A program made the translations under genes and the position numbers. The notes under the pieces are model-generated. The model was not told where the DNA came from, made no database searches, and was given only the letters and a program-made list of their open reading frames with translations. Positions 1-32,034 of a stretch of 32,034 nucleotides of DNA are shown here, piece after piece. Position 1 is the first letter of the stretch, and each line of letters opens with the position of its first letter. Origin of the DNA: Elusimicrobiota bacterium (GTDB taxonomy: Bacteria > Elusimicrobiota > Elusimicrobia > UBA1565 > UBA9628); the NCBI GenBank assembly GCA_027319565.1, contig DAHVNA010000024.1:1-32034 (forward strand), read 5' to 3'.

Positions 1-107
1 CAGCCCTTTAAGATTTTCTTGTCCGGCGGGACCAAAGAAAAACCACCTATAAACGATTCTAGGGCCATTCCGTGCCAGCCCTTTAAGATTTTCTTGTCCG
101 GCGGGAC
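1..107 (-). CRISPR. Type V-B CRISPR array, leader-proximal end; truncated by window edge (one full repeat, one spacer, one partial repeat)
   Basis: 1-32 is identical to 76-107. The full repeat is taken as 72-107 (36 nt), minus strand GTCCCGCCGGACAAGAAAATCTTAAAGGGCTGGCAC; the 3' TGGCAC end is typical of Cas12b repeats. The spacer is 33-71 (39 nt if that boundary is right). Adjacent to cas2, cas4-cas1 and cas12b. Confidence 0.92.
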
Positions 108-244
108 TGCACTCTCTCAGAACAGCCTGATCTCGAGGAAAGAAACGCCAGAAAACCAGCGTTTTCGAGCGCCCCAATCATTTCCCATACGCCATCTCAC
201 AATTTTCAAGCCAGCGGAGCCTCCACACTCTATAAAATCCCCTC
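108..244 (-). promoter_or_regulatory. Putative CRISPR leader
   Basis: Non-coding stretch between the predicted tracrRNA 3' hairpin and the first repeat. Positional inference only. Confidence 0.5.
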
Positions 245-385
245 GAGCGGCTTATCGGCGCAAGCCGCACTCCGTCCCGCTCGAAATGTCAAAGATCAAG
301 AAAATATCAAAAGACTCCCCAATTTTGATGGCTTTGTGGGCCTCGTGGCACTAATTGAGGTTAAACTGTAGCCTGTAGCTACGAG
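245..385 (-). ncRNA. Cas12b tracrRNA (ends approximate)
   Basis: Minus-strand GUGCC (347-351) pairs with repeat 3' GGCAC. The anti-repeat at 297-316 pairs 19/20 (three G-U) with repeat nt 12-31. GCGGGAC (274-280) pairs with repeat nt 1-7. Internal stems: 368-372/378-382, 317-324/353-360, 330-332/340-342. 3' hairpin: 247-253/262-268. Lies between cas2 and the array, as in characterised V-B loci. Confidence 0.82.
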
Positions 386-390
386 TCATT

Positions 391-678
391 TTAATAAATT
401 AATAATTTCCTGTCTACAATCTCAATTGGACGTCCCATGCTTTCAACAATTCCAGAAACATCCTCTGCTGAGCGAAGACGGATTAATAAGACTTGATCAT
501 CATCCTTTGATATTGCGTCGCGCATTCGGCCCTCTAACATAGCTTTATCGCGATCTCCTAGCTCACATAAAAAAACCGAGTATTGAAGAGCGTCTCCATA
601 ATCACGAGCAATACGGTACACACGCCGCCAACGCGCCGGGTCCGAAATATCGTAAGAGAGAATAAAGTATGATCTCAT
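391..678 (-). CDS. cas2: CRISPR-associated endoribonuclease Cas2
   Basis: 95 aa; SYDISD and LQYSVF motifs; 4-nt overlap with cas4-cas1. Confidence 0.96.
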   Translation of the reverse strand: MRSYFILSYDISDPARWRRVYRIARDYGDALQYSVFLCELGDRDKAMLEGRMRDAISKDDDQVLLIRLRSAEDVSGIVESMGRPIEIVDRKLLIY

Positions 679-2435
679 CGTGTTCGGAGCGGCTTATAAT
701 CCTGAACATCCCCTTCCAAAAAACGCCCCAAAAGACGGCATTCAACATCCAGAACTCTCCGATAGCTAATTCGATACCCAAATACGGGATGAGTAATCAA
801 TTCATCCATTCTTCTCTCATAACCAGCAATAAAACACGCCCTGCCTTCCTTACTCATCTGAACCTCGGTCGCAGTCATCAGAAAATGCGAAGGCTTCATT
901 TCACCCGTGTTGATGAGTCTCAGAACCATCGAGTCAACAACGAGAGGACGGAAAGGCTCCATCATGTCGAGCGCGAGGGCTGGCCTGCCAGCCTCCATCG
1001 AATGGTAAAAACCGAAATAGGGATCCAGTCCCACACCGATTAACGCGGCGACAAAATCACGAGCTAGCAACGTATAACCAAAGGAGAGCATGGCATTGAC
1101 CGGATCTTTAGGCGGTCGCTTGGTTCGCCCAATCATATTGAAGAAAGATGAGCTTTCGCTTGACCACCCTTGGCTTTCCGGCAAGTCATCAAAAGTCCGC
1201 TGCCCTGCCGAAGATTCCGCTTTGCGCCCAATCAACTCTGGGAAGGTCTCAAAGTAAACCTGCCCAGCCTTCCCTTCGTAGCCACGCAAACTCGGGATAT
1301 CCTTCGCGAGAATACAATTGTCAGCGGCTGTTTTTAATTGTTCCAGCGAGCCTTCCATCTTTTTTAAATTACGTCTTAGAAAAGTACGTTGATTCTCAAT
1401 TTTTGCCTGAACTATATCCTTCGATAAACGCAAGCAGGACTCCTCCACATTGAAATATCTAAACTGCGACACCCGAAGCGCGACATTTTTAGCGATGGGG
1501 GCCGTAGCGGTCCCCAGAAGTTTTCCTCCCGCCGAGAAGAAACTAACCGTGCGTTGTGCGGCAAGGAACAAATGCAATGCTTCCGTGCTGATCTGAACGT
1601 GTCCAAAAAGAGCGGCGTGCGCGATATCTTTAAAAGGAATTTCATCTACGACTTCATTGTTGGCGGAAACAACCACGCTTTCTCCCCTTTTTGAAATATG
1701 AGCGCCCTGGGTAACCACATAGAGAACGCCTGCGTCGTCTCGCCCGGGAATGATTCTCCGCGGCTCCCCAATCTTGCCTGCAAGCCTATTGGTTTCATCC
1801 GGAAGGCAAAAAACGTTGAGCGAACAACGGATGCACTTGGGGGAGTCTAGCAAAGGCGGTGGAATCGCTTGAGTAGAAGCTTTAGCCGCTCTGGCAATGA
1901 CATCCAAGACGGCGTTTACCAAATCAGGCGTAAACTCAATACGGACTTTCTTCTTTGACGCGCGGTAATAGATAAACCCATACTCTGATCGGTAACCGTT
2001 TTCGCGTAAAAGCAGGCCTTGGGCGCAAACCTGAACTTGGTCGTTCGGCCACGCATCGGACGAAAGAGACCAGTTCCCCAACTTGAATTCGGCATTGCCA
2101 GCGGGACCAGCCGAATGCTTGTATTCAAGCGCGGCCCAGTGGCCAGCTTCCTCTTCAATGGCGTCGAGCTTGCCGGTAATTCCAAGCTTGTCGCCAGTCA
2201 ATGAGAGGTTTTTGGTAAAGAAATTCTGTTGAGTTTCCTCTTCCTCTAATGTATCGGTCTTACCTTTTCCCTTACGCCGGACTTTTGATCGACTGGAGTC
2301 AACGCGTTTATGCTGGTATGAGCCCTGGACCGTATCGGCGCTTTCGCGAAAAAGGCCTTGTACATGCTCTAAATGGAATAGACGCGGGCAATAGACGTAT
2401 TCGTTGAGCATTCGCAACGGAATAAGCGAAGACAT
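675..2435 (-). CDS. cas1: Cas4-Cas1 fusion
   Basis: N-terminal Cas4: YCPR plus CIRCSLNVFC Fe-S cysteines, GKLD..EYK and QVCAQ motifs. C-terminal Cas1: GYEG, DPVNAMLSFGY, GFYH, LALDMMEPFRP. The fusion is typical of type V-B. Confidence 0.96.
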   Translation of the reverse strand: MSSLIPLRMLNEYVYCPRLFHLEHVQGLFRESADTVQGSYQHKRVDSSRSKVRRKGKGKTDTLEEEETQQNFFTKNLSLTGDKLGITGKLDAIEEEAGHWAALEYKHSAGPAGNAEFKLGNWSLSSDAWPNDQVQVCAQGLLLRENGYRSEYGFIYYRASKKKVRIEFTPDLVNAVLDVIARAAKASTQAIPPPLLDSPKCIRCSLNVFCLPDETNRLAGKIGEPRRIIPGRDDAGVLYVVTQGAHISKRGESVVVSANNEVVDEIPFKDIAHAALFGHVQISTEALHLFLAAQRTVSFFSAGGKLLGTATAPIAKNVALRVSQFRYFNVEESCLRLSKDIVQAKIENQRTFLRRNLKKMEGSLEQLKTAADNCILAKDIPSLRGYEGKAGQVYFETFPELIGRKAESSAGQRTFDDLPESQGWSSESSSFFNMIGRTKRPPKDPVNAMLSFGYTLLARDFVAALIGVGLDPYFGFYHSMEAGRPALALDMMEPFRPLVVDSMVLRLINTGEMKPSHFLMTATEVQMSKEGRACFIAGYERRMDELITHPVFGYRISYRRVLDVECRLLGRFLEGDVQDYKPLRTR

Positions 2436-2443
2436 TCATGAAA

Positions 2444-5400
2444 TTATACGGAGAGCGCGTTACGAATTTTTTGCTTGGTCTGTCCCCAAAATACTTTAGA
2501 CTCATACCAACGACTTTCAGTCAGCATCAATCCTGATGGATCCCTAAAATAAATAGTTCTCTTTCCGATTGCCGCTTCATCTTCCTCATGCATATGCCCG
2601 AGGTCTTCCATGGAATCTAAACCATCATGCTGATTAACCTTCCCTGTCGCACCTCTCTTCGATCCGGAAATAATCTGACAAATTCCTGTAGTTCCAGGCT
2701 TGATGGATTGAAGCAATTTCCCATTAAAATAGATTTTATTGCGCGGCCCTATAATCGGAACGAACAAGTCTTTGTGTTCCCCAGCTACGCAAACCACTCG
2801 GAAATATTCTTCGTAATTCATCCAAAAACGACGCTGAAGGTTTTGCGCCGCATTAATATCAGCATGAACTAGGATTGGCTTGCCAGTTTCATCCAGCGTG
2901 CAAAAAATTTCCCCGCCATCCCAAGGGATCACAGAGCCTATTTTAATCTGCGCTGTATTTAACTCTGAGTCTTCGATCTTTTTTTTAAACCACGGCTTGT
3001 CCACAACATCCTTGGTCACACTCAGACAACGAAATCCTGGAGAGCCAAACCTCGCATGAAAACGGGAAGTAAATCCAGCGCCTACCTTACCAACGAGGAT
3101 TCCAAATAGGCCAGCTTGACGAGCAGTTTCCTCAAACAAAGCTCGATGCGCCCATTGCATCAGCATTCCGTTTTCGTGGCGAGGACGGTCGGTGCGGAAG
3201 CGATAACGAGCGAGATCCTCAAAAAGAATAATGCCGCAAGAGTCGTGCAGTTTATTCTCAGCGCCCTTGCCAGCAGAAAAACCTAAGGCCGCCATCACGA
3301 TAGCATCAGCGGATTTCTTAATGCGATCTTCTTTAAGTGCATCAATATGCGTTTGAAGTCTCGCGGCGAATTTCTTATTTTCCGGCAAGCGATTTATTTC
3401 CTTGGATTTGCGTGGGTGATTGGTCCAGCGGATCAGAATTTTGCGAACCTTCTCAAGATAATCAATTCCTTCCAAAGAAAGCCCCCAAACCCCGAATTGC
3501 TGGCTTCTGCCATTTGCCAACCGCATCTCACCTTTCCGCCATTCGCGAAGGGCTTTGGAAAATTGTCCTTCCCAAGTCTTATGAATTTTTTCGATTTTAT
3601 AACACCAAGATTTTAAGTCGAGAGACATTGCCTCTTTCAGTTCCATTAAGTCCTTCTGTTCATAAATCCCGATTTCGTCTTGTGTTAATTCATCCAGCTC
3701 TTTTTTCCGTTGTTCGCCTTCTAGGCTAGAAAGACGGATCAAAGCGTTCATACTACGAAGACTGTTTGATAAGGCGCGCAACTTCTCCCAAAGCGCATTT
3801 CGTAAGGCTTTGACACGTGGATCGGGCCGTTCTCCAGGCAACGGCAGGAGGAAACTCCGTTCATGTTCCATAACTTTTTTAACGCCAGAAATAGGAATGG
3901 TAAACTTCCCCTGCTCAGCTTTGGGTTTCATTCGAAAAACGGAGCAAGCAGCCATCTGTCTAACGCCTAAATCCACTGACAAACAGCCCAAATCATTGAT
4001 TTTTTCAATCTCTTCAGGTTCTTTGAGACCCACTAAGAACTGCGATCCATTTATTCCTCGCGGCGTCTTTTTAAATCCTTTACTTGGTATTGCCTTACGC
4101 TCCTCCAGATCAAGAGTCAAATTAACATAGACAGGCCCACCTCCAAGAAGGATAAGATTCTTCTCATTTGTCTTCTCTAGTACGTCGCGATTTAGCCTAA
4201 TACTTGCGCCTCCCCACTTTCCATTAAATTTTTCTCCGGTGCCCTGATCGGTCAAAATGACGTCGCGGGGAGAGTCCTTAGCTGCGCTAATGTATTTCAA
4301 TTGCCCGGAAACGGCCACTGGCAAAGTCTCTCTCTTCTCAACCAGTTTTTTCCCTTCAGGAAAAAGGAGGGACAGTTCTAAAGTCCAACCACCCTTCCCG
4401 TCTGGCAGGATAGAGTAATCATTCAGATTGGTCCCATTAGGCACATCCAAACGGGGCCATAGAGGATGCTCACAGGGGTGCGGCAAAGTCATGATAGTCC
4501 AAGGATTAGACTCTTCGGAATCAATGAGAAGCGAGTTGTATTTGACCTGAAACAGGGTGAAATCCGTATCATCTCGCCAAACGCTCCAATTCTCTTCCCG
4601 CGACAAATACTCAACAAAGTGCATGTCGCCGACTTCGCGAGGATTGGCTTCCTGCCACTCTCGGGCGATATTCAATAAATCGGCGGCGCGCGACCTAGGA
4701 TTTTTTTTAACGGCGGCCAACCATTTCTCTCTTATTCTGTCCCATCCACGCAACATACGCCTACCAATACGAAACCGTCGCTTTAATCCGAGCGAACCCT
4801 GTTCTAGATCAGTCTTTCTATTTTTTTCGTACTGATCAAAGATGGGATTCCATTTCGAGAAATCTGTTTTATGCTCCGAACACCATGCATCAAGTTCGTC
4901 CTCCGCTTTTTTTTGACGAGCCTTGGCATTCTGATTCCAGCTCTCCCAAGAAGAAATCCTTTCCAGGGCCTGCTGGAACATATCCCTCTCCCAGTTCGTC
5001 AATTGATCATCCTTCCAGTCTCTGATTTTTTCCCCCTTCTCTACGCCAGCCCAAATCCAACCTGATTGGAGTCGAAACATCGGCCAAAGTGGAAGAAGTC
5101 CAAGGTCTTTGAGCTTTGGGCGCAACTCCACTGATTTTGCTTCTGTCTTTTTAAATTCATATTTGAGCTTTGCTTCTTTTTTGCGCGGGTCGCTATCTGG
5201 AAGTTTCATCCAAGTAGGTTTGCGTCCGCTTGCGCTCTTGCCCAAGCCCGACTCGCTTTCTTTGCTGACAAAAGAGCCTAGCCAATCGCGGGCAATACTT
5301 TGGTTATCGCCTTTTTCCCCGATAGAAGCAGGAACCACTTGCTTATAAACTTTCCCCAGAAGCTCCAAAATCTCCTCATCCGTGCCCTTGTTTGGAATCC

Positions 5401-5647
5401 CATTTCGCTTTTGAGCTGAGCGCGCGATTTCTATCAATTCCTTTTGGAACTCATCCGCCCGTCTGGTGGGCTCTCCAGATTCATTGTCTTCATATACATC
5501 TTCCTGGCGCAAACGAAGAAGCTGTTCCACAAAATACCGGACACCGTCATTATGAATGAGATGCGTCGTTCCAACGGCCCGTCTTATGGCATCTCCCGAT
5601 TGAGATCTTGGAATTACCAACTTTATCTGAATTGATTTAACACTCAT
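2444..5647 (-). CDS. cas12b: Type V-B effector Cas12b (C2c1), 1067 aa
   Basis: N-terminus VKSIQIKL; WERDMFQQALERISSWESWN; HPLWPR; RuvC-I SVDLGVR; RuvC-II ILFEDLARY..ENGMLMQWAHR; RuvC-III HADINAAQNLQRRFW; context cas4-cas1, cas2, tracrRNA, array. Confidence 0.96.
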   Translation of the reverse strand: MSVKSIQIKLVIPRSQSGDAIRRAVGTTHLIHNDGVRYFVEQLLRLRQEDVYEDNESGEPTRRADEFQKELIEIARSAQKRNGIPNKGTDEEILELLGKVYKQVVPASIGEKGDNQSIARDWLGSFVSKESESGLGKSASGRKPTWMKLPDSDPRKKEAKLKYEFKKTEAKSVELRPKLKDLGLLPLWPMFRLQSGWIWAGVEKGEKIRDWKDDQLTNWERDMFQQALERISSWESWNQNAKARQKKAEDELDAWCSEHKTDFSKWNPIFDQYEKNRKTDLEQGSLGLKRRFRIGRRMLRGWDRIREKWLAAVKKNPRSRAADLLNIAREWQEANPREVGDMHFVEYLSREENWSVWRDDTDFTLFQVKYNSLLIDSEESNPWTIMTLPHPCEHPLWPRLDVPNGTNLNDYSILPDGKGGWTLELSLLFPEGKKLVEKRETLPVAVSGQLKYISAAKDSPRDVILTDQGTGEKFNGKWGGASIRLNRDVLEKTNEKNLILLGGGPVYVNLTLDLEERKAIPSKGFKKTPRGINGSQFLVGLKEPEEIEKINDLGCLSVDLGVRQMAACSVFRMKPKAEQGKFTIPISGVKKVMEHERSFLLPLPGERPDPRVKALRNALWEKLRALSNSLRSMNALIRLSSLEGEQRKKELDELTQDEIGIYEQKDLMELKEAMSLDLKSWCYKIEKIHKTWEGQFSKALREWRKGEMRLANGRSQQFGVWGLSLEGIDYLEKVRKILIRWTNHPRKSKEINRLPENKKFAARLQTHIDALKEDRIKKSADAIVMAALGFSAGKGAENKLHDSCGIILFEDLARYRFRTDRPRHENGMLMQWAHRALFEETARQAGLFGILVGKVGAGFTSRFHARFGSPGFRCLSVTKDVVDKPWFKKKIEDSELNTAQIKIGSVIPWDGGEIFCTLDETGKPILVHADINAAQNLQRRFWMNYEEYFRVVCVAGEHKDLFVPIIGPRNKIYFNGKLLQSIKPGTTGICQIISGSKRGATGKVNQHDGLDSMEDLGHMHEEDEAAIGKRTIYFRDPSGLMLTESRWYESKVFWGQTKQKIRNALSV

Positions 5648-5656
5648 TTGTCATAT

Positions 5657-5785
5657 TCACTGTAGCATTGCCTTCGCCGCAGAATAGGTCGGCGCGACAT
5701 ACGACACAGGATTTGGCATCGTGTCCGGCCTGGCCCACAACGCCATCGGACCCGAAATCTCAAGTTGCACTTTATGCGAATCCAT
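5657..5785 (-). pseudogene. cas5: Truncated Cas5 (type I-C-like N-terminal 42 aa)
   Basis: Hand translation MDSHKVQLEISGPMALWARPDTMPNPVSYVAPTYSAAKAMLQ* matches the Cas5 N-terminal signature (LE.SG..A...RP......SY..PT.SAA..ML). The stop lies 9 nt before the cas12b ATG. Confidence 0.8.
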
Positions 5786-5796
5786 AGCTGATTGCT

Positions 5797-5853
5797 TTAC
5801 ACGATCTTACATTTTCGTCCAGCAATCTCAAAAGCGCACTCGTAGTTTTTCAT
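5797..5853 (-). pseudogene. Possible second Cas5 N-terminal stub (18 aa)
   Basis: MKNYECAFEIAGRKCKIV*; the first 12 residues align with MDSHKVQLEISG of the adjacent cas5 fragment. Too short to be certain. Confidence 0.35.
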
Positions 5854-5909
5854 CGAAGATTCCGTTTATGAATTAATTCTATCCTTTTCAAAATGCTCCA
5901 CGCTCGTCT

Positions 5910-5938
5910 ATTGTAGCAACCCTCTCGCCCCTTATGAA
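5910..5938 (-). promoter_or_regulatory. Candidate sigma70 promoter for the cas operon
   Basis: Minus strand TTCATA (5933-5938), 17 nt, TACAAT (5910-5915), with an extended TG motif. Confidence 0.45.
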
Positions 5939-5961
5939 GCGAGAACAAAACGGCTCCGCGG
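5926..5961. repeat. Imperfect direct repeat, copy 1 (hairpin-forming)
   Basis: 28/36 identical to 7431-7466 (22/26 in the core CGCCCCTTATGAAGCGAGAACAAAAC). Confidence 0.7.
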
Positions 5962-5962
5962 C

Positions 5963-6009
5963 TTCGACGGAATTCGACGGAATTCGACGGAATTCGACGG
6001 AATTCGACG
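5963..6009. repeat. Perfect tandem repeat (TTCGACGGAA) x4.7
   Basis: Directly visible; begins 5 nt after the stop codon of the AlbA_2 gene on the minus strand. Confidence 0.95.
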
Positions 6010-6014
6010 ACGCA

Positions 6015-7424
6015 TTACTCCCCCCTCTTTAAATGCCAGCGCGCGCCCCGAGCGTAGCCCCGGCAGATTACGAGTTTAAGGCGGCGCAAATGATTCAACT
6101 CATCACGGAGAGCTCTCTCCGTCGCGGCTGATTGAATGGCGGAAAGTATCTCCCCTAAGCGAAGAGGCCCCGCCGAAGCCAAGACATCAAGGACTTTCCT
6201 TTGTCTTTCCGTCAATTCATGGCCGATCTTCGTTGGAGGAAGGTAGCGAGTCGCCCGAAAGCAAACGACGACGCCTCCCGCCAGATCCGCGATCTCGGGC
6301 CGAGGCAGGCCGGCCCTCTCGGCCATTTCCGCCATTTTGATGGTTCCGCGACCCCAAGCCTCGATGAGGCCTCTCTTATAAAAAACGGAAGCGATGATTG
6401 GATTCCAAGGCAGGGATTCATGCGGCTCATAAAGATCGGAAATTTTAAGCCCAAAATGCAGGGAGCCGGAAGAGCTGATTTCCAAGCGGTCATCGTAAAT
6501 GGCGATGCCGACCGAACCGCCGCCGATGGAATAGTCCCTATGGCAAAAAGCGTTGGCCAGGGCCTCGCGAAGAGCCAATGGAGGATAAAGCGGGTCATCC
6601 TCGCGCTCAAAAAGATTGGGAACGACACGGCCGGCCACTGGAAGATGATCTCTCAAAAAGCGTTCGGCTCGAACAAGCAAATCAAAGACGTTGCCGTAAT
6701 AGCGGCGATTGTCGATAAACTCGGTCTTGTCTCGTCCTTTAAAGCGCGCGAGCTTAAGCAGGCATTGGGAATAATCGCCCTGGAGGCGGTCGGGACGCGC
6801 GAAAAGAATGACGGCGGCTCTCAGAAGTTTCTCCCCTTTCAGCAAGGCCAGCCCGCGTAAAAGGTCCGCCGGAACGCGCGTTCCGGGATCCTCACAACGG
6901 CCGCGCCGAACCGCTTCATCCATCGTCCTCCTAATTTCGTCTTCATCCAAATCATTGACGGTCCAGCCCTCGGCAAATTGGTTTTCCCAACGCGAAACGG
7001 AATGAAGCTCCTCCAACAGCATCCGGTTATAATCCTCGCGGGACATCTCCGCGTTGGTCGCGCCAACTCGATGGTAAGCCTTTCCTTGAAATGAATACGG
7101 ACGCCTGGAACCGCGCTCAAATGAAACAACGATCGCTTCACGACTTGAGCCAATCCGGATGCGCTCAATGGCGGGGAAAACGGGCGGCTCAATCATCCGC
7201 AGATAGACGGCGACATCATCGAGGGTTTTGTCGCTCGCTTCCTGGCCAACGACGCGCCCTTGCGGATCGACGCCGAAGATAACGCGCCCGCCTTTATGGT
7301 TGAGCATGGCGCAAACGGCCCTGGCGGCCTGGCCGCGCTGGCCCGTGGTGGACTTAAACTCCTGGACTTCAGATTCGCCTTGCGCCGCCCAGTCTGAAAG
7401 CCGATCTTCCGCCGTTTTCGTCAA
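6015..7424 (-). CDS. Schlafen/AlbA_2 domain + RecG-C-like ATP-binding domain (HATPase_c_4) + winged-HTH protein
   Basis: GESEVQEFK, AMLNHKGGRVIFGV (AlbA_2); LREALANAFCHRDY, IYDDRLEISSSG, NPIIA, IEAWGRG; C-terminal LTERQRKVL..HTH. TTG start. Confidence 0.88.
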   Translation of the reverse strand: MTKTAEDRLSDWAAQGESEVQEFKSTTGQRGQAARAVCAMLNHKGGRVIFGVDPQGRVVGQEASDKTLDDVAVYLRMIEPPVFPAIERIRIGSSREAIVVSFERGSRRPYSFQGKAYHRVGATNAEMSREDYNRMLLEELHSVSRWENQFAEGWTVNDLDEDEIRRTMDEAVRRGRCEDPGTRVPADLLRGLALLKGEKLLRAAVILFARPDRLQGDYSQCLLKLARFKGRDKTEFIDNRRYYGNVFDLLVRAERFLRDHLPVAGRVVPNLFEREDDPLYPPLALREALANAFCHRDYSIGGGSVGIAIYDDRLEISSSGSLHFGLKISDLYEPHESLPWNPIIASVFYKRGLIEAWGRGTIKMAEMAERAGLPRPEIADLAGGVVVCFRATRYLPPTKIGHELTERQRKVLDVLASAGPLRLGEILSAIQSAATERALRDELNHLRRLKLVICRGYARGARWHLKRGE

Positions 7425-7430
7425 TGTCCC

Positions 7431-7466
7431 CGCCCCTCATGAAGCAAAGACAAAACCGCCATGCGG
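7431..7466. repeat. Imperfect direct repeat, copy 2; overlaps the RBS of the AlbA_2 gene
   Basis: 28/36 identical to 5926-5961. Minus-strand 7425-7452 forms a 12-bp stem with a 4-nt loop ending at the TTG start. Confidence 0.7.
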
Positions 7467-7545
7467 ACAAAAATGTCGTTTTTAACTTGGTCCAAAATGA
7501 AGGAACGCAATCCGGCGAGATCAAAAGCGCATTCGCTCATTTATC

Positions 7546-8022
7546 CTACTCCGTTCGGGGGGCCCACAGGCCGGATAAAAGGCCCTCAAAGACGTCTTCC
7601 CCATCTTGGGGGCCGCCATCAAACTGCATCTGAACCTCGCTGAGAAGCTTGTTAGACCGGAAATAACCCTCTTCGCCAAAGGAGGCAAAACACGCGATCT
7701 TATCGCCTGGGAAAACTAATTTCTTGCACTCCGCCCGGCGAATCTCGGCGAAAAAACCGACCATCCGGCTTAGTTCCTCTTCGGAAACGCTACGGCTCAT
7801 ATAATAAATGCACCAGGCGACGTTCCCGATCTGGGCCGCCATTTCAATGAGTTTGGCGTGCGGAATAATCCAGCGCCCTAAAGACTCGACGGCGTCTTCT
7901 TCTTTCCAGGTATAGACGCCCAGGATATGATCTTCATCTAACTCCAATATATCGTCGACAAAGCGCATGGGGCGCTGTTGGGGAATTAAGGACAAAATTT
8001 TTTCTTTACTCCAGCCGCTCAC
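7546..8022 (-). CDS. FabZ/FabA-like hotdog-fold dehydratase (degenerate active site)
   Basis: LIPQQRPMRFVD, LIEMAAQ and VFPGD motifs; the catalytic HF is absent. Confidence 0.75.
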   Translation of the reverse strand: MSGWSKEKILSLIPQQRPMRFVDDILELDEDHILGVYTWKEEDAVESLGRWIIPHAKLIEMAAQIGNVAWCIYYMSRSVSEEELSRMVGFFAEIRRAECKKLVFPGDKIACFASFGEEGYFRSNKLLSEVQMQFDGGPQDGEDVFEGLLSGLWAPRTE

Positions 8023-8025
8023 TTC

Positions 8026-9216
8026 TCACTCTCTCCTTTTTAGGTTGCCTCCAACCGACATTGGAGTTTTCAACGGATAATCCGCATAGCGAATACGCAA
8101 ATGGCATCCCACCTGGGCATTGATACAGCTTAAAATTAAACGGCCGTCCGCGAAAACGCGCGCATCTCCCTTGACAAACACGTCTGTCGTTCCCGCGGGA
8201 CGAATCAGTTTATTAATTTTTACATCATAGATTATTTGACGGTCTTTCGGGAGGACTTGATCGAAAATCTCGACTTTCTCAAGCCCCAAGGCTCGCCCAA
8301 CGCCGGCGGCGCCGCTCCAGGTCAGAAAAAGCCCGAAGATCTGCCACACCGAGTCAATCAACAAAGCCGTCGGCTTAATTCCGCCGTTCATTGGGTAAAA
8401 CCATTCCAGGTCGCTGTTGTTTCGACAAGCCAAAACCTCGCCCGTCCCGGCAAAGCGGTCAAAAGACAAGCGCGGAACCGAATCAATCCCCAACATGAGA
8501 GCGGAAGGAAGAAGCCCCATCTCAACCGGCGGATTTTCCACCAGATTCCCCTGGGACAAAGCGATGATTTCCTCGCGCGATAAATGATCCTTGGACAAAA
8601 ATTCCTGATAACTGAACCGCTTTTCAAACGGGGCGCGGGATCTCTCGGAAACGACCGGGGATGGGTTTTCCGCGCTTTTCTCCCAAAAAGCGGATCCAAT
8701 CTGCGCCGATCCAATGGAATAAATCGGGGCGTCTCCAAGAAAAACGGAAGCGGAAGCGCTCATTAAAAAATCGCTTCCCTCTTTTTCAATTGATCGAATA
8801 TCCACTACATAGACGATTTTTGAGTCATAAGGACGTATCTGACCGGAAAAGACGACTTCGGAAAATTCCAAGTCCTTATCGCAGCCGGAAAGGCCCCTCC
8901 AAGCGGCGAAAAATTTCATGGATTGCCAAACCGCGTCCAAGCCCCAACAGCCCGGCATCACCGGGTCGCCGACAAAATGGCAGGAGTAAAACCAATCGTC
9001 TACTTGGTTTCGCCGAACGGAGACAATTCGGCCCGTTTGGGAAGTCTCATCCCAGGAAATGGACTCAATTTCGTGAAAGGGCAAAAGAAGAAAGTCCGAT
9101 ATTTTGGGAAGGCCCTTGGGAGCGTCTTCCAGCAACTCCCCGCGAGCATATAATTTAATCTCGGAAAAGCTAAAACTTGAGCGAGCTTGAAACTCATTAA
9201 ATTTCATCAGAGTCAA
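8026..9216 (-). CDS. fabA: Tandem two-domain FabA-like 3-hydroxyacyl-ACP dehydratase/isomerase
   Basis: Domain 1 has WFYSCHFVGDPVMPGCWGLDAVWQ (FabA signature) and FSGQIRP. Domain 2 repeats the fold (LIDSVWQIFGLFLTWSG..GRALG). The start may be ATG at 9207. Confidence 0.78.
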   Translation of the reverse strand: MTLMKFNEFQARSSFSFSEIKLYARGELLEDAPKGLPKISDFLLLPFHEIESISWDETSQTGRIVSVRRNQVDDWFYSCHFVGDPVMPGCWGLDAVWQSMKFFAAWRGLSGCDKDLEFSEVVFSGQIRPYDSKIVYVVDIRSIEKEGSDFLMSASASVFLGDAPIYSIGSAQIGSAFWEKSAENPSPVVSERSRAPFEKRFSYQEFLSKDHLSREEIIALSQGNLVENPPVEMGLLPSALMLGIDSVPRLSFDRFAGTGEVLACRNNSDLEWFYPMNGGIKPTALLIDSVWQIFGLFLTWSGAAGVGRALGLEKVEIFDQVLPKDRQIIYDVKINKLIRPAGTTDVFVKGDARVFADGRLILSCINAQVGCHLRIRYADYPLKTPMSVGGNLKRRE

Positions 9217-9280
9217 AAACCATCGTTATACCCTATTCAAGCACAAATTTGGGAAGATAAACAGGGAAGATTTCCCGCCG

Positions 9281-10228
9281 CTAATTCGCGCTGTCGCCGG
9301 GAAGAAGATTCTGGGGGACATCCTTAAATGAAACCGGTTTTCCATTCTCGAAGTTAAGAATCCACGCGCGGTCAAAGACGTCTCCTTTCCATGAGTCCGG
9401 GCCCGAGTCCCAGCCTAAATAATGGACGAGATTAACGATATCATGGTGTTCCCAACAAATCAAGATCATCTTGCCGGCATAGCTGGCGTTCGAGAGAATC
9501 GCCTGAACCATCGCAAGACCGTCTTTTTTCGCGTAATCTTCGATAATTTGAAGCCCCAAACTTTGGGCCAGAGGGGTCACCGTCTCTATCGGGCGAAAAC
9601 TGCCGTCATCGGAACTGGGCTTCATCGCGTAAATCGCGGCGGGCGGACCGTATTGGGTGACTTCCGGATTGCTTTTAAAAAACCCCACCAGGGCCTGGGC
9701 CCGGGCGCGGCCGCGATCGTTGAGATGGTTTCCCACCGGCGGCTTTTCCCCATGGCGAATGATGATGACCTGGCCCGGTCCGGGATACACGCTTGAAGGC
9801 AGTAGAAATCGAGAGGACAAGGCCGCGGCGATCGCGGAAGCTTTTTTGAGAACCGAACGACCGGACAGCGCCAACGCCTCCGGCGCGGAAATGTTTTGAG
9901 GCCGAGAAATCTCCGGTTGAGAAACAGTAAAATCCCTAGGCGAGAGATTTGAAGTCTTGGTCTCTAAATGAGAAAGACCTACCGCCGAGGGCGTAACCTT
10001 TAAAGCTTTTTGGCTTTCCGGGAGAACCCTCCCCCTGTCTTGCGAGAGAGAGTCCCCATTGAGCGCGGTTGAGTCCCCCAAAGGCAATGAGTCCAGACCC
10101 GCCGCTATTTCCGGAGCGCTGATGATTGGTGCGGGAGCGTCCGCGCCCTTATATTCGGAATATTGGGCGCAGTAAAGGCGCGGGATAAGTCCCCCCAAAA
10201 GCGCCAGCGCCAAGAGATTTCTTTTCAT
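9281..10228 (-). CDS. Signal-peptide histidine phosphatase superfamily protein
   Basis: Leader MKRNLLALALLGG; Ser/Pro/Ala-rich linker; IIIRHGEKP, RPIETV and CWEH motifs. Confidence 0.85.
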   Translation of the reverse strand: MKRNLLALALLGGLIPRLYCAQYSEYKGADAPAPIISAPEIAAGLDSLPLGDSTALNGDSLSQDRGRVLPESQKALKVTPSAVGLSHLETKTSNLSPRDFTVSQPEISRPQNISAPEALALSGRSVLKKASAIAAALSSRFLLPSSVYPGPGQVIIIRHGEKPPVGNHLNDRGRARAQALVGFFKSNPEVTQYGPPAAIYAMKPSSDDGSFRPIETVTPLAQSLGLQIIEDYAKKDGLAMVQAILSNASYAGKMILICWEHHDIVNLVHYLGWDSGPDSWKGDVFDRAWILNFENGKPVSFKDVPQNLLPGDSAN

Positions 10229-10230
10229 TT

Positions 10231-11994
10231 TTAATTCCGCTTAAACCAGCCCCCTTTTTTGGCGTTTAAGGCGTCCAGATCTTCTTGAATCCGCGGATTG
10301 TCCTTGGCCAATTTTTTGAGCGTGCGGTAATTTAAAATCCAAAACGGAAGAGCTAATCCCCACAAAAGCAGCGTCGCGACCGGAATCCCATGGGTGTAGC
10401 GCAGTAAAAAAGGGTCGAGAAAAAGACCGGGAAATTTGACGATAAAGCGCGCGATGGCCAAGGTTTCCCGGGTCATCGTCACTCCCTTGACGGTAGAAGC
10501 CGCAATCGCGGATGAATGAAAAATTTTTCCGATCAAGCCGCGCAGCGGAACCTTCATTCTGACCGGAAAAAACCACGGTTTCATGAAATATTTTTGGTGA
10601 ATTTTAGGAATGACGTTCATCACCGTAGACAAATAGCGATCTCCAAAACCAACCAGCCAAACCATGATATTGGTCTGCCAGGTAAAAATGACGTGCCAAT
10701 TGCCATGCGCCTGCATGACGGCCAAGGGATAAAATAAAAGAGCGCTGACCATCATGCGCTTGGTCGATTCCCAACTGCGATTATCCCCTCTTTGAACAAA
10801 GGCGGCGTAACTGTCGCTAAAAACCGCCAGCATCAGCGCGAAAATTCCCGAGGCGATGGCCGGGCCCCAGGTAAAAGCGTTGACGTTCGGGTTAAAATGA
10901 GCGGCCAAGGCCGCCATCCCGTAAGCCAAGCCGAACTGAATTGAGGCCGAAAGCGTCCCGCGGAAAACATCTCCGTAGTGAACCGGCTCAAGAGTGCCTT
11001 TAATCCAATGCTTCCACCAGCGAAAACTGCGGCGCACGAAAGACGGGTTTGTTTTTTTATCCCCCAGCGCCGGAGAAAAAAAGGCCTTGTCATTGGCGGC
11101 GTCAATCATCAAGACCGCGCGGTAAGGCTCGCCAAAAGAGCCTTTCAAAAGGCCCAGGGGGTGCACCTTCCGGTTAATCAAAAGCCGCGAACGATAGGTG
11201 TCCAAGCGTTTTGAAGCTAGAGGTTCATCCAGAAAATTCCCGGTTTTTTTGCCCGATCTCTCAAATTGGATGGGAGGCAGGCCCGCGTTGGCCGATAAAG
11301 CGGGATTGGCGATGACCGCAATCAAGGGACGGCGCCCCTTGACGGCAAAACGAAGCGCCACCTGCCCTTCAATTAATTTGGCCTCGATTTCCCCCACTCC
11401 CGGCTTTGAGACATGAAAGCGGCTCTGCTCCACGTCGCGGATAAACAAAGCCCGGTCGGACTGGTATTCCGGAGAGTTGAATTTTGAGTCGAGCTCCTGG
11501 ACAAATTGGGAATAGAGATCGAAGAAATCGGATTCCCGCAAAAGGGTCTCGGGGGAATGCTCTTTAAGGGCGGAAGAAATTGAAGAATAAATTTGAGAGA
11601 CCGAGCGGATTTTTAAAGCCGCCGGGGCCAAGGCGGCGCTAGTTTGAGGCAAAGCGGTTTCTTGCTTGGAAACAACTGGACTAAAAGACGGAGAGGCAGA
11701 TTCAAGACTTACTTTTTTTTGTGCCGGAGGGGTCAACGACTTAATCGGCGGTAAATCCGCGATGGATGGGGAAATTGCGGCAGGTAAATCATTCGGATTA
11801 GGCGAAGAGTCGACGGCAGGAAAATCGCTAGGCAAGGCGCCGACAAGATTTAAATGAGGAAGGCTTTCGGGAAGAGATTCCCGAAAGCCTTCGGCGCAAA
11901 GAGGCGAGACGGCAACGGATAAAGCCTGGGCCAAGCCCAAGAAAACCGCAAGGGCCTTTGAGGCTTGTGTCCGAGACGGTCTACAAGGTTTCAA
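10231..11994 (-). CDS. Hypothetical exported/membrane protein
   Basis: 587 aa; signal-like N-terminus ending SPLCA; Pro/Ser-rich linker; several hydrophobic segments in the C-terminal half; no family recognised. Confidence 0.75.
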   Translation of the reverse strand: MKPCRPSRTQASKALAVFLGLAQALSVAVSPLCAEGFRESLPESLPHLNLVGALPSDFPAVDSSPNPNDLPAAISPSIADLPPIKSLTPPAQKKVSLESASPSFSPVVSKQETALPQTSAALAPAALKIRSVSQIYSSISSALKEHSPETLLRESDFFDLYSQFVQELDSKFNSPEYQSDRALFIRDVEQSRFHVSKPGVGEIEAKLIEGQVALRFAVKGRRPLIAVIANPALSANAGLPPIQFERSGKKTGNFLDEPLASKRLDTYRSRLLINRKVHPLGLLKGSFGEPYRAVLMIDAANDKAFFSPALGDKKTNPSFVRRSFRWWKHWIKGTLEPVHYGDVFRGTLSASIQFGLAYGMAALAAHFNPNVNAFTWGPAIASGIFALMLAVFSDSYAAFVQRGDNRSWESTKRMMVSALLFYPLAVMQAHGNWHVIFTWQTNIMVWLVGFGDRYLSTVMNVIPKIHQKYFMKPWFFPVRMKVPLRGLIGKIFHSSAIAASTVKGVTMTRETLAIARFIVKFPGLFLDPFLLRYTHGIPVATLLLWGLALPFWILNYRTLKKLAKDNPRIQEDLDALNAKKGGWFKRN

Positions 11995-14638
11995 ATTTTA
12001 AGCCCTCTCCATTAGAGTTCACGATGACACGCAAACGCTGCGGAGCGTCCGATTTAAGCGATTCCATGGCCAGAGGGCGCGCCAGATAAGCGTCCACCGC
12101 GCGGCGCATGGGCCGAGCCCCATAAGAAGCGTCATAGCCCTTTTCAATCAAGAAGTCGCGAGCCTCAAGGCTGATTTCAAGATCGATATTTTTTTCTTTG
12201 GCTATATTTTTAATCTGAGCGAGCATTCCGTCCAGGATTTGGCTCGCCGCCTCGCGGCTGAGAGGATTAAAAAACACGACGTCTCCGATGCGGTTATAAA
12301 ACTCGGGAGGCAAGAGGCCTTTAATTCCCTCTCCGGCAACGGCTTTTCTATCCGCCAGAGACGGATCGGCCGAATCCGAGTTAAAGCCGAGATGGCGCGG
12401 CTTTTCAACAAAAGCGCGGCTCATGTAATTGGCGCTCATGACGATAATCGCATGGCTAAAATCCACGAGCTTGCCGGTCCCATCGGTGAAGCGCCCTTCA
12501 TCCAACACTTGAAGCAGCAAGTTTAAGAACGCGGGGTTGGCTTTGTCAATCTCGTCAAGAAGGATGACGCTGTAGGGATTGCGCCTGACTTTCTCGGTTA
12601 AATCCGACTCTAGGCGCGACTGAGAGATATTTCCCTGGTATTCCGACATGTCAAGACGAATGAGATTTTTCTCGCTCCCAAAGAGAAACTCGGCCAAGGC
12701 TTTTCCCGTTTCCGTTTTTCCCACTCCAGTCGGTCCGGCGAAGAGAAAGCTCAAGGGCCCGGCCGAAGTCTTAAACCCGGCGCGATCAGCCCGCACCGCT
12801 TGGGAGATGACCTCAATGGCTTCCTGCTGGCCTTTGATTCTTTGGCTGAGATAATCATCGATGCGGGAAAGCCTATTTTTTTCGTCTTGCCCCAAATTTT
12901 CGACTGGAACCCCGCTGATCTTAGAGACAATCGCCCTTACATCCGCCTCCGTCACGAGATTGCGCCCGGAAGAGCGGACAAAAGAGCCCACGCCGTCCAT
13001 GACGTCAATAGCGCTGTCAGGGAGATTCCGCCCGTAAATATAACGCGAGGAAAGACTCGCGATCGTCTTAAGAACCGCGTCGTCATAGCGCACGCCGTGG
13101 TGCTTTTCAAAACCCGGTCTTAAGGCTTTGAGAATTAAAACCGCCTCATCCGCCGTCGGGGCCTTGACGGAAATAGTCTGAAGCCGCCTTTCCAATGCGG
13201 AGTCTTTTTCAATGTATTTTCGATATTCGTCAAAGGTCGTCGCCCCGATCACCTGAACCCGGCCCCGAGCCAACGCGGCTTTAAGCATGTTGGCCATGTT
13301 CATTGAATCTTTCTCGCCACCGGAATTGGAGTTGGCTCCGACGATTTGATGCATCTCATCAATGAAAAGAATCACATCGGGGTTTGCCTCAAGCTCTTTT
13401 AAAAGCTTGGTCACCCGCGCCTCGAATTGCCCCCGATATTGAGTTCCCGCGAGCAAAGCGCTAATATCAAGCGAAATGATTCTCTTTCCTTTAAGAACTG
13501 GGACTTCTCCCGCGGCGATTTTTTGAGCCAAGCCTTCGACAATCGCGGTTTTTCCAACTCCGGCTTCTCCAATCAAAACCGCATTTCTTTTTCTCTTTTG
13601 GGTCAAAACGTCAGTCAGTTCTGAAATCTCTTTATCGCGTCCATAAACCGGATCCAGTTTCTTCTCCCGCGCCTCTTGCGTCAAATCCGAGCCGAATTGA
13701 TCCAAGGTCGGGGTTTGAGCGTGCGCGGGAGTGGCCGCGAGATGATCGTCATATTCCTCTTCCGTTTCGCGGTCCCAGCCGTTTTGCAGATCGCGGTTAG
13801 CCGCTTTCTCAATGCGAAGGCCTTCTTCTAAATCTCTATTTTCCATGTCGCGCAATTTTGCGGCGCGCTCAAATCGTTGGGAAAATTGCGAGTAATTTGA
13901 ATAGAGTCTTTCCCTAGACCCTTCAATGCCGTGCCGCCGCTCGATGCTTTGAATTAACTCAGAAAGCTGGTCGACCCTACGAACAAATTCAGGATGGGTA
14001 ATCTCGCCCGCATTTGTCGTCTCTTTAATTCCAAGGCGGCGCTCGAACCGGATAAGCATCAAAAGAGATTGGATATTGACCCCGTATCTATTTTTTCCTT
14101 CGGAAGCGCTCCCTGGCGATGCCCCGTCTTTTTTTCCGTCATTAAAAACGTCCTTGAGCTTGGCTAAGCTTTTCTCAACGCGGGCTTGGGAGTCTTTTAA
14201 AGAGTCTTCTTTTTTATTATCTCCACTATTAGAAGAACCGGGAGTTCCTTGATTGTCATTCGCGGATTTCTTTTCGGCTTGAGCGGAATCGTCTTTTCCG
14301 GAGTTGCCCTGGTTTTGATCTTGGGCCTTGGCGGGAACCGCGTTTAAAATCGCGGGGATTTCGCCCATGGGAGCGCTGAGCGGCGGGAGATTTAAATCAA
14401 GACCCGGTCCATTCGGCAAAACCTCTTCCGCGTCATTGGGCGCTAAAAAATTGTTCGGGATATCGGCGGGCAAGCGCGTGTTCTCAAGACCGGTAGAAGC
14501 CTCCGAAGCGGCACCATTTTCCCCGAGATTCGCGGCAAAAGACGCGCGCGATGAATAGCTCAAGGACGATCCCATCAAAACGACGGCCAAGGCAAGACTA
14601 AGAAACCGACGGGACAACTGCGATTTTTCTGTGTTCAT
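11981..14638 (-). CDS. ClpA/ClpC-like double AAA+ ATPase with N-terminal signal peptide
   Basis: GEAGVGKT/LFIDEMH and GPTGVGKT/LLDEIDK; AGTQYRGQFE; YGARPMRR; no middle coiled coil. Start placed at ATG 14638, after AAAGGAGA (the ORF track starts at 14653). Confidence 0.9.
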   Translation of the reverse strand: MNTEKSQLSRRFLSLALAVVLMGSSLSYSSRASFAANLGENGAASEASTGLENTRLPADIPNNFLAPNDAEEVLPNGPGLDLNLPPLSAPMGEIPAILNAVPAKAQDQNQGNSGKDDSAQAEKKSANDNQGTPGSSNSGDNKKEDSLKDSQARVEKSLAKLKDVFNDGKKDGASPGSASEGKNRYGVNIQSLLMLIRFERRLGIKETTNAGEITHPEFVRRVDQLSELIQSIERRHGIEGSRERLYSNYSQFSQRFERAAKLRDMENRDLEEGLRIEKAANRDLQNGWDRETEEEYDDHLAATPAHAQTPTLDQFGSDLTQEAREKKLDPVYGRDKEISELTDVLTQKRKRNAVLIGEAGVGKTAIVEGLAQKIAAGEVPVLKGKRIISLDISALLAGTQYRGQFEARVTKLLKELEANPDVILFIDEMHQIVGANSNSGGEKDSMNMANMLKAALARGRVQVIGATTFDEYRKYIEKDSALERRLQTISVKAPTADEAVLILKALRPGFEKHHGVRYDDAVLKTIASLSSRYIYGRNLPDSAIDVMDGVGSFVRSSGRNLVTEADVRAIVSKISGVPVENLGQDEKNRLSRIDDYLSQRIKGQQEAIEVISQAVRADRAGFKTSAGPLSFLFAGPTGVGKTETGKALAEFLFGSEKNLIRLDMSEYQGNISQSRLESDLTEKVRRNPYSVILLDEIDKANPAFLNLLLQVLDEGRFTDGTGKLVDFSHAIIVMSANYMSRAFVEKPRHLGFNSDSADPSLADRKAVAGEGIKGLLPPEFYNRIGDVVFFNPLSREAASQILDGMLAQIKNIAKEKNIDLEISLEARDFLIEKGYDASYGARPMRRAVDAYLARPLAMESLKSDAPQRLRVIVNSNGEGLKFETL

Positions 14639-14692
14639 TATTTCTCCTTTCATCCTTCTGTAAAGGATAAGATAAGGAGAACGTTCTGAACA

Positions 14693-14731
14693 GGGTCCTT
14701 AGGCCCAACAAAGCCCTGGGCCTTTTGGCCC
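14693..14731. promoter_or_regulatory. Pair of palindromic GGGYC-N4-GGCCC boxes (candidate regulator sites)
   Basis: GGGTCCTTAGGCCC at 14693-14706 and GGGCCTTTTGGCCC at 14718-14731, upstream of the signal-peptide operon. Confidence 0.5.
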
Positions 14732-14824
14732 CCAAAAAATCCTCGCAAAAATTCTTGGGCGAAATTTAGTTAGGGTTTTGCTCGTAGACAAGGTCGACAG
14801 ACTGGGAACGGAATATCGGAAGAG

Positions 14825-15047
14825 TTATTCTTCAGAGAAGAGTGTTCGGGCCTTTTCCAGGACTTCCGATAAGACATCCGCGGGGATGCGCCCTGCCCTA
14901 CGGGCTTTCCGGGCGCGCCAATCCAACTTTGGCGTTGTAGCTTTTGGGCGATAAGACCAAGGCTGGATGAGCATCTTTCATCTCACGCCCCACTTGGGGA
15001 GTAAAATTAAGCCACACCAAATCGCCTCTATCGGGAGCAAAGCCCAC
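14825..15047 (-). pseudogene. mazF: MazF/PemK toxin pseudogene (internal deletion and frameshift)
   Basis: The GTG-start frame gives MGFAPDRGDLVWLNFTPQVGREMKDAHPALVLSPKSYNAKVGLA, then stops at 14898. Another frame gives the MazF C-terminus LDWRARKARRAGRIPADVLSEVLEKARTLFSEE*. The middle of the protein is missing. Confidence 0.88.
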
Positions 15048-15286
15048 AAGATTTCTTTCCCGACGCGATGGCCGCTATTGATTTCGGAATGAAGATTTTC
15101 AGGCTTTATGGCGGCGAGCAAATCCTTTAGCTTAAGCCCCTTCTTGGGCGCCGGGCGAACGATGATTCCATCGTTATGAACGAGAATATTGACCGCCGTG
15201 CCTTTGACGATATGAACTTGTTGAGCGGCAAACTTTGGAAGCCGCACGCCAAGGCTATTGCCCCACTGCTGGACTCTCGTAATCAT
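14978..15286 (-). CDS. mazE: MazE/AbrB-family antitoxin with read-through C-terminal tail
   Basis: MITRVQQWGNSLGVRLP..LKDLLAAIKPENLHSEI..GKEIL; start reassigned to ATG 15286. Confidence 0.88.
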   Translation of the reverse strand: MITRVQQWGNSLGVRLPKFAAQQVHIVKGTAVNILVHNDGIIVRPAPKKGLKLKDLLAAIKPENLHSEINSGHRVGKEILWALLPIEAIWCGLILLPKWGVR

Positions 15287-15306
15287 ATAAACCCCTATAT
15301 ATACTA

Positions 15307-15346
15307 AGCATATACACCCCACTCTTTTTTGTCAGGGGGGTGTATA
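15307..15346 (-). promoter_or_regulatory. mazEF promoter with overlapping inverted repeat (putative operator)
   Basis: CTGACA (15330-15335), 17 nt, TATGCT (15307-15312). Perfect 10-bp inverted repeat TATACACCCC 15311-15320 / GGGGTGTATA 15337-15346. Confidence 0.6.
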
Positions 15347-15370
15347 CGCGCTGCAAGTTCAAAGAAAATA

Positions 15371-16150
15371 TCAGCTAAGCTCGATTCCAACCGGGCAATG
15401 ATCGGAACCCATAACCTCGGGAAGGATAAAGGCGTTTTTGAGGCGGGAACGCAGGTTTTTTGAGACAAAAAAATAATCGATGCGCCAGCCGACATTGCGC
15501 TCTCGCGCCCGCGTCAATTGGTCCCACCAGCTATAATGGCCGGGGCCTTTTTCAAACTCGCGGAAAGTGTCGATAAAGCCGTTTTGAAGCAAGCGATCAA
15601 TCCACTCGCACTCTTGGGGCAAAAAGCCCGAAACCCCGCGATTTTCCTTAGGACGCGCCAAATCGATCTCTTGATGCGCGGTATTGACATCTCCGCAGAT
15701 GACAATTTTATTTTCCCCCCGCGCGCGATATTTCTCGATCACTTTTAAAAGCTCTTCATAAAAATCCATCTTGAATTTCAGCCTTTCGGCATTTTTCTTC
15801 CCATTGGGGAAATAGATGTTAAAAAGGGTGAAATCGGGATAGGCGTAAACCAAGACGCGCCCCTCGGAATCAAAGCGCGAACCCTCAAATCCCTTGTCGA
15901 CGCGTTTGGGCTTTAAACGACTCAAGGTCGCCACCCCGCTATAGCCTTTTTTCTCCGCCGGAAAAATATCGAAAGAATATCCCTCTAGCCGCCGAATCTC
16001 TTCCGGCGCCTGATTTTCAAGGCATTTGGTTTCTTGAAGGCACAAGACGTCCGGAGATTCTTTTTTGAACCAATCCAGAAATCCTTTTTTATGAACCGCC
16101 CTAAGCCCGTTGACGTTCCACGATAAAATCTTCACTTTAAAAGGATACAA
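15371..16150 (-). CDS. xth: Exodeoxyribonuclease III
   Basis: [35 protein letters not shown]. The true start may be GTG at 16135. Confidence 0.96.
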
Positions 16151-16159
16151 AATTGCCCC

Positions 16160-16188
16160 TTGACGAAATCAAAATCGGGCATTATACT
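16160..16188 (+). promoter_or_regulatory. Near-consensus sigma70 promoter
   Basis: TTGACG (16160-16165), 17 nt, TATACT (16183-16188). Confidence 0.75.
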
Positions 16189-16206
16189 GAAAATTAGGAA
16201 GCGAAC

Positions 16207-16377
16207 ATGAAAAGAAATGTCTCTAAGAAATCTCGCGGCGGGAAGGGAGAAAAACCTTTAGAACTCTCTCGCGATTGGCAAGATCTCCAAATGCAGTTCG
16301 ATCAGATGAATATGGATTGGGGAGCTCTTGCCGCTCAAGTGGACGTTTTTAAAGACTCCGATTCCTTTCAGCGCTAA
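16207..16377 (+). CDS. Small hypothetical protein, 56 aa (not in ORF track)
   Basis: MKRNVSKKSRGGKGEKPLELSRDWQDLQMQFDQMNMDWGALAAQVDVFKDSDSFQR*; preceded by the promoter and an AGGA RBS; fills the xth-rarA gap. Confidence 0.65.
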   Translation: MKRNVSKKSRGGKGEKPLELSRDWQDLQMQFDQMNMDWGALAAQVDVFKDSDSFQR

Positions 16378-16484
16378 TTAACGCCGGTCCCAAAGCCTCG
16401 GGGAAAAACGCCCCGCCTGCCTAAGACTGTCCCAAGAATGTCCGCCTCTCATAAATCAGAAACTCGCCAAAAGAAACAGAACGC

Positions 16485-17792
16485 CTATTTGTTTTTCCCG
16501 CGCAGATCTTTAAGGCGCTCGGAAATGCGTTTTTCATCTCCCTGATCGCTCGGATGATAGAAGCGCACCGGCTGGGGCAAATATTCTTGAAAGACGTAGT
16601 GGCCGGGATAATCATGCGGGTATTTATATCCCACCCCATGGCCGCGGGTCTTGGAATCCAAATTAGAATCCCTGAGAAAATCGGGAACCTCGCGATGCGG
16701 GCCTTTTTCCACTTCTTCTAGTGCGGCTTCCATCGCCAAGTAAGAGGCGTTTGATTTCGGGGCGGAAGCGATATAGGTCGCCGCTTGAGAAAGAATAATC
16801 CGGGCTTCCGGCATTCCCACTTTTTCAACCGCCTCAAACGCCGCGTTGGCAATGAGTAGCGCGCGAAAATCCGCGTTTCCCACATCTTCCGAGGCGCAAA
16901 TCAAAAGCCGCCGGGCGATAAAACGCGGGTCTTCCCCGGCTTTAAGCATTTTGGCCATCCAATAAAGAGCGGCATCCGGGTCCGAGCCCCGAAGAGACTT
17001 AATAAAAGCGGAAATATGATCGTAATGATCATCTGATTTTTTATCGTAGCGCAAAACGCGCTTTTGAAAACTCGCTTCGATTTCATTAAGCCCAATGACG
17101 CGCTCGCCCAAAGGCCCCGCCGTAGACGAAAGGGCCGCTCTTTCAAAAGCGTTAATGAGCTTGCGGGCGTCTCCCGAAGAAGCTTTAATCAAGCGTTTTT
17201 GAGACTCTTCATCCATCGAAATTTTCAGCGCTTTTGTTTCCGGATGTTCCAATGCGGCTTTGAGAATTTTTTTTAAGTCGTCTTCGGACAACGGCTTAAA
17301 TTCAAAAACCGCCAAGCGCGACAGAAGAGCGGAATTGATATAAAAAGCGGGGTTTTCAGTCGTCAGCCCTATTAACACGACGTCTCCTTTCTCGGTTGCG
17401 GGCAAAAGGACGTCTTGCTGTGTCCGGTTGAAATGATGAATCTCATCAATGATCAGAAGAACTCTCTTATTCTGAAAAGACCTCATTTCCTTGCCCAAGT
17501 CCAGGGCTTTTTTTAAATCGGCGACGCCGGAGGAAACCGCATTGAGGAAAATAGTCTCCATGTCCAATTGTCGGGCAATGAGGCGGGCCAAGGCCGTTTT
17601 TCCGCAGCCCGGAGGGCCAAAGAAGACAGAAGAAGAAAATTTTTGGTTCGAGATAATTTGAGAAAGAATCTTGGCGGGGCCCAAAAGGTGCCGCTGTCCG
17701 AAAAATTCTTCCAAGGTTTTGGGCGCCAAACGCCAGGCCAAGGGAGAGTCTAAATTCAAATCTTGGCGTCCAAACAGCGTGTCAGTCTCCAT
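16485..17792 (-). CDS. rarA: Replication-associated recombination protein A (RarA/MgsA)
   Basis: GPPGCGKT, IDEIHHFN, TTENP, SAFIKSLRGSDPDAA, ASEDVG, YKYPHD. Confidence 0.96.
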   Translation of the reverse strand: METDTLFGRQDLNLDSPLAWRLAPKTLEEFFGQRHLLGPAKILSQIISNQKFSSSVFFGPPGCGKTALARLIARQLDMETIFLNAVSSGVADLKKALDLGKEMRSFQNKRVLLIIDEIHHFNRTQQDVLLPATEKGDVVLIGLTTENPAFYINSALLSRLAVFEFKPLSEDDLKKILKAALEHPETKALKISMDEESQKRLIKASSGDARKLINAFERAALSSTAGPLGERVIGLNEIEASFQKRVLRYDKKSDDHYDHISAFIKSLRGSDPDAALYWMAKMLKAGEDPRFIARRLLICASEDVGNADFRALLIANAAFEAVEKVGMPEARIILSQAATYIASAPKSNASYLAMEAALEEVEKGPHREVPDFLRDSNLDSKTRGHGVGYKYPHDYPGHYVFQEYLPQPVRFYHPSDQGDEKRISERLKDLRGKNK

Positions 17793-18084
17793 TGTCTAAA
17801 GCCAAGGCTCCCTGAAGAGACAGATGCATATGGTCGACTTTATTTTCGAGCGCTCTCGCTTCCGCGTTGACGGCCTCTTCTTTTTTGAAATTCTCTATCG
17901 CGAAAGACAGGGCCGCCAATATGGCGATTTTGGAGCTATCGGCGATATTGGGATTTTCCTTAAAAATCTGCTCCATCTTGGATTCGACCATACGGGCCAA
18001 AGCGTTGATTTCAATGGGCGTCAATCCTTCGATTCCGATCGTCAATTTTCGGCGAAAAATTTCAATGTCGATTTTTTCATTCAT
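17782..18084 (-). CDS. zapA: Cell division protein ZapA
   Basis: 100 aa with the IEIF..LARMVESKM..KIAILAALSFA pattern; conserved position downstream of pheT. Confidence 0.85.
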   Translation of the reverse strand: MNEKIDIEIFRRKLTIGIEGLTPIEINALARMVESKMEQIFKENPNIADSSKIAILAALSFAIENFKKEEAVNAEARALENKVDHMHLSLQGALALDNGD

Positions 18085-18097
18085 CGCGCAGCCTCGC

Positions 18098-18331
18098 CTA
18101 TTTTATTTTGTCTAATTTGTGGATTATTTTTTCAAGCCGCTCCCGCAAGCGTCTTTGAAGCGCGGGATACCGCGACAAGCGTTGAATCTGGGTCTTAAGC
18201 CGCTCATTGTCTTCCCCCAAACCCTTATTGGCCTTGCTCAATTTTTCATTGGCCGCGCGCAAATCCTTGATGGTGCGGCTGGCCTCCAAAACCAAGGCCT
18301 CAAGCCTCTTGATTTTTTCCGGGATCAGCAC
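18098..18331 (-). CDS. Small coiled-coil protein (ZapB-like)
   Basis: 77 aa of heptad-rich sequence between pheT and zapA. Confidence 0.65.
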   Translation of the reverse strand: MLIPEKIKRLEALVLEASRTIKDLRAANEKLSKANKGLGEDNERLKTQIQRLSRYPALQRRLRERLEKIIHKLDKIK

Positions 18332-18332
18332 G

Positions 18333-20729
18333 CTAAGACCTGAGGACGGCCCCGATCTTTTTTAAACTCTCAAGAATTTTAGCGAGAAAGCTTTCCACTT
18401 CCTTATCCGTCATCGTTCGATCGTCAAGGCCGAAAGTCATCCGCAAGGTCAGGCTCTTAAAGCCTTTTTCGATGTTGTCGCCGGAAAAAATATCGACAAG
18501 TTCGACTCTCTTGAGTCCCGCGACTCCAGACTCTTCAATCGTCCGCGAAACAAAGGAATAGGAAATCTCTTCGGGAAGGACTATTGAAATATCCCGCCAG
18601 GCCGATGGAAATTCGCTCAAAGGCTTAAAAGGAGCCGGGAGCAGAGTTCTTTTCAAAAGAGAAAGATTCAATTCAAAAATAAAAATTCCCTCGCGGTGCT
18701 GGGAAGAGATATCCAAGTCGGCAGCCAATTGCGGATGCACAATCCCACACAGACCGACAATCTCTCCTTGAGACCTAAACTCAACCGTCTTTTTGGGGTG
18801 AAACAAAGCCCGGATTTGAGGCAAACCCGAATCCAAGGGAGAATAATCCAGGTCAAAACCCGAAAAAGAGTCCATGACCGCTCCCAAAACCCCGTAAAAA
18901 TCATTTTCCGCCGCCCGCGACTGTTTCCAATAGATTTCCGGAAATTTCCCGACGGCTATGCCGGAGAGAAGCTGGTTTTCTTTTCCGTCATAAAAACCGG
19001 TTCCCTTTTCAAACAGACGAAAGGAAAAATTTCCATGATTGAAATTATATTGGGCATTACGCAAAAGCCCGGTTAAAAGCGTGGGGCGAAGAATCGTCAT
19101 ATCTTCTGAAAGAGGATTTTTGAGCCTTATGCCTTTCGTCGTTTCGGCGCCGGAGAGCTCAAAATCGGTCAAGGATATAAAGTCGTAATTATAAGCCTCA
19201 AAAAACCCGGTTTCTTTGAGACGCCGGCTTAAGAAATCAACCAAGGCGGCGCCGTGGGTTTTGCGGGACGGGGAAAAAGAGATCTTCGGGTAATGAACGG
19301 GAATGTTTTGATAGCCCAAAACCCGGGCCACCTCTTCGGCCAGATCGAAGCGAGATTCAATATCCAAACGATAAGAAGGCGCGGTCAGCGAAAAAAAGCC
19401 TTCTGGACCTTCCTTGGGTTCAAGGCGCCCGCTGTCGCGGGTAAGCCCCAAAAACACATTTTCAATATCGGCGGGCTTAAAATCAGAACCCAGCATCTGA
19501 TTCATTTGAGCCGCAGAAACGACAATCGCGGGATTTCTCTTAATGTTTTTTTGAGAGACCGAAGCCGAAGCTTTTCCTCCGGCCAAGGATAAAATCAGCT
19601 CAGCCGCCTTTAACGAGGCTATTTCCGGAAGTTCCGGGTCTGTCCCCCGCTCGAAGCGATAAGAGGATTCCGATTTAAGCCTCAAAGCCTGGGTTGTCTT
19701 TCTAATCAGAGCCGCGTTAAAAGAGGCGCTTTCCAAAAAGACGCGCTTGGTTTTAGATAAAACCGCAGAAGCAAGCCCCCCCATCACCCCCGCGATGGCC
19801 TGGGGAGATTTTTGGTCGGCAATCACCAAAATATCGGAATTGAGATCGTATTTTTTATCGTCTAAGGTCACCAAGGACTCGCCCGCGCGCGCCCGGCGGA
19901 TGAAAATTTCCTTTCCCTCTAAAGCGTCGGCATCGAACACATGCAAAGGCTGCCCTAGGTCCATCAAAATATAGTTGGTGACATCAACCACATTGTTGAT
20001 GGATTTAATCCCAACCGAACCCAAGCGTTCCACCAGCCAAGACGGACTGGGAGAGACCGTCAGATTTTCAAAAACCCGCCCCACATAGACCGGGCAATCC
20101 TCTTTTGAGGCAATCGAGATTTTCCAATCCGGCAGACCCGTAAAGCTTAAATCCGGAGTCTTAAAAGGCTTTAAGGGAATCTGGAGAGACCAAGAAAGCT
20201 CCCGCGCCAAGCCCCGATGGGACAGGCAGTCGGGGCGATTTGGGAGAACCGCGACATCCAAAATCTCGGTCTTTTCCCCTAAGGCCAAAGACATGTCTTT
20301 TCCCAAACCTAATTCCGGGTCCAAAACCAAAATTCCACCGTTTTCAGAACCTAAGCCCAATTCCTTGCCGGAACAAATCATTCCCGAGGATTCGACCCCG
20401 CGAATTTTGGATCTGGAAATTTTCATCCCGCCGGGCAAATCGGCCCCGACTTTAGCCAAAGGCACTTTTTGTCCGACCGCGATATTTTTAGCTCCGCAGA
20501 CAATCGTGAAACTCTCGCTTCCGTCGGTGACCTGACAAACGCTCAGGCGATCGGCGTTAGGATGTTTTTCGATCTGAAGAATTTGGGCGGAAACAACCCC
20601 CTTAAACTGCGGGCCTTTTCTTTCGATGGATTCCACCTCAAAACCCAAATTCCCCAATTTCCCCGCCAACTCTTCGGCGGAAAAATAAAATTCCAGATGT
20701 TCTTTAAGCCAGGAAAGAGAAATTTTCAT
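18333..20729 (-). CDS. pheT: Phenylalanine-tRNA ligase beta subunit
   Basis: MKISLSWL, HPNADRL, IVCGAKN, PNRPDCLS, SYRFERG; C-terminal FDX-ACB domain. Confidence 0.98.
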   Translation of the reverse strand: MKISLSWLKEHLEFYFSAEELAGKLGNLGFEVESIERKGPQFKGVVSAQILQIEKHPNADRLSVCQVTDGSESFTIVCGAKNIAVGQKVPLAKVGADLPGGMKISRSKIRGVESSGMICSGKELGLGSENGGILVLDPELGLGKDMSLALGEKTEILDVAVLPNRPDCLSHRGLARELSWSLQIPLKPFKTPDLSFTGLPDWKISIASKEDCPVYVGRVFENLTVSPSPSWLVERLGSVGIKSINNVVDVTNYILMDLGQPLHVFDADALEGKEIFIRRARAGESLVTLDDKKYDLNSDILVIADQKSPQAIAGVMGGLASAVLSKTKRVFLESASFNAALIRKTTQALRLKSESSYRFERGTDPELPEIASLKAAELILSLAGGKASASVSQKNIKRNPAIVVSAAQMNQMLGSDFKPADIENVFLGLTRDSGRLEPKEGPEGFFSLTAPSYRLDIESRFDLAEEVARVLGYQNIPVHYPKISFSPSRKTHGAALVDFLSRRLKETGFFEAYNYDFISLTDFELSGAETTKGIRLKNPLSEDMTILRPTLLTGLLRNAQYNFNHGNFSFRLFEKGTGFYDGKENQLLSGIAVGKFPEIYWKQSRAAENDFYGVLGAVMDSFSGFDLDYSPLDSGLPQIRALFHPKKTVEFRSQGEIVGLCGIVHPQLAADLDISSQHREGIFIFELNLSLLKRTLLPAPFKPLSEFPSAWRDISIVLPEEISYSFVSRTIEESGVAGLKRVELVDIFSGDNIEKGFKSLTLRMTFGLDDRTMTDKEVESFLAKILESLKKIGAVLRS

Positions 20730-21815
20730 TTAAGCGAAAAGGGGCAACTCCGCGTCCTTAAATTGGGAAAGAAAACGAACGTCGTTTTGATAAAAATCGC
20801 GAATATCTTTAATCTGCCATTTAAGCATCGCGATTCGTTCGACTCCGATTCCAAAAGCGAAGCCCGACCAAATCTCGGGATCATAGCCAACGGCTTTAAA
20901 AACATTCGGGTGAACCATGCCGGCCCCTAGAATTTCGATAAAACCGGTTTTTTTACAAATCCCGCAGGGATGCCGGTCTTTTCCCACCCCGGTCCCGGAA
21001 CAAAATAGACAGGACAAATCGACTTCCGCGGAAGGCTCCGTAAACGGAAAATAAGAAGGCCGAAAGCGCACCTTGATTTCAGGCCCGAACAGGGCTTTCA
21101 AAAATTCTTCCAAAGTTCCTTTTAAATCGGCGAAAGAGACATTTTTGTCCACATACAACCCCTCCACCTGATGGAACACCGCGGAATGAGTGGCGTCAAT
21201 GGCCTCATGCCTAAAGACCCGGCCTGGAGAAATAATTCTGAACGGCGGCTTTTTCTGCCGCATTGCGCGGATCTGAACGGGAGAAGTATGCGTCCGCATC
21301 ACCTTTGAGCCTTCGACATAAAAGGTATCTAGCATATCGCGCGCGGAATGATGCTCTGGAATATTGAGAGCCGTGAAATTATGTTCGTCATCTTCGATCA
21401 AAGGTCCCTCGGCCCAAGAAAACCCCATTAAGCCCAAAATATGGGCCATCTGATTTTGCATCTGGGTTAAGGGATGAAAGCGTCCGCGCAAAGGCGAAAG
21501 AGGCGGAAGAGTTAAGTCTAAGCTCTGGGAGTTGATATCTTTTTCAAAACGCAGTTTTTCGATTTCTTCTATCCGGGCCGCGATTTGAGATTCCAGCTGG
21601 GATTTAATTTTCTGGGCTTTGGGGGCCAAGAGCTTGCGCTCTTCAATGGAGAGATCTTTAATCGACCTGAGGAGTTCGGTCAACGAGCCTTTGCGGCCCA
21701 GAAAGCGTATTCGAAGCCGTTCTAAATCTTCCGCGCTTAAAATGGCGGAAAAATTTTCGGCGGATATTTCACGGGCGACTTTTTCAAGCTCTTTTTCCCA
21801 GTCCGAGGAATTCAT
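20730..21815 (-). CDS. pheS: Phenylalanine-tRNA ligase alpha subunit
   Basis: RTHTSPVQ, FHQVEG, RPSYFPFTEPS, GFAFGIGVER. Confidence 0.98.
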   Translation of the reverse strand: MNSSDWEKELEKVAREISAENFSAILSAEDLERLRIRFLGRKGSLTELLRSIKDLSIEERKLLAPKAQKIKSQLESQIAARIEEIEKLRFEKDINSQSLDLTLPPLSPLRGRFHPLTQMQNQMAHILGLMGFSWAEGPLIEDDEHNFTALNIPEHHSARDMLDTFYVEGSKVMRTHTSPVQIRAMRQKKPPFRIISPGRVFRHEAIDATHSAVFHQVEGLYVDKNVSFADLKGTLEEFLKALFGPEIKVRFRPSYFPFTEPSAEVDLSCLFCSGTGVGKDRHPCGICKKTGFIEILGAGMVHPNVFKAVGYDPEIWSGFAFGIGVERIAMLKWQIKDIRDFYQNDVRFLSQFKDAELPLFA

Positions 21816-21849
21816 CAGTATCCCGCCCGGAGAAAAGAAAGCCGCCGCT

Positions 21850-22230
21850 TTAGACGGCCGCTTTAGACGAAGATTTCAAGCCCGCGCCGGAGCCCGCAAG
21901 GCCGACCAAGTGCTTAAAAGAAGGAGCGTCTGTCACCGCGATTTCCGAAAGCATCTTTCGATTAAGCGCAATCCCGGCCTTTTTAAGTCCGGCGATAAAG
22001 CGGGAATAAGTCGTTCCATGCTCGCGGCAGGCGGCGTTGATTCGCTGAGTCCAGAGAGTGCGGAAATCTCCCTTGCGATCCTTGCGGCCGGAATAGGCGG
22101 CGGTGAGAGATTTCTCCACCTGCTGCTTGACCATGCGCCATTTACGGCTCTTGTCCGAATAAAAGCCCTTGGCGAGCTTAAAATATTTTCTTTTGTGTCT
22201 TCTCGTTGTAACGCCGGATTTAATTCTCAT
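21850..22230 (-). CDS. rplT: 50S ribosomal protein L20
   Basis: LAKGF..RKGDFRTLWTQRINAA..LNRKMLSEIA. Confidence 0.98.
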   Translation of the reverse strand: MRIKSGVTTRRHKRKYFKLAKGFYSDKSRKWRMVKQQVEKSLTAAYSGRKDRKGDFRTLWTQRINAACREHGTTYSRFIAGLKKAGIALNRKMLSEIAVTDAPSFKHLVGLAGSGAGLKSSSKAAV

Positions 22231-22236
22231 AACTCC

Positions 22237-22434
22237 TCACCGATAAGGCAGATATTGCGAAATAACTTTTCCATCCACGCTGTTAAGCGTATTTTTTCCG
22301 CTCAAAAAACGACTGCGGCCGGAAGACATCGGGGCCAACAGATGACGCTTGCCCGCGCGTTTATGGCGCCAAAGGCCCGTGCCTGTCTTTGAAAACCGTT
22401 TCTTCGCTCCGCTGTGGGATTTTATCTTGGGCAT
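22237..22434 (-). CDS. rpmI: 50S ribosomal protein L35
   Basis: MPKIKSHSGAKKRFSKTGTG..HLL..LPY. Confidence 0.98.
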   Translation of the reverse strand: MPKIKSHSGAKKRFSKTGTGLWRHKRAGKRHLLAPMSSGRSRFLSGKNTLNSVDGKVISQYLPYR

Positions 22435-22443
22435 ATCATTCTC

Positions 22444-22947
22444 CTAATGTTTCGGGATCAGAGTCATGAAAAGACGATTCCGATCGTTTTGAGGCGCCTG
22501 CTCTATGGAGCCGGAGGGCTCTAGCCTCGCGCGAATATCGTCCAACAATTTCATTCCCAAATCTTTATGCTGCATTTCCCGCCCCCGAAAGACGACCATC
22601 ACTCTCACCTTGTCGCGGGCGGCCAAAAATTCGCTAATCTGCTTAATTTTGACTTCCAGGTCATGCACTCCAATATGCGGCTTGAAACGCACTTCCTTAA
22701 GCATTCCCGCTTTTTGATTTTTGCGGGCTTCTCTTTCTTTTTTCTCCTGCTCGTACTTATACTTTGAAAAATCTAAAATCTTACAGACCGGCGGGTTGGC
22801 ATTCGGAGCGATCTCAATGAGATCCAAACCTCTCTGCCTGGCCATCGCCAGGGCCTCGGGCAAGGGCCGAACCCCCACTTGAGTCCCATCGGAATCAATC
22901 ACCCGAACTTCTCTGGCCGAAATGCGGTTATTGATTCGGACCTGCAC
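22444..22947 (-). CDS. infC: Translation initiation factor IF-3
   Basis: RINNRI..EVRVID, PPVCKILDFSKYKYE, FRGRE. The real start may be an in-frame ATA at 22971. Confidence 0.98.
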   Translation of the reverse strand: MQVRINNRISAREVRVIDSDGTQVGVRPLPEALAMARQRGLDLIEIAPNANPPVCKILDFSKYKYEQEKKEREARKNQKAGMLKEVRFKPHIGVHDLEVKIKQISEFLAARDKVRVMVVFRGREMQHKDLGMKLLDDIRARLEPSGSIEQAPQNDRNRLFMTLIPKH

Positions 22948-23011
22948 GCTGTTTTTAGTAAACTTGTTTATATTCCCTCGGGAAAACTGCTACTATTAAA
23001 AATACCCAGCA

Positions 23012-24151
23012 ATGAATGATACCAAGTTAACTTCCTCTGCGTCAAGCAAACCCGCGGCCAAACCCGTTGTTTTTTCCGGAATGAGGCCGACGGGAAGACT
23101 GCATTTGGGCAATTATTTCGGGGCGCTGAGAAATTGGATAGAGCTTCAAGAAAAATATACCTGTTACTTTTGCATCGTCGATTGGCATATGCTGACGACC
23201 GGATACGCGGACACCTCTTCATTAAAGGACAATGTCCATCAGATGGTTTTAGATTGGCTCGCCGCGGGACTGGATCCGAAAAAATGCGTCATCTTTAAAC
23301 AATCCGACGTCATCGAACACGCGGAATTGGCTCTTCTTTTGAGCATGACCACTCCTTTATCCTGGCTTGAAAATAATCCGACCTGGAAAGAACAGCTTCA
23401 GGAACTCGCCAAAACCAAACATTCCGTTCAAGTTTTGGGAAGCGCCCTTGCGCGCCGAGGCGAAAGCGATATTGCCATCTCCGAACGGCTGGAGTCATCC
23501 AAATACGAACTGCGGACCTCCGGATTTCTTCTCTATCCCGTTCTCCAATCAGCCGATATTCTCCTCTATAATGCCACCAAGGTTCCGGTGGGGCAAGACC
23601 AATTGCCGCATGTGGAACTCTCCCGCGAGATATGCCGGAGATTTAACAGCTTTTTCCCCGGCACCTTCGCGGAACCCGAAACTCTTTTGACCGCCACTCC
23701 TAAAATCTCCGGAACGGATGGGCGAAAAATGTCCAAATCTTACGGGAACACGATTCAACTGCTGGAAAGCGAGGATTCTCTCAAAGAAAAGACGCGCTCT
23801 CTTTATACCGATCCCACGAAAATCAAGGCCACGGACCCGGGTCATCCCGAGCCCTGCGCGGAAAACCCGCCGGGATGCTCGGCTTTTTCCCTGCACAAAC
23901 TCTACGCTTCCGAAGATTTCGTCAAACAGCGCAAAAGCGATTGCCTTGCCGGAAAAATCGGCTGCGTTGCCTGCAAAAAAGATCTGCTATTAGAAATGAG
24001 CGAACCCTTCTCGCAATTTAGAGAAAAGAGAAATCAGCTGTCTAAAAATCCGGAGGCCGTTTCGGCCCTGTTGGAATCGGGGGCGAAAAAAGCCAAGACC
24101 GTGGCCACAGAGACGATGACCCGTGTTCGCAGGGCGATGAATCTCGTATAA
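23012..24151 (+). CDS. trpS: Tryptophan-tRNA ligase
   Basis: SGMRPTGRLHLGNY, YPVLQSADIL, VPVGQDQ, KMSKS. Confidence 0.98.
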   Translation: MNDTKLTSSASSKPAAKPVVFSGMRPTGRLHLGNYFGALRNWIELQEKYTCYFCIVDWHMLTTGYADTSSLKDNVHQMVLDWLAAGLDPKKCVIFKQSDVIEHAELALLLSMTTPLSWLENNPTWKEQLQELAKTKHSVQVLGSALARRGESDIAISERLESSKYELRTSGFLLYPVLQSADILLYNATKVPVGQDQLPHVELSREICRRFNSFFPGTFAEPETLLTATPKISGTDGRKMSKSYGNTIQLLESEDSLKEKTRSLYTDPTKIKATDPGHPEPCAENPPGCSAFSLHKLYASEDFVKQRKSDCLAGKIGCVACKKDLLLEMSEPFSQFREKRNQLSKNPEAVSALLESGAKKAKTVATETMTRVRRAMNLV

Positions 24152-24158
24152 TAGGCAA

Positions 24159-24932
24159 ATGCCTATTCCAACCCTAGACATCCATCTCGAAGTTTTTGAA
24201 GGACCGCTCGACCTTCTTCTTTTTCTCATTAAAAAAGACGATCTTGATATCCACAACATCCCCCTTGCGCATATCACGCATGAGTATCTCGAATACCTGC
24301 AGTTGATGAAAGACCTCAATTTGGATCTGGCGGGCGAGTTTTTGGTCATGGCCTCGACCTTGATGCTTCTCAAAGCCAAATCACTTCTTCCCAAAAGCCC
24401 GGAACGGATGGAAGAAGAGTTAAACCCGGAATCGGATCTGACGGCTAAACTCCTTGAGTACCAAAAGTTTAAAGCCGCCTCCGAATACCTAGAAGACCGG
24501 GGAGAGGAATTTAAAAACGTTTTTTACCGAGGAACCCCTCATTTTGAAGACTCGGAAAAAACCCTTTCCGTCGGGGTATTCGATTTATTGTCGGCGCTCA
24601 AGGAAATCTACGAGCGCGGGGAAAAAGACTCGCGGGAGATTATCGGAGAAGAATTTCCGATCGAGGAGAAAATCGAAAAAATATCGAAAATGCTCGAAAA
24701 TCGCCCAAGCTTATCCTGGGAAGATATTTTTACCGGCGAAAAAAAACGCATCGGCATTCTCAGCTGTTTTCTAGCCCTTTTAGAACTAGTCCGCCTCCAA
24801 AAAGTTTTCATCAGGCAAGATTTAAATTTCGGCAAGATTTTGATATTTAAAAAGGAGGTCCCCCATGGAAATGGAGACATCGCAGCCGCCTATTCAAGCT
24901 CAAATGGAAACGAGCCAAACCCCGGAACTTGA
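24159..24932 (+). CDS. scpA: Segregation and condensation protein A
   Basis: FEGPLDLLLFLI, AGEFLVMASTL, FLALLEL. Confidence 0.96.
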   Translation: MPIPTLDIHLEVFEGPLDLLLFLIKKDDLDIHNIPLAHITHEYLEYLQLMKDLNLDLAGEFLVMASTLMLLKAKSLLPKSPERMEEELNPESDLTAKLLEYQKFKAASEYLEDRGEEFKNVFYRGTPHFEDSEKTLSVGVFDLLSALKEIYERGEKDSREIIGEEFPIEEKIEKISKMLENRPSLSWEDIFTGEKKRIGILSCFLALLELVRLQKVFIRQDLNFGKILIFKKEVPHGNGDIAAAYSSSNGNEPNPGT

Positions 24933-25629
24933 AGAAGAAAAAACTCCCGCGGGAAAAACCGCGCTACCTCTCATCGGAATTATCGAGACCCTTCTTTTTA
25001 TCACCGACCGACCGCTTTCTTTAAAACGGATCGGAGAACTGGCCAAAGAGAAAAACCTCTCCGTCATTGAAAGCGCCGTCAATGAGCTAAAGGAAAATCT
25101 TCAAAGCAGAAATTCCGCGCTTAGGATATTTGAAATCGCTGGCGGATTTCAAATGGCGACAAAACCGGAATACGCCTCTGTCATCCGCAAACTGTTTGCC
25201 GACAAGATGACGCTTAAACTCTCAAAAGCGGCCCATGAAACTCTTTCCATCATCGCCTATCGCCAACCTTTAACCCGAGCGGAAATCGAAACCATCCGCG
25301 GGGTCGATGTCATCGCCGCCCTTGAAACTCTCCTTGAGAAAAAGCTCATCCGCGTCGCGGGGAGAAAAGAAACTATTGGACGCCCGTTGATGTATGAAAC
25401 GACCCCGGAGTTTCTAAAGCATTTCGGCCTCAAAAGCTTAGACGAGCTTCCGCCCATCGATCAGTTTGAGATTTCTGATCCCAAAGAAACGCCCGCTTCC
25501 CCGGAAGAAATGGCCAATCCAGATAAGCCGCTTCCGCCGCAGCCGCCCACAATGGCGGTGGAAACTTCTCTTGAGCCGCAAGAAAGTCCAGAGGTTTCCC
25601 TTGAGCCTTCCGACCTAGTTCAACCATGA
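24865..25629 (+). CDS. scpB: Segregation and condensation protein B
   Basis: IETLLF, LSKAAHETLSIIAYRQPLTRAEIE.IRGV, GRPLMY.TT.EFL..FGL. The start may be downstream of 24865. Confidence 0.96.
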   Translation: MEMETSQPPIQAQMETSQTPELEEEKTPAGKTALPLIGIIETLLFITDRPLSLKRIGELAKEKNLSVIESAVNELKENLQSRNSALRIFEIAGGFQMATKPEYASVIRKLFADKMTLKLSKAAHETLSIIAYRQPLTRAEIETIRGVDVIAALETLLEKKLIRVAGRKETIGRPLMYETTPEFLKHFGLKSLDELPPIDQFEISDPKETPASPEEMANPDKPLPPQPPTMAVETSLEPQESPEVSLEPSDLVQP

Positions 25630-27080
25630 AGATAGTGATGGCGGCCAGCGAGGCCGTCCCTTTTTCCAAGACCGGAGGCCTGGCCGATGTCGCCGGCGCT
25701 CTCAGTCAAAAAATAGCGGAATTGGGAAATGAGGTTCTCCTGGTTTCGCCCAAATATCAAGCCATTTCTCCCCATTACACCGAGAAAGCGCGAAAAATTT
25801 CCCTCTCCGTTTCCTTGGGCGCGAGATCCTTTAACGGCCAGTTGTGGGTTTTTGAGCATAAGAATGTAACGGTCGCGCTAGTGGATTTTCCCGAATTCTT
25901 TAATCGCCCGGGTCTCTACGGAGAGGCGGGGAAAGATTACAAGGACAACGATCTCCGTTTCGCTTTTTTCGCGAAATCGGTTTTGGAAACCTCCAAAACC
26001 CTCCAGTTTAAGCCCGCGATCATCCATGCCCATGATTGGCAGACCGGACTTATCTCCGCCTTTCTCAAGAGCCCGCGCGCGGATGATTTTTTTAGTGATA
26101 CAAAAACGGTTTTTACCATTCACAATCTCGCCTATCAGGGAAATTTCCCGCCGGAAAGCGTTCAGACCTGCGGAGTCGACCCCTTATTATTTAACTCGGA
26201 AGGTCTGGAGTTTTACCGCCAGATGAGTTTCATGAAATCAGGCCTTGTTTTCTCCGATCTGCTCAATACCGTCAGCCCCACCTATGCCCAGGAAATCCAA
26301 GCCTCTTCCGAACGCGGATTTGGATTTGAGGGGCTTTTAAGCTCCCGCAAGCTCGATCTTCACGGAATTCTCAACGGGCTAGACACAGAACTTTGGGATC
26401 CCCAAAAAGACCCGACCCTTGAAAAAAAATACTCCAGCGAAAACTATCCCGAGGGAAAAGCCGCGGCGAAAAAAGAAATTTTTCTTAGAGGAAACCTCAG
26501 CGTTCCGCCAAAAATTCCCCTCATCGGAATAGTCTCTCGCCTGGACCGACAAAAAGGTTTAGACATCGCCCTAGAAGCCTTGAAGGACAATATCGAGAAT
26601 ATCGCCCTTGCGGTCATTGGGACCGGAGATCCGGCTCTTGAAAAAGCTTTTTCCGATTTCGCCCAAAAATTTCCGCGGCGCGTTTATTTTCATTCCCGTT
26701 TTGACGAAGCCTTTGCCCATCAAATTTACGCGGGTTCGGATATTTTTTTGATGCCCTCTCGCTTTGAGCCCTGCGGACTGGGACAGATGATCGCGATGAG
26801 ATACGGTTCGGTTCCGGTCGCCAGTCGCACCGGCGGGCTTGCCGACACCGTTTTTGAATCATCCGGGAACAAAAAAAACGGCTTTCTCTCTGAGCCCGGG
26901 AACGTTCAAGACCTCAAAGACGCGCTTGGCCGCGCGCTCAAGGCTTATGCCGAGCCTTCCTGGAAAGAACTGGTCCTCGCCGGAATGAACAAGGATTTTT
27001 CTTGGGAAAAATCCGCCAAGGATTATCTGAAGCTCTACCAATTAGCCCGAAACTTAAACGCCGGCGTCAAAACTTTCTAA
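25626..27080 (+). CDS. glgA: Glycogen synthase
   Basis: KTGGLADV, HAHDWQ, TIHNLAYQG, PSRFEPCGL. Confidence 0.97.
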   Translation: MKIVMAASEAVPFSKTGGLADVAGALSQKIAELGNEVLLVSPKYQAISPHYTEKARKISLSVSLGARSFNGQLWVFEHKNVTVALVDFPEFFNRPGLYGEAGKDYKDNDLRFAFFAKSVLETSKTLQFKPAIIHAHDWQTGLISAFLKSPRADDFFSDTKTVFTIHNLAYQGNFPPESVQTCGVDPLLFNSEGLEFYRQMSFMKSGLVFSDLLNTVSPTYAQEIQASSERGFGFEGLLSSRKLDLHGILNGLDTELWDPQKDPTLEKKYSSENYPEGKAAAKKEIFLRGNLSVPPKIPLIGIVSRLDRQKGLDIALEALKDNIENIALAVIGTGDPALEKAFSDFAQKFPRRVYFHSRFDEAFAHQIYAGSDIFLMPSRFEPCGLGQMIAMRYGSVPVASRTGGLADTVFESSGNKKNGFLSEPGNVQDLKDALGRALKAYAEPSWKELVLAGMNKDFSWEKSAKDYLKLYQLARNLNAGVKTF

Positions 27081-27322
27081 TTGCCGTGGGACAAAGATTT
27101 CAGTTTTTCCCTCAAGCCGCCCTGGGCTTTGCGGGGAAGCGTTGCGGCGGATTTTAGCGCCCCCAAAGCCCCGACGGTTTTTTGGAGAGTCTTAAAAAAC
27201 GCCACGCAGGGCCTGCAGTCTTTGAAATGAGATTTAATTTTAGCGAGAGTCTTGGGGTCCAAAGAACCGTCAATATAATCGGACATTTTGCGGGAAAGGC
27301 TTTTGCAATGAGGTTCTTTCAT
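27077..27322 (-). CDS. Zinc-finger (zf-HC2) anti-sigma factor
   Basis: HFKDCRPC (HxxxCxxC); overlaps the stop of the ECF sigma gene by 4 nt. Confidence 0.9.
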   Translation of the reverse strand: MKEPHCKSLSRKMSDYIDGSLDPKTLAKIKSHFKDCRPCVAFFKTLQKTVGALGALKSAATLPRKAQGGLREKLKSLSHGN

Positions 27323-27900
27323 TTCACCTTTTCCTTAAACTCCTCTTCAAAGCGTTCCCTTAAGTAGATGCGCCCGCGGTGAAGCCGCGATTTGACCGCG
27401 GGGATGCTGAGCTTTAAAATCTTCGCCGTTTCTTCCGCCGAAAGGCCTTCAATGTCGCGCAAGGTTACGACCAGCCGGTAATCGGAAGGAAGCTCGGACA
27501 AGGCCTTAACCACCGCCTCCTGCAATTCTTTTTTTCTTGAAACTTCCTCGGGGTTGGGAAACCAGTCCTTAAACTCCCACGGAACCTCATTTTCGTCCGT
27601 CCGATGGCGATCTAAAATAGAGACGACCGGTTCCCGCTTTTTCTTGCGAAAGCGCACCCAGCAAAGGTTCGCCGCGATCCGGTAAAGCCAGGTTCCCAAA
27701 TTCGAGCGGTTTTTAAATCCCTTGATATTTTTAAACGCCGAGAGAAATGTCTCCTGATAAACATCTTCGGCGTCCGACGGCATTCCGGCGCAAACATGAT
27801 GGGCGAGGCTAAAAATTTTATTTTCGTAATTGCGGATTAACTGGGAAAAAGCCTCCACATCGCCGGCTTTACTTCTCTCGATTAACTCCGACTCTTTCAT
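27319..27900 (-). CDS. ECF-family RNA polymerase sigma factor
   Basis: AEDVYQETF, TWLYRIAAN, AVKSRLHRGR. Confidence 0.95.
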   Translation of the reverse strand: MKESELIERSKAGDVEAFSQLIRNYENKIFSLAHHVCAGMPSDAEDVYQETFLSAFKNIKGFKNRSNLGTWLYRIAANLCWVRFRKKKREPVVSILDRHRTDENEVPWEFKDWFPNPEEVSRKKELQEAVVKALSELPSDYRLVVTLRDIEGLSAEETAKILKLSIPAVKSRLHRGRIYLRERFEEEFKEKVK

Positions 27901-27906
27901 CGGAAA

Positions 27907-29094
27907 TTACGCCTTGACCAAGGAAGGGCTGTCAAAATTTTTGAGCAGATGGCGGGAAATCACCAGTTGCTGGATTTGTGAAGAGCCCTCTCCGATTTGA
28001 TAGAGTTTTGAATCCCTAAAAAACCGCTGAACCGGGCATCCAAGCAAGGAGCCTTCCGGGCCAATCAAGTCTAAAATCTCGCTGGTGGCGCGAACGGCCA
28101 AATCGCCGCTGATGAGTTTGGCCATCGAAGCTTCTTGGGAATAGGGGCATTTTTGATCCATTAAAAACGCGGCGCGCCAGGTTAAAAGCCGGGCCGCATC
28201 CACTTCAGAGGCGATCTGAGCCAAGATTCTTTGAGCGTAGGTCAGTCCCGGATTTTCAGGAGTGATTCCGTAATCGGCTTGCCTCTCTTTGACCCAGCCA
28301 ATTCCCTCTTCCAAGGCCGCGCGCGCAATTCCCACCGAAATCGCCGAAATAGCGACCCGCCCGCCGTCTAAAACCACCATCGCGTCCCGAAAGGCGCGGC
28401 CCGCTTTTCCAATGACGGCTTCTTTGGGGAGTTTCAAATTGTGGAGATGGAGTTGCGCGGTATCAGACGATCGAAGCCCCATCTTCTTTTCTATTTTTCC
28501 GATGTTCAGCCCGGGAGTCCCTTTTTCCACGACAAAAGCGGTTAAACCTTCCCGGCCGTTTTCGGTAAACTCAGCGGAGGTCTTGGCAAAAATCACATAG
28601 ATGCCAGCGACCGAACCCTGGGTGGTAAAGGTCTTAGACCCGTTGAGAACCCAATAAACCCCGTCAAACTCGGCCCGGGTCTGAATCGAGGCCGCATCCG
28701 AGCCCGCGCCCGGTTCGGTTAAAGCCCAGGCTCCCAGGTCTTGGCCCGAGGCCAAGCGCGGAATATAGCGCAGGCGCTGTTCTTCGCTTCCGTGCAAATA
28801 AATTTGGCTGGAACAAAGCCCGTTATGGGACTCGATGGTGAGCGCAATAGAGGCGTCTACCCGGCCCAATTCTTCCAAGATAATACAGAGCCCCAGCTCA
28901 TCTTCTCCCAGCCCGCCGTATTTTTTGGAAAATGGAATGCCCCAGAAGCCCATTTCTTTAAGCAGCGGAACGGTCTCCCAGGAAAATTCTTCTTTTTGAT
29001 CGCGCAGCGCGGCCTTGGGCGCAAGCTTCTCATCGCAGAACTGCCGAACGCGCTTTTGAAGTTCCAGATGATGCGGGGTTAAATTGAAATCCAT
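27907..29094 (-). CDS. Acyl-CoA dehydrogenase
   Basis: ALTEPGAGSD, LNGSKTF, KMGLRSS, IGEGSSQIQ. Confidence 0.95.
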   Translation of the reverse strand: MDFNLTPHHLELQKRVRQFCDEKLAPKAALRDQKEEFSWETVPLLKEMGFWGIPFSKKYGGLGEDELGLCIILEELGRVDASIALTIESHNGLCSSQIYLHGSEEQRLRYIPRLASGQDLGAWALTEPGAGSDAASIQTRAEFDGVYWVLNGSKTFTTQGSVAGIYVIFAKTSAEFTENGREGLTAFVVEKGTPGLNIGKIEKKMGLRSSDTAQLHLHNLKLPKEAVIGKAGRAFRDAMVVLDGGRVAISAISVGIARAALEEGIGWVKERQADYGITPENPGLTYAQRILAQIASEVDAARLLTWRAAFLMDQKCPYSQEASMAKLISGDLAVRATSEILDLIGPEGSLLGCPVQRFFRDSKLYQIGEGSSQIQQLVISRHLLKNFDSPSLVKA

Positions 29095-29098
29095 AAAC

Positions 29099-30013
29099 TC
29101 ATTTTACAAGTTTTTCGGGCTTTGGACCCTCAGGTTTTAGAGCGGCGCAGTAAACTCCCAATAAGATAAGGATTCCGCCCAAGAGACTGCCCCAGTTCAG
29201 AGCCTCTCGCAAAAGGAAAACTCCGAAGAGAACTCCTAAAAGGGGCTGGACAAAAATAAAATAAGCCAGCATCGAAGCTGAAACCCGCTCCATCGCCAGA
29301 TTCCAGGTCAAAACTCCGGCGAAAGACACGCCCAAGGACAGATAAAGGACAAAGAGAAAGCTGGGGCCGGGAATGGGAAGTCTTAAAACCGCGAACTTCT
29401 CAATTCCGGCAAAGAAAAGAAGCGGAAAAATAGCCAAGAAAGAAGTCAGAGCGGTCAAGCTCAAGGCGTCTATTTTTTTAAGGAGAGGTTTTCCAAGCAC
29501 GGTATAGAGAGCGAATAAAATCCCTTGAAGACACAAAAATCCGTCCCCCAAGTAAGAGCCGCGGGAAAAATCAAACAGCTGGGTTAAAGAACTGCCCTGG
29601 GAAACAATTAAAAAGGACCCCAATAAACTAACGCAAAGCGCGAATATTTTGAGGGCGGAGAGTTCCTCATCCAAGAAAATAGCCGCTAAAAAGATAAGGG
29701 CCACTGGTTCTAAGGCCATCAGAAGCGCGGCGTGGGTTGCGCTGGAAAGTTTTTGTCCCCACGCTCCGAATACAAGAGGGGCGTCATAACCGATAGCGGC
29801 AATCAAAAAAATTCTTCCCCAATCCTTGAGATTCAGAGGGTTCTTTCTTAGAGCCCGAACGCAAAAAGGGAAAAAAAGAGGCCCCGCAATCACCACCCGC
29901 CAAAACACCACCGCAAAAGGAGAAAGATTTTTTAAGGCGTAGGCGGTGGCCAAAAAAGAAGCCCCGCCCAAGCTATTCGTCAAGAGAAGCAGAAGAAAAG
30001 AGCCGAGGTCCAT
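29099..30013 (-). CDS. DMT/EamA family transporter
   Basis: 304 aa with about ten hydrophobic segments in two EamA-like halves. Confidence 0.9.
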   Translation of the reverse strand: MDLGSFLLLLLTNSLGGASFLATAYALKNLSPFAVVFWRVVIAGPLFFPFCVRALRKNPLNLKDWGRIFLIAAIGYDAPLVFGAWGQKLSSATHAALLMALEPVALIFLAAIFLDEELSALKIFALCVSLLGSFLIVSQGSSLTQLFDFSRGSYLGDGFLCLQGILFALYTVLGKPLLKKIDALSLTALTSFLAIFPLLFFAGIEKFAVLRLPIPGPSFLFVLYLSLGVSFAGVLTWNLAMERVSASMLAYFIFVQPLLGVLFGVFLLREALNWGSLLGGILILLGVYCAALKPEGPKPEKLVK

Positions 30014-30022
30014 ACCCCAAGC

Positions 30023-32034
30023 TCAGAGAGGCAAGCGCGAAATGGAAGGCAAATCAATCCCGTGGGCCTTGGCCGCCGCGCGGATAGGCTCTTCGTAGAG
30101 AATATTTCCATCTCGGTCCATGGCATTGAGAAGAACGTGGGTTACCGCCGCGGGGATATCAGGCATATATCCAAAAAGAACCGGAATAATTAATTCCGCC
30201 GCTATTTTTGCGCCTTCCTCCTTTCCCAAGCCTGCAATTAAAGATTTTCTTAAATCCCACGCAAATCCCATCCACGCCAGCCCTTGCTGGTGAATTTCGT
30301 CTTGAGAGTTGAATTGATAATCATTTTCCCCGTTTCTAATCCAATCCGGGCTTTGTTTTTTCAAAAATCCCTCTCCGATTAAGGGCGTATCGAGCATAAA
30401 CATGGACACAATATCGCCCCAGCCCTCGCCCAGCCCCTCATTGGGCATGATTCCGGCGGGGTGATCTAAAACCGGGAGCTTGTAATGATAGGAAAAATAG
30501 GCCCGCGCGCGCTTAAGCATATTCATAAAAAAACCGGCGGGCGGATTGTGAATCATGTCATCGGCCTTATGGGTCATTTCATGGAACAAAATTCCTATCT
30601 TTCCGGTGTCGGAATATTCCTCGCTTGCGCGATCGGAATGAATATCCCCGCTTTCGGAGCTGTACCAGGCGTTTCCAGATTCAGGAGAATTGACCCGAAT
30701 GGTCGTGCGATAATCCAGGCGATGATCGGAGTTTAAAATGCCGCGCAGCCACGCGCGATGCCGGGAATCGGCCACATAGGCGTTGACCTGGTTGACCATC
30801 AAAGGATCTGTCCCCTCCGGCTCAAAAACCACGACATTATCCAAACCTTGGTGAATGCGCGCCGAAACTTCAATGGGCTCCCCATTTTCATTGACCACTT
30901 CGGTAAAAAGGCCGGACAATTTCGCCTTAACGGTCGCTTCGCTATCCCGGATATCGGCGGAGAAACGCCCGTTTTCATCGCTGGTATATTCCCGCCCGTC
31001 GATCGTCAGATGAAGATAGGGGATAGGCTGCGGAGATAAAACCATTTTCCCCTCCGGCCGCCGGTCGTCTGATTCCGCCCGGGCCAAAACCTGGCCTTCG
31101 GCCTTCCGCGCCGACATCAAACCCAGGGGAGACATCTGATTTCCGCCCTTGGGCGCCGCTAGGGGGCGCAAGCGATCGGCAATATCCGGCGGCAGCCCCA
31201 GAGAATTGGAACTTCCGTCATTATCCCAGATAAAAATATCTCCGCTAAATAAATCGGCCGCGATGGTCACGGGAAGGCCCTTTTTTCGGTAGAGATTCAC
31301 CGCGCGCCAACGCCCATGGCGCTCAATGACCGTTCTTCCCAAAAAGCGAATCAAGGTCTCGGGAGAATCCGCAAAACGCGCGCGAACCGCCTCGTTTAAA
31401 TCCTGGTCTCTTAAAATAGGTTTTTGGGGCAACTCAATTCCCGAATAGATGTTTGAATGAAGCGAAACCAAGAAAGGGCGGCCTTTGACCACCTTAATTG
31501 TCGCCGCGACATAGGATCCCCAGATAGGCAAGGAAATTAAAGAGCCGCCCGGAGTCTTTACATCTTTTTTTTGGCGAAAATAAGCGTAGAGAGTGTCCGC
31601 CCGGTTGGAAGAGCCGGGATGGGCGGTCACATAAACCGTGGATAAATCCAGACTGGAAACTCCCAAGCGGGATTTTTGAAGATCTATTTTTTCCCGCAAC
31701 ACCTTTTCAACCGCGAATTCATCCTTGGGATTAATATGGAGTTCGATGGGGTTCTTGAGAAATCCGTCCGCATCTTCCCCGTCCCATAAATTTCGGTGGA
31801 CCACGCTCTGCGGTAAAGAATCAGCCTCCAAATCCATCGCTTCAGAAAGCGCTGGAGGCAAGTCTAAGGGTTTAGGCAAACTGAGGGGCAAAAGACTCCC
31901 GGAATATTTAAAGCCGCCCCAAAAGCGGTTAAAGATAGAGTTTTGTTTTTTAATTTTTGAAATTTTAGAAAAGAAAATTTTTAAAGCGCGCTTTCGGCCC
32001 AAAGAAGAGGAAATCCCTTGGGGAATTTTCTCGC
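30023..32034 (-). CDS. M36/M4-like zinc metallopeptidase, 5' end outside the window
   Basis: GNAWY, HEMTH, GLGEGWGD and EIH motifs; the frame stays open from 32002 to the window edge. Confidence 0.82.
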   Translation of the reverse strand, partial: EKIPQGISSSLGRKRALKIFFSKISKIKKQNSIFNRFWGGFKYSGSLLPLSLPKPLDLPPALSEAMDLEADSLPQSVVHRNLWDGEDADGFLKNPIELHINPKDEFAVEKVLREKIDLQKSRLGVSSLDLSTVYVTAHPGSSNRADTLYAYFRQKKDVKTPGGSLISLPIWGSYVAATIKVVKGRPFLVSLHSNIYSGIELPQKPILRDQDLNEAVRARFADSPETLIRFLGRTVIERHGRWRAVNLYRKKGLPVTIAADLFSGDIFIWDNDGSSNSLGLPPDIADRLRPLAAPKGGNQMSPLGLMSARKAEGQVLARAESDDRRPEGKMVLSPQPIPYLHLTIDGREYTSDENGRFSADIRDSEATVKAKLSGLFTEVVNENGEPIEVSARIHQGLDNVVVFEPEGTDPLMVNQVNAYVADSRHRAWLRGILNSDHRLDYRTTIRVNSPESGNAWYSSESGDIHSDRASEEYSDTGKIGILFHEMTHKADDMIHNPPAGFFMNMLKRARAYFSYHYKLPVLDHPAGIMPNEGLGEGWGDIVSMFMLDTPLIGEGFLKKQSPDWIRNGENDYQFNSQDEIHQQGLAWMGFAWDLRKSLIAGLGKEEGAKIAAELIIPVLFGYMPDIPAAVTHVLLNAMDRDGNILYEEPIRAAAKAHGIDLPSISRLPL

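Follow-up and report, generated by a model that had tools for sequence, protein, structure and literature searches.

The window analysed here, a stretch of 32,034 nucleotides from an Elusimicrobiota bacterium, very probably encodes, on its minus strand between position 382 and approximately 288, the tracrRNA belonging to the type V-B (Cas12b) CRISPR system next to it. Judged by its sequence, the predicted RNA is an ordinary addition to the known Cas12b tracrRNA family and is homologous to a tracrRNA that has been validated at the bench. An earlier note had proposed a Cas12b-type tracrRNA with the order of elements known from Alicyclobacillus, and this assignment is well supported: type V-B genes adjoin the RNA, its stems and its 20-nt anti-repeat co-vary, and a covariance model of the family aligns it with the validated tracrRNA of Alicyclobacillus acidiphilus.

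The minus strand of the window reads cas12b, cas4/cas1, cas2, candidate RNA, leader and CRISPR array, which is the type V-B layout (Table 1). The best solved relative of the encoded Cas12b is BthCas12b (5wti, 1.3e-141), and the acidic residues D559, E810 and D930 are invariant in a comparison of 10 homologues. The end of another contig of the same genome, C47, carries the same repeat, one more spacer and then a degenerate terminal repeat. As C47 holds these further repeat copies together with the terminal repeat, the array has been split by assembly and is read leader-first from the window. The genome also encodes RNase III (248.8 bits against a cut-off of 166). Seven runs are listed as containing this DNA, none of them recorded as RNA; their labels are those of mine drainage and sediment metagenomes, and the organism is uncultured.

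Table 1. Features of the type V-B locus and of the candidate RNA (positions counted from the first letter of the window; RNA elements read 5' to 3' on the minus strand).
Feature	Position	Strand	Evidence or remark
cas12b, 1067 aa	2444..5647	minus	NCBIfam NF033949 Cas12b, 611.6 bits (cut-off 150); five C2c1 Pfam domains
cas4/cas1 fusion gene	675..2435	minus	NF049935, 678.7 bits (cut-off 560); Pfam Cas1 and Cas4
cas2, 95 aa	391..678	minus	Pfam CRISPR_Cas2, 1.3e-14; TIGR01573, 30.4 bits (cut-off 24.5)
Promoter-like site, TAGACA-17 nt-TAAAAT, overlapping the cas2 stop codon	388..416	minus	10/12 consensus matches
Stem 1, 5' hairpin GUAGC-UACAG-GCUAC (GUAGC 382-378, loop UACAG, GCUAC 372-368)	368..382	minus	
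L2 linker AGUUUAA, 7 nt	361..367	minus	
Stem 2, 5' arm CCUCAAUU, partner 324-317	353..360	minus	
Short anti-repeat GUGCC, partner repeat nt 32-36 (GGCAC), pseudoknot	347..351	minus	pairing potential only
Stem 3, small hairpin GGC-CCACAAA-GCC (GGC 342-340, GCC 332-330)	330..342	minus	
Stem 2, 3' arm AAUUGGGG, partner 360-353	317..324	minus	
Long anti-repeat, lower part, AGUCUUUUGAUAUUUUCUUG, 20 nt, partner repeat nt 12-31	297..316	minus	
Linker AUCUUUGACAUUU with UCUUUGA motif	284..296	minus	
Distal complement GCGGGAC, exact complement of repeat nt 1-7, 16 nt after the long anti-repeat	274..280	minus	
Conserved 3' stem (T-stem), CGAGCGG 283-277 / CCGCUCG 250-244	244..283	minus	
GC-rich hairpin, GCGGCUU 268-262 / AAGCCGC 253-247	247..268	minus	
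Leader box GCGCUCGAAAACG	160..172	minus	
First CRISPR repeat, 36 nt, full	72..107	minus	repeat ends set by further copies on contig C47
Spacer, 39 nt	33..71	minus	between the two repeats of the window
Second repeat, cut at the contig end	1..32	minus	

Several further features were observed around these genes. A short minus-strand ORF lies directly upstream of cas12b (5660-5785) and, by reading, resembles the N-terminus of Cas5, an assignment that is putative. The 10-nt unit TTCGACGGAA is repeated in tandem 4.7 times between cas12b and the next gene upstream (5963-6012). The product of that upstream gene (6015-7424, minus strand) has 469 aa and combines Schlafen AlbA_2 and HATPase_c_4 domains; proteins with this pairing are commonly annotated as putative regulators or helicase-like proteins. 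A plus-strand ORF at 19-354 belongs to no Pfam family and was treated as spurious, and an inverted repeat (327-342 / 5732-5747) was judged by rough reckoning to be at chance level.

Read on the minus strand, all of the elements listed in the earlier note are present at their places. The long anti-repeat at 316-297 pairs with repeat nt 12-31 in 19 of 20 positions by hand count, including three G-U pairs and one C.U mismatch, and the same arms are 80% Watson-Crick complementary. A scan of both strands of the 2.03-Mb genome for 20-nt stretches able to pair with repeat nt 12-31 at 19/20, with G-U allowed, returned position 316 alone, besides the antisense strand of the repeats themselves. Co-folding of the RNA with the repeat, a check set beforehand and carried out with 316-241 and repeat nt 1-31, paired 30 of the 31 repeat bases and left an 11-nt bulge on the tracrRNA side after the 20-nt stretch. 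The earlier count of 31 pairable bases out of the 36 in the repeat was summed correctly, and the co-fold brings it to 35 of 36, that is, 30 of repeat nt 1-31 together with GGCAC. The linker 3' of the long anti-repeat occupies the position at which the validated A. acidiphilus tracrRNA ends, and its UCUUUGA motif recurs, as read by eye, 3' of the anti-repeat in many Cas12b loci with differing repeats. Folded alone, the RNA shows no excess stability (z = -0.01 for 382-288 and -0.72 for 382-241), and stem 2 was not recovered in the minimum-energy fold of the 95-nt RNA by itself.

The assignment is carried mainly by conservation of the pairing. Cas12b is present in 3 of 61 related genomes, and scanning of genome and metagenome collections yielded 66 and 75 loci, respectively. 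Five relatives, with Cas12b proteins 88%, 54-60%, 58%, 49% and 47% identical to that of the window, share the same layout of cas2, RNA, leader and array. Together with the window they form a six-locus alignment (A2), which begins at the cas2 stop, takes in everything up to and including the first repeat, represents about four independent lineages and is the alignment on which pairs were counted. Across these six loci, the whole model, comprising the scaffold, both anti-repeats and the T-stem, is paired in 92.0% of 286 cells, as against 39.7-49.1% when the partners are slid by 1-3 columns; 20 of its 48 pairs have changed on both sides, and none of 500 shuffles reached any of these measures. The long anti-repeat is paired in 94.9% of cells over 20 pairs, nine of which change on both sides along with the repeat of each locus, and GUGCC:GGCAC is paired in all cells of all six loci (100%), with one G-U as its variation. 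The four outer pairs of stem 1 (79.2% paired) are all compensatory, as are five of the eight pairs of stem 2 (81.3% paired), and stem 3 is paired in 83.3% of cells.

The same pattern extends to a wider set of 32 loci. Here, 91.1% of cells are paired compared with 33.2-39.2% for slid partners, and 21 of 23 pairs are compensatory, in an alignment fitted to the covariance model R1, which favours the pairing score. Stem 1 is paired in 93.5% of cells with all four outer pairs varying on both sides, and its closing C-G pair is kept in 28 of 31. All eight pairs of stem 2 are compensatory in this set, and stem 3 co-varies as well.

Model R1 was built from the six sequences of alignment A2. Searched against 100 Cas12b-type loci (1.0 Mb), it returned 33 matches at E < 0.01, all on the cas12b strand and downstream of cas12b or cas2, and it places the same RNA beside cas12b in 32 loci belonging to several phyla. 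Among 41 distant RuvC loci there was no full-length R1 match. In the 61 related genomes, matches were confined to the three with Cas12b and to one orphan copy. One of the matches in the Cas12b-type loci lies in A. acidiphilus NBRC 100859 (L055, 11520-11678, 33.6 bits, E 1.7e-6 in 1.0 Mb) and spans the bench-validated tracrRNA that was used in vitro by Teng et al. 2018, with R1 aligning over its full length, element for element. The ends of that tracrRNA are set by primer rows for the T7 template in the supplement of PMC6255809; within the L055 match, it starts at stem 1 and ends just before the CGAGCG stem.

An Rfam search of window positions 1-700 with E values up to 1 matched no family, tracrRNA included, and the validated A. 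acidiphilus tracrRNA likewise gave no Rfam match. The null result for the window therefore says little. Apparently no model in the Rfam library is able to detect V-B tracrRNAs.

Three of the loci that were scanned showed rearranged or incomplete surroundings. The orphan copy (L151, contig G021:C6, 182-528; R1 E 4.4e-7) comes from a genome in which the Cas12b protein query was negative, and alongside it stand the 3' stem, the leader box and one repeat whose last bases are GGCAC; no cas genes were found in the first 1500 nt of its 2681-nt contig, nor a second repeat on that contig. In a Paceibacteria-labelled locus (L013, identical to L076, 4960-6400), an insertion of about 1.5 kb interrupts cas4/cas1 and carries an opposite-strand ORF of 451 aa that resembles a transposase by look, while the tracrRNA, leader and first repeat are intact. 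In a Planctomycetia-labelled locus (L040, 6001-9392), cas12b is broken into several ORFs, and neither cas4/cas1 nor cas2 was found in the 15-kb locus; the tracrRNA-like RNA, 3' stem, leader box and array are retained.

The AaCas12b tracrRNA of A. acidiphilus is nearly identical to the AacCas12b tracrRNA of A. acidoterrestris. The candidate RNA resembles it in lying after cas2 and before the array on the same strand, in having TAAAAT as the -10 hexamer shortly ahead of the 5' hairpin, in the succession of stem 1 with a CUAnAGG-type loop, linker, stem 2, GUGCC, stem 3 and 3' anti-repeat, and in a CGAGCG.../...CGCUCG stem right after the anti-repeat. Unlike these shared features, the two Cas12b proteins are only about 30% identical (L055). 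The 8-bp stem 2 and 3-bp stem 3 of the window are also points of difference. Moreover, the Alicyclobacillus anti-repeat runs almost unbroken to the 3' stem, whereas that of the window has a 20-nt lower part followed by a bulge of 11-16 nt on the tracrRNA side, and the distal complement of the window overlaps the 5' arm of the 3' stem. Functionally, truncation of stem-loops 1 and 2 abolishes AaCas12b activity and truncation of the crRNA/tracrRNA stem-loop is tolerated, as described in passages of PMC6255809. The neighbouring Cas12b of the window is predicted to need the candidate tracrRNA for guide use.

Similar elements are described for other Cas12b systems. Passages of the cryo-EM study of ChCas12b from Candidatus Hydrogenedentes (PMC12204704) describe a 5-bp stem 1, a 7-nt L2, a long-range stem 2, a 3-bp stem 3 and a long duplex, as well as a 5-bp duplex formed by an internal anti-repeat with the last five bases of the repeat, and the same elements are stated there for AacCas12b. 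The candidate RNA matches the ChCas12b sgRNA in its 5-bp stem 1 with a 5-nt loop, 7-nt L2, 5-bp short duplex and 3-bp stem 3, and differs from it in stem 2 (6 bp there, 8 bp in the window) and L3 (3 nt there, 1 nt in the window), in so far as these passages describe it (PMC12204704). Since the ChCas12b RNA in the same source is an engineered fusion with only 16 repeat bases, it is uninformative on a distal duplex or a 3' stem. For native Cas12b duplexes, the passages of Jiao et al. 2024 (PMC11246509) describe a bulged long stem, about 30 bp in length, and a short pseudoknot stem of 5 bp; in BhCas12b and BthCas12b the short duplex adjoins the guide and the bulge lies outside the nuclease-binding region, and for BthCas12b a long anti-repeat of 18 nt suffices. 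The co-fold of the window is comparable in pairing 30 of 31 repeat bases in addition to the 5-bp short duplex. Unlike the bulge in those passages, that of the window is large, is confined to the tracrRNA side, and has a far side that competes with an intramolecular stem. Because two duplexes, the long one split by a bulge, are thus already described in this source (PMC11246509), the three-part anti-repeat of the earlier note is not new. Like the tracrRNA of Cas9 (type II), the RNA is trans-encoded and its anti-repeat pairs with pre-crRNA repeats. Unlike that tracrRNA, V-B tracrRNAs have a 3' anti-repeat in two discontinuous pieces and are without a nexus or terminator tail, as far as the passages of PMC6546382 describe them.

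The ends of the transcript can be placed by comparison. The promoter-like site at 416-388 is the only sense-strand sigma-70-like site within window 1-800, in scans for promoters and terminators that are simple consensus matches and whose consensus may not be this organism's promoter type. Such a site stands at the homologous place in five of the six loci scanned (the window, L055, L075, L011 and L012), and in L013 it lies about 25 nt further from the hairpin. In A. acidiphilus (L055), the end of the -10 hexamer stands 7 nt ahead of where the validated tracrRNA begins, and this spacing supports the start predicted near 382-380 in the window. The 3' end would fall at about 288, by the position of the end of the validated RNA. 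No canonical terminator was found 3' of the RNA in any of the six loci scanned (the window, L055, L075, L011, L012 and L013), and the sense-strand terminator calls in the latter five fell only on stem 1 (L055) and stem 3 (L011). We considered the GC-rich hairpin (268-247) as an intrinsic terminator and rejected it: there is no minus-strand terminator-like site in 390-1, and either of the two 3' stems is followed by AGGGGAUUUUAUAG and not by a U-run.

The T-stem is paired in 100% of cells in all six loci and in 98.3% of cells in the 32 loci. In a sequence-only alignment of 20 loci, its cells comprise 129 Watson-Crick pairs, 8 G-U, 1 A-C and 2 others; the 8-to-1 excess of G-U over A-C on the sense strand (p = 0.039, kinship of the loci ignored) suggests that the T-stem pairs in a sense-strand RNA. 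It ends 131-138 nt before the first repeat in 17 of the 20 loci with both the stem and a detectable array, the exceptions being 121, 147 and 183 nt. At least 6 of its 7 pairs are formed in 23 of 27 loci in which cas4/cas1-cas2 precede the RNA and in 2 of 5 loci lacking these genes; its presence does not follow the adaptation genes cleanly. A CTCG box followed by an A-rich run (GCUCGAAA-type) stands at the same place in all 20 aligned Cas12b leaders. The T-stem and this type of leader box were seen together in the window, L055, L048, L028, L083 and 15 other loci, spread over several phyla. The leader box was also considered as an alternative partner of the T-stem 5' arm and was rejected by eye: the A-run persists irrespective of the sequence preceding the 5' arm, and L043 has an altered stem with an unaltered box. 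The text passages of PMC11246509, PMC12204704, PMC6546382, PMC6342934, PMC6255809, PMC9419969, PMC6546406 and PMC11797020 make no mention of the T-stem or the leader box, and we do not claim that either is unpublished.

The GC-rich hairpin with which the earlier note had closed the RNA is present and forms in the co-fold with the repeat, but only 73.8% of its cells are paired in the six loci, as against 100% for the overlapping CGAGCGG/CCGCUCG of the T-stem. The two are mutually exclusive because both use 250-247. An RNA free of the repeat prefers the T-stem, which is also found in the centroid fold of the free RNA. It is thus more likely that the T-stem accounts for the feature described as a GC-rich hairpin, and that the tail of the free RNA would form the T-stem rather than the GC hairpin.

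A similar outcome applies to the third, distal part of the anti-repeat. Its exact complement to the repeat is present, and in the co-fold repeat nt 1-11 are paired with the segment UUCG-A-GCGGGAC (285-274), in which one A is bulged, while the GC hairpin forms alongside. The energy of the window co-fold is -48.3 kcal/mol with the distal duplex and -43.2 kcal/mol with the T-stem enforced, a difference of 5.1 kcal/mol in favour of the duplex. Against this, the GCGGGAC helix taken in register is paired in only 61.9% of cells, is complete in two of six loci and has no compensatory change, and the minimum-energy co-fold keeps the intramolecular stem in three of the six loci (L012, L011 and L013). 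A distal duplex with the repeat 5' end is plausible but unproven, and the part in pre-crRNA processing that the earlier note suggested for it is hypothetical. It is nearly an even prospect, and falls just short of one, that the RNA is the same but that a distal duplex of 7 bp, or up to 11 bp, is absent or irrelevant, with the anti-repeat consisting of GUGCC and the 20 nt and the tail always folded as the T-stem. The full conservation of the T-stem in comparison with the distal helix favours such an arrangement, as does the validated A. acidiphilus tracrRNA, which needs nothing 3' of the anti-repeat and whose duplex with the crRNA may be truncated (passages of PMC6255809); BthCas12b is likewise content with its 18-nt long anti-repeat in the portions of PMC11246509 concerned. 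By analogy, a distal duplex would not be needed for cleavage. However, a complement of at least 7 bp to the repeat 5' end occurs in six of six loci at varying offsets: four loci have it 17-18 nt beyond the long anti-repeat, and two have it 69-81 nt beyond. When the 189-nt downstream region of the window was dinucleotide-shuffled 1000 times, only 2.6% of the shuffles matched the strength of the duplex with repeat nt 1-11, and the shares of shuffles doing as well in the six loci are 0.026, 0.085, 0.021, 0.025, 0.029 and below 0.001, which argues against irrelevance. The preference of the window co-fold for the distal duplex points the same way, and a native long duplex of about 30 bp is the norm in the passages of PMC11246509.

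Two other explanations concern the origin of the RNA rather than its tail. It is possible, but on balance unlikely, that the tracrRNA is the 5' part of one long transcript, which would run from the promoter at the cas2 stop through the T-stem and leader into the array and from which the tracrRNA would later be cut out by processing. The sole sigma-70-like site on the sense strand of 1-800, together with a lack of sense-strand terminators between 382 and the array and of canonical terminators between tracrRNA and array in the five other loci scanned, would fit such a transcript, and the ratio of G-U to A-C in the T-stem suggests that this region is transcribed. However, these scans are simple consensus matches with a consensus that may not be the host's, and the 8-to-1 ratio ignores relatedness. 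Far less credible is a decayed antisense copy of the repeat inside the leader that has no function of its own. Such copies come to mind since tracrRNA anti-repeats resemble inverted repeat copies, but the parts that are unlike the repeat (stems 1, 2 and 3 and the stem 1 loop) are conserved with compensatory changes in 32 loci of several phyla, and the anti-repeat tracks the repeat of each locus. Moreover, passages of PMC6255809 describe a homologous RNA that is required for AaCas12b cleavage in vitro and is inactive when stem-loops 1 and 2 are truncated.

A tracrRNA gene remains the preferred reading. The tail of the RNA could in addition belong to an undescribed element common to V-B loci, made up of a transcribed T-stem about 135 nt before the first repeat and the GCUCGAAA leader box. 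Since the 5' arm of the T-stem is overlapped by the distal anti-repeat in this lineage, pairing with the pre-crRNA would open the stem, and such a switch in conformation would couple guide loading to processing or to what becomes of the leader transcript; we consider this reading as a whole speculative and improbable.

With the preferred reading of a tracrRNA gene, a sigma-70-like promoter that overlaps the cas2 stop codon would drive transcription, starting near 382-380. The transcript would then base-pair with each pre-crRNA repeat, GUGCC with nt 32-36 and 316-297 with nt 12-31, and in this lineage 285-274 may also pair with repeat nt 1-11. The scaffold would be bound by Cas12b, and the long duplex would be trimmed by a host RNase, for which the genome-encoded RNase III is a candidate. 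The mature crRNA, consisting of the 3' part of the repeat and the spacer, would guide DNA cleavage. The earlier proposal that a single-guide RNA can be designed directly is reasonable by analogy, since AaCas12b tolerates truncation of the crRNA/tracrRNA stem-loop (as stated in passages of PMC6255809), but a fusion of 297 to repeat nt 12 still needs a loop.

The finding provides predicted guide-RNA parts for a compact Cas12b, with 1067 aa compared with 1108-1137 aa in the solved relatives that were matched, and design and testing of an sgRNA could begin immediately. The R1 covariance model finds V-B tracrRNAs across phyla, whereas Rfam matched neither the window nor the validated RNA. The T-stem and the leader box at its fixed spacing are the only unexplained parts and, if functional, they would bear on how V-B tracrRNA ends are formed or on how the leader acts.

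Follow-up and report, generated by a model that had tools for sequence, protein, structure and literature searches.

The 42-codon open reading frame (ORF) directly upstream of cas12b in the window, the whole 32,034-nt stretch of DNA analyzed here, is the truncated start of a cas5 gene and very probably a scar of system replacement, in which the cas5 heading a divergent type I-C operon was cut off after about 38 codons and a complete type V-B CRISPR-Cas system was joined on behind the old promoter, following at least one earlier replacement. Since the whole V-B system appears to have arrived, and not its effector alone, the locus is not a functional hybrid, and the stub is a relic and not a partner of Cas12b. 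The coordinates of the features are collected in Table 1 (G000 is the genome holding the window; G001 to G005 are relatives).

Table 1. Features of the locus, numbered by position in the window.
Feature	Position	Strand	Description
CRISPR array start	1..107	-	one whole 36-nt repeat (72-107) and a second, truncated where the contig ends
tracrRNA candidate	290..365	-	conserved block and anti-repeat
cas2	391..678	-	profile matches
cas4/cas1 fusion (Cas4g/Cas1g)	675..2435	-	NF049935, 678.7 bits (cut-off 560)
cas12b	2444..5647	-	1067 aa, intact; NF033949, 611.6 bits; Pfam C2c1 domains
42-codon ORF (cas5 stub)	5657..5785	-	codons 1-38 from a cas5 of a divergent type I-C lineage, then 4 junction codons; ATG start, TGA stop
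Second, older stub	5797..5853	-	18-codon ORF; first 12 codons cas5-start-like
Sigma-70-like promoter candidate (extended -10)	5910..5938	-	consensus match only: 2 found against 0.5 expected
10-nt tandem repeat	5963..6012	.	behind the AlbA_2/RecG-C gene; similar repeats in the order, not CRISPR-specific
AlbA_2 and HATPase_c_4 gene	6015..7424	-	passenger at the variable site; G005 has it as well, G001, G003 and G004 lack it there
fabA-like genes	7546..9216	-	conserved left flank of the variable site; Pfam FabA match in the 396-aa gene only

The initial annotation had described a 42-aa ORF, missed by the gene track, with a Cas5 signature and an end 9 nt ahead of the start codon of cas12b. Both its coordinates (with the cas12b ATG at 5647) and its homology were confirmed. 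The peptide passed the cut-off of the Cas5 profile TIGR02593 (E 6.2e-6; 25.9 bits against 17.8) and remained slightly below that of PF09704 (E 1.3e-4; 22.5 bits against 23), and it matched a 217-aa Cas5 (P0111) with 81% identity across all 42 aa (E 6e-14; 51 matches in total). The homology, at both the DNA and the protein level, stopped near K38 and covered 38 of about 217 residues, and the final four codons and the 9-nt gap had no clear cas5 match. A frameshifted continuation of cas5 was found neither within cas12b nor elsewhere in the genome, and an extension of the homology past the Cas12b start in tblastn was judged to be chance, because Cas12b homologs have the same start without cas5. 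A functional type I-C Cas5 is a full-length RRM protein of about 200–240 aa with a catalytic region, and the stub offers 38 homologous residues followed by a stop. The RNase triad of Bacillus halodurans Cas5d (Y46/K116/H117 in the accessible text of PMC3973291) falls past the end of the stub, by the B. halodurans numbering alone. The residues that are left are near-consensus, and both the open frame and the start codon are retained. This is what an element under selection would show, and a recent origin fits equally well, because the identity of G000 to G005 rises from about 91% in the flank to 98% immediately upstream of the stub.

A search of G000 for Cas5 (111 contigs, 92% complete, with the window on contig C28) returned the 42-aa stub as its sole match; at this completeness, a cas5 elsewhere in the genome may have been missed. 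A type I-C hybrid would hold cas7, cas8c and cas3 as well, and separate searches of the same genome for two of these, cas7 and cas3, gave no Csd2-type cas7 and no cas3 above the cut-off.

Downstream of the stub, the type V-B module was complete. The Cas12b carries the RuvC-type acidic residues D559, E810 and D930, the cas4/1 fusion and cas2 follow, and the array lies beside cas2. V-B systems need a tracrRNA. A block at about 330–354 was nearly invariant across G000, G003 and G056, opens with 6 nt complementary to the 3′ end of the repeat, and probably belongs to this RNA. The predicted duplex between the candidate and the repeat reached −27.4 kcal/mol, a value with no shuffle control, and the candidate’s own predicted fold was not unusually stable (z 0.17). 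The repeats of G000 and G003 differed at a few positions, and the tracrRNA-candidate block was conserved. The 36-nt repeats were present on contigs C28 and C47 with three unique spacers, none of which matched elsewhere in G000. The array resumes on C47, which runs on into tetR, and the two contigs would join across the array, judging from the shared repeats and the synteny. The initial annotation had proposed that cas12b displaced an effector module by recombination inside cas5. What came in was instead the whole V-B system, given that the Cas4g/Cas1g fusion is of the V-B type and 93.5% identical to that of a cas5-free sister locus, and no I-C gene beyond the stubs therefore seems to remain.

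The site between the fabA-like gene and tetR differed in its contents within a single genus: V-B in G000, II-C in G003, an I-C relic in G005 and nothing in G001 and G004 (G002, 71% complete, was left out of the comparison). In G005, positions 5817-9209 of the window were shared at 94% identity, and then followed a 36-codon cas3 start (46 bits) and a single 37-nt repeat resembling the repeats of the I-C array in G345. In G003, the site was occupied by cas9-cas1-cas2-array. This was a complete type II-C system (L104:600-6435) with a Cas9 of 1073 aa and at least 18 repeats, and it coexists in G003 with the V-B module. None of the five relatives was found with an intact I-C operon at the site; the predecessor was accordingly inferred from fragments. 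In L101:5893-5929 (G005) and L128:5050-5130, a deletion joins a cas gene to a CRISPR repeat, and the junction coincides in both loci with the start of the repeat or lies among its initial bases.

Furthermore, a second and shorter cas5 start, which the initial annotation had not mentioned, was found upstream of the 42-codon stub. The 18-codon ORF that holds it stops 11 nt before the 42-aa stub. When all 39,959 Met-start 12-mers of the genome were scored against 21 Cas5 N-termini, this 12-codon start and that of the 42-aa stub were jointly the best, and 9/12 residues were identical to the start of P0171. It is common to G000 and G005 (5853-5817), up to the breakpoint at 5817. Runs X8 and X9, which have the G005-type junction at 5817, were left uncounted, as they are apparently one data set and maybe the source of G005. 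The promoter-like box and the leader that follows it were recognizable in G000, in G005 and ahead of the cas9 locus of G003. Farther upstream, 10-nt tandem repeats similar to that of the window recur within the order: several genomes have them after AlbA_2/RecG-C-like genes (L182-L185, L187), in some cases followed by a gene that we take to be restriction-modification-like. Three long ORFs without a Pfam match (315, 587 and 659 aa) lie in 9281-11994 and 30023-32032, and the first two of them are conserved across the genus.

The Cas5 lineage of the stub was located at 24 genome loci, mostly in Verrucomicrobiota, 12 with an intact gene and 12 with broken copies only; no relative of this Cas5 was found in viral contigs. 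The intact operons were arranged as cas5-cas8-cas7-cas3-cas4-cas1(-cas2), and a complete operon of the lineage with an array was present in G345, a genome of the same class as G000. The operon behind the stub is thus not of the canonical cas3-cas5-cas8c order assumed initially but of a divergent I-C lineage with cas5 first and cas3 after cas7. The lack of a cas3 upstream of the stub is explained by the first position of cas5 in the donor lineage. Directly upstream of 11/13 intact operons (the 12 and that of G345; cas operons only), a 5′ stub of cas3, of canonical cas5c or of another cas5 was detected, nine by HMM and two by motif alone, with none at L106 and L117. Stubs consisting of the 5′ end only and similar in size to the 42-codon one were observed at L124, L127 and L129.

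Several of these loci showed further regularities. In L125:400-5340 and L121:2424-8310, seven or more co-oriented fragments of cas3, cas5c and variant cas5, with ORF6N, DUF2442 and unknown genes interleaved as passengers, precede a type I-C operon that is itself intact, in an arrangement resembling a record of serial replacement. The variant cas5 was repeatedly broken at the same C-terminal motif (L107, L108, L110, L112, L120, L121, L123, L125 and L129), with the stop of the broken copies usually 7 nt before the next start, and the cas3 stubs often ended at the HD motif (L109-L111, L114, L115 and G345). Such recurrence may come either from common ancestry or from repeated use of these motifs as homology anchors.

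Taken together, we propose that a divergent I-C operon (cas5-cas8-cas7-cas3-cas4-cas1-cas2), or a fragment of it, once stood behind the promoter at the fabA-like/tetR site, and that a complete V-B system (cas12b, cas4/1, cas2, tracrRNA candidate and array) was later joined about 38 codons into its cas5. The V-B system would then probably be driven by the promoter of the old operon, and the 12-codon cas5 start upstream would be the record of an earlier replacement of the same kind. Spacer acquisition and interference would proceed by the ordinary V-B route without Cas5. In this scheme the sequence of events, transcription from the old promoter and the route of recombination are inferred; a direct replacement and a decay of the I-C operon followed by a later insertion cannot be told apart.

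The initial annotation had left two branches open, a scar of recombination or a Cas12b whose relatives carry a full-length Cas5 partner. The truncated stub, the lack of cas7 and cas3 matches in the genome and the lack of cas5 at other cas12b loci spoke for the scar, and the second branch was left unsupported. That Cas5 or the peptide acts together with Cas12b in a functional V-B variant, for instance to process pre-crRNA, is very improbable. At the locus, it has in its favor only the adjacency of the two genes and their common strand, and the type I-C Cas5d is a crRNA-processing nuclease according to the accessible text of PMC3973291; the peptide ends before the catalytic positions known from that text. 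None of 26 other cas12b loci contained pieces of I-C cas5 or cas3 up to 1.5 kb upstream when scanned with four home-made I-C profiles (all with a match reaching the cas12b N-terminus; 24 distinct; three with <600 nt upstream), in a scan that gave 67 bits for the window itself. NCBIfam detected no Cas5 among 102 short same-strand upstream frames of the 24 distinct loci, and further metagenome cas12b loci, with partial or distant matches, had no match to the variant-Cas5 profile, the only one used there. The nearest homolog, in G003 of the same genus, belongs to the same V-B module (89.5% nucleotide identity over window positions 5-5646), and the homology ends at the cas12b start codon. In G003, the module lies at a different chromosomal site, empty in G000, and the gene upstream of cas12b, inspected as the initial annotation had suggested, encodes a 2-oxoacid dehydrogenase subunit and not a Cas5. 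The conserved tracrRNA candidate would provide the usual V-B route, and the best 150 Cas5 representatives included no Cas5-Cas12 fusion, none being >321 aa. Additionally, a 5′ stub of a type I-C cas1 was observed directly upstream of a distant 1364-aa cas12b in G125 (C18:13842-14039; L208), preceded by a gene presumably of the four-helix-bundle type; this is an independent parallel of V-B next to I-C debris.

Two other readings concern the junction itself. As cas12b continues the reading frame of the stub and the two stops in between are both TGA, a read-through or a reassignment of TGA could fuse the Cas5 piece to Cas12b, an extremely improbable case considering that TGA acts as a stop in G000: it closes 5 of the 16 other genes inspected in the window and, across the genome, 367 long frames. 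Moreover, two TGA codons stand within three positions, and four of four close Cas12b homologs begin at the same Met. An assembly chimera that joined foreign cas5 DNA to cas12b might be suspected in a metagenome-assembled genome of 111 contigs, with the closest Cas5 relatives mostly in Verrucomicrobiota. It is highly unlikely, because the junction between the stub and cas12b was recovered in another study too, on a contig (X5, study P2, depth 3.3) that matches 5508-5846 with 3 differences and thus speaks against a misassembly, and an intact operon of the same lineage exists in G345, within the same class.

A further reading, compatible with the scar, gives the stub a job in cis: ribosomes from the old operon head would traverse the 18- and 42-codon ORFs and re-initiate at cas12b, and the shared stubs may serve as homology anchors for the next swap. 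We regard this as possible but doubtful. The initial annotation had argued for such coupling from the lack of an obvious Shine-Dalgarno (SD) sequence before cas12b. The GGAG core is indeed missing (−0.5 kcal/mol with a 9-nt anti-SD), but a weak site exists, as the 13-nt anti-SD tail allows a 4-bp GUGA pairing of −3.9, typical for this genome (median −3.3 over 570 long ORFs) and like that of the G003 cas12b (−4.2), so that the argument is weak. The anti-SD used is the canonical sequence; the 16S 3′ end was not found in the G000 assembly. Moreover, the cas12b start is unstructured, the start of the 42-aa stub has an SD weaker still (−2.0), and cas4/1 and cas2 have none. In favor of coupling, the elements follow one another as 18 codons, 11 nt, 42 codons, 9 nt and cas12b, and the G000 gene lacks the strong SD (−7.3 to −10.7) that precedes cas12b in three more remote relatives. 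Stops of the stubs also tend to be close to the next start: between −8 and +15 nt at 26/29 hand-picked junctions, compared with 18/39 non-fusing alternative frames (Fisher p 2.5e-4), or 15/17 against 10/24 (p 0.0035) after collapsing two shared-descent classes. Nevertheless, these junctions were chosen by hand, the distance range was set post hoc and the loci are related, and 24 more stubs remained unscored (next start unclear, contig end or motif only), some of which fit and many of which are unscorable. The anchor idea has in its favor that cas3 breaks repeatedly at its HD motif and cas5 at a single C-terminal motif. A native leader like that of G003 was also considered for the 25 nt preceding the cas12b ATG, and the similarity was not significant (1722/2000 shuffles scored as well).

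Beyond the scar itself, it is a rather unlikely idea that the operon head is a reusable socket, whose retained promoter and stub chain feed ribosomes to the plugged-in system and offer homology, so that I-C, II-C and V-B are exchanged like cassettes. If so, the earlier immune systems of a site could be read off in order from its stack of stubs, and the present locus would document a change from class 1 to class 2. If the stubs are kept for expression or as recombination anchors, a route of CRISPR replacement becomes testable. The interest of the locus is evolutionary, with V-B, II-C, an I-C relic or nothing at one site in one genus and unannotated micro-ORFs recording earlier occupants. Such stubs can also mislead annotation into false calls of hybrid systems.

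As a system, the locus is an ordinary V-B, and a Cas12b-Cas5 partnership is without support. The window has the same genes in the same order as the type V-B of Alicyclobacillus acidoterrestris (cas12b, cas4/1 fusion, cas2 and array), and the available text of PMC9419969 gives cas4/1 and cas2 as the V-B adaptation module. Unlike that system, the window has two cas5 5′ stubs before cas12b. Its Cas12b belongs to a compact clade (P0001-P0007; 1067–1089 aa, 47–88% identical internally) that is only about 30–34% identical to most other Cas12b. The family of the stub aligns with the type I-C Cas5c/Cas5d structures 8g9t_N (E 5.6e-15), 3vzi_A and 4f3m_A, and a full-length member of it matched TIGR01876 at 1e-11, below the cut-off. 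Compared with type I-C Cas5c/Cas5d, this family is divergent, with cas5 first and cas3 after cas7, and the window keeps its first 38 residues only. A full-text search, which covered few subscription papers, returned no paper that pairs Cas12b with Cas5 or describes stacks of truncated cas gene starts, and the available text of Makarova et al. (2025; PMC12669027) has no mention of such stubs stacked behind a promoter-like box that several sites share. Swaps of adaptation and effector modules within CRISPR-cas loci are recognized and estimated in that text; in comparison with this module exchange, here a whole system appears to have been swapped across classes at one chromosomal site.
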